Shown piece after piece: positions 1 to 64,000 of a DNA stretch of 64,000 nucleotides (positions within the stretch are counted from its first letter, which is position 1; each line of letters opens with the position of its first letter). The DNA comes from Candidatus Marinacidobacterales bacterium. GTDB lineage: Bacteria > Acidobacteriota > Vicinamibacteria > Marinacidobacterales > SMYC01. The notes under the pieces were generated by a model. The model made no database searches, had not been told where the DNA came from, and was given only the letters and a program-made list of their open reading frames with translations. The stretch is taken from NCBI GenBank assembly GCA_965224085.1, contig CBDCYI010000004.1, positions 1,472,001 to 1,536,000 on the forward strand, given 5' to 3'. The translations under genes were made by a program, and so were the position numbers.

Positions 1-1
1 A

Positions 2-2023
2 GCGGCGATCGCTCTTTTCGGAACGGCGCTTTTCGGTGGCGCGCTCCATCAGATCTCGATCTTCGGAATGGTCGTGGCGCTCGGCCTTCTCATCGATAAC
101 GCCATCGTCGTGGTTGATGAAGTGAAAAAGCACCTCAAGGGCGGAGATGATCCGTCGGCGGCCGTGTCCGCGTCGGTGCGTCATCTTTTCGTTCCGCTTT
201 TGGCTTCCACTCTCACGACGGTGCTCGCCTTCGCGCCCATCGTGCTCATGCCGGGGAGCGTCGGGGATTTCGTGGGCTCCATCGGGGGAAGCGTCATCCT
301 CGCGCTGATCGCGTCATTCGCGCTAGCGATGACCATCGTGCCCGCCCTCGCCGGGTGGCTAGCCGAAGCGCGGCCCGAAGCCGGGAAGCGCTCTTGGTTG
401 AGGAGCGGCGTCGGCGGCAAGCGGTTTGCGCTCCTGACGAGGCGCGGTCTCGTCCGGGGTTTGCGCGTCCCCATCGTGATGCTTGCCCTCGCCTCAGTGC
501 TTCCCGTTGCTAGCTTCGTCGCTTCTCGAAGCCTCGGAAGCCAGTTCTTCCTGCCTGTCGATCGCGACATGTTCGACCTAAAACTGTGGCTCCCGACGGA
601 AGCTGCGATCGAGCGCACGCGGACCGAAGTCGAGGCGATCGAGTCCCTGCTGCGCGAGGAGTTGGGCGTCCGCCGCGTGGATTGGCTCATCGGTGGAAGC
701 TTCCCGTCGGTGTACTACAACGCCGTCATGAATCAAGATGACGCCCGCCACCACGCGCAGGCCGTCGTTACCGCCCGCTCGAGCGAGGAGGTGAAACGAC
801 TCATCCCGGTGATCCAGCGGCGGCTCGACGAGGCCTTTCCCGGGGCGCAGATCGTGGTGAGCCAGTTTGCCCAGGGACCACCCGTCGAGGCCGACGTGGA
901 GTTTCGCCTCTATGGTCCCAGCATCGAGACTTTGCAGGATCTCGGCGATGAGCTCCGCCTACGTCTCGCCGAGCATCCCGGCGTGCTGCATAGCCAAGCG
1001 ACCATGGGGCGGGGCGAGCCAAAGCTATGGCTCGACGCGGACGAGCAAGAGGCACGGCTTGCGGGCCTGACCCTGTCGGATATCGCCACCCAGCTTCAAG
1101 GAGGCCTCGAAGGTACGCTCGGGGGCTCCGTCATCGAGGATTTGGAAGAGCTGGACGTGCGGATCCGCTTCGAGGACGAGCGTCGGAACGAGCTGTTCGA
1201 CATCGGCTCGACGCAGCTGACGGCCGCCGGTCGGTCAGGCTGGACATCGCTCTCGGTTCTCGGCGAGCTCGCGCTTCGTCCGGAGGTGTCCGCGATCACG
1301 CGCCATGACGGCCTCCGTGCCAACTTGATCCACGGCTATACACGAAAGGGCGCCCTTGCCATCGATGTCACCAATGAGGTGCTCAGAGAGCTCGAAGACA
1401 CGGGGTTTTTCCTGCCATCCGGGTACCGGCTTTCGATCGGCGGCGATGCGGAGGACGAGAAGACAGCCATCGGCAACTTGATGATCTATCTTCCCGTGCT
1501 CCTCACCCTCATGATCGCAACGATTGTTCTGTCGTTCAGGAGCGTTCGCCTGGCACTGGCGCTCGGCGTCGTAGCGATCCAGTCCATCGGACTCGCTCTT
1601 CTCGCCACGTGGGCCTACGGCTTCCCTGTGAGCTTCACGACGATTCTGGGAACGCTTGGGCTCATCGGCGTGGCACTCAATGACAGCATCGTGGTTCTCG
1701 CCGCCATTCGATCGAACCCCGCCGCCCGCCGGGGCGATGTGGAGGCGATGGCCGACGAAGTTGTCGGAACGTTGCGGCATGTCATCTCGACGACCTTGAC
1801 CACTGTGGGCGGCTTCCTGCCCCTTCTCGTCTTCGTCGGCGGTGACTTCTGGCCGCCGCTCGCGATCGTGTTGGCGGGAGGCGTCTCGGGAGCGACCATC
1901 CTCGCGGTGGTCTTCGTGCCTGCTGCTTATCGGCTCGTGATGACAGCGAGTTTCGACTTCCGCCGGCTCGCGGAGCTCGGTCGCTTCGCGCCGTTCTTCT
2001 CCGCAAAGAGAGTCGAATCATGA
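2..2023 (+). CDS. RND efflux permease, AcrB/AcrD/AcrF family (5'-partial)
   Basis: ORF open from window start; 'ALGLLIDNAIVV', 'STLTTVLAFAP', 'GLIGVALNDSIV' and 'FWPPLAIVLAGG' RND transmembrane motifs. Confidence 0.93.
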   Translation, partial: AAIALFGTALFGGALHQISIFGMVVALGLLIDNAIVVVDEVKKHLKGGDDPSAAVSASVRHLFVPLLASTLTTVLAFAPIVLMPGSVGDFVGSIGGSVILALIASFALAMTIVPALAGWLAEARPEAGKRSWLRSGVGGKRFALLTRRGLVRGLRVPIVMLALASVLPVASFVASRSLGSQFFLPVDRDMFDLKLWLPTEAAIERTRTEVEAIESLLREELGVRRVDWLIGGSFPSVYYNAVMNQDDARHHAQAVVTARSSEEVKRLIPVIQRRLDEAFPGAQIVVSQFAQGPPVEADVEFRLYGPSIETLQDLGDELRLRLAEHPGVLHSQATMGRGEPKLWLDADEQEARLAGLTLSDIATQLQGGLEGTLGGSVIEDLEELDVRIRFEDERRNELFDIGSTQLTAAGRSGWTSLSVLGELALRPEVSAITRHDGLRANLIHGYTRKGALAIDVTNEVLRELEDTGFFLPSGYRLSIGGDAEDEKTAIGNLMIYLPVLLTLMIATIVLSFRSVRLALALGVVAIQSIGLALLATWAYGFPVSFTTILGTLGLIGVALNDSIVVLAAIRSNPAARRGDVEAMADEVVGTLRHVISTTLTTVGGFLPLLVFVGGDFWPPLAIVLAGGVSGATILAVVFVPAAYRLVMTASFDFRRLAELGRFAPFFSAKRVES

Positions 2024-2700
2024 AAGTTAGGAGAAAACCCATGGGTCGTATTTGGATAATACTTTTGCTAGTCATGGCCGCAGGTGGTTGCTCGGTGGGT
2101 CCCGAGATCGTCACACCCGACGTTGCCATGGCCTGGAGCTGGATCGAGCCGACGGTCTCGTCGAGCGCGCCCCCGGTTGTTGCATGGTGGACAACGCTCG
2201 ACGACCCGACGCTTACGTCTTATGTCGAGCGCGCCGTCGCCAGAAACCATGACATTCGGATCGCCGTCGCGCGCGTGCGCGAGGCAAAAGCACTTCGACG
2301 CGCCACCGCTGGCGGTCATTACCCGGACATCGCGGCTGGCGGCGGCGCCGCGCGCCTTCGCGGAAGCGAGAACGGATTCGGCCCGGGCCCAGCGCTTGTC
2401 CGCGAAGGCTTCGGAAGCCTCGAAGACAACCTCTTCAACCTCGAGCTCGATGCCTCCTGGGAAATCGACGTTTTTGGCGCCACTCGAAGCGCTGTCGACG
2501 CCGCGAGCGCGCGGCTCGATGCCGCGATCGAGAACCGGCGGGAGGTACAGCTCATGGTGGTCTCCGAAGTAGCGCTCAGCTACATAGGAGTTCGAGGTGC
2601 GCAGCAGCGCTTTTTGATCGCCGAGGACAATGTTCGCATCCAGACCGAGACTCTGGAATTTGTGGACGATCAACGGGCGACGGGTTTCGCGAGCGCCCTG
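2020..2700 (+). pseudogene. N-terminal part of NodT/OprM/TolC outer-membrane efflux lipoprotein, truncated
   Basis: Lipobox 'AAGGC', 'WWTTLDDPTL', 'ARNHDIRIAVARVREA', 'LDASWEIDVFG'; resemblance ends near 'ATGFASAL'. Confidence 0.8.
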
Positions 2701-4827
2701 GTATCGGAGAAACTTCGTGGGAAGCACGAGCAAGAAAACAAGATTCTCACGGCGCGTCTCGCAACAGCCGAGAAGGAGTGTGACGAGGGACGTGTCGAAG
2801 CTTCAAAGCTCGAAGGGCAGATCGAAGAGCTTCACCGGAGGCTCGAACGCTCGAACGAAGTAGCCGAGGGAGGGCAGGAACGCCACGAGCAAGAGATCGT
2901 TAAATTCGAGAACACTCTTACCGAGGAACGGAAACAGGCGGACGCGACGCGTCAAGAGCTCTACGCGCAACTCACGGAACAACGCACGCAACACGCACGA
3001 GCCCTCGAAGAGCTCGAGAAGAAGCTCCTGGAGGAACGAGCCACGGCGACGTCGGAGCTCGAGAAAAAGCACCGTGCGCAGTCGGACGAAGTGGTTGGCG
3101 GGTGGAAGCGTTCCCTCGCCGAAGCGAGGGATGCGCACGAGAAAGAGCTGTCCACCCTCCGTTCGCGCCTCGGCGCTATGGAGCGCGCCGAGACAGCGGC
3201 ACGAGAAAGTCTGAAGCGCGCGTCCGAGGAGAGCACGGCCAAGCTCCAGGATCTCGAGAAGCGCTACGAGGAAAAGACTTCATCACTTGTCAAAAAGCAC
3301 GATGCCGAGCGCGCGGAGCTTCTGGCCACGGCTGCTTCCACCCTCGAATCGAAAGAAGAGGCGTTCGAGGAGCTCACCGAAAAGATCCAAAGAGCGCGGA
3401 AGAACCTGGAGGTCGAGAGACGGGACAGCCAAAAGACGCAGGAGAGATACGAGGACGAGCTTTCGAGTCTGCGGGAGACCCAGGCAAAGAATCTGGAGCA
3501 CGCTGAACAGGACAAAATGACTGCCCTCGCCGAGCTCTCTCGCAAGTCCAAAGAAGCCCGGACGAAGGCACTCGAGATCGAGCGTGCCCGTCTGCAGGAG
3601 ACGGCGGACGAAGTTCAGAAACAGCACGAGGAAGAGGTTGCGGCCCTCGAGGAGCGGCAACGTGCCGCGCTCAAAGACAGCGACGCGGCGCACGAAAGCG
3701 CGTTAGCGCAGAAGGCTCATGATCTCGACCAGATGAGCGCCAAGCACCGTGACGACCTTGCGGATGCACGGCGCGAGTACAAGAAAACGCTCGCCAAGCT
3801 TTCTCGGCAGTCCGAAGAAGCCCAGACGAAGGCGCTCGAACTCGAGCGCCGCCGCGCGCGTGACACGGCGGTCGAGGTTCAGAAAAAGAACGAGGAGGAG
3901 GTTGCGGCACTCAAGCAGCGGCGACGCGCCGGTTTGACGCACAAGGCCCGTGATCTCGATCAAATGAGCGCCAAGCACCGTGAAGAGCTCGAGGATGCGC
4001 GGCGCGAGTACAGCAACGGGCTCGCCGAGCGGGATCGCGCCGCTCAAGCGCTCAATAAGGCCATCGAACGAACGAAAGCCGACGATAGCGAGCGAGAGCT
4101 GTTGCGCGGGAAACACGCGGAGTCGCTGGCGGCCCTTCGAAAGGAGCTCGATGCATTGGGGCATACCCATCGGATCACACTCGCCCAACGAGCCGAGACC
4201 GCCACGAAGATGCTTCAGGAGGTCGAGGCGGAACGCGACGAAGCGCGTAGGGCGGCGAACGATATTCGCGCTCAGCTCGCGGAGAGCCAAAAAAAGTACC
4301 AGACCGAACGTCAGCAGCTCGAGCAGCGCGAGGGCGAATATTCCGCCGAGCTAAAGCGGCTCCGCGCCGCCATCGCACGCGAGCAGCAAGAATCTCGCTT
4401 CACGCGACAGGCGGCACGTATTAGTGACGCGATGCAGGATCGCCACGAGAGGGAAATCTCGGAGCTCGACGCGCGCCGCGCGCACGACGCGAAACGGGCA
4501 GAAAAAACTTTGATGAAGAAGCTCGAGCATCTCGAGAAAACGTTGAACCAGAAAGCCAAAAACGCCGCGGCCGACCGAGAGCGAGAGTGGACAGCCAGGC
4601 TCGAGAGGATGCGGCGTGAGTACGAGACGTCCAACGCGGCCTTGCGCAAAGAGATCGAGCACAAGGTCGGCGTTGCCGGGCATCGCTCGGAAGACGCCTC
4701 CGGGGAGCTCGCCGAGCTGAAGGCAAAGCTCGAGGAGCTGTCTCAGGAGCTTAGAAAAGCGCGCAAGGAAGTCGGCCTGCGCGACGAGCTCATTGCCGCA
4801 ACTGTAAGAAAGACTAATTCCCGCTAA
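2701..4827 (+). CDS. Long E/K/R/A-rich coiled-coil protein (C-terminal part, in frame with the OMF fragment)
   Basis: About 700 aa of heptad-like charged helix with an internal duplicated block ('DLDQMSAKHR..ARREY' twice). Confidence 0.65.
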   Translation, partial: VSEKLRGKHEQENKILTARLATAEKECDEGRVEASKLEGQIEELHRRLERSNEVAEGGQERHEQEIVKFENTLTEERKQADATRQELYAQLTEQRTQHARALEELEKKLLEERATATSELEKKHRAQSDEVVGGWKRSLAEARDAHEKELSTLRSRLGAMERAETAARESLKRASEESTAKLQDLEKRYEEKTSSLVKKHDAERAELLATAASTLESKEEAFEELTEKIQRARKNLEVERRDSQKTQERYEDELSSLRETQAKNLEHAEQDKMTALAELSRKSKEARTKALEIERARLQETADEVQKQHEEEVAALEERQRAALKDSDAAHESALAQKAHDLDQMSAKHRDDLADARREYKKTLAKLSRQSEEAQTKALELERRRARDTAVEVQKKNEEEVAALKQRRRAGLTHKARDLDQMSAKHREELEDARREYSNGLAERDRAAQALNKAIERTKADDSERELLRGKHAESLAALRKELDALGHTHRITLAQRAETATKMLQEVEAERDEARRAANDIRAQLAESQKKYQTERQQLEQREGEYSAELKRLRAAIAREQQESRFTRQAARISDAMQDRHEREISELDARRAHDAKRAEKTLMKKLEHLEKTLNQKAKNAAADREREWTARLERMRREYETSNAALRKEIEHKVGVAGHRSEDASGELAELKAKLEELSQELRKARKEVGLRDELIAATVRKTNSR

Positions 4828-4907
4828 ACCGCGGAGCCCTCGAAGAAAAACGCGCCTTTCTGAGCCGGGAAACGACCCTCTCTCCGTGCTCGCAGTAGAA
4901 TAGGCCG

Positions 4908-5507
4908 ATGCTCCCGAGCGTTGTTTGGCTGCTTTCGCTGCTTGTTGCGTCTCAAGATTGGCCTCAACACCTGGGCCCCAGCCGCGACGGCGTGTACACC
5001 GGCGGGCATATTTCGGAAGCCGCGCCGGCGCTCGTGTGGAAAACGGATGTCGGGCAGGGTTTCAGTGCGCCCGTGGTCAAAGGTGGCCGGCTCATCCTCT
5101 TTCACCGCGTCGACAACCGGGAGCGCGTCGATGCCCTCGACGCGGAATCAGGTGAGCTTCTCTGGTCTTCCGGTTATGCCACTGCCTATCGCGACGATTT
5201 CGGTTTCGACGAGGGGCCGCGGGCGACGCCCACGGTTGACGGCGGCAGAGTGTTCACCTTTGGTGCGCAGGGAGTGCTCCAAGCGCTCGATTTCGAGACG
5301 GGTAAGAAGATTTGGAGCGTCGATACGCCTGCGCGTTTCGGCGTGCGCAAAGGCTGGTTTGGCGCCGCGTCGTCCTCTCTCGTCGTCGAGGACAAGCTGC
5401 TCCACAACGTAGGAAGCCGCGACGGAGCTGGGATCGTAGCGTTCGACACGGCTACCGGAAAAGTTTTGTGGCAGGCCACGGATGACGAAGTGAGCTACTC
5501 GTCGCCA
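4908..5507 (+). pseudogene. PQQ-binding-like beta-propeller protein, truncated
   Basis: 'QDWPQHLGPSRDG', 'GFSAPVV', 'GPRATPTVDGGRV', 'YSSP'; resemblance stops at about 5507. Confidence 0.8.
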
Positions 5508-5660
5508 CACGGCATCGATGCTGCGCAAGTTATTGATATCGGCCAGCGGATCGTCGTCGAGCACGATAAAGTCGGCCCAGTTGCCGGCTTCGAGCGTACC
5601 GATATCGGTGAAGCCCAAACACTGCGCCGCGTCGCCCGTCGCCGACATGAGAATTTGTTT
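5499..5660 (-). pseudogene. Amidohydrolase C-terminal fragment
   Basis: 'SATGDAAQCLGFTDIGTLEAGNWADFIVLDDDPLADINNLRSIDAVW' is the typical amidohydrolase tail. Confidence 0.75.
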
Positions 5661-5804
5661 GGCCGGGAAAAAGAAGCTGGAGTTGCACGACGGCCAGAGC
5701 TTTCTTGCCGAGCTCCAGAAAAAGGGCAAACGCGCTCGAGCCCCAAAACGCAAAGCGGTCTAAAACCCTACGACCGCTGGCTCTCGCAGCTACAATGGAG
5801 GCGT

Positions 5805-6119
5805 ATGGTCTATCTGCACGTTACGTTTCATCTGGAGGCGCAGGACGTGGATCGGTTCGAGACCTTCTACGCCGAAGAGTTCTATCCCGTCATCCAAGGG
5901 CACGGCTTCGAAGCCGTTGGGATTTTCAAGACCCTCGTCGGGGTCGCCGGGGAGTTCACGGAGATATGGAGATTTCGCGACCTTCAGGACTACGAGCGAA
6001 AATGGAAAGCGTTCATGTGCGATCCCAAAGTCCAAAAGATCTTCGAGACGACCGGTCCGATGGTGAAAGGGGAGTCGTTCAAGCTCACCGAGAGCGCGGC
6101 TTTTCTGGACGCGCCTTGA
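5805..6119 (+). CDS. NIPSNAP-family protein
   Basis: GGAG before ATG at 5805; 'VGIFKTLVGVAGEFTEIWRFRDLQDYE' pattern. Confidence 0.75.
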   Translation: MVYLHVTFHLEAQDVDRFETFYAEEFYPVIQGHGFEAVGIFKTLVGVAGEFTEIWRFRDLQDYERKWKAFMCDPKVQKIFETTGPMVKGESFKLTESAAFLDAP

Positions 6120-6131
6120 GCTTTTGCTAAG

Positions 6132-6998
6132 ATGGCTTCTGTGAAGCCCTATGGCGGGCACTCGTCCAAAACGCTGCGGCGCGTTTTGGTTTGCGAGCCG
6201 CAAACCGCCGGTTGGGGTCAAGCTGCCGGCTGGCGTGAGCTCGGCTATTTCCACGCGCCACGGCTCGACGAGGCCGAATCACAGCATGCCGGTTTGGTCG
6301 CCGCTCTCGATAAGGTTGGCGCCGAAGTCTCGCGGCTTCCCGGTGGCGACGGCGTATCGCTCGACGCGGTCTACGCGCACGACGCCTCGTTTCCGACGAA
6401 CCACGGGATGATGCACATGCACATGGGTAAGTCGACCCGCCGCGGCGAGCCAGATCTCCATCGGCGGTTTTTCGAGGCGCAATCGATCCCGGTGCTCGGT
6501 ACGGTCGAGCCTCCCGGGCTCACCGAGGCCGGCGACATGCTGTGGCTCGACGAGAGCACGATCTTGATCGGGGAAGGCTATCGGACGAATGCCGAAGGCA
6601 TCGACCAAGTGCGGAACTGCTCGCGCCTCACGGTGTCGAAGTGATTGCCTGGGCGCTCCCGTATGGTCCAGGGCCCGATGCTTGCCTGCACCTGATGTCG
6701 CTCATCAGCATTCTGGACGAGCGCGCCGCCATCGTCGACTTGCGCTGGCTATCGGTTCCCACCGTTCGGCTTCTCGAGGCGCGGGGATTTACGCTCATCG
6801 AGATCGAAGACGAAGAGCGCGACGCGCTCGCCTGCAACGTCCTCGCGTCAACAAGCTTCTCACGATTGCGGAGAACGAGAAAACGAACGCGCGATTAGAG
6901 GAAGAAGGCTTCGAAGTGATGACCTATGAAGCTTCGGAAATCAGCGCGAACGGCTCGGGTGGCCAACTTGCCTGACGCGTCCCATCTGGCGAACCTGA
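6132..6998 (+). pseudogene. Amidinotransferase/dimethylargininase (DDAH) family, frameshifted
   Basis: 'DAVYAHDA', 'TEAGDMLWLD', 'YRTNAEG', 'CLHLMS', 'ACNVL' and 'GSGG(P)TCLTRP' are spread over different frames. Confidence 0.85.
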
Positions 6999-7029
6999 GA
7001 CTAAGCCTGAGACTAAGCCTGAGACTAAG
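6994..7029 (+). repeat. 12-bp tandem repeat (CCTGAGACTAAG)x3
   Basis: Directly visible; overlaps the DDAH stop codon. Confidence 0.9.
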
Positions 7030-7038
7030 ATTGACGCG

Positions 7039-7311
7039 ATGTCCAAATCCGTGAAAATCGTCCTCGTGCTTCTCGTGCTCGGAGCCGTGGCCTATATCGT
7101 CACCTCTTCGATAGCGACCTCCAAGCTCAGCTGCGAGGTGTGCATCGATTTCAAAGGACGAAAAGCCTGCCGCACCGCGCGCGGACCGACGCGCGAAGAA
7201 GCCACTCAGACCGCGCTCGGAAACGCTTGCGCGCAGGTCGTGAGCGGCCGCACGGAGAATATCTTGTGCGGTGGAAGCGCGCCCGCCACAGTGGCGTGTA
7301 GCGGCGAATAG
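7039..7311 (+). CDS. Small membrane-anchored Cys-rich hypothetical protein
   Basis: N-terminal hydrophobic helix; 6 Cys including 'CEVC'. Confidence 0.7.
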   Translation: MSKSVKIVLVLLVLGAVAYIVTSSIATSKLSCEVCIDFKGRKACRTARGPTREEATQTALGNACAQVVSGRTENILCGGSAPATVACSGE

Positions 7312-7522
7312 ATCAGACGACCGCCGCGAGACCGCCTACGCGCATACCCTTGTTGCTCGTTTCGGGTTCGATTCTTTGTGTCTCCTGCCACAACGGTGTC
7401 AGCAAAGGCGCGTGACGTTCGACCCTGCTGACAGAAGGCTGTCAGGAGCCCCGGTGCATGATGTTGCTCGAGTCCGATGCGGCGCGATGAGCGCGCCGCT
7501 GGCGATGAAGAGGAGATATCCA

Positions 7523-7879
7523 ATGCAGCACCCAGTTGTGTGGTTCGAGGTTATGGGCGAGAACGGTGAACGTTCGCAGTCGTTCTACAGCAAGCTCTTC
7601 GGGTGGAAGATCGATGCCAGCAATCCGATGAAGTACGGGATGGTCGAAGCGGTGAACGGCCAAGGCATTCCCGGTGGCGTCGGGCAGCTCGGAGACCAGC
7701 CGTGGCCCAAAGTCACGTTCTACGTGTCGACGGAATCCGTGAGTGCCTCGCTCGAGCAAGCCGAAAAGCTCGGAGGCAAGGTTCTGGTGCCGCGCACCGC
7801 GATGCCGGACGGCCCCGTTCTCGGGATTTTTACGGACCCCGACGACAACGCCATCGGCCTCGTCGAGGAGAGCGCGTAG
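7523..7879 (+). CDS. VOC/glyoxalase family protein
   Basis: AGGAG RBS; 'HPVVWFEV', 'FYSKLFGW', 'FTDPDDNAIGL'. Confidence 0.9.
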   Translation: MQHPVVWFEVMGENGERSQSFYSKLFGWKIDASNPMKYGMVEAVNGQGIPGGVGQLGDQPWPKVTFYVSTESVSASLEQAEKLGGKVLVPRTAMPDGPVLGIFTDPDDNAIGLVEESA

Positions 7880-7928
7880 AGGTCGATCCTGCCCCGATCG
7901 GTGTATCTGCCGTACCATAGCCGGTGTT

Positions 7929-8634
7929 GTGAGACGCGCCGATCGACTCTTCCAGATCATCCAGCTGCTTCGCGGCCGGAGGCGGGCGGTCACCGCCTCC
8001 TGGCTTGCGGAGCGGCTTTCCGTTTCCGAGCGCACGGTATACCGTGACATCCGGGACCTCATAGCCACGGGAACGCCCATCCAGGGCGAAGCCGGGGTCG
8101 GCTACACGATACGCCGGGACTACGACCTTCCTCCGCTCATGTTCGACGCCGAAGAGCTCGAAGCTCTCGTTCTGGGAGCTCGGCTCGTGGGCGCCTTTGG
8201 CGATGAATCTCTCGTAGGCCCCGCGCGCTCCGCCATGTCGAAAGTCGAAACGGTGCTGCCGTCGCGCTTGAAAGTCGCAGGGCCCCGCCCCCGCCCTCTA
8301 CGCGCCGCGCACGTTCGGAGCCGAGATGCGCGCTCAGGCGCTCCACACCGTGCGCGGGGCCTTGACGGAAAAGCGCAAGCTGAAGCTTCGATACCAGAAG
8401 GAAGATGAAGAGGTTTCCGACCGTACGGTCCTTCCGTTGGGCGCGTTTTTCTGGGGGCGAAGCTGGACGCTTACCGCGTGGTGCGAGCTACGAAACGACT
8501 TTCGCAACTTTCGGCTCGATCGGGTCCTCGAGCTCCTGCCAATGGACGAAACATTCACCGACGAGCCCGGGCGAACCCTTCGTGACTACCTGCGCGGCAT
8601 GGGTCCTACCGCCGAGCAAATCCTTGACGACTGA
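7929..8634 (+). pseudogene. YafY-family HTH-WYL transcriptional regulator, frameshifted at about 8280
   Basis: 'RRADRLFQIIQLLR', 'SVSERTVYRDI', 'AWCELRNDFRNFRLDR'. Confidence 0.9.
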
Positions 8635-8693
8635 CGACTTCTGTTGACGTAGAATCGGGCGTCACGAATACTGAGGCACGGAGGAAATTCGAG

Positions 8694-8960
8694 ATGATGC
8701 AGCAAGCAAAGCGGCTTTCTTCGGATCGCAGGTTGGGCGATGAGTTGATGCGGGAAGCCCTCGAGCACCGAGTAAACCAAAGCAGCGAGTACGAAAAGGC
8801 TAAGAACCGGCACCTCAAACTCCTGGAACGTGGTTTCGATTTGGGTTCGGGAGGCAATCTAGCAGTTTCTCGGGACGACTTCATGACCGACGCTAAGGTC
8901 TTCCTCGATGCCAACGTCTTGGTGTACGCACACGATATTTCGGCCGGGACCAAGCACCCT
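8694..8960 (+). pseudogene. Antitoxin plus truncated PIN (VapC-like) toxin remnant
   Basis: Antitoxin-like tail 'LERGFDLGSGG..SRDD'; PIN start 'MTDAKVFLDANVLVYAHD' at 8883. Confidence 0.7.
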
Positions 8961-9016
8961 TTTTCATCGAGACCTTCTGCCCACGTCTGTTTCAACGTAC
9001 CGCGTCCCGATCGCCA

Positions 9017-9526
9017 TTAGTCGTCCATCAAATCCTTGAGCGCTTCGGCGTGCGTCTCCAAGAAGAGACGATCTTTGGGACGATTTGCTTTGGCCTTGGA
9101 CGCAACGATGTGCGTTAGCCGCGCCACCGGAATCTCGACGTCTTCGACACGGAACACACGTTGCTCGTTCCACACTTGCTCGAAATCGAATCCCGCCATA
9201 ACGAACGTGAGATCGACTTCCAGACCGTGGTCGTCCGTTGCTTTGGTCAGTGCCTTTCGTTCGACGACACGATCAGCTAGCAAATGGTCGAGTGGCTTCC
9301 CCAGTGGCTCGGCGCCTGCCCAGAGCTGCAGTCCCTGAGCTTCGATCGTCCGCCAAACGGTTAGCAGGTTCTCCGGGTCCGGCGGAAGGAAAAGGTCGCG
9401 GTCCTTCGTCGTGAATAGGGTCGCTCCCGATATCGCATAGTAGTTCACGCCAGCGACGCCGATGAGTACATATCTTGCTGGCTCACGCGAAAGTGCGCTC
9501 ATGAGCCGGAGGAAAGAATCCGTCAC
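9017..9526 (-). CDS. Pol-beta-fold nucleotidyltransferase (AbiEii/DUF6036-like)
   Basis: 'YVLIGVAGV', 'TKDRDLF', 'IPVARLTHIVASKAKANRPKD'. Confidence 0.75.
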   Translation of the reverse strand: MTDSFLRLMSALSREPARYVLIGVAGVNYYAISGATLFTTKDRDLFLPPDPENLLTVWRTIEAQGLQLWAGAEPLGKPLDHLLADRVVERKALTKATDDHGLEVDLTFVMAGFDFEQVWNEQRVFRVEDVEIPVARLTHIVASKAKANRPKDRLFLETHAEALKDLMDD

Positions 9527-9529
9527 GTC

Positions 9530-9754
9530 TCAGCGCACGCGAGCGGCCTGTTGGTAGTGGCGATCCCAGTTGCCAATTGCTTTGTCGACCCAAGTCTTGT
9601 CCTCACCGCTCTGGTTTCGCGGGAGAGCCTCGACCCGGGCCACCGCCTTCAGGTACGCCTCGGCGAGGGGCACGTCCGGCTCCTCGGGTCGAGGCGCGCG
9701 CGCGTAGGCGTATGTTTCGGGCGTTCGATCGATCATGACCACGATCCTGTCCAT
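9530..9754 (-). CDS. Small hypothetical protein directly upstream of the nucleotidyltransferase
   Basis: 74-aa ORF ending 3 nt before the NTase start. Confidence 0.55.
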   Translation of the reverse strand: MDRIVVMIDRTPETYAYARAPRPEEPDVPLAEAYLKAVARVEALPRNQSGEDKTWVDKAIGNWDRHYQQAARVR

Positions 9755-10048
9755 ATAATATCAGGGCGACGTTCTGAGAAGCGCCCAACCCGTCGTCGGG
9801 ATGTATGGGGCGTAGCTCAACTGGCCCGCGGGGCGCGTGGTCTCGGTCCGGCTGCAAACAAAGCGTTGGGATGATGCCGAACAGCAGGCCGGCCAGCAGC
9901 GTCCGCTCGCCTCATTGGTTCGCGGCCGCGCGTTGATGCCGCCGCCAACAACGGCGCTCGTTTCTGTCATTCGAAAAATGAGTACGGCAGGAACTGAAAT
10001 CCCGCTTCCGAGGTTGATTCTCTCTTCTAAGACCGCTAGATTTGGCCG

Positions 10049-10118
10049 ATGGCTCTCCTCGCCGGAACGCGCCTAGGCCCCTACGAGATTCTTGGGCCGA
10101 TAGGTGCGGGGGGTATGG
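10049..10118 (+). pseudogene. N-terminus of a Hanks-type Ser/Thr kinase interrupted by IS110
   Basis: Translates MALLAGTRLGPYEILGPIGAGGM(G); kinase sequence stops at the IS end. Confidence 0.9.
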
Positions 10119-10133
10119 ACTCCCCACGCCGGA

Positions 10134-11429
10134 TCAAGAGAAAACCTTCTTCGTAGGAATCATCGTCGATTCGCTTTTTGTTGTGGACGACCGCGAGGGG
10201 TCGTAAAGAGTTCTTTGTCGAAGCATCGCCATGGCGATGGGTAGAATGCGGTCCATGACGCCTCTGAGAGCTCTGGCATGGCTGTGGCCCGCGTCGCGAA
10301 GCCGATCGTAGTGCTTTTTAAAGTGTGGGTCGCGAAGCACGGCAGTGCTGGCCCAATGATGGAGAGCGTTATTGAGGGGCAAAGAGCGAGCTCTCCTCAT
10401 CAGGATAGTTGGTCGCAACTGACCGCGCTTGCCGCTTTTTTTCGTGACGGGTGCGATGCCGCTGAGAGTCCTGAAGGCTTTGAGATTTCGTAGCCGAATG
10501 GGGTCGTGGGCATAGCAGAGCACGGAGGCGAGCACGTAAGCACCGACGCCGGGCAAAGAGGCAAGAATGGCAGCGTCGGAGCACTGCTTGTCGTTTAGTG
10601 CTTGCAAGCGCTTGAACCACTTCTCGAGATGCTGGTCGGAGGCACGACGATGTTGTCGAACGAGGAGCAACTGCTGAAGGAGCAGTTCGAGATGCTCAGA
10701 AGTAGCTTTGGTGGTTGCATGCGCGACTCGGAGTGGTTTTTGATTGAGGGTATCGAGGATCTGCTCGGGTTTTACGCGTCGGATGCGGTGTTTTTTAACG
10801 AGCGTCTCGATGGTGTGGCGGCTAAGAGAGTTGGGGCTGGATTCGAAGAAGAGTTTTAGGAGCTCGCAGAAAAACGCGTCGAGAGCCTTATTCTTTGGCG
10901 CGAGCGAGACGAGGTGAGGCCAACAACGAGTAAGGAGTTCTCGGATCTGCGAGCTGAGGGCAACGTGGTTTTTGACAAGTTGGTCGCGGGTGCTCAACAG
11001 CCCGCGCATAGCAAGGATCTCCGGAGGTGGAAGTTGCAAGCGCTGAAAGCGGTGACCGTCGGTTCTGAGCGAATCGGCGAGAACGAAGGCGTCGCGCCGA
11101 TCATCCTTGGCGCCGCTCATAGAATGCCGGTCGCGGAAACGGTCGACCTGCTTGGGATTGATGGAGAAAATGGCGATGGCGTTGTCAAGAAAGAGCTCGA
11201 CGACGGCTCCATGAGGCTTTTCGATCGCCACTGCGATGCGCTCGGTGTCTTGCGTGGTCAGTTCCAGAAGCCAGCCGATCGTTTCTGAAAGTCCTTCGCG
11301 GCTATGAGGAAAGCCGCGCTCCCCCATAAATTGTCCCCTGGTATCGACCACGCTGGCCAAGTGAAGCCATTGGCCCAGGTCGACACCGACGAAGAAGTCG
11401 TAGTCGAGCTGATTCCTGGAAGAACTCAT
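10134..11429 (-). CDS. IS110-family DEDD recombinase/transposase
   Basis: 'FVGVDLG', 'IAVAIE', 'KDDRRDA', 'SLPGVG', 'SGIAPVTKKSGK'. Confidence 0.95.
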   Translation of the reverse strand: MSSSRNQLDYDFFVGVDLGQWLHLASVVDTRGQFMGERGFPHSREGLSETIGWLLELTTQDTERIAVAIEKPHGAVVELFLDNAIAIFSINPKQVDRFRDRHSMSGAKDDRRDAFVLADSLRTDGHRFQRLQLPPPEILAMRGLLSTRDQLVKNHVALSSQIRELLTRCWPHLVSLAPKNKALDAFFCELLKLFFESSPNSLSRHTIETLVKKHRIRRVKPEQILDTLNQKPLRVAHATTKATSEHLELLLQQLLLVRQHRRASDQHLEKWFKRLQALNDKQCSDAAILASLPGVGAYVLASVLCYAHDPIRLRNLKAFRTLSGIAPVTKKSGKRGQLRPTILMRRARSLPLNNALHHWASTAVLRDPHFKKHYDRLRDAGHSHARALRGVMDRILPIAMAMLRQRTLYDPSRSSTTKSESTMIPTKKVFS

Positions 11430-11439
11430 TGCCGTCAGC

Positions 11440-11600
11440 GCATGTGATGTTTCATCGGCCCCTGTACCGGCGCTCGAAGCGCAACTCCCCATTGGATGTC
11501 CATCACAAGAAAATTGCCGGCACGCGTGTCCATACCGGGCGCTCGGAGCGCAGGGCGAAGTATGGCGTTGCCGGCAAGCTGCTGACGAAATCGAAAATAG
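11440..11600 (-). ncRNA. Putative IS110 bridge RNA (target-binding and donor-binding loops)
   Basis: Two stems (11514-22/11569-77 and 11443-49/11501-07), each enclosing an internal loop and a GCGCT(C/T)CGAGCGC hairpin; loop sequences match the target and donor junctions. Confidence 0.8.
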
Positions 11601-11632
11601 TTCAAGCTCATCGTGAGATTTGCTCTACCACT

Positions 11633-13492
11633 GAGCTCTCGCCTTCGACGAGCTCCATACAGATGGATGCCGAGATCGTGGATGGTGATGATATTCGGGT
11701 GGTTGAGCGCGGCAGCCGCGCGGGCTTCCTGAAGAAGCTGATCGCGTGCGGTGGGATCGCGCGCGAGCTTGGACGAAAGCACTTTGTAAGCGAGCGGTCG
11801 GCTCAAGAGCCTATCGAACGCGCGATAAACTTCGCCCATCCCGCCTTTGCCGATTAGCCCGTCGAGATTGTAACGGTTGCCGTTGAGTGCACCCTCGTCG
11901 CTGCTGCTCTTACCCTCGACGAGCATCCCGTTAAAGGAGCTTTCTCGCTGCTTTTCTTCTTCGATTTTCTCGAGTAGTCGGGCGTGCCGTTGGTCGACAT
12001 CCGCATAATTGTAGGAGACGGCCATGATGTTTCGCAGAAGCTCCTCGGCACGCTTCAGCTCTCCGATATCTTCGAGAGCTTCCGCGAGCGGATCCCAGAG
12101 CGCGAGATTCTCCGCATCGACGTTTCGTCCCGCGAGCACGGCTTCGAGGCGCTCGACGGCCATCGAGCCCCAGCCGCGACGGATGAATGCGCGGGCGAGG
12201 ATGACGACGGCTTCGTTGTAGCGCGCGTCTTCCTTTGGCACCTGTTGGAGATATTGAAGCATCTCGCGTTCAGCATTTGCTTCGGAAGCTGCCTGCGCGG
12301 CTTCGTAGAAACGTTCGACCAGCGCGAAAAGAACGGCGGCTTTGTCGAAGACGCCGAGCTTGAGATAGAGCTCGGCCGCCCGCTCGCGTTCGCCCGCGCG
12401 CTCGAAATAGAGAGCGGCCTTGTTGTCGAGACCCGCGCGTGCCGCCGCCTCCGCGGCCAGCGGCCACGCTTCCACCGCCTCCCAACATTCAGTGGCACGT
12501 TCGAACCGTCCGCTCCGATCGAAGAGCTCCGCCGCCGCCATGGTATCGCCGGAGCGCATGAGGGCGTCCCCCGCAGCCTCCTCGTTGCCGTCGTCGAGGT
12601 GATACTCGGCTTCGAGCTTCGCCGCACGCAGGTCGTCGCCCGCACGGGCGTACATTTTCGCGGCCTTTTTATTGTTCTTTACTTCTTGATAGAGCTCGGC
12701 CGCCCGGGCGAACCGCTCTAGTTGCTCGCACAGCTTAGCTGCTTGTTCGTAGCGTTCGGCCCGCACGAGCACCTCGACCGCTTCGTCTTTCTGCTCGGCC
12801 TTTTCGAAGAAGTGGGCCGCCCCACGGGCCGCCGTGTCGAGCTCGGTGCGTTGTTGTGGCGGGAGGTAGCCATCACGTGTGAGCTCCGCGACCCGAGCCG
12901 CATAGAGTGCTGCGGCCCGGGTGAAGTCTCCGACCTTCGCGTAGGAGGCGGCGGCCTCGCGGATACGCCCGCTTTTCTCGTAAATCTCGCCGGCCGTCAG
13001 GAAATCGCCATGTCTCTGATAGCACTCGGCGGCTTTGAGGAAGAGCCCTACTTTCGCAAAGAGCTCGCCCGCGAGCGCGAGCTCGCCGATCTCTTCGAGG
13101 AGCCCGGCGGCTTGCTGCGATTTACCTTCGTTTTCATAGAGGTCGGCGCCCCGACGCACTTCACCGGCGTCGACGAAAGCAGCGGCCGCATCGACGTTAT
13201 GTCCGGCTTCGAGGAAAGCAAGGGCAGCCTTCTGGTCCTCTCCCAGCTTCCGATAGAGGCTCGCTGCTTGATCCGGCTAGCGCGCCCGCATGTAGTGGGA
13301 CGCCGCAAGGTCTTCGCGGTTCAACTCGAGGGCCAGCTCGGCGCACTTCGCGTACTCGTCGGCTTTCTCGTAGTAGTCGATGGCGAAATAGAGCTCGCCG
13401 AGCTCTTCGTAGAGCTCACCCGCCCGCACGAAATCGCCGGATTTGACGGCTTTTTCAGCGAGTGTTCTCGGGTTCTTGCGAAGCAGCGGCAT
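11633..13492 (-). pseudogene. TPR/SNAP-like repeat protein with C-terminal Ser/Thr kinase, frameshifted and truncated
   Basis: 'AAELYE/AAECY' repeats; 'LIGKGGMGEVYRAFD', 'EARAAAALNHPNII', off-frame 'ICMELVEGES', then IS110 left end. Confidence 0.85.
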
Positions 13493-13497
13493 TTTTC

Positions 13498-13529
13498 CAG
13501 CATTCGGCATTCAGCATTCAGCATTTAGC
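13498..13529 (+). repeat. Imperfect 7-bp tandem repeat (CATTCAG-like) x4
   Basis: cag cattcgg cattcag cattcag catttag. Confidence 0.7.
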
Positions 13530-13622
13530 TGGATGCAGAAAACCGCCTCAAATTGTTGGTGGAATCCCTACTAATATGGTAGCAAACTCGGGTGCACGGA
13601 TTGACGGGACAAAACTCTACTG

Positions 13623-16600
13623 CTAAAACAAAGGCAGCTGCGAGCCGGGCTTACGTCCGTCGAGCCGAACCGTCTCGGGCTCGTGGCCCTCGCGAATCAC
13701 CCACCCCTCGACGTCTCGCCCCGGGAACGCGGCGGCCGCCGCACGAAGCTTTGGCTCGACGTCGCGTGCGGAGAGAGCGAGCACCGTCACACGATGGCGT
13801 CCCGCAATCAAGCATCCGATGCTGCCTCGGCTTACATGACGCCCGTGAACGATCGAGAACGGGACGCCGTAGTACATGCGCCCCGTCGCCGAGAGCGCCG
13901 CGACATCCTCTCGCTCGAGTAGCTCACGATACGACGCGACATCTTCGTCGGCTATTTCCACAACCGCCGCAGCTTCGGCAGTTTCCAAGGACCCCAGGCG
14001 GAGCTCACGGGCGCGTTCGGGACGTTCTTCGTGATAGGTCCGCTCGCTCGGCCGCAGCACCCGGAGGCGGTGCGCCCCCCAGGGTATTTCGCGCTCATCT
14101 GTGTCGAGGGCCTGGTGCAGCGCATCGCGAAAGCTCTCCGGGAGGAGACGCACGAAACTCTGATCGGTTTGCGCTTCGTCGCCGAGAACCGTCGATAGCA
14201 CCAAGTTGCGGCGCGCGCGCGTCAGGGCTACATATAAGAGTCGCTTCTCTTCTTCCTCGACTCGGTTCGGGAGATCTTCCGCGGGCTCCGTCGCGGCGAG
14301 CGCGCTCACTTCGACCCGTCCATCGGGAAGCTCGCGGATGCGCGGCAGCGACGTGTCTTGGCGTGTGCGCTGATGCATGTTGACGAGAAAGACGGAATCG
14401 AACTCGAGCCCTTTCGCCGCATGCACCGTCATGAGGTTCACCGCGTCGACGGCTTCGAGCACGGCGGGCGATTCCTCCTCCGTCGAGGCGCTCGCGAGGT
14501 AGTCTGCGAGGCGCGATAGCGTGAGATAGCCGCGGTTCTCCGCGCGCCGGACCATTCCCAACACTTTCTTGAGATTCTCCCAGCTCTGCTCGTCGTCGCG
14601 GAACCACGCGGCGTAGTCAGCGTCGTCGAGAATGTACGTGAGTAGATCCGCGGGCGGCATGCGGTCGACGAGCGCGACCCACCGCGGGACGCACGCGCTC
14701 GCGCGAAGGACGGCGTTGCGGTCGTCCTCGGTTAGCGGAAGCGATGTGTCGAGCGCCGCCCCTGAAAGCCACCGAGCGATCGAAGCCTTCCGGCCTGCGG
14801 CAACGCGCACCAACCCGTCGTCGGAGATCCCGATGAAGCGTGAGCGCGCGAGCTCGGCCGCGCGGAGCTCCGAAGCGGGCTCCGCCAGGTAGCGGACGAG
14901 GGCGGCGATATCGCGCACTTCGGCAGAATCGAAGAAGCCGAGCCCGCGATAGATGTAGGCTGGGACGCCTCTCGCGACGAGCGCCTCCTGGTAGATGCGG
15001 TACGAGGAGCGGCTTCGAAACAAAATGGCGATGTCCTTCGGCCGCCGGCCTTCCTCGGTGAGTACGCGCACGATTTCGCCGGCGACGGCGCTCGCCACAC
15101 CCGGAAGATCCGCCGCGACAGCAAGCGCTATGGGGCGCTTCGCGCTATCGAGCTTCGCGACAGGGAAGTGGTCGCCCTCGTGATATTGGAACGACCAATC
15201 GAGATCGCCGCGGACTTTGGGGACCTCGTCGAACAAATCGTTTAGAAAAGACAAGAGCTCTCCGTCGGCGCGGAAGCTCGTTCGAAGCGTCAGTCGTTGT
15301 CCGCCCCGGTGGCGGATCTTGAGCAGATGGCGCGAAGCTTTCTCCAGGACTTCCACGCGCGCGTCGCGCCATCCATAGATGGACTGTTTTCGGTCTCCCA
15401 CGATGAAGAGACTCGGCTCGCTTATCCGGCCGGTGCCCTCTCCTTCGGCTTGCTCCGACAAAATGGCTTCTTGCACGAGACCCTGACCTTCGCCCCAGCT
15501 CTCGATGAGCGCTTTCACGAGCCGCCACTGCACTTCGTTCGTATCTTGGAACTCGTCGATGAGAAGGTGGTGGTAGCGCGATTCGAGACGGAAGCGGCTC
15601 TGCGCGAACTCGCCGCGGTTCTCGAGAAGAGCGACCGCGTGGGTGAGCACGTCGCTGAAATCGATGCCGGCGCGCGCGCCTTTGAGCTCGGCGAAGCGCT
15701 TCGACGCAGCGTCATAGAGCTCGAAGAGCTCACGGATCGCGTAGAAGTCTTTCTCGCGCAACCAAGCTTTGTAAGTGCGCGCGACCAAAGGCGCGAGCCC
15801 TAGTACGCGGTCGCGGTGTGTTTCATAGTCTTCTACCCGCGCGAAACTGTTTTTAGCAACGAGCTTCGAGAGGCGGCGCCGCGGCTCTTTGTTCTGTGTC
15901 AAGAAATAGGCAGCGATCTCCTCGACATCTGCGCTTCCAATCGTGTCCGCATCGATGGCGCGGCGAAGGGCGAAGCCGAGCGCTTTCAACGCGAGTGCGT
16001 CCGGAGGCCCCGTGCCCAAGAACTGCTCCACACCCTCGGCGCCACGAAAAGCACTCCCGAGGCTCTTCGAAACGCGCTTCAAACTCGCGGTGAGGCTCAC
16101 CGATTTTGGGACGACGCGGCGCACGTAACGCGCGAGTATCTCCTCTTTCACAAGGCGGCTCGTCAGAAAATCGCGCATGCCTCGCCGGAGAGTGCCTTCG
16201 TCGAAGCGCGCGATGAGAAAGCGCAGGTCGACATTCGAGCCCCAGAGCACCTCCGCCATGACCTGGTCGATCGACTCTTCGAGCAAGCGTTGATTGTCCA
16301 CTTCGTCGATGAGCGCGATGTCAGGGTCGAGCCCTGCTTCGAGAGGAAACTCCCGCAAGAGCCCGAGACAAAACGCGTCGATGGTCGTGATGTGGATCTC
16401 GAAAAGACGGGTTCGAATGTCTTTCCAGAGATTGGGTCGTTTGCGGAGCTCTTCGATGATCCGGCCGCGCATCTCGCCCGCGGCCTTACGCGTGAAGGTG
16501 ATCGCGAGGACGTGTCTCGGGCTCGCGCCCCCTTCGATGAGATGGATGTAGCGCTCCACGAGCACGCGGGTCTTGCCCGTGCCGGCGGAAGCTTCGAGCG

Positions 16601-16670
16601 CGACGTTCAGGGTCGGATCCGAGGCGAGTTCGCGCGCGCGCCGATCGACAAAGCTGACGTCGCCCCTCAC
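13623..16670 (-). CDS. addA: AddA-type UvrD helicase (C-terminal nuclease degenerate)
   Basis: 'EASAGTGKT', 'ITFTRKAA', 'IDEFQDT', 'VGDRKQSIYGWR', 'TVHAAKGLEF', 'LLYVALTRAR'; GTGA overlap with addB. Confidence 0.9.
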   Translation of the reverse strand: MRGDVSFVDRRARELASDPTLNVALEASAGTGKTRVLVERYIHLIEGGASPRHVLAITFTRKAAGEMRGRIIEELRKRPNLWKDIRTRLFEIHITTIDAFCLGLLREFPLEAGLDPDIALIDEVDNQRLLEESIDQVMAEVLWGSNVDLRFLIARFDEGTLRRGMRDFLTSRLVKEEILARYVRRVVPKSVSLTASLKRVSKSLGSAFRGAEGVEQFLGTGPPDALALKALGFALRRAIDADTIGSADVEEIAAYFLTQNKEPRRRLSKLVAKNSFARVEDYETHRDRVLGLAPLVARTYKAWLREKDFYAIRELFELYDAASKRFAELKGARAGIDFSDVLTHAVALLENRGEFAQSRFRLESRYHHLLIDEFQDTNEVQWRLVKALIESWGEGQGLVQEAILSEQAEGEGTGRISEPSLFIVGDRKQSIYGWRDARVEVLEKASRHLLKIRHRGGQRLTLRTSFRADGELLSFLNDLFDEVPKVRGDLDWSFQYHEGDHFPVAKLDSAKRPIALAVAADLPGVASAVAGEIVRVLTEEGRRPKDIAILFRSRSSYRIYQEALVARGVPAYIYRGLGFFDSAEVRDIAALVRYLAEPASELRAAELARSRFIGISDDGLVRVAAGRKASIARWLSGAALDTSLPLTEDDRNAVLRASACVPRWVALVDRMPPADLLTYILDDADYAAWFRDDEQSWENLKKVLGMVRRAENRGYLTLSRLADYLASASTEEESPAVLEAVDAVNLMTVHAAKGLEFDSVFLVNMHQRTRQDTSLPRIRELPDGRVEVSALAATEPAEDLPNRVEEEEKRLLYVALTRARRNLVLSTVLGDEAQTDQSFVRLLPESFRDALHQALDTDEREIPWGAHRLRVLRPSERTYHEERPERARELRLGSLETAEAAAVVEIADEDVASYRELLEREDVAALSATGRMYYGVPFSIVHGRHVSRGSIGCLIAGRHRVTVLALSARDVEPKLRAAAAAFPGRDVEGWVIREGHEPETVRLDGRKPGSQLPLF

Positions 16671-19501
16671 GCGTCCTCCTGGATTTCTTTGCGACACACG
16701 CCGACGAAGCCACAGCTCGAGCAGAACGTGTCCCGGTGCGGCTTGGGCGCGAAACGGCCGTTCTGGATTGCGTCGAAGGTCTCGACGAGAAGCGCGCTCA
16801 CTTTCTGGTAATCCGCGCGCGCCGTTGATCGGCGGTCGCGGAAGCTGAGATAGGCGGATTCTTCGATGGGCGTGCCTAGATCTTGCGAAAGGCACATGGC
16901 GTAGAGCGGCACTTGGAGCGTCACCGATTTTTTCGGCGCACGGCCGCTCTTGTAGTCGTAAACATGCAGGCGCCCGGAAGTGTCCACGTCGGCGCGATCG
17001 ACCCGGCCTTTGATCCGTACGAACCACGGTTTTTCACCGCCGGGTCCTTCGGTCAAGCGGAGCGGGGTTTGAAACGGATGCTCGAGCAGCCGCTGCCGGA
17101 GCGGGCCGCGCGCCATCTCTCGGCGCAACAACCATTCGAGAGCCCCGGGTTCGCCGGGACCTCCGAACAAACGGCGGAGCTCCACGCGTCGATGTTCGGG
17201 CGGGATCTTCTTTGCCGCTATGTTTCGAAAAAGAGTGAGCGCGTCGTCATAGGTCTCGGGCTCGACGGGGCGGGGCTCGGCACGGCCTGCGTCCCATTCC
17301 TTGAAGCCTTCGTGCAAGAGATCGTGCAAGATGCGCCCACGCTCGAGCGGCGTCAGCATGGCTTCGACGTCTTCTTCTTCCGTGAGGCCGAGAAGATAGC
17401 GAGAGAAATACTTGAAGGGGCAACGGAGATAGAGCTCGAGCGCCGTCGGCGACACGGGGTCCGGGACCGCTCGCTCTGAGCCGACGATTCCGGACCGGTG
17501 CTTGGCCGGAAGCGGTGAGGACGGCTCGACGAGACCTCGGCGGAGTGCTTCGCTCTTCGTGACGACGAGCTCGCAAACGGCCTCGGCGTCATCCATAGGA
17601 GCTGGCTCGTGATCTTCGAGCCAGCTTTCGACTTCTTCGAGAAACGGCGACGCGACGGTGGGGATCTCGTCTTCGAGCTGGTGGCGAATGAGCACGAGAT
17701 GCTCTCGGCCCAAATCGAGAAGCTCTTGGAACCGACTTCGCTCCTGCGTCAAAAGCTTGCGATCCGACGGCCAGCCGAAATCGCGCAGGAGCCATTGTGG
17801 GAAGAAAATGTTGCGCTCGGCGCGCGCGGGCCACTCGCCTTCGTTGATACCGAGCAGAATTACGAGATCGAAAGCGCCGAACCCTGCGGAGCGGGCGTCG
17901 ACCACCGTTACGCCACCCGAGCCCGTCCGGAGAGCGAAGGTGTGTGCCTCCACCGCGCGGCGAAATTTTTCGCGGAAGGTGCGGAAGTCGATGGAAGGGT
18001 CGCCGACATGCAAAGCCGCCCCTTCCAAGCGTTCGAGGATCGCATCGACGGCGGCGCGGGCTCTTTGGTGACGCTCGTCCAGAATTGTGCGGGTGAAGGT
18101 TTTGAGAAAATCGCGTAGGCACCGGATTTTGTCGCCGAGCGAGCTCTCGGTCTCGAGCTCGGCGAGCGCTCTTCCCGTTTCCAGGATGGCGGCGAGTGGT
18201 GCCAGCACGCGCCGCGGCGCATCGCCCGTCTCCATTCCGGGGAGGCTCGGTTGCGCCGGTGGCCGGCTCTTCCGTCTCCAAAGCCTCTGCCAACGCTCGA
18301 GCCCGCCAGGCTCTTGATAGCGTAGCGTGAGCTCGTCAAGAGCCGCGACCTCGGATGGGCCGACGCCTTTGAAGACGAAAAACGGACTGCGTAAGAGCGC
18401 GAGGGCTTCGTTGCGATGCGCGTCGGTCGCGACCAGCTCGATAGCAAGATCGACCGCGGCCATGTATGGCTCGGTGGCGAGCGGAAAGCTGTCCTGGAGC
18501 TCGAACGGAATGCCGCCTTCGCCGAGAACTTTCTTCGCGAGGTAGAGATAGGGGAGCGGTCGCGGCACCACGATGGCGATGCGATCGAGAGGCGGCAGGT
18601 CGTCGTTGTCTTCAAGGTGTTTCATGAACCGCACAGCGTCGACGAGCGACTCCTCCCGGTCGCGCGCAACGTGCACCGCTGGATTCAAAAGCTTCGGAGG
18701 CGTCGCGCGCGCCTCTTCGTCCACGTGGAGGTCGGGTGCGGCCTCCGCGAGTGAGGCGGGAAGCGCAGAAACTTTGTCCACGGCCACTACGCTCAGTGTT
18801 TCGAGGCCCCGGGCTTTCGTCAGAAAATCGAGGTCGGCGGGAGCGAGTGTCTCCGAGCCGAGGACGAGGGCGCGCTCGTAGGGAAACGGCTCTCTCGAAA
18901 GAGCGCGGCGGACCGAAGGTGGATCGTGGAGATCGAGGCGTTCGAGCGCCGCGCGATAGGCTTGGAGCGACGTTTCGAGAAAGCGCGTCTGTGCGGCCAT
19001 CCTGGCGGCGCCCAGATCGTCAGGTGCCTCGAGCTCTTCGATCGCGCGCTTGGTGAAGTCTTCGAGCTCGGCACGATTTTGAAGAAGCTCGTCGTAGAAC
19101 TCCAGCACGCGCGGCGCAAGCCCAGCGCGCACTTTGAACGGCGGCGGGCTCCCGGACTTCGCGGCCTTTTGAAAGCCCTCTTCGAGAAGGGCCTCTCGAA
19201 GAAGTGGGTCCGCGAGGCGAACTCTGCCTTGGCTGCGCTCTGTGAGGTTTTCGAACAAAGAGCCCGGCGTCCTGATGACAGGAAGAAACACGACTTCGCA
19301 TTTCGTCGAGAGGTCGCGCTCGAGCTGGTTTCTATACAGATGCGCGGCGGCGGCCGTCGGGACGAGGACGACGGTACGACTCAGCGCGAGGGGGTCCCGC
19401 TCCGCTTGCTTTTTGAGCGTGCCGCTCGCAAAGGCGCTCACGCCGCGCCAACCGCGGCAGAGCACGAGCGCTGGTTTCGGCATCCGACCCATTCTATCCA
19501 C
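16667..19501 (-). CDS. addB: AddB-type PD-(D/E)XK nuclease with Fe-S cysteines
   Basis: 'LRCPFKYF', 'KGRVDRAD..VYDYKSG', 'LQVPLY', 'CSSCGFVGVCR'. Confidence 0.85.
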   Translation of the reverse strand: MDRMGRMPKPALVLCRGWRGVSAFASGTLKKQAERDPLALSRTVVLVPTAAAAHLYRNQLERDLSTKCEVVFLPVIRTPGSLFENLTERSQGRVRLADPLLREALLEEGFQKAAKSGSPPPFKVRAGLAPRVLEFYDELLQNRAELEDFTKRAIEELEAPDDLGAARMAAQTRFLETSLQAYRAALERLDLHDPPSVRRALSREPFPYERALVLGSETLAPADLDFLTKARGLETLSVVAVDKVSALPASLAEAAPDLHVDEEARATPPKLLNPAVHVARDREESLVDAVRFMKHLEDNDDLPPLDRIAIVVPRPLPYLYLAKKVLGEGGIPFELQDSFPLATEPYMAAVDLAIELVATDAHRNEALALLRSPFFVFKGVGPSEVAALDELTLRYQEPGGLERWQRLWRRKSRPPAQPSLPGMETGDAPRRVLAPLAAILETGRALAELETESSLGDKIRCLRDFLKTFTRTILDERHQRARAAVDAILERLEGAALHVGDPSIDFRTFREKFRRAVEAHTFALRTGSGGVTVVDARSAGFGAFDLVILLGINEGEWPARAERNIFFPQWLLRDFGWPSDRKLLTQERSRFQELLDLGREHLVLIRHQLEDEIPTVASPFLEEVESWLEDHEPAPMDDAEAVCELVVTKSEALRRGLVEPSSPLPAKHRSGIVGSERAVPDPVSPTALELYLRCPFKYFSRYLLGLTEEEDVEAMLTPLERGRILHDLLHEGFKEWDAGRAEPRPVEPETYDDALTLFRNIAAKKIPPEHRRVELRRLFGGPGEPGALEWLLRREMARGPLRQRLLEHPFQTPLRLTEGPGGEKPWFVRIKGRVDRADVDTSGRLHVYDYKSGRAPKKSVTLQVPLYAMCLSQDLGTPIEESAYLSFRDRRSTARADYQKVSALLVETFDAIQNGRFAPKPHRDTFCSSCGFVGVCRKEIQEDA

Positions 19502-19642
19502 TCGCGTGCCGGTCTATCCAAAGGGATAGGCCGGGGACGGCCAAAAAATCGTCGACACCTTTTGTTCTCTTTAGTTTAGGTGGGCAGCGGCCGTGGAACG
19601 TCCCTTGCACAGGTGAAGGAAGAGCACACAAGGAGGCATGCC

Positions 19643-20341
19643 ATGGCGACGACGACGACCACCATAACGGCAACCCCGGATGACATGACACGAGACCTCG
19701 GGAGCCTTCTCTCTAGCCTCGAAAAACGGTGCCTCGTGTGGCTTGCGCGCCGGATGCCCCGGCGAGTCAACTCGGACCACCTGACGGCACTAGGCTTATT
19801 GGGCATGCTCGGCGCCGGGCTTTCGTTCTGGGCCGCCACTGAGCATGACCGGCCTCTTTGGCTCGCCGGGGTGGTCCTTTGTCTCTTTCTGAACTGGTTT
19901 GGCGATAGCCTCGACGGTACGCTCGCGCGAGTTCGTCACGCACAGCGTCCCAAATTTAGCTATTATGTAGACCATGTCGTCGACGTGTTCGGCGCGTTCT
20001 TCTTGATTGGCGGCCTCGGCCTATCCGGCTACATGAGCCTCTCCATTGCGGCGGCGCTCATGGTCGTCTACTTGATGGTCGCCTCGGAGATCTACCTCGC
20101 GGCCTACGCTGTGGGAACTTTTCGGATCCACTTCATGCGGCTCGGCCCGACCGAGCTTCGGATCCTTTTCGCGGTTGGAACACTCTATTTGTTGCACAAC
20201 CCGTACGTGGTGGTGATGGGAACGGAGCACTTGCTCTTCGATGTCGGCGGCGTCTGCGCGAGCGTCGGCCTTTTGGTCACCCTGCTCGTGACCGTCGCGC
20301 GCAACACGCGCATCCTCTACCTTCGGGAGCCGCTTCCATAA
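19643..20341 (+). CDS. CDP-alcohol phosphatidyltransferase
   Basis: 'GDSLDGTLARVR...YYVDHVVD'. Confidence 0.92.
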   Translation: MATTTTTITATPDDMTRDLGSLLSSLEKRCLVWLARRMPRRVNSDHLTALGLLGMLGAGLSFWAATEHDRPLWLAGVVLCLFLNWFGDSLDGTLARVRHAQRPKFSYYVDHVVDVFGAFFLIGGLGLSGYMSLSIAAALMVVYLMVASEIYLAAYAVGTFRIHFMRLGPTELRILFAVGTLYLLHNPYVVVMGTEHLLFDVGGVCASVGLLVTLLVTVARNTRILYLREPLP

Positions 20342-20781
20342 TGGCAGAGCGATGGCGGCATGTTTTCTTTAGATGGCTCAAGTTCAGCGCCGTCGGTTGG
20401 GTCGGGGTGAGCGTTCAGCTCACGATGCTTACGCTCTTGGCCGGCCGGCTCGAAATGCACTATCTCGTCGCGACCGCGTTCGCGGTTCAGTGCGCCATTC
20501 TAAATAACTTCTTCTGGCACGAACGCTGGACGTGGGGCGATCGGGGACTCTTAGGGGCAACGGGGAGATGGCAGCGGTTTGTGCGCTTCAACGCGTCCTC
20601 GGGCGCGCTCTCGATTCTTGGAAATGTCGTCTTCATGAGCATCTACGTCGGACAGTTCGGGCTGCATTACCTCGTCGGGAACATTGCCTCGATTGCGTCC
20701 TGCACGATCTTGAACTTCGTGATCAGCGACCGGCTCGTTTTTCTCGCGATGCCCACGGGCATGCCGGCATCGAATAGCTAG
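20341..20781 (+). CDS. GtrA-family flippase-like protein
   Basis: 'KFSAVG', 'NNFFWHERWTW', 'NFVISDRLVF'. Confidence 0.88.
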   Translation: MAERWRHVFFRWLKFSAVGWVGVSVQLTMLTLLAGRLEMHYLVATAFAVQCAILNNFFWHERWTWGDRGLLGATGRWQRFVRFNASSGALSILGNVVFMSIYVGQFGLHYLVGNIASIASCTILNFVISDRLVFLAMPTGMPASNS

Positions 20782-20828
20782 CTGGTAGTGACGTTCATCA
20801 CACGGATATCGCCGCTATTCGAACCGCT

Positions 20829-20873
20829 GCGGCTAATAAGTGAAATCGCGTCAAGTTCTCCGTATCCGGCGCG
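20829..20873 (+). repeat. Imperfect direct repeat, copy A (copy B at 23920-23965)
   Basis: Identical 15-bp core AGTGAAATCGCGTCA with similar flanks. Confidence 0.65.
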
Positions 20874-20927
20874 CTCGCTAGCTTGACCGCAGCCGAGACA
20901 TGTCTACGGAGGAGCTGCTGGCAAACC

Positions 20928-21584
20928 CTATTCAGCCGGACCTACGTCCAGTACGAAGCGTGCGCCACCGAGCGCTGGGGCGTCGGTCGCATAGGCGGAG
21001 CCTCTGTGCCTCCCAGCGATCATTCTCACGAGGGAAAGGCCGATACCCGATCCTCCAGTATGGCGGCCGCGCGATTGGTCGAGACGAACGAAGCGCTCGA
21101 AGATCCGGTCGCGGTCTGCTCTAGCGATACCGGCGCCATCATCGTCGACGACGACTTGAGTTCGTCCGCCGTGGCTTCGGATCTCCAATTCAACGACGTG
21201 GCTCGCGTGTCGAACGGCGTTGTGCAACACGTTGAAAATCGCTCGCTCTAGTTGTGACGCCACGCCATGCACAGAGACCGGATCGGCCCCGCGCCACCTC
21301 AGCACAGATTCGGTCGGCGGAAGCCGATTCGCCGCACGGCGGCACACGGCGCTGAGATCGATACGTTCCTCCAAGTCCGTCGGACGATGCTCATCCGAGC
21401 GCGCAAGATCGAGCAGGTCTGAGATGAGTACCTCCATACGCTCCGCCTCCGCGCCCACCTCCCGGGCCAGTCGCCCGAGCTTGCGCGGATCCGGACTGAG
21501 TTCAGCAACCTCAGCTGCGGTCAGTGCGGTGGCGGCGAGTGTCGTTCGAACGCGGACGGAACCCAAAAACGTGCGCATCTTCAT
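20928..21584 (-). pseudogene. Sensor histidine kinase with internal deletion
   Basis: ATGA overlap with the response regulator; HATPase motifs 'NAVRH', 'DDGAGI', 'GSGIGL' present; sensor, HAMP and H-box absent. Confidence 0.8.
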
Positions 21585-22255
21585 CCGTCCGGGATGAGCC
21601 TGTATCCGATGCTTCGCAGAGTGAGGATCGTCTTGACCCCAAACGGCTCGTCGAGCTTGCGACGGAGGTACCGGATGTAGACCTCGACGATATTCTCGTC
21701 CACATCGGCATCGATGCCCCACACACGGTCCAAAAGTACCTGCTTCGAGACCGGTCGGCCCCTCGCCCGGAGCAGCGTCTCAAGAACGTCGAGCTCCCGG
21801 CGGCTGAGCTCGACCTCGGCAGCGGCGCGTCGCACGGCCGCCGCCGCCGGGTCGAGTACCAGGCTGCCGCAGGTCAGCACGGTCGGACGAACGTTCGATA
21901 TACGGCGGGCTAGCGCCCGAAGACGTGCCATCAGAACGAGGAACGAGAACGGCTTCGTCAAGAAGTCGTCAGCGCCACTGTCCAGCGCGTCCGCCTCGTC
22001 CCGCTCGCCGTGCTTCGCCGTTAACATCAATATCGGAGTCCAGTCCTCTGCCTCGCGAAGCGCGCGACAAATCAAGTAGCCGTCGAGCCCGGGCAACATG
22101 ATGTCCAACACAATCACGTCATAGCTCCCCTCACGTGCACGCCACAGTCCGGATTGACCGTCGTTCTCGATATCGACCGAGACACCGTGATCTTGGAGGC
22201 CTTCGCGTATGATGGCCGCCAATCGTTCCTCGTCTTCGACCAGAAGAACTCTCAT
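21581..22255 (-). CDS. OmpR/PhoB-family response regulator
   Basis: 'LLVEDE', 'LDIMLPGLDG', 'GADDFLTKPF', 'VEVYIRYLRRK'. Confidence 0.95.
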   Translation of the reverse strand: MRVLLVEDEERLAAIIREGLQDHGVSVDIENDGQSGLWRAREGSYDVIVLDIMLPGLDGYLICRALREAEDWTPILMLTAKHGERDEADALDSGADDFLTKPFSFLVLMARLRALARRISNVRPTVLTCGSLVLDPAAAAVRRAAAEVELSRRELDVLETLLRARGRPVSKQVLLDRVWGIDADVDENIVEVYIRYLRRKLDEPFGVKTILTLRSIGYRLIPDG

Positions 22256-22414
22256 TAGCCTCTATCATGACCCATCCCGCCTTGGATGAACCTTAAACCA
22301 ACCTGAGACCTTCCGTCCGGCGCTCCAAGCTTCGTTTAAGCGGCCTTCCGTATATTACTTTTTTATTTGTTCGTGTACCGAAAGACGTAAAGCTCGCCAT
22401 TTAGGAGGACATCT

Positions 22415-22837
22415 ATGGACCAGAGCCAAACAACTGCTGTTGCGATCGCCTTCACCTTGATGATTGGGGTGGTCGCCTGTGACAACAACACGATGCCGAC
22501 TGGCGCGGAAGGCGTGGAGGGCTCCGAAGTCGGTGGCGGCATGGAGGCTGGAGAATCCGGAATCCAATATGGCGTGGCAGACATCTTTGACGAAATTCAA
22601 AGTGGTGCGCGTGCGATGGTGCGCTACGACGCGCCAAGCATGACGTTTGTCGGCACGATTGAGAACACGACGAGCGGAATCTTGAGGCGAGTCCGATTCG
22701 AAGTCCACTTGTCCAACGGAGTAGAGCTTGGCCCGACGACTCGCATGGATCTCAACCCCGGGCAAGTCATCAACTTTACATTGTCGGCGGCCGGCGAGAG
22801 CTTCGTGTGGTTTACCGGCCACCCTGAAGTCGGGTGA
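22415..22837 (+). CDS. Secreted lipoprotein, FxLYD-like beta-sandwich (paralog 1)
   Basis: Lipobox 'VVAC'; 'FVGTIENTT..VRFEVHLSNGVELGPT..HPEVG'. Confidence 0.75.
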   Translation: MDQSQTTAVAIAFTLMIGVVACDNNTMPTGAEGVEGSEVGGGMEAGESGIQYGVADIFDEIQSGARAMVRYDAPSMTFVGTIENTTSGILRRVRFEVHLSNGVELGPTTRMDLNPGQVINFTLSAAGESFVWFTGHPEVG

Positions 22838-22921
22838 GAACGAAGCTCGAGTCGCGGCCCACCGAACCAATCCTATCAACCACCATCTTTTTGCGGTCCA
22901 CGTTTTAGGGAGGAAGAGGCC

Positions 22922-23416
22922 ATGACCCATTCTCGCAAGACATTTGCCGCGCTCGCCGCGATGTTAAGCGCCGTTCTCTTCGCCATGACCACTGACGGCG
23001 GCGGCGAAACGCAAAGCCAGGACCATCGAGCACGAAGGGGCGAACAGGACGGTGACGGTCGTGAGCACGCCCGGGACGATGGCCAGCGGGGCGAGGAGGG
23101 CGAGGAATCCGGCACCATGCTCGACCTCGACGAGAAGTACGACGACGTCCGAAACGGTGTGCGACTGATGTTGACTTATGACAGGAAGAGCTACTCATTC
23201 ACAGGCACGGTGGAGAACATAACGGGCGAGACGCTATCAAAAGTCCGGGTAGAGGTCCACCTGTCGAGCGAAAGAGAGCTCGGCCCTACAAAATCCGTGG
23301 ATCTCGAACCTGGCGAAACGAAGGAGGTCCGCCTAACCGCTACGAGTCACGGCTTCGAACGCTGGACCGCGCATCCTGAAGTCGGCGCCGGCGAGCACGA
23401 TCGACACGAGCGGTAA
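22922..23416 (+). CDS. Secreted protein, FxLYD-like beta-sandwich (paralog 2)
   Basis: Signal peptide; 'FTGTVENIT..VRVEVHLSSERELGPT..HPEVG'. Confidence 0.75.
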   Translation: MTHSRKTFAALAAMLSAVLFAMTTDGGGETQSQDHRARRGEQDGDGREHARDDGQRGEEGEESGTMLDLDEKYDDVRNGVRLMLTYDRKSYSFTGTVENITGETLSKVRVEVHLSSERELGPTKSVDLEPGETKEVRLTATSHGFERWTAHPEVGAGEHDRHER

Positions 23417-23491
23417 CAAGCGGGGCGACCTGGATAACGCCGATATCATAGTGCAGCGATTACCGACGGTGAGCGCCGGGTCCGCTCGAGC

Positions 23492-23665
23492 CTAGCCACG
23501 TGAACCGAACGCAGCACCCCGTGGGACCCATATGGGACTGGCGGCGAATCGATTCTTTGCAGCCTCGATGGTGATTGTGCGACCGACGAGGATTCCGAGC
23601 GCCGCGCCGAAGACTACGTCGCTCAAATAGTGTTTGTTCTCGCTTACACGTGAGTCGGCGACGAC
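23492..23665 (-). pseudogene. PAP2 phosphatase C-terminal fragment
   Basis: Minus strand reads 'VADSRVSENKHYLSDVVFGAALG' (SR..H..SD motif). Confidence 0.75.
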
Positions 23666-23919
23666 TCGATAATAGTCACCTCATGAGTATGGCGTCGCCG
23701 AGCCAAGCGCACAACTCAGCGAGCGCGGCCAGATGCTGACAGCATCAATGGAAGACCGCTTTTCGAGTGACCGCGGTCGTGGCCGTCGGCGCGAGCGTCG
23801 CAAGCAACATTGAGGGTTGAACTCCGTACTGATAGTCGAGCTTTACGTGAGAATTCTGGACGAAAGTGAAAGTATAGTGTATGCTCTGCCGGCGCCCAAG
23901 TGGAAGATGTCGGCGCTAT

Positions 23920-23965
23920 GCGGCTCGTGAGTGAAATCGCGTCACGTTTATCCGTACCCGACGCG
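23920..23965 (+). repeat. Imperfect direct repeat, copy B
   Basis: See 20829-20873. Confidence 0.65.
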
Positions 23966-23984
23966 TTGGTAGTGGGGTCTTTTG

Positions 23985-24805
23985 AACGCGGCGTCGAACC
24001 GATGGCGTTTAGCGTGCGCAGTGAAATCGATATCATTGAGGGCCGTCCCTTTGCGTGGGGCCGGAACGAAGTTATCGTCGGCTCGGGCGCCGCACGCCAG
24101 TTCGTCGGTCTCGAACTCGGAGACAGCATTCCCGTCGGCAAGGAGGACTGGATCGTCGTCGGTATCTTCGAAGCTGATGGCGGTATCTCCGAGTCCGAGA
24201 TTTGGACGGATGCGGGTGTTCTGCAGCCGGCGTATCGCCGCGGCAGCTCGTTTCAAGCGGTCTATGCAAAGCTCGAGCGACCGGAGGGTTTTCAAAGCTT
24301 CAAGGATCAGCTGACGACAGACCCACGGCTCAACGTTAAGGTCGTGAGGCAGGAGGAGTACTATGCCGCACAATCGACGGCGACGACCCGCCTCATTACT
24401 GGGCTCGGCACGATGATCGCGGGCTTGATGGGGATTGGCGCCGTGTTCGGCGCGCTCAACACGATGTACAGCGCGGTGTCGTCACGAACGCGCGAGATCG
24501 CAACCCTGCGGGCGCTCGGGTTCGGCAGTGGCCCGGTTGTGATCTCGGTGCTCGCAGAAGCTCTCGTGCTCGCGCTCGTCGGTGGCGCTGTCGGCGCGGG
24601 ACTCGCTTACGTGGCTTTCGACGGCTTCCGGGCCGCGACGATGAACTTTCAGAGCTTCTCGCAAGTCGCCTTCGCCTTTGACGTGACGCCAGCACTGCTC
24701 GGCAGAGGCATCTTCTACGCCGTGATGATCGGGCTCGTTGGCGGGCTGTTGCCGGCGATACGCGCCGCGCGCCTGCCGGTAGCGACCGCGCTTCGGGAGA
24801 GCTGA
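23985..24805 (+). pseudogene. ABC transporter permease (FtsX/MacB) C-terminal fragment
   Basis: 'LNTMYSAVSSRTREIATLRALGF', 'PAIRAARLPVATALRE'. Confidence 0.85.
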
Positions 24806-24869
24806 CGTCTCCGGACTCCTCGGTCGCACAGAGCCCCGCGTGGGAGCTCAGTGCCTCGAACGGATAGAT

Positions 24870-25655
24870 CTAGAGAGGTCGGTTCGGGTTCGAGATCGAG
24901 CGCCACATGTGGGACGACGGCGAATCGTCCCAGCCGAGACCCTCTTCGGGCTGCTTGAAATGGCGACCGATGATATCGATGAAAGGCTCGATGGAGACTT
25001 TGGCCTCGCGATCGAACGAGTATTCGTCGTTCATCGTGATGAGCCGCGCTTCCATGTACCACTTGTGGTCGCGAGCTTTCTTGTAGGCCGCTTTCAGATA
25101 CGGATCGGGTTCGTAGTCCGTGCCAAAGATGCGGTTGTAGAAGTCGGGATATTCGTAGCCGACTTGGGGATCGGGAAAGAAGCGGAGCGCTTGGTGGTAT
25201 CGAATGCCCCAGCTCACACGCTCGTCGACGTAGGGCTCGTAGAGTTGCGCACCCCACCAGCCGTGGTCGGGCTTGATCATGTTGAGCACGGTGTCGTGCA
25301 GTATACAAGCGAGCACGGTGCGCTCGGGTTGGCCCGTCTTCAGCGCGCGCGCCGCGCTCTGGAGAACGTGCCTGGCGGGGGCGAACCGCAGCTCGAAGAA
25401 ATCCACGAGAGTCGGCTTCGACGGCATCGGCTTCAAGTTCTTGTTCTCGGCGAAGAGCCGTCCCGCCCCGCGCGGCACGGGCCGCTCGGGATCGTAGAAG
25501 TCGAGCGTCCTAGTATCTTCGTCTTCGGTGGAACCTTCCGAGCTGTTCAGTTGCTCGACCATGTAATGCTCGAGCGCCTCAGCACGGGCGTTCGGGCTCA
25601 TCGCTTGGACTGCCGCCGCGCCCCCCAGGCTGCCGAAAAATGCTCTCCGGTCCAT
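24870..25655 (-). CDS. HD-domain protein with Tat-like signal
   Basis: 'MDRRAFFGSLGGAAA'; 'HVLQSA', 'ILHD', 'DHG', 'YHQ'. Confidence 0.7.
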   Translation of the reverse strand: MDRRAFFGSLGGAAAVQAMSPNARAEALEHYMVEQLNSSEGSTEDEDTRTLDFYDPERPVPRGAGRLFAENKNLKPMPSKPTLVDFFELRFAPARHVLQSAARALKTGQPERTVLACILHDTVLNMIKPDHGWWGAQLYEPYVDERVSWGIRYHQALRFFPDPQVGYEYPDFYNRIFGTDYEPDPYLKAAYKKARDHKWYMEARLITMNDEYSFDREAKVSIEPFIDIIGRHFKQPEEGLGWDDSPSSHMWRSISNPNRPL

Positions 25656-25759
25656 TTCCACGAAACTTACCTCCTTCCCCTCTGCTCGGATCGTCTCTCT
25701 AATTGAGGCGCATGTCAATGTCAGTGTCAGTGCCCCAGAATGCCTTGTCGAAGTTCGAG

Positions 25760-26491
25760 CTATGTGGCGAAGTGAGTCGTCGCGGCGACGACGCGGGGTG
25801 AAGTCAACGTAGCAAGCTCCGTCCACCGCGGGCCTACATAGCTACTCAAAGCTTGGAGCCGGTCGTCCTGCTTTGCTGGGTGGCACATGAGCTCCGACGT
25901 GCCGTCGGGAGCGCCGTTCAGGATCTCGAGCAGCTGGTCTTCGCTCACGTTGTCGGCGCCATAAAAGCTTGCGAGAAAGTGATCGGTGGTCTCGACACTT
26001 GCTCGACGGATCCGCTCGCGCGTCGCGTCGTCGGGAGCGCGCACCGGCACGCCCAGCCTTACCGCTTCTTCCAAAACGGCTGTCAAGATCCCTGGAAAGG
26101 CATGGACGTGGTGATGGCCGTCCATGTGGGTGGGCGCGCGGCCGACTCCCTTTTCGAAGCGTTCGAGCTGAGCACGAAGCTCGCTCCGAACTTGCTGTGG
26201 CGTGGCTCGCTCATGGGCACCGGATTCGAGCCTGCGGAAACGTCCCTCGTCGTCGATGAGAGCGCCCAGCGGCTCACGCGGGCCGGCGGGGCGCGCGAAC
26301 GTGAGGACAAAATGAAGCCCGACCGCGAGAGACCTGTGATCCCGCGCCCAGGCGAAGGCGCTCTCCGCCGCTTCGGCGTTGACCATCAAAGATGTTGCGG
26401 TCACGATGCCTCGCTCGTGCGCTTCGACGATGCCGGTGACGACCCCGGGGGTAAGCCCGAAATCGTCTGCGGTGACGATGAGCCGTTTCAT
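25760..26491 (-). CDS. ChbG/YdjC-family carbohydrate deacetylase
   Basis: 'IVTADDFG', 'GLHF', 'THMDGHHHVH', 'ELMCHP'. Confidence 0.92.
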   Translation of the reverse strand: MKRLIVTADDFGLTPGVVTGIVEAHERGIVTATSLMVNAEAAESAFAWARDHRSLAVGLHFVLTFARPAGPREPLGALIDDEGRFRRLESGAHERATPQQVRSELRAQLERFEKGVGRAPTHMDGHHHVHAFPGILTAVLEEAVRLGVPVRAPDDATRERIRRASVETTDHFLASFYGADNVSEDQLLEILNGAPDGTSELMCHPAKQDDRLQALSSYVGPRWTELATLTSPRVVAATTHFAT

Positions 26492-26612
26492 GCTGCATTC
26501 TAGAACATCGGCCACGTCGAATCGTCGAGTCCCGAATACGCCGCGATGCGTGGGATTCTTGGCACTGTACAATATCGTTAGGCACCAAAATGGCAGCTGA
26601 TAAGGTCTTGCA

Positions 26613-27125
26613 ATGAGTGAGGAGGGGCCGCGGACCACCGTGCAAGGCCGACGTGAAGCTTGGCGAGGGCAAAGCGGATTCCACAATCCGACCGAGTTCA
26701 TTATGCCGGTAGTGATCATCATCATCATCGTGCTCGCGATTGCCGTCCCATCTTGCTTGAGCGCCTGGGCGCGGGCAAAGGCCGCGAAGGCCGCGGCCGA
26801 GGTGAGGGACGCCCTCACCGCCATCGCGTCTGCCGAGGCCGAGTATTTCTTGAGCCACGGGAAATACTTATTTCTGCCTTCCACGCCGCCGGGACGACCG
26901 GGGCGCACTCGCCGGCCATGACCCGACGAGCATGCCTTCACGGAGCTTGGATGGGTTCCTGAGGAAGGAAGCAGCTATTGCAGCTACTCCGTCACCGCGA
27001 CGGACTCGGTGTTTACGGTCCAGGCTGTCTGTGACGTCGATGGCGACGGGGAGCTCGCGGCGTTCGAATCTGCTCACGCCGCACCTGGTGCCGATGAAGG
27101 AATCACTGGGCCGAGTGGACGCTGA
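26613..27125 (+). pseudogene. Type IV pilin-like protein with internal TGA (26919-26921)
   Basis: 'QSGF....E..VVIIIIIVLAIAVP'; in-frame continuation 'FTELGWVPE..YCSY..AVCDVDGDG'. Confidence 0.65.
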
Positions 27126-27158
27126 AAAGGCGACACAGTAACAGGAACTAGCCGGGCC

Positions 27159-29583
27159 TCAGTTGTGGCGCAAAGCAACGTTGGGATCGACACGCGTCGC
27201 ACGGCGCGCAGGGACATAACACGCCAGAAGAGCAACCGCGGCCAGCAATAGCGGAATGCCGACGAAGGTCAACGGATCGGTGGCGCTCACGCCGAACAGC
27301 AAACTGGAAAGTGCGCCGGTGGCGAGAAATGCGCTCGGGACGCCAATGGCGATGCCTATGAGAATGAGACGCAGCCCCTGCCGAATCACGAGACCGAATA
27401 TTACCGGCGCCTGGGCCCCGAGGGCCATCCGAATACCGAACTCGCGTGCCCGCTGGCTGACGCTGTAGCTGATGAGACCATAAAGAGCGATCGAAGCCAG
27501 GAGCAAAGCGACGCATCCAAAGATAGCGCCGAGAATCAACATGAACCTGGGCTGCGCCATGGCATCTGAAACGTAGACCGTCATTGGGCGCAGTGCGTGC
27601 ACGGGAAGGTTGGCATCGATGGCATGCACAATATCCTGGACGAGGCCAGCGAGTGCCGAGGGGTCACCGTCGGCGCGAACCCATACATCCATGCTGCGGT
27701 TGGATCTTTGACGAAAGGGCAAGTACACCTGCTCCAACCCTTCCCGAGAGAGATCGTGGAAACGCACGTGCTCCACGACGCCTACTACATCCATCCACTC
27801 ACGCCGCACCCCGTCCAGTCCGAAGACAGGAAGCATCAACCGCTGGCCGACAGCTTCTTGACCGGGCCACGCGTTGTTGGCGAGCACGTCGTCGACGACG
27901 ACCACCCGGCGAGTGTCGGCCGTGTCGCGCCCATCGAAGAGACGTCCGGCGACCAGCCGCATCCCCGCGGTCTCGAAATAGCGGTCCGTCACCGTTCTCG
28001 CATCGGCTGTAACGCTCTCCCAGTTTTGCTCTGTCCGTTCGTCATGGGCATAGGGCGCCTGCGAGCGCCGACCGCCGAGCGGCATCTGAGAAATGGCCCC
28101 GACGGAGCGAACGCCGGGGAGCGCTTCGAGTTGCTCTGCCAACTCTTCGTGAAAGCGGTCGCGGTCTTGCGAAGACGGATATCGGTTTCCCGTCAGAGAG
28201 ACCCGAAACGTCAGGATACCTTCGGGATCGAAGCCGGGCCGTACGTCTTGTAGCAGGACGAAGCTTCGCATCAACAGACCGACGCCGATCAGTAGCACGA
28301 GCGATAGCGCCACTTCTCCCGCGACGAACGCGCCTCGTAGCGACATGCCCTCGTGCACCTTCCTTGAGCGATGCCGAAAGCTTTGGCCGAGAAGCTTTGA
28401 CCGCCGGCACGACGCCGAACACGAGGACCGTTAGAAGACATGTAGCGGCAGTGAAGGCAAAAGCGGACCCACCCACAGTGACGGTCTCGAGCCTGGGTAA
28501 ATGTGACGGGCGCAGCGCCACCAAGAAATCAATCCCCCAGAGAGCGAGCAACAAACCCACGACACCGGCGGTAAGGGAAAGGAGCGCACTCTCCGTCAGC
28601 ATCTGACGCACGATGCGGCCGCGGCTCGCGCCGATGGCGGCTCGTATGGCGAGCTCGCGCTCGCGAGCGGTGGCGCGTGCCAGCAGCAGATTGGCGACGT
28701 TGGCACAAGCAATGAACAAGACCAAGCCGACGGCGCCGAACAGAGCGAGGAGCGCGGGGCGAACGTTCTTGATGACGTCCTGATGGAAAGCAACGATGCG
28801 AATGCGCGTATCCGATTGCCGATGGACCGAGTGCGTTTCGCGCAACTGGGCGGCGATTCTAGCCATCTCCTCCTGGGCCTGCTCGAAGCCAACGCCTTGT
28901 CGGAGCCGCGCGAGGACGGTCAACAGAGTCCGGTTTCGAGGACCCGCGAACGCGTCTTGGAGAGGCGCCCACAGATCCGAGTCCTCGAGCGGGAGCGCTT
29001 CTTTGGGAAGCAGCAACTCGAACGCGGGCGGCATCACCCCCACGACGTGATGCGCGGCCCCGTTCACTTGTATCGCCTCCCCCACAATCGAGGGATCGCC
29101 GCCGAACCGTCGCTGCCAGAGACCATGACTGAGAATGACGACTTGTGGGCCATGCATCACATCCTCGTTGGCGAGGAACCCTCTTCCCAGCAGCGGCTCC
29201 ACTCCCAATAGAGGGAAAAAATTGTAGGTGACGCTCCCAAGAACCAATTGTTCCGGATCGCCGGCTCCGGTGAGGTTCGCTGTCGTTCCTCTCCCTGCGG
29301 CGAAGCCTTCGAACAACGTCGCGCTTCGTTGGTAGTCGCGAAAGTCTAAGGAGGAGACCGCGGGCAGCGATTGGCCGTGCCGGCCGAAATCGACCCAGAC
29401 GATAGCGAGGCGCTCGGCCGCCCGGTACGGAAGACCTTGCAGCACGACGGCATTCAGCACCGAGAAGATAGCCGTGCTCGCACCGATGCCGAGGGCGAGC
29501 GTCACAACGGCGATGGCGGTAAAACCTTTGTGCTTGGCCAGCACGCGTAGGCTATATCGCAAGTCATGGATCCAGTTATCCAT
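27159..29583 (-). pseudogene. ADOP-type duplicated ABC permease, frameshifted at about 28345
   Basis: '[23 protein letters not shown]', '[13 protein letters not shown]', '[10 protein letters not shown]'. Confidence 0.9.
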
Positions 29584-29610
29584 TCGAGTGACCTCCCGTT
29601 CCAACGGAAT

Positions 29611-29626
29611 TGCAACAGCCATGCCA
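29611..29626 (-). promoter_or_regulatory. Sigma-54 (-24/-12) promoter for the ADOP permease
   Basis: Minus strand TGGCAT-N5-TTGCA, about 28 nt upstream of the ATG. Confidence 0.7.
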
Positions 29627-30025
29627 TCGCCGAAGGGATGCGGTTGTTGAAACGATGTGGGTTACACCCGTGATTGTCCCGATACAATCAATGGTGTGAC
29701 CGGTTGTGAGATGCGACTGTCGTGCGGACGAACAACCCTGACTTTTCGAGGCGCCGCGGGTTCGAAGAACTGAACCCCAAGAATTCGCGAGAAAGAGCTC
29801 ATCGTAGATAGCTTTCCCTTAGCCATGCGAGGTTGTGTCTCATCATTATTAGTCCATTAATCCGGACAAGCCGACCGGCCGCAAAAAGAAACGTCTTCCG
29901 ATACGGTCTGCCCACAGGAGGAGTGCGGCTGCGGAAGGACGCGTTTTAACGACAACAGGGCCACGCGCCCGCCCCCAGATGGCCGGGATTGCGTCTTTCA
30001 GTACTATGAGTAGTATGGGCGCGAC

Positions 30026-32886
30026 ATGAAACGAAACCTATGCCTTTTGGTGCTCGCCGTCTCGTACGTTGCTTGCGCCGGATCGCGCCGCGGGGAGCAC
30101 GCCGCCATCGCGGCCAAGACGTGGGTCGATGAGACCCTCGCCGGTCTTTCACTCGAGCAAAAAGTCGGGCAGATGATCTATCCGCGCAGCGACGGTGTTT
30201 TTGTCAACGCGTCGGATCCCGAGGCGCGTACCCTCATCGTTGCCGCGCGTTCGGAGCGCATTGGCGGGGTCGTGTTCTTCAAAGGAGAGCCCTTCGAAAC
30301 GGCCGCTATCGTGAATCGGCTTCAGGAAGCTTCGAAGCTCCCGCTTCTCATGGCGTCGGACTACGAGTGGGGAACCGCCATGCGCGTCGAAGGCGGGAGC
30401 CGCTTCCCGCGTGCCATGGCGATGGGAGCGGGCGCACGTCGGGTGGACATGGAGTTTCAAGCCGAGGTCACCGCGCGTGAAGCGCGGGCCTATGGGATTC
30501 ATCTGCTCTTGAATCCTGTTCTCGACTTGAACACGAACCCGCAAAACCGCGCTATTACGACGCGGTCGTTCGGCCAAGATCCGGATCGCGCGGGAGAGCT
30601 CGGCGTCGCGTATATCGAGCGCGCGCAATCGCTCGGCGTGCTGACGACTGCGAAACACTTCCCGGGTCACGGCGCGACCGTGGTCGATTCCCATCTCGGG
30701 CTTCCAGTGCTCGATCTTGATCTAGAAAGGTTGAAACGCGTCGAGATAGCGCCGTTTCGCGCCGCCATCGACGCCGGCGTGGCAGCGGTCATGCCCGGAC
30801 ATATCGCGGTGCCCGCTCTCGGGGGTGCGAGGGATAGGCCGAGCACGCTTTCGAAGGAAGTGCTTCAGGGAGTGCTCCGAGGCGATCTCGACTTCAACGG
30901 GCTCATCGTGAGCGATGCCCTCGACATGCTCGGCGCCCGGCGGAACGCTTGGGATGGCGAGGTGGCTGTAGCCGCGGTGCGCGCGGGAGTCGACATGTTG
31001 CTCGTGCCGCCCGACCCCTTGGTGGCCTATCAGTCCGTGCTTCGAGGCGTCGAGCGCGGTGATATCCCGCTCGCTCGGATCGATAACGCGGTTCGGCGCA
31101 TCCTCGAGGCGAAAGCGCGGGTCGGGCTTCATCGCAATCGAACGGTGGACCTCAAAGCACTTCCTTTGCGCGTCGCCGAACCTGGATTTGCGGATCGCCT
31201 CGACCGACTTTTCGACAAGACCATAACACTCGTAAAGAACGAGCGCGATCTGGTGCCGCGCCACCGCGCATGTTGCTCGTGGATTTCGTTTTGTCGAACG
31301 ACGGGGATTCCGAGCCCGATATTTTCGCAGAGGAGCTCGAAAGACGCGCCGCCACGCTTCGCCGCATCCGGCTGACACCGCGCACCGCTGCAACCCGCGC
31401 CAAGGAAATCCGACCCCAGGACGGCGAGGTCGTGCTCGTGGCAAGCTACGCGCGCACGCGATCGTTTCTTGGCCGAGGCGAGCTCGCGTCAGAATTGGCC
31501 GAAACGCTGAGCGCACTAGCGAGAAGTGGCACGCGCGTCGTGCTCGCGAGCCTCGGAAGCCCCTACGCACTGAACAGGGTTCCCGACGCCGCCGCGCTCG
31601 TGACGACCTATGACGGAGCGCCGGGTTCGCAGCGTGCCCTTGCGCGGGCACTTTTCGGTGAAGTCGCCATTTCCGGGAAGCTTCCCGTTGGCCTTTCGGC
31701 GCGGTATCCTCAGGGTCATGGAATTCACGTGGATGCGCGGCGCATGAAGCTCGCTGAAGTGAGAAATCCGGAGGATGTCGGGATTGCGAAGAGCCGACTC
31801 GACGCGGTCGGGCGCCTCGTGGAAGAGGCTATCGAAGACGGCGCCGCGCCGGGTGCCGTCGTTCTCGTCGCGCGGCGCGGCCAGATCGTGCTCCAAAAAG
31901 CTTTCGGTTATATGAGCTATGACGACGGCGCCGAGCAGATGCGGGTCGATACGATTTTCGATCTTGCCTCGCTCACGAAGATCTTCGTTACGACCACGCT
32001 GTCGATGATTTTTTACGAGCGGGATCTCCTGGATCTCGACAGCCCGGTCTCCGCTTACATTCCCGAGTTCCGCGGTGAACACAAGGACCGTGTGCTTGTG
32101 AAGGATCTTCTCTCCCATTCGGGAGGGCTTCTCTGGTGGACGGACTTGTATATGAAGTTCGAAGGCCAACCGCCCGAAAAAGCTCGCCGGGGCTATATCG
32201 AAGCGATTTGCGAGATGCCACTCGACTACTCTCCTCGCAGTAAGACTTCCTATTCGGATTTAGGGATTCTGCTCTTGGGAGAGATTCTGGAGCGGATATC
32301 AGGGAAGCCGCTCGATGTGATGGCCCAGGAGGAAGTCTTCGATCCTCTCGGGATGGACGAGACCATGTTTCGTCCTCCAGCGTCTCTGCTCGAGCGCATC
32401 GCGCCCACGGAGAAGGATGCGTGGCGCGACCGGGTCGTGCACGGCGAAGTGCACGACGAAAATGCTTTCGGTCTCGGAGGCCTAGCGCCCCATGCGGGTC
32501 TTTTTTCGACGGCGTCGAGCCTCGCACCATTCCCGCAAATGTACCTGAACGGCGGTGCTTATAACGGCCGGCGCATCGTCAACGCGGAAACGATTGAGCT
32601 CTTCACGACGCGCGCCGAGCTCGCTCCCGACAGCAGCAGGGCTCTCGGGTGGGATACGCCTTCGGAGCCTAGCTCTTCGGGGGCTTACTTCTCCGCCGCG
32701 TCCTACGGCCATACGGGCTTCACCGGCACGTCGATGTGGATCGATCCGGAGCGCGAGCTCTTCGCCCTTCTTCTGACGAACCGCGTGCACCCAACGCGCG
32801 AGAACCGGAAGCTCTATGACGTGCGTCCCAAGTTTCACGACGCGGTCATGAAAGCGATCGACGACATGGAGATCCACCCTCGATGA
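30026..32886 (+). CDS. GH3 beta-N-acetylglucosaminidase fused to beta-lactamase-like serine hydrolase; frameshift at about 31260
   Basis: 'KHFPGHG..DSH', 'VSDALDM'; 'FDLASLTK', 'YSDLG', 'YGHTGFTGT'. Confidence 0.88.
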
Positions 32887-32955
32887 GAGAATTGATGCGG
32901 CACACAATTTTGATGAAGTGTCCTGTATCAGAAGGTCGTCTCCTATCGTGCCGTG

Positions 32956-33357
32956 TTAGTGCTCCGTTTTGTGGCCGAACTGTCCGGAATCGAGAAGGCT
33001 CTTGAGATTGTCACGATGGGCGTCGTTAATCTTGTCGAACGCGAGCCCGTGCGGGATCTCGACCGACGTCGCGATGCCGGTGTGGCGGGACTCACTCCAG
33101 ACAATCGTTGCAACGGCTTCGAGAACCTCACCGCTAAAAAAACTCATGCGGAACTGGTAGCTGTTGCCGGGTCGCAAGACCGTATCGGTCATGATGCAGG
33201 CGCCGATCTAGGAGAGATTGCGCACGACACCGTAGGCGACGGGGACGTTGTCTTCGAGGAGGGCGACGGTGACGGAAGTGGTAGGGACGGCGCGACCCGT
33301 CCGTCTGCGCACGAAACCGCCGTCCACAGTGCTCATCTCGCTCAACGTGCCTTCCAT
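32956..33357 (-). pseudogene. PilZ-domain protein with internal TAG (33208-33210)
   Basis: 'RRRTGR' and 'NLS*IG' c-di-GMP motifs; 'HGLAF'. Confidence 0.7.
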
Positions 33358-33515
33358 TTGGCACCCCAGCGAAGACGGCGGCACAGCCTTCGAATCCGCT
33401 AAATTCCTGCTTTGAGACGGAACCGCAACGGGAACGGTGGTAATTTAGTGTAGAGTCTCAGGGAATGCAAGCATGGCGTTCAGTGAACGTCGCGAGAATG
33501 AAAGGAGCGAAGTAG

Positions 33516-34703
33516 ATGACAGTGAAACGGGGCGCGGCTCCCATGAGAACACTGATGGGACCTGGCCCGCTCGACATCCATCCCAACGTTTACCGAGCCC
33601 TCGCCTCCCCGGTTATCGGCCATCTCGACCCCGCTTATCTCGAAGTGCTCGACCAGATTCGGGAACGTCTGCGCATGGTGTTCCAAACGGAAAACCGCTT
33701 GACTCAAGCCTCGCCCGGGACGGGGACCTCGGGAATGGAGATGTGTGTCGCGAACCTATTGGAGCCGGGAGATCGCGTTCTCTGTTGCGTCCACGGCTAT
33801 TTCGGCGACCGCATCCGCCAGATGGTGGAGCGACAGGACGCGGACGTCACCGTTGTCGAAAGCGAGTGGGGCATGCCAGATGATCCTGCGCGCATCGAAG
33901 CGGCTCTCAAAGATGGCAGCTACAAAGTCATCACGCTCGTGCACGCGGAGACTTCCACGGGAGTGCTGCAACCGATGGACGATGTCGTCCGTCTGGCGAA
34001 GTCGTATGGCGTCAAGATCCTTCTCGATACGGTCACGTCGCTCGGCGGCGTCGATGTCAAGATCGACGAGTGGGGCATCGATGCGGCCTATAGCTGCTCG
34101 CAGAAATGCATTGGCTCGCCCCCTGGCCTGGCGCCCATCACGTTCAGCGAACGCGCCGTCGACGCCATGAAGCATCGAAGCCATCCCGTGCGCGGCTGGT
34201 ATCTCGACGCTCAGCTTCTCGACGAGTACTGGACGGGACGCAAGTACCACCACACGAGCTCGAGCACCTTGAATTACGGCCTTCTCGAAGCGCTCAACTT
34301 GATCGAAGAAGAAGGGCTTTCGAATCGAATCGCGCGACATCTTCGCAACCATCGAGCTTTCGTGGCCGGCGTCGAAGCGATGGGCCTCGAGATGTTCGTT
34401 GCGCCCGAATATCGATTGCCTTCACTCAATACCGTGCGGGTGCCCGACGGCATCGACGACGCGAAGGTCCGCCGCTACTTGCTCGAGACGTTCAATGTCG
34501 AGATTGGCGGTGGGCTCGGCGCCATCGCTGGAAAGGTGTGGCGCGTCGGGCTCATGGGCTATTCGTCTTCACCCGAGCGGATTCTTTTTTTCATGTCGTG
34601 CCTCAGCCATTCGCTGGCGGCGCAAGGACACGCGACCGATTTAAAGTCGGGACTGGCCGCTGCGATGGGCACGCTCGAAAAAGAACCCCTCGCTGTGAGC
34701 TGA
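33516..34703 (+). CDS. Alanine-glyoxylate/serine-pyruvate aminotransferase (class V)
   Basis: 'LMGPGP', 'HAETSTG', 'SCSQKC', 'YHHT'. Confidence 0.93.
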   Translation: MTVKRGAAPMRTLMGPGPLDIHPNVYRALASPVIGHLDPAYLEVLDQIRERLRMVFQTENRLTQASPGTGTSGMEMCVANLLEPGDRVLCCVHGYFGDRIRQMVERQDADVTVVESEWGMPDDPARIEAALKDGSYKVITLVHAETSTGVLQPMDDVVRLAKSYGVKILLDTVTSLGGVDVKIDEWGIDAAYSCSQKCIGSPPGLAPITFSERAVDAMKHRSHPVRGWYLDAQLLDEYWTGRKYHHTSSSTLNYGLLEALNLIEEEGLSNRIARHLRNHRAFVAGVEAMGLEMFVAPEYRLPSLNTVRVPDGIDDAKVRRYLLETFNVEIGGGLGAIAGKVWRVGLMGYSSSPERILFFMSCLSHSLAAQGHATDLKSGLAAAMGTLEKEPLAVS

Positions 34704-34711
34704 TATGCCGC

Positions 34712-36190
34712 TTAGCCGCCGAACAGCTCGATCCCGAAAATCCGCGCCGCGATGAGGATCGCCGTCATTCCGGTGAAGATCACGAGGCTCGCCCAGCCGA
34801 ACCACGCATCGAAAGTGCTGGGGTAGAAGTAACGGTCCTTTTTCGAGATAACGGTGAAGCAGTAATAGAGATTTAGCCCGAAGATGATAGGGGCTACGAA
34901 AAAGGCGAGCGCGGACGCGACGAGCACGAGCTGGACGGGACGGTCGACGCCGGCAACGAACGCAACGGATGCGATGAGGGAGTAGAACATCGTCAGGCGA
35001 TAGATGTTGAACTCCGAGTACCATTTGCTGCGGTGCTCGTCCGTAAGATCCTCGCGCGCGATACCGGAGAGAGCCGCCGTCTTTCGGAAGAGATTCCGGC
35101 AACAAGCGCCGACCACTCTTGGCCAGCCATCGAAGTAGTTGAACGCCGTCGAAAAGGTTGCCGCGAGAGCGCCAATGAGAAAAACGATCATCATCCACGG
35201 GCCGACGCTCTCGGTGAAGATCTGGGCAATCTGACCGATAACGGCCCGCCCCTCGACTTCGCTTGGATAGATCCACACGGCCGCGAGGGCGAGAAAGATC
35301 GTCGCGATGATGAAGGAGATGATGTGTCCGGCGCGAAAGTCCCAAAGGCCGATGCGGAACCACCGCCGGCAATATTCGAGGGCATGGGGCGAGAGCTTGG
35401 ATGTATCGACCGAAAGGTCTTCTTTGCTCGAGCTGAAGGAGTCGAACGTCGCCACGAGCCCGCGATGCTCGAGATGATCGCGGATGCGGCCCATGCCTGC
35501 CTTCTTCGCTTTGCCCCATTCCGAAGCCTGGAGTGAGACGTCGATACCCGTGGGAAGAAGTCCGAGAAAGGCTGCGAGAATGAGCCACGATCCGTCCGGC
35601 GTCTCGAAGATGAAGAAATGCGCCATCCCGGAAAGCGGGGCAGGCGAGCGCAGAAAAACGCCGACCGTTGAGAGCAGCAAGACGCCCGCGCAAATTTTCG
35701 TCACGAGCTCGACGACGCGGTAACGTCCGCTCAGGATGAGAGCCACGCTGAGGACGCCGATTGCGAGGGCAAAAGTGTAAGACGGGATGTCGACACCGAA
35801 GTAGTACAGCGAAAAGAAGTAGGCGACCGCCGCAGCCGCCGTGAGCCGTCCCGCTTGGCCAAGAGCGGCTTGCAGAATCGTCGTGATGAGCACGTACCAA
35901 ACCGGCCACTTGTGCCACGCCGTGGAATAAGCGTCGAGCATGCTGCGGCCTGTGGCGTTCGTAAAGCGAAACGCCATCTCAAAACCGTAATATTTGAAGA
36001 TATAAGCGACCGGGATTGCCCACAGAAGCGCGAACTCGAACCGGCCGCCCGCGACCGGCGCGGTAACGAGATGACTGGTACCGATGCCGGTCATCATCAA
36101 GATCAATCCGGGGCCGAACTGCCGAGCGAGACCGAGCGGGGTCATCTCGGGAAGAGGAAGAGATTCTAGAACGTCGTCGTTGTCCGTCAT
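34712..36190 (-). CDS. Nramp-like (APC) transporter
   Basis: 'FGPGLILMMTGIGTSHL', 'ATFSTAFNYFDGWPR'; multiple TM segments. Confidence 0.8.
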   Translation of the reverse strand: MTDNDDVLESLPLPEMTPLGLARQFGPGLILMMTGIGTSHLVTAPVAGGRFEFALLWAIPVAYIFKYYGFEMAFRFTNATGRSMLDAYSTAWHKWPVWYVLITTILQAALGQAGRLTAAAAVAYFFSLYYFGVDIPSYTFALAIGVLSVALILSGRYRVVELVTKICAGVLLLSTVGVFLRSPAPLSGMAHFFIFETPDGSWLILAAFLGLLPTGIDVSLQASEWGKAKKAGMGRIRDHLEHRGLVATFDSFSSSKEDLSVDTSKLSPHALEYCRRWFRIGLWDFRAGHIISFIIATIFLALAAVWIYPSEVEGRAVIGQIAQIFTESVGPWMMIVFLIGALAATFSTAFNYFDGWPRVVGACCRNLFRKTAALSGIAREDLTDEHRSKWYSEFNIYRLTMFYSLIASVAFVAGVDRPVQLVLVASALAFFVAPIIFGLNLYYCFTVISKKDRYFYPSTFDAWFGWASLVIFTGMTAILIAARIFGIELFGG

Positions 36191-36362
36191 CGTGCGCACG
36201 GCCTTCTGGTAAATCTCACAAAGCGGGACATTTATATAGGGAATCGAACGGTGACGCAACGTGCACTGCTTTGTCCGTGAAAACGCGTTACAATAGTTGA
36301 GAGCGGGGACGCTACGTCCAACACATTGTAACGAAACAATTTAGCAGTAGAGGCAAAGATAG

Positions 36363-37433
36363 ATGACGACGGTTGGCGAAATCAAAATCACCCGAACCAA
36401 GGCCTCTCGTATAGCCGAGGTCGACTTCGACAACATTCCTTTTGGCCGCGTGTTCAGCGATCACATGCTCGTCGCCAACTACAGCGATGCCGCGTGGCAG
36501 TCGCATGAGATCGTGCCTTACGGCCCGCTGCAATTAGCACCGGCCATGCCGACGCTCCACTACGGCCAGGCCATTTTCGAAGGCATGAAAGCCTATAGAA
36601 ATGCTGCCGGGAAGCCGGTCTTGTTTCGCGCTCGCGACAATTTCGAGCGCATGAACCGCTCGGCCGAGCGTATGGTGATGCCGCCGGTCCCAGAAGGGAT
36701 CTTTCTCGACGGCATCAAAGAGCTCGTACGCCTCGACGCGGATTGGATTCCGAACCAGAAAGACAGCTCGCTTTACTTGCGCCCTCTCATGTTCGCGAGC
36801 GACGACTTTATCGGTGTGAAACCGTCCGACACTTACAAGTTCGTCATCTTTACCTGTCCGGTCGGGATGTATTACTCGGAGCCTGTCAAGCTTTGGGTCA
36901 CGCGCGAATACGTTCGGGCAGCCCGGGGCGGCGTCGGCGAAGCCAAGACGGCAGGCAACTATGCGGCAAGCTACTACGCGGCGAAACAGGCGCAAGACCG
37001 TGGTTACGACAACGTCCTCTGGCTCGATGGCCAGGAGCACCGCTACATCGAAGAATGCGGGACGATGAATATCTTCTTCGTCATCGACGGCGTCGCGGTA
37101 ACGCCCGAATTGTCGGGAACGATTCTTCGAGGCATCACCCGCGATAGTGTTGTCACGCTCTTGAAGGACATGAATGTCGAGGTCCAAGAGCGACCCGTCT
37201 CCATCGAAGAGATCACCGAAGCGCACGAAGCCGGCAAGCTCGACGAAGCGTTCGGTGTCGGCACAGCGGCGACGATCTCTCCCGTCATCGAGATTGGCAG
37301 CGAAGAAGGTGTCCTTCAGTTGAAGCCGGATGCCGAACGCAAGATCGGCCCGGAACTTTTGAAGCAGCTTACGGACATCCGTCGAGGTTTGGCCGAAGAT
37401 GTTCATGGATGGATTGAGCTCGTTTCACCGTAG
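36363..37433 (+). CDS. ilvE: Branched-chain amino acid aminotransferase
   Basis: 'LHYGQAIFEGMKAY', 'KTAGNYA', 'ILRGITRDS'. Confidence 0.95.
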   Translation: MTTVGEIKITRTKASRIAEVDFDNIPFGRVFSDHMLVANYSDAAWQSHEIVPYGPLQLAPAMPTLHYGQAIFEGMKAYRNAAGKPVLFRARDNFERMNRSAERMVMPPVPEGIFLDGIKELVRLDADWIPNQKDSSLYLRPLMFASDDFIGVKPSDTYKFVIFTCPVGMYYSEPVKLWVTREYVRAARGGVGEAKTAGNYAASYYAAKQAQDRGYDNVLWLDGQEHRYIEECGTMNIFFVIDGVAVTPELSGTILRGITRDSVVTLLKDMNVEVQERPVSIEEITEAHEAGKLDEAFGVGTAATISPVIEIGSEEGVLQLKPDAERKIGPELLKQLTDIRRGLAEDVHGWIELVSP

Positions 37434-37477
37434 TTCGTGGCGCTACCCGCTACCTGCTTCCTGCTACCAAGGCGGCG

Positions 37478-38683
37478 TTGATGTTTTTTTGGGTTGCTCT
37501 CGCTTTTCTCTCCTTTCAGGGGGCTGACACTCCAGTTCTTTCCGGGGTTGATGTGCTTCGGAAGGATAGAGGGACACTTTCGGGACGCGTTGGGCTCATT
37601 ACGAACCATACCGGCGTCACTCGCGACGGGGTGTCCACCCTCCGCGTTTTGCGGGACGAGCTTGGTGTGGACGTCGTCGCGCTGTTTTCACCGGAGCACG
37701 GTTATCGCGGGGATGTGGCGGCGGGGGACGATGTCGGCTCCGGTACGTTTTCGGTGATCCCCGTTCACAGCCTCTACGGCGATACACGCGCGCCGACGCC
37801 CGAGATGCTCGACGGGATCGATACACTCGTCTTTGACGTTCAGGACATCGGTGTCCGTTTCTACACCTATATCAGCACCATGAAGCTCGCCATGGAGAAG
37901 GCTGCCGCTGCGAAGATCGGCTTCGTCGTACTCGATCGACCGAACCCGCTCGGTGGTGTTCGGGTCGAGGGTCCCGTACTGCACCCGGATTTTGCGTCCT
38001 TTGTCGGGATTGCTCCGATCCCTCTTGTACGTGGCATGACGGCGGGTGAGCTGGCAGGGCTGTTCGGTGCGTCGATGACGGGGCTCGAGCTCGAGGTTAT
38101 ACACGTGCGAGGCCTCCGGCGCTCGACGCTATGGAAGGACACCGGGCTCTCGTGGAATCCTCCGTCACCGAACATTCGCACCGACCGCGCCGCCCTGGCT
38201 TATCCGACCTTCGGATTGATCGAGGGGATCAACGTGAACGAAGGTCGCGGTATCGAAGACACGTTCGAGCGGATCGGCGCGCCTTGGATCGATGGGGAAA
38301 AGCTAGCGGCGGCGCTTTCGCAGGCGGAGCTTCCCGGTGTTCGCTTCCGCAGTACCTCGTTTACACCGCGCGCGATCACTGCCTCGCCCCGGCCTAAGTA
38401 TCGCGATGAGATCTGCTACGGGGTCGCGATAACGATCACCGATCCAACTCTCTTCGAAGCCGTGCGCACCGGACTCACGACGATTGCGACGATCAAAGCA
38501 CTTCATCCCGAAGCGTTCGAGTGGGTGCGGCGCGGCGAGCGCTACTGGATAGACTTGCTGCTCGGCGCCGATCGGCCACGGCGGGCGCTCGATGACGGGA
38601 TGGCAGTAGACGCGATCGTCGGACGGGAAGCGTCTGAGCTCGCGCGTTTCGTTGAGCATCGCCGCGCATACTTGCTCTATTGA
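37478..38683 (+). CDS. DUF1343 exo-beta-N-acetylmuramidase (NamZ-like)
   Basis: 'TNHTG', 'FSPEHG', 'DVQDIGVRFYTY', 'DRPNP'. Confidence 0.9.
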   Translation: MMFFWVALAFLSFQGADTPVLSGVDVLRKDRGTLSGRVGLITNHTGVTRDGVSTLRVLRDELGVDVVALFSPEHGYRGDVAAGDDVGSGTFSVIPVHSLYGDTRAPTPEMLDGIDTLVFDVQDIGVRFYTYISTMKLAMEKAAAAKIGFVVLDRPNPLGGVRVEGPVLHPDFASFVGIAPIPLVRGMTAGELAGLFGASMTGLELEVIHVRGLRRSTLWKDTGLSWNPPSPNIRTDRAALAYPTFGLIEGINVNEGRGIEDTFERIGAPWIDGEKLAAALSQAELPGVRFRSTSFTPRAITASPRPKYRDEICYGVAITITDPTLFEAVRTGLTTIATIKALHPEAFEWVRRGERYWIDLLLGADRPRRALDDGMAVDAIVGREASELARFVEHRRAYLLY

Positions 38684-38705
38684 CGCTGCTGTATAATCCG
38701 CGCTG

Positions 38706-39002
38706 ATGGCACGTCCCATTTGGCGTCACTCGCATGATAGCTCGGAGGATGAGGAGTGGTCCGAGCCCGATGAGCCCGAGCTCGAGGACGACGATCTCGA
38801 CGACGATGACGAGAGTGACGAAGAAGATCAGGGTGACGAAGAAGATCAGGGTGACGAAGAAGATCAGGGCGACGAAGAAGATCAGGGCGACGAAGAAGAC
38901 GAGTCATTGGTCGAGGACGATAGTGTTTGGGGCGAGGACGACGCTTCACTCGACGAGAACGACGAGAACGACGAGGAAGATTGGGATGACGGCGCGAGCT
39001 GA
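38706..39002 (+). CDS. Small, extremely acidic hypothetical protein
   Basis: 98-aa D/E-rich ORF. Confidence 0.55.
   Translation: MARPIWRHSHDSSEDEEWSEPDEPELEDDDLDDDDESDEEDQGDEEDQGDEEDQGDEEDQGDEEDESLVEDDSVWGEDDASLDENDENDEEDWDDGAS
38817..38900 (+). repeat. 18-bp tandem repeat GACGAAGAAGATCAGGG(T/C) x4.6 (DEEDQG)
   Basis: Directly visible. Confidence 0.9.
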
Positions 39003-39047
39003 CGCATAAACTGTAACGCGCTCAGGTCCTGAAAGATGCGATACGAG

Positions 39048-40235
39048 CTATTCCGACTCTCCATGAATCGTCGTATCGGGCCGATAGTGCTCCCAGGCGA
39101 ACCAAACCGCGAAAGTCGAGATCAAGCTTTGTAGCTTCTTGCCGAAAAAAGGTCCGGAGACGGCTGCGCCGCTTACAGGGTTCCACCGGGAGCCCGTCTG
39201 TGCGTCTTCGAGTTGTTCATCCTTCGTGAGGTGGAAGCTCAGAGCGCGGCCATCGACTTGGCGTTCGTAGACCCGCGCCGTCGAGAGGTCTTTGCTCAAA
39301 TAGACCGCAATTGGAGCCCCTTCGAACCGTTCTTCGACGAAGCGTTTGTCGGCCAGCCGCCGGAGGAGATAGGCGCGCGCTTCGACATGGCCTTCGAGCC
39401 CAACGATGAGGTCGTTGCCGCGAGCGCGGCCCGGGTCCATGTTCGCGACCTTCTCGAAGGTCTCTTTCGTGAAACGCGAGTTGTAGGGAACGGAGCGCTT
39501 CACGTAAACGGTCGTCTTCGGGTGAAGCGCTTTCCACTGAGCCCAGGTCGTCATCGTGGAAGGAAGCTTCTCGAGCGCTGCGCCTTGCATCTTCCCGCTC
39601 ACGGCTTTGCCGAAGAGCTGGCTCCAGTGCGACTGCGTCTCGTCGTCATACATGATGAGCGTGCCTTCATCGACGCCGACGACGCCAAAGTTGTGCTTCT
39701 TGCCATCGAACTCACGGGCGTACACGACGCCGCTATGGTCGATGGGTCACCAGGAGGGGGCGATGGCCTCACCGCCGAGCTCGTCGTTCACGATTTCGTT
39801 GAAAGGCCCGTTCATGTAGTTTACCGGATAGGCGCGCGGCTGGACGTTGATGACGACACCCATGACCATGTCCACGTCGCCGATCTCGACGTCGTCGGCG
39901 GAGACAATCTCGGGATTGACGTTCAAGGGGAAGCCGCCTTTTTGCAGATGCGTAAAGTTTGAGCGGTCCCTCGGCTCGGCGGGGCCAGTCGCGGAGCGTT
40001 GCTGCATCTTGCCGTACTCGTCGAAGGTGACGTAGCCGTCGCCATTGGCGTCGAAACGCGCCACGGCCCTCTCCGGGAGACTCAAATCGCCGACAGGAAC
40101 TTTGGCGTCGATGTCTTTGTCGAAGACGCCGTTGAGATGGAATCTCGCTTCCATCATCTTCTGCATCATCTCTGGATCGGGCCTTTGCGCGGCGAAAAGC
40201 AGCACCGGAACCAGCACCATGAAGAGTGTTTTCAT
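39048..40235 (-). CDS. EF-hand plus DUF3179 probable selenoprotein (TGA at 39749-39747)
   Basis: Two in-frame ORFs joined by 'APSW-TGA-PIDHSG'; DUF3179 motifs 'RAYP', 'EIVND', 'IMYDDETQSHWSQ', 'WFAW'; 'DANGDGYVTFDE'. Confidence 0.85.
39703..39745 (-). promoter_or_regulatory. Bacterial SECIS-like hairpin
   Basis: Just after UGA: CCATCGA/TCGATGG lower stem and GGCGT-CGTGT-ACGCC upper stem-loop. Confidence 0.65.
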
Positions 40236-40261
40236 CGTGACCTCCTTTCGACTGGATCAAT

Positions 40262-40987
40262 CTAGCGTTGACGGTATCCTTGGTCAAACGAGGCAGCTCG
40301 GTAAACGATACGGCCGCCGAACACGGTCATCTCGACCTTGCACTCCGCAATCCGCTCGGGTGGGATTTTCAGGATGTTCTCGGACAAAACCGCGAGATCG
40401 CCGAGCTCGCCGGGCTCGAGCCGAGACGCCGCGTAGCGAGGGACGGCGTTCTCGACGTTCAGTTTCTCGCTCGAAACGCGCCGACCATCGAGATCGAGGC
40501 CGGTCACGGCTCTGTGGAGCCTGACAAGAGGGTCGATCGTGGTTTCCGGCCAGCCGCTTCCGAAGCGTACACCGCCCCGAGCGTCGCCCCGAGCCTCGAT
40601 GGTTCGCAGGGGGAGTGCTTCGGGGAGAGTGCTATCGAGCGCGCGCACGCTCGTGATGCCGAAGCGGTGGAGATAGGTCGGGGCGTCGGATGGCGTGACG
40701 CCCGTCTCCTCGAGCCAAGCAGCGCCGGCCGCGAGATCCACACGGTCGTCGTGAAAGCCTGGAAGAAGCAGTCGTCCATCGAGGTCGACGATGTGTGTGT
40801 CTTCACCGATGAGGGCCTCGACGTTGCCGATCGCAAGGATGCGTCCATCCGCTATCGCGAGCCCGTCCGCCCAAGGGGCCTCGGCATTCAGCGTATAGAT
40901 GGCGCCGCCCCAAAAGACAAGCTCGGCAGGTGACGATGGCGGGGACGAGCACGCGGTCAGAACTGCGAGTGCTAGGAATCGAATCAA
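40262..40987 (-). CDS. Shortened amidohydrolase_3 (YtcJ-like) lipoprotein
   Basis: 'DLDGRLLLPGFHD', 'LEPGELGDLAVL', 'TVFGGRIVY'; only 241 aa and HxH motif lost. Confidence 0.7.
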   Translation of the reverse strand: MIRFLALAVLTACSSPPSSPAELVFWGGAIYTLNAEAPWADGLAIADGRILAIGNVEALIGEDTHIVDLDGRLLLPGFHDDRVDLAAGAAWLEETGVTPSDAPTYLHRFGITSVRALDSTLPEALPLRTIEARGDARGGVRFGSGWPETTIDPLVRLHRAVTGLDLDGRRVSSEKLNVENAVPRYAASRLEPGELGDLAVLSENILKIPPERIAECKVEMTVFGGRIVYRAASFDQGYRQR

Positions 40988-41016
40988 TTTCAGCCGAACC
41001 TCTCAGGCACTAGTTG

Positions 41017-42700
41017 GTACCCGTCCTGACAGGTGTAAGAGGTTGAGAAAAAAGGGGTAATCGCAAATTTAGGGCTAGCCTTCTGAGGGAGTGTCGTTTA
41101 GTATCGAGTCGACAAAAACGCAGATTCTAAACGACTTAACTCCAAAGGAGACCAGCCCTAAATGCGAAAAACGATCAACCCACAACCAAGCCTATGCGAG
41201 CCCTGGCTGGAGGTGGAGCACGCGCGCGAGCTCGAAGCGATCTCGTCGGTGCTCGATGCCCATCCTAAGCTGAATGAGCTGGTACTGCAAGACCTGAGGT
41301 CGGTCACCCCATCGGCAGGGAGCGATGTTGGTCGTGGGGGAATGAGCGCGGAGCAGGTTCTCCGGGCGTTGTTGGTCAAGCAGCTGAATCAGTTCACCTA
41401 TCGGGAGCTGGCGTTTCACTTGGCAGACTCTCGAAGCTATCGGACGTTTTGCCAGCTCGGCATCATAGAGCCGAGCCCGTCGAAGTCGACCCTAGCAGCA
41501 AACATCAAAGCCGTGAAGTTCGAAACGCTGGAGAAAATCAACCGAGAGTTGGTGAGTGTTGCCGAGAAGACCGCGATCGAAAAAGGAAGAAAAGTACGAG
41601 TGGACTGCACGGTAGTGGAGTCGAATATTCATTCTCCTACGGACTCCGAGCTTCTTTATGACTGCGTCCGAGTTCTCACTCGCCTCATGTGCCGAACTCG
41701 CGAACTGCTGGGTACAGTAGTGGTCTTCGGCAATCGAACGCGTCGAGCGAAGAGACGTCGACTGGGAGTTCTAAACGCGAAGGATAAGGAACAAAGGCGT
41801 CGCGTCTATCGAGATCTACTGAAGGTGTCGGAAGAAACCTATCGCTCCGCTCAACGCGTTGCAGACCAGTTGGACGAGTCCGGCTTGACCGAGCCGGTGA
41901 AGCGAGTGAGTGCGGAGAAGATCGCCGCGGATTTTAAGCACTTTCTCGTCCTCACCGAAAAAGTCATCAACCAAACTCGGCGTAGAGTGATTGATGAAGA
42001 GCGTGTGCCTGCGGAGGAAAAGGTCGTTTCGATCTTCGAAGAACACACCGACATTATTCGCAAAGACCGGCGCGAGACTCTCTACGGTCACAAGGTGTGT
42101 TTGACTGGTGGCTCGTCCTCGATGATTTTGGATTGCGTGATCTTGGATGGGAATCCGTCCGATTCAACTCTCGCGGAAACCATGATCGACCGTCAAGTCG
42201 AACTCTACGAACGGGCCCCGCGCCAGGTTGCCTACGATGGCGCGTTTTCTTCAAAGGCAAACTTGGAAGCCATCAAAGGCAAGGGAGTTGAAGATGTTGC
42301 CTTTACCAAGGCTCACTTCGCGGTGACCGATATGGTCAAGAGTTCCTGGGTCTATCAACGCCTACGGCGATTTCGCTGCGGAATCGAAGGCGTCATTTCG
42401 TTCTTGAAACGAGTCTTTGGTCTCGACCGATGCACATGGCGCTCATTGCCTTCTTTCAAATCCTACGTATGGAGTTCCATCATCACCTGCAACCTGTTGG
42501 TAATGGCAAGGCACCTATTACGATAATAATGATTGCTCTTACTGCGTTTATAGCCATGGATTGCTGACGATTCGCCTCTCGTTTCGTCCAAGATTTTCAT
42601 TCGCTTCCGAGCCTACGAGGTGCCGACTGAAAACGTATAATACCCACATCTTCGATAGGCCTCTCGTACACCACAAGTTATGGTGTTTCTGGACAGGAAC
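41017..42700 (+). mobile_element. ISNCY/IS5-like insertion sequence with 6-bp TSD TAGTTG
   Basis: Imperfect TIRs GTACCCGTCC / GGACAGGAAC; TAGTTG at 41011-16 and 42701-06. Confidence 0.88.
41162..42526 (+). CDS. DDE transposase (ISNCY/IS5-like)
   Basis: 'RVDCTVVESNIH', 'YDGAF', 'RFRCGIEGVISFLKR'. Confidence 0.92.
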   Translation: MRKTINPQPSLCEPWLEVEHARELEAISSVLDAHPKLNELVLQDLRSVTPSAGSDVGRGGMSAEQVLRALLVKQLNQFTYRELAFHLADSRSYRTFCQLGIIEPSPSKSTLAANIKAVKFETLEKINRELVSVAEKTAIEKGRKVRVDCTVVESNIHSPTDSELLYDCVRVLTRLMCRTRELLGTVVVFGNRTRRAKRRRLGVLNAKDKEQRRRVYRDLLKVSEETYRSAQRVADQLDESGLTEPVKRVSAEKIAADFKHFLVLTEKVINQTRRRVIDEERVPAEEKVVSIFEEHTDIIRKDRRETLYGHKVCLTGGSSSMILDCVILDGNPSDSTLAETMIDRQVELYERAPRQVAYDGAFSSKANLEAIKGKGVEDVAFTKAHFAVTDMVKSSWVYQRLRRFRCGIEGVISFLKRVFGLDRCTWRSLPSFKSYVWSSIITCNLLVMARHLLR

Positions 42701-43485
42701 TAGTTGGTCTCCGGTTGAACGAGCTGGATCACGGCGAACGCCGCGCCCTGCGGGTCGGTGACGACCGAGAATCGACCGATATCGGGTATGTTCGAAGGAG
42801 GCACCACGACGCGCCCGCCGGTTCCGGAAGCTTTGTCGACCGCTCCGTCGCAATCTTCGACCGCGAAATAGACGAGCCAGTGCGGCGGGATGTCCCCCAT
42901 CGCGTCGCTCAACGTCAACATACCGCCGGCAAGTCGGCCAGCGTTCTTGAACGTCGTATGCGTCCCCATCGGGCTGTCGGAGTCTTCCGCGGTCCAAGCG
43001 AAAAGCTCCGTGTAGAACTTTTTCGCGGCGCCCGTATCGCGGGTGGCGAGCTCGTTCCAGCAGAACATCCCCGGCTTGTTGTCCATCGACGCCGCGCCTT
43101 CGTGCCCGCCGGTTTGAAACAGTGCGAAAACGGCGCCGGTTGGATCCCGTAACATAGCCATCCGGCCGACGTTTGGGACGTCGAAAGGTCCCATCGAGAG
43201 GGTGCCTCCGAGCTCCTTCGCGCGACGGGCGCTCGCATCCACGTCTTCGACGAGCACGTAGGACAGCCAATGCGGCGAGATCCCCTGCTGCTTTTGGTCT
43301 TCACTCAGGGTATAGAGTCCTGCGATACTCTTGTCTTCCAAAGTGAGCAGCGTGTAGGTGCTCGACGCGCCCAAATCGACGTCGTCGCTGCTAAAGCCTA
43401 GAAGATCCGTGTAGAAAGTTCGTGCGCCGGAAGCGTCACTCGTCCCGAGCTCGACCCAGCAGAAAGTCTTGGGTGGTAAAGGCAT
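42700..43485 (-). CDS. Double-domain VOC/glyoxalase protein
   Basis: 'FCWVEL..HWLSY..DPTGA' duplicated as 'FCWNEL..HWLVY..DPQGA'. Confidence 0.92.
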   Translation of the reverse strand: MPLPPKTFCWVELGTSDASGARTFYTDLLGFSSDDVDLGASSTYTLLTLEDKSIAGLYTLSEDQKQQGISPHWLSYVLVEDVDASARRAKELGGTLSMGPFDVPNVGRMAMLRDPTGAVFALFQTGGHEGAASMDNKPGMFCWNELATRDTGAAKKFYTELFAWTAEDSDSPMGTHTTFKNAGRLAGGMLTLSDAMGDIPPHWLVYFAVEDCDGAVDKASGTGGRVVVPPSNIPDIGRFSVVTDPQGAAFAVIQLVQPETN

Positions 43486-43680
43486 CTGTCCTCCTCGATG
43501 GACCCCCGCCCCGAGGGAGACGAAGTCTATAATGGCGTCGCGCGTGGGTTCAAACCGTCCGATTCCACTTTCATGCTTTCTAGGGAGTGGAGAACGTACT
43601 GGTGACGAGAATGTGCTGTTGCGCAAGATCGACCGAGGCGGTGTTCAAATCATCGTGGTGGTCTGGCCGATCGCGGTCGC

Positions 43681-43806
43681 ATGACCTACATCCTCCTCCT
43701 GATCGCGGTGGTGATTTGGGGCTCGACCTTCGTCGCAACGAAGATCTGCCTGGAGCACATGGGCACGCTCCAGCTCGTAGTGAGCCGTTTCCTCATTGCT
43801 GCTCCC
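43681..43806 (+). pseudogene. EamA/DMT transporter N-terminal fragment
   Basis: MTYILLLIAVVIWGSTFVATK...SRFLIAAP. Confidence 0.75.
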
Positions 43807-44144
43807 AGGTAGGCGGGGTCGGTGGCGCCGGTGAGCGTTTGCACCGTTCCCGCGAGCGCGGCGACATTCTCGAAGCTCTGTTGCTCGCGCTGCAGATCGT
43901 CATATTCGGTGAACGTGAGAGGCGCGCGCACCCGTGAAAGGCCCTCGTTCCTGGACCACACGAAGGCGATCGTCTCCGCAGCTTCGAAGGCGAGCGGTGT
44001 TATGAGCACCTTGCTCACGATGGAGAAAAGTGTCGTCGTCGTGCCCGTCGCGAGGGCGAGGGTGAGAACGACAACGAGCGTAAACCCTTTGCGCTTCAAT
44101 AGCATGCGCGGGCCGCATCTCAAATCGCTAAGAAAAGCATCCAT
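43803..44144 (-). pseudogene. ADOP-type ABC permease N-terminal fragment
   Basis: 'SDLRCGPRMLLKRKGFTLVVVLTLAL', 'QSFENVAA'. Confidence 0.8.
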
Positions 44145-44189
44145 ACACGGAATACGGCCGAACGGTCCAAAATGTTACAGTAGCGACCT

Positions 44190-45032
44190 ATGAAATATCG
44201 CGATGTCGCTCAAATTGTCAGCGCTCAGGAAGCGCTCGAGGGTGCGGGCGTGCGCATTCGCCGCACTATCGGGACTCCGGTGCTCGACTATCTCGATCCG
44301 TTCCTTCTTCTCGACGAGTTCAAGTCCTCAGAGGGCGCCGACTACATCGCCGGCTTTCCCGATCATCCCCACCGCGGGTTTGAGACCGTGACCTATATGC
44401 TCGCGGGTTCGATGCGGCATGAAGACCACAAAGGCAACCGCGGCGAGCTGGGGCCGGGGAGCGTTCAGTGGATGACGGCGGGGCGCGGCATCGTGCATTC
44501 CGAGATGCCGACGCAAGAGCACGGTCTCATGTGGGGTTTTCAGCTTTGGGTGAACCTGCCCGCCGCTCACAAGATGACCGCCCCGCGCTATCAAGACATC
44601 CCTGCCGAGGCGATACCGACGGTTACGACCAAAAACGGCGCCACGTTACGCGTGGTGGCGGGCACCGTGGACGGCACCGATGGTCCCGTCGCAGGCATTG
44701 CCACTTCGCCTCTTTACGTAGACGTCGAGGTTGTGAAGGACTCCGAATGCGTTCTTCCTGTGCCCTGCGAGCACAACGGCTTCGTCTATGTCTTCGAAGG
44801 CGAAGGCGTTGTCGGGGAGAAGCTTCTTGCCTCCGGCCAACTCGGCGTCTTGTCCCGAGGCGAAAGTGAAGCGGTGCGTCTCGTGACCACGGCGCAGTCG
44901 ATGCGCCTTTTATTGCTGGCCGCCAAGCCCCTTGACGAGCCCATGGCCCGCTCCGGTCCGTTCGTCATGAACACGCGCGAAGAGATCCGCGAGGCCTTCG
45001 AAGACTACAAGCGCGGGACTTTTCTCGGCTGA
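44190..45032 (+). CDS. Pirin-family protein
   Basis: 'DPFLLLD', 'HPHRGFETVT', 'GIVHSE'. Confidence 0.95.
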   Translation: MKYRDVAQIVSAQEALEGAGVRIRRTIGTPVLDYLDPFLLLDEFKSSEGADYIAGFPDHPHRGFETVTYMLAGSMRHEDHKGNRGELGPGSVQWMTAGRGIVHSEMPTQEHGLMWGFQLWVNLPAAHKMTAPRYQDIPAEAIPTVTTKNGATLRVVAGTVDGTDGPVAGIATSPLYVDVEVVKDSECVLPVPCEHNGFVYVFEGEGVVGEKLLASGQLGVLSRGESEAVRLVTTAQSMRLLLLAAKPLDEPMARSGPFVMNTREEIREAFEDYKRGTFLG

Positions 45033-45034
45033 GC

Positions 45035-45934
45035 ATGGTGTCCACTCGACCTCAGTGGGAAGCGCTTCCAACCGAAGCCATCCACGCCTTTAGCCGCAAC
45101 TTGGACCGGGCTTCGGAGAGCTCGATCCTCGACGCGATGGCGGAGGAAGACCATCGTGCGGTCGAAGCAGTGCGCGGCGAAGCGACGCGGATTCGGAAGG
45201 GCGCTTCCAAATTGGCATCGGCGCTCTCCGCGGGAGGGCGCGTTTTCTATGTCGGCGCGGGTACGAGTGGTCGCCTCGGTGTGCTCGAAGCCGCGGAGTG
45301 CCCGCCGACATTCGGCACCTCGCTGCGTGAGATCGACGCCGTCATGGCCGGCGGAGACGAGGCGGTCTTCCATGCGAAAGAAAGCGCTGAGGACGAGGTG
45401 TCTGGGGGTCGGAAGGCACTACGCGCGCGTCGGCTGAGCAAGAAAGACGTCGTCGTCGGGATCTCGGCTAGCAGCGTGACGCCGTTCGTCGCGGGGGCTC
45501 TCCTTTATGCGCGAGAGCGCGGCGCGGCGACGGTACTCGTCACCTGCGGGCCGCGAAGACGAGGCGTCGCCGACGTCGTGGTCGCGCCCGCGGTCGGGCC
45601 GGAGCTTCTGGCGGGCTCCACGCGGATGAAGGCGGGAACGGCGACGAAGCTCGTGCTCAATCAGATGACGCTTCTCGCCATGATTCGGCTCAACAAAGTG
45701 TACGGGCCCTACATGGTCGACGTGAAGACCACGTCGGCGAAGCTTCGCGATCGGGCGCTCCGGATGGTGATCGCTCTCGCCGGGGTCGACCAGGAGCGTG
45801 CGGAGGCGCTACTGGCAGAGGCCGGTGATCACGTAAAGACGGCAGTGGTGATGGGCCGCCTCGAGGTGTCGCGCAGCGAGGCGAGGCGTCGTCTCGAAGA
45901 AGCGTCATTCGATCTGCGTCGCGTCTTGAAGTAG
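45035..45934 (+). CDS. murQ: N-acetylmuramic acid 6-phosphate etherase
   Basis: 'GAGTSGRLG..ECPPTFG', 'GSTRMKAGTA', 'MVDV'. Confidence 0.93.
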   Translation: MVSTRPQWEALPTEAIHAFSRNLDRASESSILDAMAEEDHRAVEAVRGEATRIRKGASKLASALSAGGRVFYVGAGTSGRLGVLEAAECPPTFGTSLREIDAVMAGGDEAVFHAKESAEDEVSGGRKALRARRLSKKDVVVGISASSVTPFVAGALLYARERGAATVLVTCGPRRRGVADVVVAPAVGPELLAGSTRMKAGTATKLVLNQMTLLAMIRLNKVYGPYMVDVKTTSAKLRDRALRMVIALAGVDQERAEALLAEAGDHVKTAVVMGRLEVSRSEARRRLEEASFDLRRVLK

Positions 45935-45941
45935 AGAGAGA

Positions 45942-46859
45942 CTAGATCGAGGTGGTGGAGACTTGCTCGATGGCGAGCTGCACCGCCCCACGAGCGGGCT
46001 CCACGTCGAGGCGGTGTACGCTCACCCAAGGCGCGATCTTCTTTGCGAGTTTTTCGAAGTCCTGATGGATCACGGGGACGGCTTTCCACAGGCCGCCCGA
46101 GAGAACGAGACGAAAGTTTTCGCCGGCGAGCCCGAGACGTCCGATGACGGACTCAACCGCTCGCATGAACTCACGCACGGCGTCGTCGATGATCGTCTGC
46201 GCGGCTTCGTCTCCATGATCGGCGGCTTGCTGGACGAGAGGAGCAAGAGCAGCAATCTCCGCGCGCGCAAGCTCTTGATAGACACGGTGAACGAGAGATT
46301 CCGAGTCCGGGATCCGCAGCTGCTCGAGCACGGCCCCTTTGAGTAACGTTGGCTGTGCCCGCCCGTCATCGGCGCGGACGATGCTCTGAAGCGCGCGCAA
46401 GCCCATCCAGTAGCCACTGCCTTCGTCGCCGAGAAGAGGCCCCCAACCTCCGGCCCGTGCAGATTCGCCCTTGCGATTCACGCCGTAAACCGCGGCCCCC
46501 GTGCCCACGATGAGCACGACGCCGAAGCGCTCCTCCGCGCCCGCCACGAGAGCAATGAGCGCATCATGGGTAACGATGTTCTCTCGGGCGCGACCGAGCC
46601 GGCTCAGAATGCGGCGCATCGCGCGGTGGTCTCGCTCGCGACCGGCGCCGGCTATCCCGAGGCAGAGTGCGTCCACCTTGCCGCGATGGCCAGCGAGCAC
46701 CCGCATCGTAAGATTCTCGAGTACGAACTCGATCTCGTCTTCGTCGTAGAGTTGGAAGTTCGCACCGGAGCCCCGTCCTTTAGCTAGGATATTGCCTTTA
46801 CCGTCCGCGAGGAGACACTCGGTCTTCGTCGCCCCGCCATCGATCCCCAACACGCGCAT
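45942..46859 (-). CDS. BadF/BadG-type N-acetylglucosamine/MurNAc kinase
   Basis: 'GIDGGATKT', 'IVGTG', 'GGWG..LGDEGSG'. Confidence 0.9.
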   Translation of the reverse strand: MRVLGIDGGATKTECLLADGKGNILAKGRGSGANFQLYDEDEIEFVLENLTMRVLAGHRGKVDALCLGIAGAGRERDHRAMRRILSRLGRARENIVTHDALIALVAGAEERFGVVLIVGTGAAVYGVNRKGESARAGGWGPLLGDEGSGYWMGLRALQSIVRADDGRAQPTLLKGAVLEQLRIPDSESLVHRVYQELARAEIAALAPLVQQAADHGDEAAQTIIDDAVREFMRAVESVIGRLGLAGENFRLVLSGGLWKAVPVIHQDFEKLAKKIAPWVSVHRLDVEPARGAVQLAIEQVSTTSI

Positions 46860-46923
46860 CGTTTGGGCTCAAGATTAGAGAACAGGGACAAGTCTTGTCA
46901 AACCATGGAGATGCGCGAAAAAC

Positions 46924-46973
46924 TTGACAGGCGGGCCCTTCTTGAGGTAATTTACTTATCGGTCGGTAAGTAA
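46924..46973 (+). promoter_or_regulatory. Sigma70 promoter with overlapping palindromic operator upstream of leuA
   Basis: TTGACA (46924), 18 nt, TAATTT; inverted repeat TTACTTA..TAAGTAA at 46952-46973. Confidence 0.6.
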
Positions 46974-47023
46974 TACTAACGGGCTGATTCTGAACTAGTT
47001 ATCCTCCACAGAGGAGATCGGGC

Positions 47024-48577
47024 ATGGCGGAACCACAACGAGTAACGATTTTCGATACGACGCTGCGAGACGGCGAGCAATCGCCTGGCGCGAGCATGGA
47101 TCTCGACGGCAAGCTCGTGATGGCGCGCGCGCTTTCCGAGCTCGGCGTGGACATTCTCGAGGCGGGTTTTCCGATTGCTTCGAACGGCGACTTCGAAGCT
47201 GTTCGTGAAGTGGCGCGTCGAGTCGAAGGGCCTGTCATCGCGGGTCTAGCACGTTGCCAAAGCCTCGACATCGAGCGTGCCTGGGATGCGCTAAAGGACG
47301 CACCGCGTGCGCGACTTCACGTGTTTCTCGCGACGAGTGCGATCCATCGAGAGTATAAGCTGAAGGTGGCGAAGGAAGAGATCGTGCGCCGCTCTGTCGA
47401 GAGCGTCTCGATGGCGCGCGAGCTTTGCGAAGATGTCGAGTTCTCGCCCGAGGACGCGACTCGCACCGAGCCGGACTTTCTCGCTGAGGTGGTCGAGAAA
47501 GCCATCGAAGCGGGCGCGCGCACGGTCAACATTCCCGATACGGTCGGCTACGCCATGCCGTCGGAGTTTGCGGAGCTCATCGGTTATTTGAAAAAGCACG
47601 TTAGAAACATCGATGAGGCCGTCATCAGCGTGCACTGCCACGACGATCTCGGGCTCGCCGTGGCGAACAGCCTCGCGGCGGTCGGCGCCGGAGCGCGCCA
47701 AATCGAGTGCACCATCAACGGCATCGGAGAGCGTGCGGGCAACGCGTCGCTCGAGGAAGTCGTCATGGCGATGAAGACTCGTGGTGACTACCACGGCATC
47801 GAAACCGGCATCGACACGACCCGCATCTATCCCACGAGCCAGCTTCTTTGCCAGGTGACGGGGCTCGTCGTGCAACGCAACAAAGCCATCGTGGGGCAGA
47901 ATGCGTTCGCGCACGAAGCCGGCATCCATCAGCACGGCGTGATCCAGCATCGTTCGACCTACGAGATCATGAAGCCGGAGGACATCGGTCTTGGCGGGGG
48001 CGCGCTCGTGCTCGGAAAGCATAGCGGCCGTCACGCGCTCAAAAAACGGGTCGAAGAGCTCGGTTATGAGCTCAGCGACGAGCGGCTAGGAACACTTTTC
48101 GTCGAGTTCAAGGCTCTCGCCGACACGAAAAAAGAAGTCTTCGACGAAGATCTCGAGGCCCTCATGAGCGGCGCCGAGGCCAACGTCGTCGATATTTGGG
48201 AGCTCGTCGACATGCATCTGAGCTCGGGCTCGGAGTCGGCCTCCACGGCGACGATTTGCCTGCGTGACCGGGTTGGACGCACAGTGAAAGAAGCCGCGTG
48301 CGGCGACGGCGTCGTCGAAGCCATCTTCCGTGCAATGGGCCGCGCGAGCGGCGCCGAGCTGTCTTTGACGGATTATCAGGTGCGCGGTCTAACGGGCGGT
48401 TTGGACGGACGGGGTGAGGTAAGCGTCGAGATCGAAGAGCTCGGAAACCGTCACCGGGGACGCGCCGCAGGCGGCGACATCATGCGCGCGAGCGCCGATG
48501 CCTTCCTAAAAGTGATCAACCGCGTTTTGGCCGCCCGCGAGGAGCAAAAAGAGCTCGTCGACGTTTTCGGTCAATGA
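47024..48577 (+). CDS. leuA: 2-isopropylmalate synthase
   Basis: '[12 protein letters not shown]', 'HCHDDLG', 'GKHSGR'. Confidence 0.96.
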
Positions 48578-49977
48578 CAGAGCTTCCTAGCGGAAAGCCG
48601 CTCACACTCTTCGAGAAGCTGTGGGAGCGGCACGTTGTCGCGCCGGAGACCGAGGATCACCCGGCGGTCGTCTATATCGACCTCCACTTGATTCACGAAG
48701 TCACTTCGCCCCAAGCCTTCGATGAGCTCAAGAGGCGGGGGCTCGCGGTGCGTCGGCCCGACCGCACCGTCGCGACGATGGACCATTCGATCCCGACGCT
48801 CTTCGATGGGGACAAACCTCTGTTCGCCGACGAAAAAACGCGCAGCCAAGTCGAGACGCTTCAAAAAAATTGCGGCGAGTTCGGGATAAATCTCTACCCG
48901 ATGGGTGATGCGCGTCAGGGCATCGTGCACGTGATCGGGCCGGAGCTCGGGCTCACCCAGCCCGGGCGAAGCATCGTTTGCGGGGATAGCCATACGAGCA
49001 CGCATGGCGCGTTCGGTGCTTGGGCGTTCGGCATCGGGACGACCGAAGTCGGACATGTTTTTGCCACGCAGTGTTTGTTGCAGCGACAGCCGCAAACTCT
49101 CGAAGTGCGTATCGACGGCGCGCTCGCGCGTGGCGTGACCGCAAAGGATCTCATTCTCGCTGTCATCCGCGAGATCGGCGTCGACGGAGGCCTCGGGCAC
49201 GTTATCGAATATACGGGCTCTTGTATCGCGTCGCTCTCGATGGGCGAGCGGATGACGATTTGCAACATGTCGATCGAGGCGGGGGCGGGCGCCGGACTCA
49301 TGGCGCCGGACGAGACGACGTTCTCCTATCTCGAGGGCCGCGAGTTCTCGCCGAAAGGGAAGGCCTGGCACGAAGCGGTCGCTGATTGGCGCACGCTCCC
49401 GAGTGACTCTGGCGCTCGGTACGACAAGACGGTGGTGATCGATGCCTCGAAAGTCGAGCCTATGGTGACCTACGGCACCAACCCGGGCATGTCGATGGCC
49501 ATCGACGCGTCGATTCCCGACGATGCCGAGGAGCAGCCGCTCGCATATATGAAGATGAAGCGGGGCGATGCACTCGTAGGGAAGCCCGTCGACGTCGTCT
49601 TCATCGGAAGTTGTACGAATGCGCGCCTCGAAGACCTACGTATGGCGGCCGGCGTGATGAAGGGGCGCAAAGTTGCGAAAGGGGTGCGCGTTCTCGTCGT
49701 GCCAGGATCGCAAGAGGTCAAACGTCTCGCGATCGCCGAAGGGCTCGATCGCGTCTTCCGTGACGCCGGTGCCGAGTGGCGCGAGCCCGGCTGCTCGATG
49801 TGCCTGTCGATGAATGGGGACGGTGTCGCGGAAGGCCAGCTCGCCGTCAGCACGAGCAATCGTAACTTCGAAGGCCGGCAGGGCAAAGGCAGCCGAACGA
49901 TTCTCGCGAGCCCGCTGACGGCCGCCGCCGCGGCCGTTTCCGGCACGATCGCGGACGCCCGAAAGCTCATGGACTAG
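48574..49977 (+). CDS. leuC: 3-isopropylmalate dehydratase large subunit
   Basis: 'HEVTSPQAF', '[10 protein letters not shown]', 'GSCTN', 'CSMC'. Confidence 0.96.
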
Positions 49978-49988
49978 GACAATAGGTC

Positions 49989-50558
49989 ATGGAGCCATTC
50001 AAGACACTCGAATCGAACACCGTCGTTCTTCTTGTAGACAACGTTGATACCGACCAGATCATTCCTGCGCGGTTCCTCACGGTGACGACGCGTGGCGGAA
50101 TGGGCAAAAACCTTTTCGCCGACTGGCGTCTCAATCCGGATTTCGTGTTGAACCAGCCCACATCCGCTGGCGCTTTGATCCTCGTGACCGGAGAAAACTT
50201 CGGGTGTGGCTCCTCGCGGGAGCACGCAGCTTGGGCTTTGGTCGATTACGGATTCCGTGCCGTAGTGAGCACGTCCATCGCCGACATCTTCAAGAACAAC
50301 GCCGTTAAAAACGGGCTTCTTCCCGTCGAGGTCGACGCCGACACCCATCGAGAGCTCGTCCAAAGCCCGGGCGCCTCGGTTGTCATCGACCTCGAGAAGA
50401 AAACGCTTTCGCTTCCCGATGGCCATCCTGCCAGCTTTCCGCTCGACGGTTTCGCGCATCAGTGCCTTCTCAAAGGGATAGACCAACTCGATTTCCTGAT
50501 GCAACGAGAGGACGCCATCCAAGCTTTCGAAGATTCTTCCCCCGCTAAGCCGACTTGA
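49989..50558 (+). CDS. leuD: 3-isopropylmalate dehydratase small subunit
   Basis: '[13 protein letters not shown]', '[11 protein letters not shown]'. Confidence 0.96.
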
Positions 50559-50660
50559 CACGGCTTGGCCCGGCCAGCTAAGGTGTGCTCCGCCGAAACG
50601 AAAAAGCGTTCTATCTCTCACGAGGTCGGGGTCGTAGTCCAACTAGCGTAGGGGTTCCGT

Positions 50661-51959
50661 TTGTCCGAGGTGTCGCAGAGCGGGCTACGCTCGCAATCTC
50701 TTAGGGAAAGTCTTCGGAACGACTATGGGCACGTACGTTCAGAAACGGAGGTTCTCGCTTCGTCGATCACGCCCGAGGAGGCGCCGATCCAGTCGATGGA
50801 GGACGTGAGCCCGACCAAATGGCATCTGGGCCACACCAGCTGGTTTTTCGAAACGTTCCTTCTTCGGCGCGACGACGCGTATCGGTCGACGCGCGAGGAG
50901 TTCAAGGTCCTCTTCAATTCCTACTACAACACCGTCGGCAAGCAGCATTCTCGACCCCGGCGCGGGATGCTCGGTCGCCCCGCGCTCGATGAGATTCTCG
51001 ATTACCGTCATGAAACGGATGCGAGCATGGGCTCGTTTCTCGACAACGCAAGCGACGCGACTCTCGAGGAATGCGCAGGCACGGTCCGTACAGGGATCCA
51101 CCACGAGCAGCAGCATCAGGAGCTCATGCTGACCGATATTCTTCACGTGCATTGGAGCAACCCGCTGAGGCCCGCTTATCGCGAGCCGGGTCCGCCGAGC
51201 TGTGCGGTCGCGAAGCCGCTCGAATGGTTCGCTTATGCCGAGGGCGTGCAGCGCATCGGCCACGACGGCGATGGCTTTGCGTTCGACAATGAAAATCCGC
51301 GCCACCGCGTTTTCGTGCACCCCTTCGAGCTCGCGTCCAGACTCGTCACCGCGGGTGAGTTCATGGAGTTCATCGGGGCGGGAGGCTATCAGCGATCCGA
51401 GTTTTGGTTGAGCGATGGCTGGACGCGGGTACAACGCGAGGCGTGGAAAGCGCCCCTTTATTGGGAGTGCGAGCAGGGGACGTGGTGGCGCATGACACTT
51501 CACGGCATGCTGCCTGTTGATCCCAACGCTCCCATCTGTCATGTGAGCTACTACGAAGCGGACGCTTATGCGCGCTTCCGAGGGGAGCGTCTTCCTAGCG
51601 AAGCCGAGTGGGAGATCGCGGCCGCGAGCGTCCCCATCGACGGCAACTGGCAAGAGAGTGAGCATCTCGTGCCGATGGACGCCGCCTCGAGCGCTCACCT
51701 ACCTCACCAGGATGCTCCGCGGCAGCTCTATGGCGACGTGTGGGAGTGGACGCGCAGTGCCTACCTTGCCTATCCGGGCTACCGCACGAGCGAAGGTGCT
51801 CTCGGCGAATATAACGGAAAATTCATGTGCAATCAGATGGTGCTTCGCGGCGGCTCCTGCGCGACCCCCGCGGGTCACATTCGACCGAGCTATCGAAATT
51901 TCTTCTACCCGAAGGACCGCTGGCAGTTCTCGGGCATTCGCCTCGCGAAGGACGTATGA
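50661..51959 (+). CDS. egtB: Ergothioneine biosynthesis sulfoxide synthase
   Basis: 'SPTKWHLGHT', 'FNSYY', 'HEQQHQE', 'GEYNGKFM'. Confidence 0.9.
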   Translation: MSEVSQSGLRSQSLRESLRNDYGHVRSETEVLASSITPEEAPIQSMEDVSPTKWHLGHTSWFFETFLLRRDDAYRSTREEFKVLFNSYYNTVGKQHSRPRRGMLGRPALDEILDYRHETDASMGSFLDNASDATLEECAGTVRTGIHHEQQHQELMLTDILHVHWSNPLRPAYREPGPPSCAVAKPLEWFAYAEGVQRIGHDGDGFAFDNENPRHRVFVHPFELASRLVTAGEFMEFIGAGGYQRSEFWLSDGWTRVQREAWKAPLYWECEQGTWWRMTLHGMLPVDPNAPICHVSYYEADAYARFRGERLPSEAEWEIAAASVPIDGNWQESEHLVPMDAASSAHLPHQDAPRQLYGDVWEWTRSAYLAYPGYRTSEGALGEYNGKFMCNQMVLRGGSCATPAGHIRPSYRNFFYPKDRWQFSGIRLAKDV

Positions 51960-52537
51960 CGCCGCGTAGACGTTGCGCATGGAGCGAGTCCGGAAACGAG
52001 CTCTACATCGCCTATCACGACGACGAATGGGGCGTGCCCGTTCATGATGATCGCAAGCATTTCGAGTTTCTCGTTCTCGAAGGCGCCCAAGCCGGACTTT
52101 CCTGGTCGACGATCCTGAACAAGCGCGAAGCCTATCGCAAGGCCTTTGCGGGGTTCGATCCCGTGAAGGTCGCTCGTTTCAGCGACAAGAAGATCGCGAA
52201 GCTGCTCGAGAATCCCGGCATCGTGCGCAACCGACTCAAAGTGCACAGTGCTGTCAGGAACGCCCGAGCCTTTCTCGCGATTCAGAAAGAGTTCGAAAGC
52301 TTCGATGCCTACGTGTGGCCTTTTGTCGGCGGCAAGCCTAAAGTGAACCGCCGACGGAGGATGAAGGACATCCCGGCGAAGTCGAAGCAGTCGGATGCGC
52401 TCAGCGCCGATCTCAAGAAGCGCGGGTTCAACTTCGTGGGAACCACCATTCTGTATGCCCACATGCAAGCCGTCGGCATGGTCAACGACCACGTAATCCG
52501 CTGCTTCCGCCACGAGCCCTGCGCGCGCCTCGCTTGA
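51956..52537 (+). CDS. tag: DNA-3-methyladenine glycosylase I
   Basis: 'YHDDEWGVP', 'LEGAQAGLSW', 'VNDH'. Confidence 0.95.
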   Translation: MTPRRRCAWSESGNELYIAYHDDEWGVPVHDDRKHFEFLVLEGAQAGLSWSTILNKREAYRKAFAGFDPVKVARFSDKKIAKLLENPGIVRNRLKVHSAVRNARAFLAIQKEFESFDAYVWPFVGGKPKVNRRRRMKDIPAKSKQSDALSADLKKRGFNFVGTTILYAHMQAVGMVNDHVIRCFRHEPCARLA

Positions 52538-52572
52538 CCTGCGAGCACGCTGGTGTTTTGGAATAGGGCGGC

Positions 52573-52866
52573 TCATCCTATGCAAGGAACTTTGCTCCGC
52601 GAAAGTGCCTCGGACAAGAGCACTGGGATGGTGAACCACAGGATGGCTCGGGAAACGACGCCCACTGCGACAACGTGCGACAAAGCGGGCTGGACAATCA
52701 AAGCGAAACGGAGGATCGCCGCGAGAAGACCGAATTGCAGGGTATAGAGAGCGAACCACGGAGCAAAGCGGCTCGACTCCGGGTCGAGATAGAAGTAGCC
52801 CGCGTTCGTCGCGACGAAGATGCCGAGCAGGAGGCTCCCCGTCAAGCGACGCCGCTGCGTGGCCAC
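52573..52866 (-). pseudogene. Membrane protein N-terminal fragment (possibly a GT-C glycosyltransferase)
   Basis: Three hydrophobic helices followed by an abrupt end. Confidence 0.4.
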
Positions 52867-52872
52867 GATGGG

Positions 52873-53196
52873 CTACACGGTTGCGCTTCGTATCTTGTGC
52901 TTCAGGCGCTTGATGTTGAGCCGAGCTCGCTTGAGCTGGACGGCGTCATGTGCTTTGAGCGCGTCGGCGCGTTTTTCCTTCAAAACCGCGATTTGGGCTT
53001 TGATCTTCGCTTTGTCGAGCCCGACCACGTGGTGGTGCTCGTGGGCATCGATGCCGAGCGCGCCACACAGTAGCTTGACGAGATCCGGCTTGTGCAGGGA
53101 CTTGTAACCGTGGACTTTGTCGTGGTCCAGGCCGTCCGCGATCTCGCGCAGCTGCGCCACCGTCTTCTTGCTGAGCTCATCGAAAGTGTGTTCCAT
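52873..53196 (-). CDS. Small basic protein with Rho-N-like helix-extension-helix
   Basis: GGAGG RBS; 'ELSKKTVAQLREIA..KSLHKPDLV'. Confidence 0.7.
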   Translation of the reverse strand: MEHTFDELSKKTVAQLREIADGLDHDKVHGYKSLHKPDLVKLLCGALGIDAHEHHHVVGLDKAKIKAQIAVLKEKRADALKAHDAVQLKRARLNIKRLKHKIRSATV

Positions 53197-53233
53197 AGAT
53201 TGTGTCCTCCAACTGTCTAAATCTAACCGATCT

Positions 53234-53374
53234 GTCCCCTCGAGTGCGAGAGTCTCGACTACGCGTTTTGGCGCTCAGCGGGACTCCGCACGACCCACGT
53301 CGAACGGTGGGCTGAGCTAAACGGACTCGCAGCTATAGCCTGGCGTCGCCGACCCCGACCTCGCATCGAGGGAC
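53234..53374. ncRNA. Candidate structured non-coding RNA (rod-like)
   Basis: 18-bp closing stem with 3 bulges; internal GCTCAGC/GCTGAGC stem; terminal hairpin. Confidence 0.4.
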
Positions 53375-53424
53375 CCCAAAGATCCCACCGCGCCTGCCTC
53401 GGCGTGCCGGGATAGAATGTCCGC

Positions 53425-55433
53425 ATGGCTTTCGCAACGAGCTTCGACGATGCTCGGCTAACGCAACTGAAGGCACCGGGATCCAGCCTTGCTGAGCGCC
53501 CGCTCCCGATGTCCGTCGAGGAGATGCGCGCGCGCGGGTGGGAGCGCGTCGATGTCGTGTTCGTGACCGGCGACGCCTATGTCGACCATCCGAGCTTCGC
53601 GATGGCCCTTCTCGGCCGGGTCCTCGAAGCGGCCGGATTTCGCATCGCGATCGTGTCGCAGCCGGATTGGCGCAACTGCGAAGACTGGCGGCGGTTCGGC
53701 GCACCGCGGCTTTTTTATGCCATCAGCGCGGGCAACATGGATTCGATGATCAATCACTACACGGCGAATCGCAAAGTGCGGATCGCAAAGTGCGGAACGA
53801 TGATGCCTATTCGCCGGGCGCCCGCATCGGAAGGCGACCCGACCGTGCGACGCTCGCTTATTGCCAGCGGGCTCGTGAGGCGGCAAAGGGCGTTCCCGTC
53901 ATTGCCGGAGGCGTCGAGGCATCTTTGAGGCGGCTGGGTCACTACGACTACTGGAGCGACAAAGTTCGCCGCTCGATCCTTCTCGATTGCAAAGCCGACC
54001 TGCTCGTCTACGGTATGGGCGAGGGCGCTATTCTCGAGATTGCGCAGCGGCTTCTGGCGGGAGAGACGGTCAAGGACCTCAGGGATATGCGAGGCGTCGC
54101 CTACGTATTGGGCGCCTCGGAATCGCCGCCGGACGATGCGCTCGAGCTGCCGGGCTTCGAAGAAATAAGAAGCGACAAGCGCGCCTTCGCCGAGGCCACG
54201 AGAATCATTCACAACGAGACCAACCCCTTCAACGCGCGTCGTTTGGTGCAGCGGCACGATCATCAATCCGTGGTCTGCAACCCGCCTCCTTTGCCGATCT
54301 CGTCGGGCGCGATGGACGCGATTTACGGCTTGCCGTACACACGCAAGCCGCATCCGAGCTACGAAGAGTCGATTCCAGCGTTCGAGATGATTCAGGACTC
54401 GGTCACCATCATGCGCGGCTGCTTCGGCGGCTGCACTTTTTGCTCCATCACCACCCATCAGGGGCGGATCATCCAGTCACGCAGCAAGAAATCGATCCTC
54501 GGCGAAGTGCGCGCCATGGCGAGCGACCCTAAATTCAAGGGGGTCGTCAGCGATGTCGGTGGGCCGACGGCGAACATGTATCGCATGCGGTGCACGCGGC
54601 CGGAGGTCGAAGCCATTTGCCGGCGCCAGTCCTGCGTGTACCCGACGATTTGCAAGCTGCTCGGCACCGACCACGAGCCACTGATTCAGATCATGAACGA
54701 GGCGCGCGAGACCCCCGGCGTGAAGAAGGTTCTCGTAGCGAGCGGTATCCGGATGGATCTGGCACGGCTGTCGCCGCGCTACATGAAGACACTCACGCGC
54801 CATCATGTCGGCGGTCATCTCAAAGTGGCGCCCGAGCATACCGACCCGGCGGTGCTCGGTCTGATGCGCAAGCCGCGCAACGACGACTTCGAGAAGTTTG
54901 CGACGGTATTCGAAAAAGAATCGAAGAAGGCTGGCAAAAAGCAATACATCGTGCCCTATTTCATTGCTAGCCATCCGGGAAGTGATCTGAACGCAATGAT
55001 CGACTTGGCCGTGTTTTTGAAGCGAAACGGCTACAAGCCGGACCAGGTGCAGGATTTCATCCCGGCGCCCTTCGACGTCGCCACCGCGATGTATTACACC
55101 GGCATCGATCCGTTCACGAAAAAGCCTGTCCACATCGCAAAACACTTGCGCGATCGCAAGCTGCAGCGAGCCTTGATGCAGTTCTTCAAGCCCGAGAACT
55201 ACTTCGAAGTTCGAAAAGCACTTCTCGAAGCCGGCCGGCGCGACCTGATCGGTCGGGGATGCGATGCGTTGATCCCGGAAAGGCCTCCTCGCGAAGCGCG
55301 GGAGCGCCGACGTCTCGATGCGGAGCGGCGGTTCGCGGGGGACTACGTGCACCGTCCACAAAGCGAGAGAAAGAGACGATCTCGCCACGAGACGCAGCCG
55401 GGTTATCGGCCTAAGAGAAAAAGCACGAGCTAG
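53425..55433 (+). CDS. YgiQ-family radical SAM protein; frameshift from a 14-bp duplication
   Basis: '[10 protein letters not shown]', 'GNMDSM', 'GCFGGCTFC', 'GGPTANMY'; ATCGCAAAGTGCGG x2 at 53768-53795. Confidence 0.9.
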
Positions 55434-55447
55434 TCTGAGCTATCGAA

Positions 55448-56023
55448 TCATTTCAAGCCGAGCTGCTCGCCAGCCGCTAATAGGCTGACCGCCTCGCGAA
55501 GACGCTTCTCCCTCGTTTCTACGCGCTTGGCCGAGTGGATCCAACCGACGTAGGCCCGTCGATACGACGGAGCCAGCTGTTCGAAAAACTGCCAAGCACG
55601 TGAATTGGCCTTTAGCGTCCTCGTAATGTAGGGCGGGATGATTGGCGCGGACAATTTCGGGGCATCACCGCTCCGACTTGTTGGCGGACGCTTCAACCCG
55701 GGTGGCGCCAATAGCCCGCGCGCTTCGAGGCTTTCATATCGACGCCGATTTACCGTCGACCACTTGCTGCGTGCCTTTCGCGGGGTGAACTTCCGCGCGT
55801 AGCGGGCATCATCGAGGCGCCTGATGATGCTGTCGATCCAGCCGAAACAGAGCGCCTCCTCGACGGCATCGTCATATTCGATGGACGTCACCCCCGTGTG
55901 GCGTTTGTGAAACACGAGCCAGATCTCACACAAGGAGTCGTGGTGCTTCTTCAGCCACTTCCGGAAGTCTCGACGGTTCCGCACATCAAGCGTGTCCAGC
56001 GTGTCGGGCGGCTTCGCTGGCAT
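55448..56023 (-). CDS. YdeI/OmpD-associated family protein
   Basis: 'EEALCFGWID', 'FTPRK..SKWS', 'AKRVETR'. Confidence 0.9.
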   Translation of the reverse strand: MPAKPPDTLDTLDVRNRRDFRKWLKKHHDSLCEIWLVFHKRHTGVTSIEYDDAVEEALCFGWIDSIIRRLDDARYARKFTPRKARSKWSTVNRRRYESLEARGLLAPPGLKRPPTSRSGDAPKLSAPIIPPYITRTLKANSRAWQFFEQLAPSYRRAYVGWIHSAKRVETREKRLREAVSLLAAGEQLGLK

Positions 56024-57126
56024 TAGGTTTTCCGGGCTCCACAGGTTGAGGCGCGGTTTTTTTCGAGCCGCGCGTCGACGAGGGTCACGACCTCATCGAC
56101 GGCCTCGGACTCCATTCCCTGTTGACGGGCGATGCGACGCACGAGGCAGTCGACGCGTTCGATGTGCGTGGCGCCTCCGAAAAGAGCGCGCGCCGCCGAG
56201 GACGGCTTGCCGAGGCCTTGCGCAGCTTTGGCGTATTTCTCGAACGGGACCAAGTCGGCATCGCTGGCGCCGAGGCGAACGCATAGTTGCCGGACCCAGT
56301 CATAGATCTCGGCGGACGTTTCGACGTCGTCATGGACCGCGTCTTTGATGGAGATCATCTCTTCGCGCTGGACGCACCGGTAATTGCCCGTTAACAACAT
56401 CAGCCATTTCGCGAGGGGAACGAAAACGGAGTCGTGTACTCTCAGTTTCACGGGTAGCTCGATAGCGCCGGTGCCATCAGCGGAATCGAAACGGATGGCG
56501 TTGATGTCGTCTTCTAGGTTTACGAGCATCGCGGTGTGCTCGTCGGATTCGAAGCGCGCCGTTTTGAAGTTTGTCGGAAGGCCGACTTCAAGGACGTTCT
56601 TCCCTTCGCCTTGCGGGCGGAATGCTTGAGGGTCGGGGCTCGCCAGCGTGACCACACCTGGCTCGAAGCCTTCCCAGACGCCGGGATCCGAGTAGCACTC
56701 GGTCAGTGTCTCGGTTGTGAGCCCAGGAATGCGCTCGAGATAGGGAAGCGGCGGCATGTTCATAATCGCTACCGATGGCGTACGCGCCGCCGCGAGCCGT
56801 CCCATCAGCTCGCGGACGCCTTCAGAGCCGTATTGTGGCTCCTGCATGGCCAGCACGACCAGATCAAACTTTCCGGGGTCCACGGACTCGGGAGCGGTTG
56901 CAAAGAGCGTACCCTCGAGTCCTTTGGAGGCGACCTCGACAGGTGCTTCGCGCCCACGGATGGGAAGGCGCACCACGGTGCCTTCGCGGTTGATGAGATC
57001 GGCCGTGGGTTGGGTACACACGAGCGTTGCTGAATGTCCAGCCAACAACAACTTCGTGCTGAACAAGGAGCCGTAGGAGGCCCCCAAAATGAGCACGTCA
57101 TACTTGAGATTAGGACTAGGATTCAC
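56023..57126 (-). CDS. Ketopantoate-reductase-like NAD(P)-binding protein downstream of frc
   Basis: Rossmann-like 'ILGASYGSL', 'LAMQEPQY'. Confidence 0.65.
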   Translation of the reverse strand: MNPSPNLKYDVLILGASYGSLFSTKLLLAGHSATLVCTQPTADLINREGTVVRLPIRGREAPVEVASKGLEGTLFATAPESVDPGKFDLVVLAMQEPQYGSEGVRELMGRLAAARTPSVAIMNMPPLPYLERIPGLTTETLTECYSDPGVWEGFEPGVVTLASPDPQAFRPQGEGKNVLEVGLPTNFKTARFESDEHTAMLVNLEDDINAIRFDSADGTGAIELPVKLRVHDSVFVPLAKWLMLLTGNYRCVQREEMISIKDAVHDDVETSAEIYDWVRQLCVRLGASDADLVPFEKYAKAAQGLGKPSSAARALFGGATHIERVDCLVRRIARQQGMESEAVDEVVTLVDARLEKNRASTCGARKT

Positions 57127-57137
57127 GAAGACTCCTG

Positions 57138-58385
57138 TTAGATCGCGCCCTGCTCGCGGGCTGCCTGGATCTCCTCGTCGTCCAGACCGAGCACGGTCTT
57201 GAGCACTTCCTCCGTGTGCTCACCGAGAAGCGGCGAGCGCACGACGGCGGCGGGTGAATCCGAGAGCTTGATCGGGTTGCCGACGGTCAGGTACTTGCCG
57301 CGTTCTGGGTGGTCGACCTCGACGACGGTTTCGGTCGCGCGGAGCGAGGGCTCGTCGGCGATCTCCTTCATCGACAGGATCGGGCCGCAAGGCACGTTCA
57401 ACGGGGTGAGGATATTCATGACCTCGAGTTTGTCCTTAGTCATCGTCCATTTCTCGATTTCATCGAAGATTGTGTCGAGTTTGGGGAGCCTCGCCTTCGG
57501 CGTGTTCCACTCCGGATCCTCGAGCCAGTCCTCGTGGCCTATTGCTTTGGCTAGTCCGTCGAAGGCTGCCGCTTGCGTGATGACGTAAGCGTAAGCGTCT
57601 GGATCGGTCTCCCATCCCTTGCATTTGACGATCCAGCCCGGCTGGCCGCCGCCGGAGGCATTGCCGGCGCGCGGCACGGCGTCGCCAAACGTGCCGTTGG
57701 GGTATTGGGGAAATTCCGTCAGTGGTCCGTGAGCGAGACGCTGCTGGTCGCGGAGCTTCACCCGGCAAAGATTGAGCACCGCGTCCTGCATGGCGCACAC
57801 GACCCTCTGGCCTTTGCCGCTCTTCTCCCGGTGCAAGAGCGCCGCCAGAATGCCAGCGACGAGGAGTATTCCGGTACCGGAATCGCCGATCTGAGCGCCT
57901 GTCACCATCGGAAAACCATCGATCTCACCCGTCGTCGACGCCGCCCCGCCGATGCACTGCGCGATGTTCTCGTAAACCTTACAGTCTTCGTAAGGGCCAG
58001 GGCCGAATCCCTTGACCGAGGCGTAGATGATACGCGGGTTGATTTCCTGAATCTTCTCCCACGGAAAGCCCATGCGATCGATGGCGCCAGGCGCAAAATT
58101 CTCCGCCAGCACGTCACATTCTTCGATGAGCTTCGTGAAGATCTTCTTGCCCGCTTCGGTCTTCGGATTCAGGGTGACGCTCCGTTTATTGTGATTCAGC
58201 ATCGTGAAATAAAGGCTATCGACGTCGGGGACGTCACGCAGCTGGCCGCGGGTCGCATCGCCTTTACCGGGCCGCTCCACCTTGATGACATCGGCGCCGA
58301 ACCAAGCCAGAATCTGCGTGCCTGTCGGTCCGGATTGCACGTGGGTCATATCAAGGATGCGAACACCCTCGAGAGCCTTTCCCAT
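57138..58385 (-). CDS. frc: Formyl-CoA transferase
   Basis: 'THVQSGP', 'YFTMLN', 'IGDSGTG', 'NASGGGQPG'. Confidence 0.93.
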
Positions 58386-58513
58386 ATCGTCCTCTCCTTT
58401 CCTTCCACTGGTGTTGGGCAGCTGGTAAGGATAGGTAATCTCAGGGTTACCAAGCAAGCGGGGCCGCGTTTTACCCCGACGTGTCGCTGGGCTACGATGC
58501 GCACGCGTCTTCC

Positions 58514-60604
58514 ATGAAAGCTTCCGACCGGGCCGTTCTCGTCTTTGCCTCCGTCGCCATTTTGCTCGTGCTCGCACCCTTTTTTCTGCGGCTTTCTCTT
58601 ATCGAGACACGTGGCTACAACCCTGACGAGCTCGAGCATCTACACTTTTCGTGGTGCGTTTGGCGCGGCCTCGTTCCCTACGTGGACTATTTCGAGCATC
58701 ACACGCCCTGGCTTCATTTCTTTCTCGCGCAGTTCTTCGATTTCTACGACGTCGAGCGGCTTCCGGAGGATGCGCTCGGCTTCACGTTCATGGCTCGCTA
58801 CTTCATGTGGCTGGCAGCGGGGGCGACGCTCGGGCTCACGTTCCTTCTCGGACGATCCTGGCGCGACGCGCGGACCGGTCTCGTCGCGGCCTTTCTTCTT
58901 GGCAACACCGCGTTTTTTCTCGCGAAGAGCTTCGAGATCCGGCCCGCGGTCCCCGCTGCCGCGCTCCTTCTTTTGTCGGTGTGGCTGGCGCTGCTCGGCA
59001 CGCGACGCGCCGTCGCCAGTGAGCCGGGGGGACGCACACGGTTGCTCGTGTCGGGCCTGGCGCTTGGCGCCGCCGTGATGATTACCCAGAAAGTCCTTTT
59101 CGTCGGGCCGGGCTATGCGGCCGTCGTCTTTTGGCTTCTTCTCGATCGGCGCCTCGAGCTTCCGCGCGCGACACGCTTCGGCCACGTTGCGGTGATTTCT
59201 GCGGGCTTCGCGCTTCCTGTCGCCGGCACGCTCGGCTATTTCGCGCTTCACGGTGCGGCTTGGGCGTTCATCGATGCCAACTTGATCGTAAACACGCGGT
59301 GGCCCGGTCTTCCGGCGGGACCCTTTCTCGTCGAGCTCGCACGGCAGGACCCATTCTTCGTCATGTTCGTGGTTGCCGGTTTTCTCCTCGAGGCGAAGCG
59401 TGCTCTCACGCGCCAAGCCGTTCTTCGCGTGGATCCCATCGTCACCTTCGCGACGCTCTCGGTCACGGTCTCCTTGGCCGCGCATCCGGCGATGTCCCAT
59501 CACCATTTTCTTCTGATCCTTCCTCTTGCCTCGCTCTATGGCGCTCTCGGCCTCCTTCGAATCGTTGAGTCCGTCACGAACTATGTCCGCGGCAAGGCGC
59601 TCCTGGCGGCCGCGACAGTTGCTTTGGGGGCGCTCGGCTTCTACGGGCTCTCGCGCCTCGCGCCCCCCGAGCTGGTCTTGCCTCTTTTTGCGCCGTTCGT
59701 GCTCGGCGCGTTTACGTTGGCCCTCGGTGTTTGCCTTTGGCGCGGCTCGCGAGAAGCCGCTCTCACCATCATCGTCGTTCTTCTGAGCGCCTATCCGCTC
59801 ACGCGCCTTCGCAACACGTTCGATCGTGGCAACTGGGGAACGACTCAGGCGATCGAATATGTGTTGCGTAACAGCGCGCCTTGGGAGACGACGTTCGACG
59901 GTTTCACTGGGCTCGGCCTGTTCCGGCCTCAAGCTTTCTTCCACCACTTCCAGCATCCGCACGCGTTCAGGCTTCAGTCGAAGGAAGAGCACAAGGAGAT
60001 GTACGAGGCCCTTCGCAATGGGCGTGCGATGCCCAAGTTCATTTTCTGGAGCCACTATTTGCGCGATGCCGTCACTCCCGAGATCACGGCGTTTCTTCAA
60101 GAGCACTATGTCCCTACGGGGCTCGAGCCAATCCGGGTACGCCCGTTCGATAATGGCGCGGGCTGGTGGTCGGACGAGAAAACGCGCTATATCGGCTGGG
60201 TGTCGGACGAAGACGAGGCGCCGCACGTTCTCTTCGATGACGGGTGGCGCCCTCCGAGCGAAGAGTTCGGCTTGCCGATCCGCCGGACGCGAACACGCCG
60301 TTCGACGCTGACGGTGCCCATTCGCTATCCGCGCGACTTCAACGTGACGCTCCGCGCTCACGCGGATTCTGAATCCGTGCCGTTCGGGGTAGAGCTCGTG
60401 GTGAACGGACGCTCGGCCGGTCGCGTCGACGCTGTACCCCGGTGGCAGGACTACGCGTTTCCGGTCATGGTGCATCAACTGCGCCCCGGTTTCAACGAGC
60501 TCCAGCTGCGTTTTAGTGCCGAGCACGGCGATCCGTCCAAACGGTTGGAGCTAGCGGTCCACTCACTGAAGCTCACCGCGACCGCGCGCGGAGAGACACC
60601 ATGA
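58514..60604 (+). CDS. GT-C (ArnT/PMT-like) membrane glycosyltransferase
   Basis: '[19 protein letters not shown]'; many TM segments; periplasmic C-terminal domain. Confidence 0.75.
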
Positions 60605-61437
60605 GCGTCGAGCGCTCGCCCGACGCCGAGACGGCGGCAGCGTTTGCCGGTTCGTGGAATCGGCAGCGAGAGGGCTCCGTCTACACGCGCGAGCAGTTTC
60701 TGGACTGGTTCACGCCGCTCGAGCCGGAGGCCTTCTCGGGGAAGGCGGTTCTCGAGCTCGGGTTCGGCAACGGCTCGCTTCTTCACCACATGGCAGCGTG
60801 CCGACCGGCTCGGCTAACCGGCGTCGAGCTCGGAGACACGTTCGAGCGAACGAAAGCCAATCTCGGCGAGGCGCTCGCGAGCGAGCTCGATCTACACCAG
60901 GCCGATCTCACAAAGGTCGATCTCGGTTCGTTCGATTTTGTTTACTGCATCGGCGTGCTCCATCATCTGAAGGAGCCGGTAGAAGGATTTCTAGCGGTGC
61001 TTCGGCATACGGGCGCCGGAGGCCGGTTCCATTGCTGGGTTTATGCGCGCGAGGGAAATGCCGTGATCCGTTACTTCGTCGATCCGCTGCGCCGGGTGAC
61101 GTCGCGGCTCCCGTGGTGGCTGACAAAATACGGTTTCGCGCTCCCGCTCTCCGCCAAGTACTACCTTTACGCGAAGCTTCTTCGTCTTCTCGCCACGTTA
61201 CTGGGGGAACCGCTCATTCGACGTTTCCCCCTCGGAGCTTACAGCCTCTGGATCGCGAAGCGGAGCTTTTCGTTCTTCCACCACGTCGCTTTCGACCAGC
61301 TCGTGACGCCGACGACGCACTATTTCGACCGGGCGACGGTTGAGGGCTGGCTCGAGGATCCGGCTGTGGAGCCGGACTCGCGCTACATCGTCTTTCGCAA
61401 TGGGAACTCGTGGAAGTTCGGCGGAAGGAGGAGCTGA
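60601..61437 (+). CDS. Class I SAM-dependent methyltransferase
   Basis: 'VLELGFGNG', 'FDFVYCIGVLHH'. Confidence 0.9.
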   Translation: MSVERSPDAETAAAFAGSWNRQREGSVYTREQFLDWFTPLEPEAFSGKAVLELGFGNGSLLHHMAACRPARLTGVELGDTFERTKANLGEALASELDLHQADLTKVDLGSFDFVYCIGVLHHLKEPVEGFLAVLRHTGAGGRFHCWVYAREGNAVIRYFVDPLRRVTSRLPWWLTKYGFALPLSAKYYLYAKLLRLLATLLGEPLIRRFPLGAYSLWIAKRSFSFFHHVAFDQLVTPTTHYFDRATVEGWLEDPAVEPDSRYIVFRNGNSWKFGGRRS

Positions 61438-61524
61438 GCGAGCTCTTCAACGGCTGTTAGAGTTAGACAGAATCGTTTTTTTTCCGGCGGGTTGTGGCCA
61501 GTATTCTCCGGCGTTGTCCTTGTA

Positions 61525-61950
61525 TCAGCTCATGTAGCGTTCGTACCAGAGTTCGAAGACGAGAAGCGTCCAGAGCTGCTTGCGGTTGTCGTGCGTGCCC
61601 TCGGCGTGCTGCGCGAGAAGTTTTTGCACGTAGTCCGGATTCAAGAAACCTTCGCGCTTCAGTTTGGCCGGCGCGAACTGATCCTGGACGAGCTCTTTCA
61701 AGTCGGTGTTGAGCCAATAGGCGACGGGCACGTTGAAGCCCTTCTTCTTACGCGTGAGCACTTCGTCGGGAAGGATGCCTTCCATGGCTTTCTTGAGGAT
61801 GAACTTCGACGACTTCGATGTCAGGCCGTGCAATTTGAGCTCTCGAGGCACTTCGGCGACCCATTCGGTGAGGCGGTGGTTCAGAAGCGGCACACGCACC
61901 TCGAGTGAGTTGGCCATGCTGGCGCGGTCGACTTTTGTCAGGATGTCGCT
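61525..61950 (-). pseudogene. asnB: Asparagine synthase (glutamine-hydrolysing) C-terminal fragment cut by IS5
   Basis: 'DILTKVDRASMANSLEVRVPLL', 'RKKKGF', 'LWTLLVFELW'. Confidence 0.85.
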
Positions 61951-63035
61951 GCCTTGGTGCACAACTCCGATAGAGGCCGAGAGCTCGCTTGGCCCCGACT
62001 CCCATCATCCGATCATCTCGCTATCAGGCATCCCGAGCGCCGTCATGGTGTTGAGAATCTTGCACCCGATCCTTGCCTCGACTCTCTGTGCCGCCAACCC
62101 TCTCGCTCGCATCGCTGAGCCCACGATAGCCTTGTAGCGATGGAACGTTGTCTCGACTTTGCTCCGTTTGCTGTAGCCCGATTCTGTGTGCCACTTTCGT
62201 TTGCCGAGCCGAGCTTGTGCTGCAATGTTGCGATTGCGCTGTCGGCTGCTCGCCGGCCCCGATGCGAGCTGGGCGCCCTTGCGCGGCGGTATCAGCACCC
62301 TCGGCGAGCGATGAGCGCTGTGATTCTCGATTGCCTCATAGACGCCGCTGGCGTCGTATGCGGTGTCAGCTCTGGCCGATGAGATGGGACTGTCGCTCTG
62401 TCTGACAAGCGATGCAACCCGCGATGAATCGCGGGCTCTTTTGCTCGTCAGCTCGCAGGCGACGACTTCGCCAGTCTGCTCGTCGACACACAGATGGAGC
62501 TTGCGATAGTCCCTGCTATTTGGTGCTCTGCGCAGCTGGCCGGCGTGGACAGCGAGACCGCTGCTGTCGATCAAGATGTGCAACGGCGTCTTCTGCTTGT
62601 CTTGGTAGAAGGGGACCTTACCCAGCTTCGCCTTGCGCCTCGAGATCGTGGTGTGATCGGGCACATCATTGTCTAGCTTCATCAGAGCGAACAACGATCG
62701 CAGCAATCCCTCGCTCTGTCTAGATGACAGATGAAACACCATGCCCAGGGTGACAGCCGTCTCGATGGCGTGGTTCGAGTACTTGCGTTGACGGCCCGGT
62801 TTCCTCCTCCTCGGCCGGGGCGCGTCCCAGTTCACAAGCTTGCCGGCGGTGAGCGAGATCCAGACGGTCAGGCTCCCACGGTTGCGTAGACCCGCCTCAT
62901 ATTCACGCCAATTCCTCACGCGATAGGCCTTCTTCACATACTTCCGCTGAGTGCGTTTGAAAATACTCATGGGGAACCTCGAATCCGTGAGTAAAGGACA
63001 ATTGTGGACCGAGATCGCGAGTTGTGCACCAAGGC
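61951..63035 (-). mobile_element. IS5-family (IS903-group-like) element
   Basis: Perfect 17-bp TIR GCCTTGGTGCACAACTC at 61951-67 and 63019-35. Confidence 0.9.
62005..62970 (-). CDS. IS5-family transposase
   Basis: 'NWREYEAGLRNRGSLTVW', 'IDSSG', 'ADTAYD', 'GYSKRSKVET'. Confidence 0.93.
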   Translation of the reverse strand: MSIFKRTQRKYVKKAYRVRNWREYEAGLRNRGSLTVWISLTAGKLVNWDAPRPRRRKPGRQRKYSNHAIETAVTLGMVFHLSSRQSEGLLRSLFALMKLDNDVPDHTTISRRKAKLGKVPFYQDKQKTPLHILIDSSGLAVHAGQLRRAPNSRDYRKLHLCVDEQTGEVVACELTSKRARDSSRVASLVRQSDSPISSARADTAYDASGVYEAIENHSAHRSPRVLIPPRKGAQLASGPASSRQRNRNIAAQARLGKRKWHTESGYSKRSKVETTFHRYKAIVGSAMRARGLAAQRVEARIGCKILNTMTALGMPDSEMIG

Positions 63036-63109
63036 AGCGGTGCGAAGGGATCCCGCCTTCCCGTCGCGTTAGGAAGAAACCATCCCTGTCACGCGGTCTA
63101 TCCGCTAAA

Positions 63110-64000
63110 TCACCGACCCAGGCGCTCGCGCGCATCGGCGGCTTCGGGAAGATCCCAATCCGCGTCGCCCCAGTGCTCGAGAAAACGCTCGAGGTTGCGA
63201 TGGCCTTCTTCCTGTTCGCCAAGATCCATCTGAAGAAGGCCCAGTTCGTAGAGGGTCGCACGTAGAGCACCGGATGATCGGCCCGCTCGAACCCGGGTTT
63301 CGAGTGCCTCGACCGCTTTGGGCTTGTCACCCGACGCCAGATAGGCTTGCACGAGACCGTTCCGGAAGGCGGCACCCGAGCTCGACCAGGTAGCCATGAA
63401 ATCGAAGTATTGGTTTTGCTCGGCGAGGCGCTCGAGGATGAGAAGAGCGCGGGCGGTATCTCTCTCGACAAGGGCCAGCTCGGCTAGAAGCGCGTCGTGA
63501 TGCATCGGGCCAGAGGGTCCGCTGGCGGTCGCTGCCATTTTAGCTTAGCGAGCCTTTCGAGATGCTGCTCGGCTTTCGCTATGTCGCCTCCGAGCCAGAG
63601 AGCGAACCAACCCGAAAAATAGTGACCGCGCGGGCTCGCGGGCTGAAGCGCCAGAGCGCGCTCCATCTCGGCCAAAGCGCCTTCGGAATCCTTCAGACTC
63701 AGGAGCGCGGCAAGCGAAATGATAGCTGTGGCAGGCGCACCGGTTCCCAAGCCCTCTCCTTCCCTGAAGACCGCCGTCGCAGCTGCCTCACGATAGTTTT
63801 CGATGGCCTTTTCGAAACAACCGCGAGTCGCGAAGAAGTGACCCGTTGCGGCCAGCCGTCCCGCCTTCAAGAAACCTTGAAGGTTACTGAGTGGAACCGT
63901 TTCGATCTCTTGTTCCAGGTCCCACCGGGATGCAACCGCCGCCCAAGTCGGCCTCCAAATCAGACCGAAGGGTGTGGCGGGATGCTCGGTGAGACGAAGC
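63110..64000 (-). pseudogene. TPR-repeat protein C-terminal part, frameshifted
   Basis: 'ALALQPASPRGHY', 'LYELGLL..LERFLEHWGDAD..EAADARERL'. Confidence 0.6.

Follow-up and report, generated by a model that had tools for sequence, protein, structure and literature searches.

How does an IS110-family element come to lie, to the base, within the glycine-rich-loop codons of a Ser/Thr kinase gene? The question is raised by the window, a stretch of 64,000 nucleotides from a Candidatus Marinacidobacterales bacterium (contig CBDCYI010000004.1), in which the first codons of such a gene run directly into the right end of the element. Comparison of the window with other copies, relatives and known systems indicates that the element is very probably a bridge-RNA-guided member of the IS110 family, belonging to a clade whose RNA is programmed for the glycine-rich-loop codons of Hanks-type Ser/Thr kinase genes. 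The copy in the window is itself a damaged remnant of an RNA-guided mobile element. Every sequence feature named in a preliminary description of this DNA is present in the window sequence; the readings given to some of them are revised below.

The window copy and its recombinase

The element occupies positions 10119–11633 on the reverse strand and corresponds to positions 1086–2600 of a 2,600-bp full-length element of subfamily 1, with 99.93% identity over 1,515 bp (BLAST). Its limits are also given by an alignment of the upstream regions of eight copies. The copy is truncated at its 5' end: the first 1,085 bp, with the left end and two accessory genes, are gone, and the true left end (CC|TGTACGC..., the sequence complemented by the second guide of the donor loop) is absent from the window. 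An intact recombinase gene, a complete bridge RNA and the right end are retained, and the copy can probably act only in trans. The preliminary description overlooked the 5' truncation, the two extra genes of full-length elements, and the fact that the left flank is a different kinase gene, brought there by a deletion.

The recombinase (bridge recombinase or IS110 transposase) is encoded at 10134–11432 on the reverse strand and is intact, with 432 amino acids. Pfam profiles for DEDD_Tnp_IS110 (PF01548) and Transposase_20 (PF02371) match it at 104.5 and 44.1 bits, and the NCBIfam profile NF033542, 'IS110 family RNA-guided transposase', at 161.8 bits (cut-off 140). In an alignment with IS621 (8wt6_A) the D, E and D-x-x-D residues and the serine of the SG motif are kept. 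The protein therefore has the N-terminal DEDD RuvC-like domain and the C-terminal Tnp domain with catalytic serine that mark the IS110 group, and its original identification is secured both by profile scores and by the aligned residues. It is 100% identical to the proteins of two other copies, including that of a full-length copy.

At its right end the element meets the N-terminal stub of a kinase gene, here called kinase A (10049–10118, forward strand). As read from the sequence, the stub encodes M-A-L-L-A-G-T-R-L-G-P-Y-E-I-L-G-P-I-G-A-G-G-M and the first G of the next codon; it carries the right half of the target at 10112–10116 and a GG (=CC) copy of the core at 10117–10118. The joint GGTATGG|ACTCCCCA had been described as an exact junction with a kinase N-terminus, and is found at 10118|10119, where the right end ...GTGGGGAGT (10119–10127) begins. 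One contig of the public run X1 covers 9950–10141 with zero differences and reaches 23 bases into the element side of this joint, less than the 31-base rule for bridging.

Structure and conservation of the bridge RNA

A two-loop bridge RNA upstream of the recombinase had been proposed from the window sequence, with folding and covariation of the region suggested as a check. The region is ~200 nt long (11436–11633, reverse strand) and consists of a two-loop core (11436–11590) preceded by a 5' stem-loop (11591–11633). Its minimum free energy fold has a value of −76 kcal/mol (z = −2.0). RNAalifold, applied to four close sequences, returns the expected target loop, an alternative fold of the donor loop and one compensatory pair. 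Due to this alternative fold, an IS621-like structure was specified by hand for the covariance model (R1). A search with this model recovers the same RNA ahead of the recombinase gene, in the expected place and on the expected strand, at 54/64 distant loci and at 42/48 close metagenome loci. In the R1 alignment 87.9% of cells are paired, compared with 29–38% in slid controls, and compensatory change is seen in 30 of 33 pairs across distant relatives; since the alignment is fitted to the model structure and related loci are not independent, these statistics are overstated. The fold is nonetheless that of a conserved two-loop RNA. A structured upstream RNA with two stem-loops, each with an internal loop, is characteristic of the IS110 group, although the alignment behind it here is model-fitted and an Rfam scan of 9500–12500 (E ≤ 1) returned no family.

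In a scan of 9900–11900 a single terminator-like site was returned; it coincides in part with the target loop and probably reflects the RNA's own stem. Contigs of the RNA run X17 match 10219–10958 only (part of the recombinase gene, 95–99% identity), together with a short piece at 11678–11710; none lies over the bridge RNA, and the run bears neither for nor against its expression. Contig cover has gaps at 11500–11561 (X4) and 11686–11800 (X1), from which no inference is drawn.

Guides in the target and donor loops

In the target loop, GGGCGAAGTA lies at 11553–11562 and GTCCATACCGG at 11528–11538. The left target guide comprises 11 nt (RNA AUACUUCGCCC, 11553–11563, reverse strand); it is identical to the transposase-sense target strand, CC core included, and agrees with the sequence of the empty site at 10 of 11 positions. 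The right target guide, GGUAUGG (11530–11536, reverse strand), complements the flank CCATACC at 10112–10118 in 7/7 positions. In IS621 the handshake guide sits after the right target guide in the target loop, according to the part of the published description used here (PMC11208158). At this place the window RNA has the dinucleotide AC (11528–11529), which complements the GT ending the element, and GGAC is invariant in 34/34 distinct guide pairs, in keeping with the suggestion that the extra AC matches the insertion junction. Read in the kinase sense, the target loop gives GGT ATG GGC GAA GTA.

In the donor loop, the left guide UGGGGAGU (11483–11490, reverse strand) is identical to the terminal 8 bases of the right end (10119–10126; ACTCCCCA on the plus strand) and is kept across the clade. 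The match of this loop to the right end therefore holds as first described, but its position is one base to the left of the 11484–91 then given. The right donor guide GGUACAGG (11460–11467, followed by GG at 11458–11459, reverse strand) complements CC|TGTAC, that is, the core and the first left-end bases of full-length copies; a pair between the first G of the GG and the C preceding the target core is possible, and the second G is unpaired. The donor guides thus match both element ends, as in the IS110 group, with the left end taken from full-length copies. Both loops enclose a hairpin, GCGCUCCGAGCGC at 11539–11551 (helix 4) in the target loop and GCGCUUCGAGCGC at 11469–11481 (helix 6) in the donor loop (both reverse strand), and the two are near-identical, as had been noticed. 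The donor guides are conserved clade-wide and the target guides are variable.

The empty site and covariation of the guides

Contigs of the public runs X2 and X4 contain an uninterrupted kinase A in which GGTATGG is followed by GCGAAGTCTAC.... This empty site, GGTATGG|GCGAAGTC, agrees with the guide-predicted GGTATGGGCGAAGTA at 14 of 15 bases, as expected if the target loop spells the kinase codons around a CC/GG core. For the left half of the target the RNA by itself predicted GCGAAGT., and the contigs were found afterwards to carry it. The target guides match both strands of the site, core included, as do those of the IS110 group, and the match of guide and site is far above chance.

Variation was measured over the 34 distinct guide pairs. 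Entropy exceeds 1.3 bits at only four positions within the guides, each corresponding to a third codon position (Gly, Gly, Glu/Asp and Val). Three of these fall in the left-guide segment (positions 3, 6 and 9, for Gly, Glu/Asp and Val), where position 2, which matches the opening base of the codon that follows, is less variable (0.79 bits). The variable base of the right guide is that of its own flank in 26/42 junctions, against a permutation mean of 11.3, and 0/20,000 shuffles reach 26; for the variable bases of the left guide the count is 34/72 against a mean of 23.1 (p = 0.0006). The guides therefore covary with their flanks, as the proposed programming predicts, and the left guide matches its target imperfectly (mean 8.5/11).

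Insertions in kinase genes

In the source genome, 6/10 right and 5/9 left ends adjoin kinase halves split at G-G-M|G-x-V, and copies of the element that are 100% identical occur in different kinase genes. The other ends (4/10 right and 4/9 left) lie in non-kinase sequence with only a partial resemblance to the guides. Among the metagenome relatives the flank is kinase-like in 31/31 right and 12/12 left junctions, with 29 distinct 40-nt right flanks, and left flanks start at position 13 of the Pkinase profile in 7/7 tested. In other genomes, the element of G009 lies inside MALAPDTQLGAYKIVEAIGAGGM|GEVYRARD..., and the left flank of the one in G002 is a kinase. The use of kinase paralogs as a multi-copy landing site, proposed from the single copy in the window, is thus borne out, with homologous insertions at glycine-loop codons. 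Full-length copies have CC at both junctions and the reconstructed targets hold a single CC; as in the IS110 group, there is a shared core, no further target-site duplication and no terminal inverted repeats. In distant IS110 relatives (≤43% identity) the HRDxKxxN motif occurs in 2/60 loci, which are the close relatives L001 and L027, and kinase targeting therefore appears to be specific to this clade.

These data also bear on whether the RNA guides at all. The protein itself could determine the site preference, or selection could do so once insertion has taken place, for example where kinase paralogs are dispensable; the resemblance of the loops to the target would then be incidental or due to a captured target fragment. 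Such a reading is in keeping with the imperfect guide–flank matches, but it accounts poorly for the fact that at least 29 different kinase genes are entered at exactly the same phosphodiester position. It would also have to explain why 54 distant IS110 loci have a homologous, bridge-RNA-like structure with a variable target loop and a constant donor loop, why the variable guide bases follow their own flank well above the permutation mean, and why the RNA foretold the empty site at 14/15 bases. We regard it as very improbable, and guidance by the RNA as the preferred reading.

In the source genome there are 46 matches to Pkinase; elements, fragments or scars mark at least 8 of the kinase loci. 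Struck kinases are decayed or deleted at several of these (the window copy, C9a, the C9 orphan and a 6-nt scar). The element had been thought able to knock out or shuffle kinase genes; knock-out is seen, in genes that are split and in some cases decayed, whereas beside the copies there are only deletions, truncations and a scar, and no shuffling. The absence of target duplication beyond the shared core means that precise excision would restore the reading frame, and the elements could on this ground have been domesticated as reversible switches that toggle individual kinase genes by seamless insertion and excision. Filled and empty alleles of kinase A do coexist in public runs, and excision of IS110-family elements to circles has been described (PMC13626964, in the portion consulted). 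The empty alleles, however, may come from strains that were never hit, and the decay or deletion of several struck kinases is a prediction of parasitism and not of regulation. A switch function is therefore improbable.

The deletion joint and the second kinase gene

Position 11632 had been taken as an element boundary. Similarity to full-length copies instead stops at 11633|11634, where the element (from its position 1086) is joined to the middle of a second kinase gene, kinase B, by a deletion. Kinase B is a pseudogene (11634–13159, reverse strand) consisting of a TPR-rich N-terminal part and the start of a kinase domain; it matches Pfam TPR families and positions 1–65 of the Pkinase profile, is broken off after ...MELVEGES, and lacks 17 nt at 11665|11666. 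No element occupies the glycine-loop codons of kinase B itself (11828–11842). In the sister genome G003 the ortholog of kinase B is intact (88% identity) and continues ...GESYASILK..., and that of kinase A is likewise intact (MALLAGTRLGPYEILAPIGAGGMGEVYKARD...; Pkinase profile positions 1–255, 173 bits). The two genes are convergent and ~18 kb apart in G003, an arrangement that fits a simple deletion.

A short pseudo-left end was considered at CATC|TGTATGG (~11660) and rejected, as this stretch is kinase B sequence according to the G003 ortholog. Inversion or translocation was also set aside: the assembly holds no other sequence that matches the lost halves of kinases A and B at ortholog-level identity, the best matches being paralogs (57% for protein and 74% for DNA), and the C-terminal half missing from kinase B has no high-identity copy in the source genome. 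A joint made by the recombinase was rejected because 11633|11634 shows neither a CC core nor similarity to the guides, which makes illegitimate recombination more likely.

The joint could instead be an assembly chimera formed at a repeated element, with no real deletion. This genome contains the element several times over (12 copies and fragments), contigs of other runs have loose ends at 11630/11633 and at 11634 that represent undeleted continuations on both sides in other populations, and no contig bridging 11633|11634 is present among the matches listed for public runs. A random mis-join would not be expected, however, to unite genes that are convergent neighbours ~18 kb apart in a sister genome, nor does it account for the lack of an ortholog-level match to the missing halves elsewhere in the assembly; the source contig, moreover, is ~2 Mb long. 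A chimera is for these reasons improbable. On the preferred reading of a true deletion, the window copy would have entered kinase A at a site agreeing with its guides in 14/15 bases, and a single event would then have removed 1,085 bp of the element, the rest of kinase A, the intergenic DNA (~18 kb in the sister genome) and the C-terminal half of kinase B.

Full-length elements and the state of the window copy

Full-length copies of 2,600 and 2,637 bp carry two additional genes, ORF-A (~136 aa, Cys-rich) and ORF-B (138 aa), and relatives of 2,014–2,068 bp have ORF-A alone. These small genes are clade-specific, with ORF-A in all members and ORF-B in most. By their length and passenger genes the full-length copies fall outside the classical definition of an insertion sequence (< ~2.5 kb, no passenger genes). 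Neither ORF has a family with a meaningful score in Pfam or NCBIfam, and all Atlas neighbours are annotated as 'hypothetical protein'. For an AlphaFold model of an accessory ORF (mean pLDDT 73) the best Foldseek match in the PDB has E = 6.8. The computed junction of right end, CC and left end contains a promoter-like sequence across it (TTGATC-17 nt-TACGCT).

Whether the truncated copy in the window still does anything is close to evenly balanced, with slightly less than an even chance that it is a dead relic, immobile and unexpressed, at a locus where nothing is functional. Loss of the left end and both accessory genes leaves it with no circle junction or junction promoter, and a promoter scan of 9900–11900 found no sigma-70-like site. 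Against this, the copy has an undamaged recombinase ORF with 100% identity to its counterpart in the full-length copy, which together with the 99.93% DNA identity indicates that the truncation is recent. Its bridge RNA has no part missing, and read-through transcription could come from kinase B, situated upstream in the same orientation. In the published work used here, which was seen in part, recombination from donor half-matches and recombinase-only elements using RNA in trans are described.

Proposed mechanism

The pairing scheme, the core and the handshake roles given here are assigned by analogy with IS621, as set out in the portions of PMC11208160 and PMC11208158 drawn upon. The ~200-nt RNA just upstream of the recombinase is predicted to fold into two stem-loops with internal loops. 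Its left (11-nt) and right (7-nt) target guides would pair with the two strands of GGN ATG GGN GAN GTN T, a step suggested by homology to IS621 and supported here by covariation. The donor-loop segments UGGGGAGU and GGUACAGG would recognise the joined element ends, ...GGGGAGT-CC-TGTAC.... Recombination would occur at the CC core, which on the kinase strand is the last base of the Met codon and the first base of the next Gly codon, and would split the gene with the element always antisense to the kinase, between positions 12 and 13 of the Pkinase profile. Because the site is dictated by G-M-G-E/D-V, near-matches are expected in dozens of paralogs, and the guides of different lineages would differ mainly at wobble positions.

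A broader reading, which seems unlikely, is that this clade has specialised on a protein motif and not on a DNA repeat. The guide RNA would then be, in effect, a back-translation of G-M-G-E/D-V-(Y/W), drift at wobble positions would let lineages hop between paralogs with other codons, and synonymous codons in the kinase catalytic loop would come under selection. If insertion and excision are seamless, the elements, with their two clade-specific accessory proteins, might also serve as reversible, paralog-selective off-switches of the bacterial kinome.

Comparison with known systems

The element shares many features with the IS621/IS110 group as presented in the portions of Durrant et al. 2024 (PMC11208160) and Hiraizumi et al. 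2024 (PMC11208158) used here. [quoted passage not shown] Compared with IS621 in the same accounts, the core is CC and not CT, the target guides, at 11 + 7 nt, have a greater length and span ~16 bp, and the left donor guide stops short of the core, which it covers in IS621. One or two extra genes stand before the bridge RNA, which begins 0.6–1.1 kb into the element, whereas IS621 has a short left end, and the natural target is a protein-coding motif of a paralog family. The recombinase is only distantly related in sequence to that of IS621 (phmmer E = 4e-7).

The 'expanded' IS110 elements of Hu et al. 2026 (preprint, 10.64898/2026.08.14.744561), in the part of that source consulted, also exceed the canonical ~1.5 kb, carry non-transposase ORFs and have truncated or partial derivatives. 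Their cargo is plasmid-derived or resistance DNA, whereas here it is a fixed pair of small clade-specific genes. The word 'kinase' does not appear in the preprint. In the literature searched, kinase codons are nowhere reported as a target of IS110 elements; a motif of this kind could stand unremarked in supplementary target-motif tables (PMC11208160 Supplementary Data 2).

The REP-targeting IS110 elements ISPpu9 and ISPpu10, according to the partial sources used, likewise take a multi-copy genomic sequence as landing site and spread within one genome. Their sites are intergenic repeats at which insertion is largely neutral. Here the repeat exists only through conservation of a protein motif, insertion destroys the gene, and the site varies synonymously.

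Natural IS110 or bridge-RNA elements have been described at intergenic repeats or inside other mobile elements. The guide of the present clade appears instead to be tuned to catalytic-motif codons common to a whole gene family, so that a single guide would reach dozens of paralogs, a natural precedent for bridge editing across a gene family. The clade supplies new bridge RNAs, whose core is CC and whose target spans ~16 bp, and adds two accessory genes to the IS110 tool-kit. Its wobble-concentrated guide variation is an evolutionary read-out of RNA-guided targeting that requires no experiment, and suggests an overlooked force on bacterial Ser/Thr-kinase repertoires and on synonymous codon usage.

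Homing endonuclease genes, inteins and mobile introns also use conserved, essential protein motifs as dependable and widespread targets. They splice out at the RNA or protein level and the host gene stays functional. The element described here differs from them in that it does not splice, inactivates the gene that it enters, and would recognise its site by means of a guide RNA.

Element anatomy and recombinase

The element remnant at 10119–11633 (minus strand) contains an intact recombinase ORF of 432 aa (10134–11432, minus strand). This ORF carries the Pfam domains DEDD_Tnp_IS110 and Transposase_20, and scores 161.8 bits against the NCBIfam model NF033542 ('IS110 family RNA-guided transposase', cut-off 140). 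The IS621 recombinase (8wt6) matches it weakly overall (phmmer, E = 4e-7), although the D, E, D-x-x-D and Ser-Gly positions are aligned. The right end joins the start of a plus-strand ORF (kinase A), M-A-L-L-A-G-T-R-L-G-P-Y-E-I-L-G-P-I-G-A-G-G-M, at 10118|10119.

A BLAST search of the whole assembly with this region identified seven more long copies as well as several fragments. The other copies remain similar to one another for ~1.0–1.1 kb past 11633, up to a common boundary, CC|TGTACGC. The full-length elements fall into subfamily 1 (2,600 bp), to which the window copy belongs (99.93% identity over 1,515 bp), and subfamily 2 (2,637 bp, ~87–91% identical). In transposase sense the order is left end, ORF-A (Cys-rich, ~136 aa), ORF-B (138 aa), bridge-RNA region, recombinase and right end ...GTGGGGAGT. 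The window copy begins 7 nt ahead of the ORF-B stop codon, and therefore 11632, which the preliminary description took as the element boundary, is not an end of the element. All strings quoted in that description are found in the window, with ACTCCCCA at 11483–11490 rather than 11484–91.

In full-length elements, two small genes separate the left end from the bridge RNA. Outside the window, such accessory genes are located at 3359–3766 and 2956–3372 (minus strand) of locus L078, 2989–3462 (minus strand) of L061 and 2666–3046 (plus strand) of L001. ORF-A (~126–136 aa) has invariant cysteines C17, C24, C27, C34 and C38 and a C-terminal CxxCGR.G; tblastn places it in 46 loci, every one belonging to the clade that targets kinases, and gave no match in the distant IS110 loci. 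For ORF-B, tblastn matches occur in 45 loci; the ~2.0-kb elements lack this gene. The accessory ORFs matched no Pfam or NCBIfam family and no known structure (pLDDT 73, best Foldseek E = 6.8).

Bridge RNA and guides

The 200-nt region upstream of the recombinase folds into an outer helix around two stem-loops with internal loops (-76 kcal/mol, z = -2.0). A covariance model (R1) was built from four aligned variants, namely those of the window, subfamily 2 and relatives from two other genomes, with an IS621-like structure specified. It matches directly upstream of the recombinase, on the recombinase strand, in 54 of 64 loci with recombinases of just 31–43% identity. Fitting the alignment to the model favours the structure in pair statistics, yet the margin is large: standard pairs occupy 87.9% of cells versus 29–38% with partners slid by 1–3 columns, compensatory changes occur in 30 of 33 pairs, and the observed values were reached by none of 500 shuffles. 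No Rfam family matches this RNA. Among the distant loci, the donor-loop strings (GUGGGGAGU, GUACAGG) hardly vary and the target-loop strings differ, a pattern described for bridge RNAs (excerpts of PMC11208160).

In the IS621 scheme, left guides correspond to the top strand and right guides complement it, core included (PMC11208160, in excerpt). The donor loop of our element carries UGGGGAGU, which equals the final 8 bases of the right end, and GGUACAGG, which complements CC|TGTAC of the true left end; the latter sequence was predicted from the RNA ahead of locating that end. In full-length copies the single target CC ends up on either side of the element, and the core is therefore CC. The target loop contains left guide AUACUUCGCCC and right guide GGUAUGG, specifying the kinase-strand target GGT ATG GGC GAA GTA (T). 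The AC located 3' of the right target guide is complementary to the terminal GT of the element, and its position matches the target-loop handshake guide described by Hiraizumi et al. (excerpts of PMC11208158). At the handshake position of the donor loop, just the first of the two corresponding bases is able to pair with the target.

Insertion sites in the source genome

Contigs over the window stretch were compared from four public sequencing runs. Two of these, X2 and X4, come from different studies and each include a contig that spans 9950–10118 and then continues GCGAAGTCTACAAGGCC... in place of the element. In these contigs the kinase A allele (G-M-G-E-V-Y-K-A-N-D-T-R) is uninterrupted. 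Of the 15 bases that the guides predict, 14 are found in the empty site, GGTATGGGCGAAGTC; its left half had been predicted from the RNA alone. The contig from run X1 covers 9950–10141 with zero differences, reaching just 23 bases into the element against the tool's 31-base bridging criterion. The kinase A ortholog is intact in the sister genome G003 (MALLAGTRLGPYEILAPIGAGGMGEVYKARD..., Pkinase 173 bits).

Six of ten right-end junctions in the source genome (the window, C11a, C5a, C4b, C11b and C9a) adjoin antisense kinase N-termini ending exactly in G-G-M, and five of nine left-end junctions (C4b, C11b, C5a, C9a and an orphan fragment on contig C9) continue G-(E/D/V)-V-Y-.... The other sites are non-kinase and have ATGGGC and several further guide-matching bases in common; they could be explained by half-match off-target insertion, as published accounts, in excerpt, describe it. 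Four subfamily-2 copies are 99.8–100% identical and each lies in a different gene, indicating recent, independent insertions. The genome contains 46 Pkinase matches at E <= 1e-10, and a regex search gives 27 intact GxGxxGxV[YWF] loops, of which 22 are xMG. An element, fragment or scar is present at no fewer than 8 kinase loci.

Some copies outside the window are rearranged. At ~655,215–655,260 of contig C11, a kinase N-terminus (...Y-E-I-L-E-P-I-G-K) is followed by CGTACA and then GGGTGAGGTCTAT (G-E-V-Y), the glycine-loop GGN GGN AT being replaced by the last 6 nt of the element left end. This looks like a scar of imprecise loss via GGCAAG microhomology, and the kinase is out of frame. A subfamily-2 derivative at C5:333088–334696 is internally deleted, missing element positions 1332–2359; it retains both ends, ORF-A, ORF-B and the bridge RNA and has no recombinase gene, making it a candidate non-autonomous element mobilised in trans. 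Its site is non-kinase (...T-A-T-G-G-M|G-D-K-T-T...). Copy C11a has lost 259 bp from its start, and directly beside it, at C11:766919–766952, lies a 34-nt fragment from the right end of another copy in inverted orientation. The fragment is joined at ...CCG TAC GGA ATG G within an ORF (...RCPERNRLEYHHEDPYGMG) whose motif we take to be HNH-nuclease-like. The arrangement is an insertion, nested or rearranged, into a G-M-G site that is not in a kinase.

History of the window locus

The left flank, from 11634 upward on the minus strand, belongs to a different gene, kinase B, which has an N-terminal part rich in TPRs and, after it, a kinase domain. Its own glycine-loop codons (11828–11842) are unoccupied, and its sequence stops after ...GAGAGCT at 11634. 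The ortholog in G003 is intact (88% identity), and in that genome kinases B and A are convergent and ~18 kb apart. The window kinase B has a 17-nt frameshifting deletion at 11665|11666 between CATC direct repeats (CAGGATGGGCGCGCTTT in the G003 ortholog), 32 nt from the element joint; this second lesion shows the decay of the gene.

The locus lacks the C-terminal half of kinase B, the rest of kinase A and 1,085 bp from the start of the element, and the missing halves of A and B were not found elsewhere in the assembly at ortholog-level identity. Contig loose ends at 11630/11633 and 11634 reveal the undeleted continuations in other populations. Conserved synteny of the flanks makes an assembly chimera at the joint (11633|11634) unlikely. 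The most parsimonious history is that the element inserted into kinase A and a single deletion followed. As the joint shows neither a core nor resemblance to the guides, the recombinase probably did not make this deletion.

Elsewhere in the window, two overlapping plus-strand ORFs (7743–8408 and 8326–8634; ...RLFQIIQLLRGRRRAVTASWLAERLSVSERTVYRDIRDL...) together resemble one gene split by a frameshift, presumably a helix-turn-helix/WYL-type regulator. A 1,134-aa ORF at 13623–17027 (minus strand) contains what we take to be a UvrD/AddA-like helicase Walker A region (...EASAGTGKTRVLVERY...).

Relatives and guide covariation

A scan of 185,579 species' genomes identified only two close relatives. 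The one in G009 (recombinase 62% identical) is a 2,014-bp element with ORF-A only and splits MALAPDTQLGAYKIVEAIGAGGM|GEVYRARDTKLDRTVALKILPP..., and the 3'-truncated element in G002 adjoins GEVYRARDGKLGRDVAIKVLP.... A search for the HRDxKxxN motif found no kinase beside the element in 58 more distant loci; the motif occurs in 2 of 60 loci, both being the close relatives.

The metagenome scan returned 80 loci, including 48 with recombinases 61–90% identical, all of which were searched with R1. A full bridge RNA is present in 42 of these; the other six are 3' fragments without upstream sequence. Of the 42, 31 have a right end that could be placed together with 16 nt or more of flanking sequence, and 12 have a left end that could be placed; in loci without a scored junction the contig stops short of it or the end pattern is unmatched. 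All 31 right flanks, reverse complemented, end ...G-x-G-G-M, and all 12 left flanks start G-x-V-[YWF], so that the kinase targeting proposed in the preliminary description extends to these homologs. Left flanks start at Pkinase profile position 13 in seven of seven tested (Pfam, 102–163 bits). There are 29 distinct 40-nt right flanks, and therefore different kinase genes are involved. In the most divergent member (L144, recombinase 61% identical, bridge RNA at 1314–1470 of its contig), the left guide differs (CAGACGGUACCC) and the right end adjoins ...L-G-S-G-G-M all the same; its left target half may differ from G-E-V.

The guides of 47 bridge RNAs, representing 34 distinct guide pairs, have the consensus C-R-N-A-C-N-U-C-N-C-C-C (left) and G-G-N-A-U-G-G-A-C (right). 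Positional entropy is 1.3–1.9 bits at the N positions, 0.79 bits at R, which corresponds to the first base of the codon following Val, and at most 0.19 bits at the other positions within the guides. Two more variable columns (1.0–1.5) lie just outside the guides, beside the hairpins. Each of the four N positions falls on a third codon position, in the codons for Gly, Gly, Glu/Asp and Val. The right-guide N equals its own flank in 26 of 42 junctions (permutation mean 11.3; 26 reached in 0 of 20,000 shuffles) and the three left-guide N positions in 34 of 72 comparisons (mean 23.1, p = 0.0006), p-values that are optimistic as the loci are related and some hold an identical element. Covariation of guides with flanks, on which the preliminary description had made its claim depend, is thus present.

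Proposed mechanism and comparison with known systems

The element combines this anatomy and a conserved structured RNA with guides that match both ends and target and covary with the flanks, and its insertion point and orientation are fixed. By homology with IS621, the RNA would be transcribed, bind a recombinase tetramer and pair with both strands of target and donor, with strand exchange at the CC core via a circular intermediate. The computed junction of right end, CC and left end contains a promoter-like TTGATC-17 nt-TACGCT, as expected for such circles, which may act as a circle-junction promoter. This junction cannot form from the window copy, which could serve as a source of recombinase and RNA in trans, possibly by read-through from kinase B.

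Searches of the full-text literature returned no IS110 clade aimed at catalytic-motif codons of a paralogous family, although supplementary tables may list the motif uncommented, and no report of guide variation concentrated at wobble positions or of the ORF-A/ORF-B accessory genes. The word 'kinase' is absent from a preprint on cargo-bearing IS110 elements (10.64898/2026.08.14.744561). Bridge RNAs and their guide logic (PMC11208160), handshake guides (PMC11208158), REP targeting, cargo-bearing IS110 elements and half-match events are already published, as excerpts of these sources describe.
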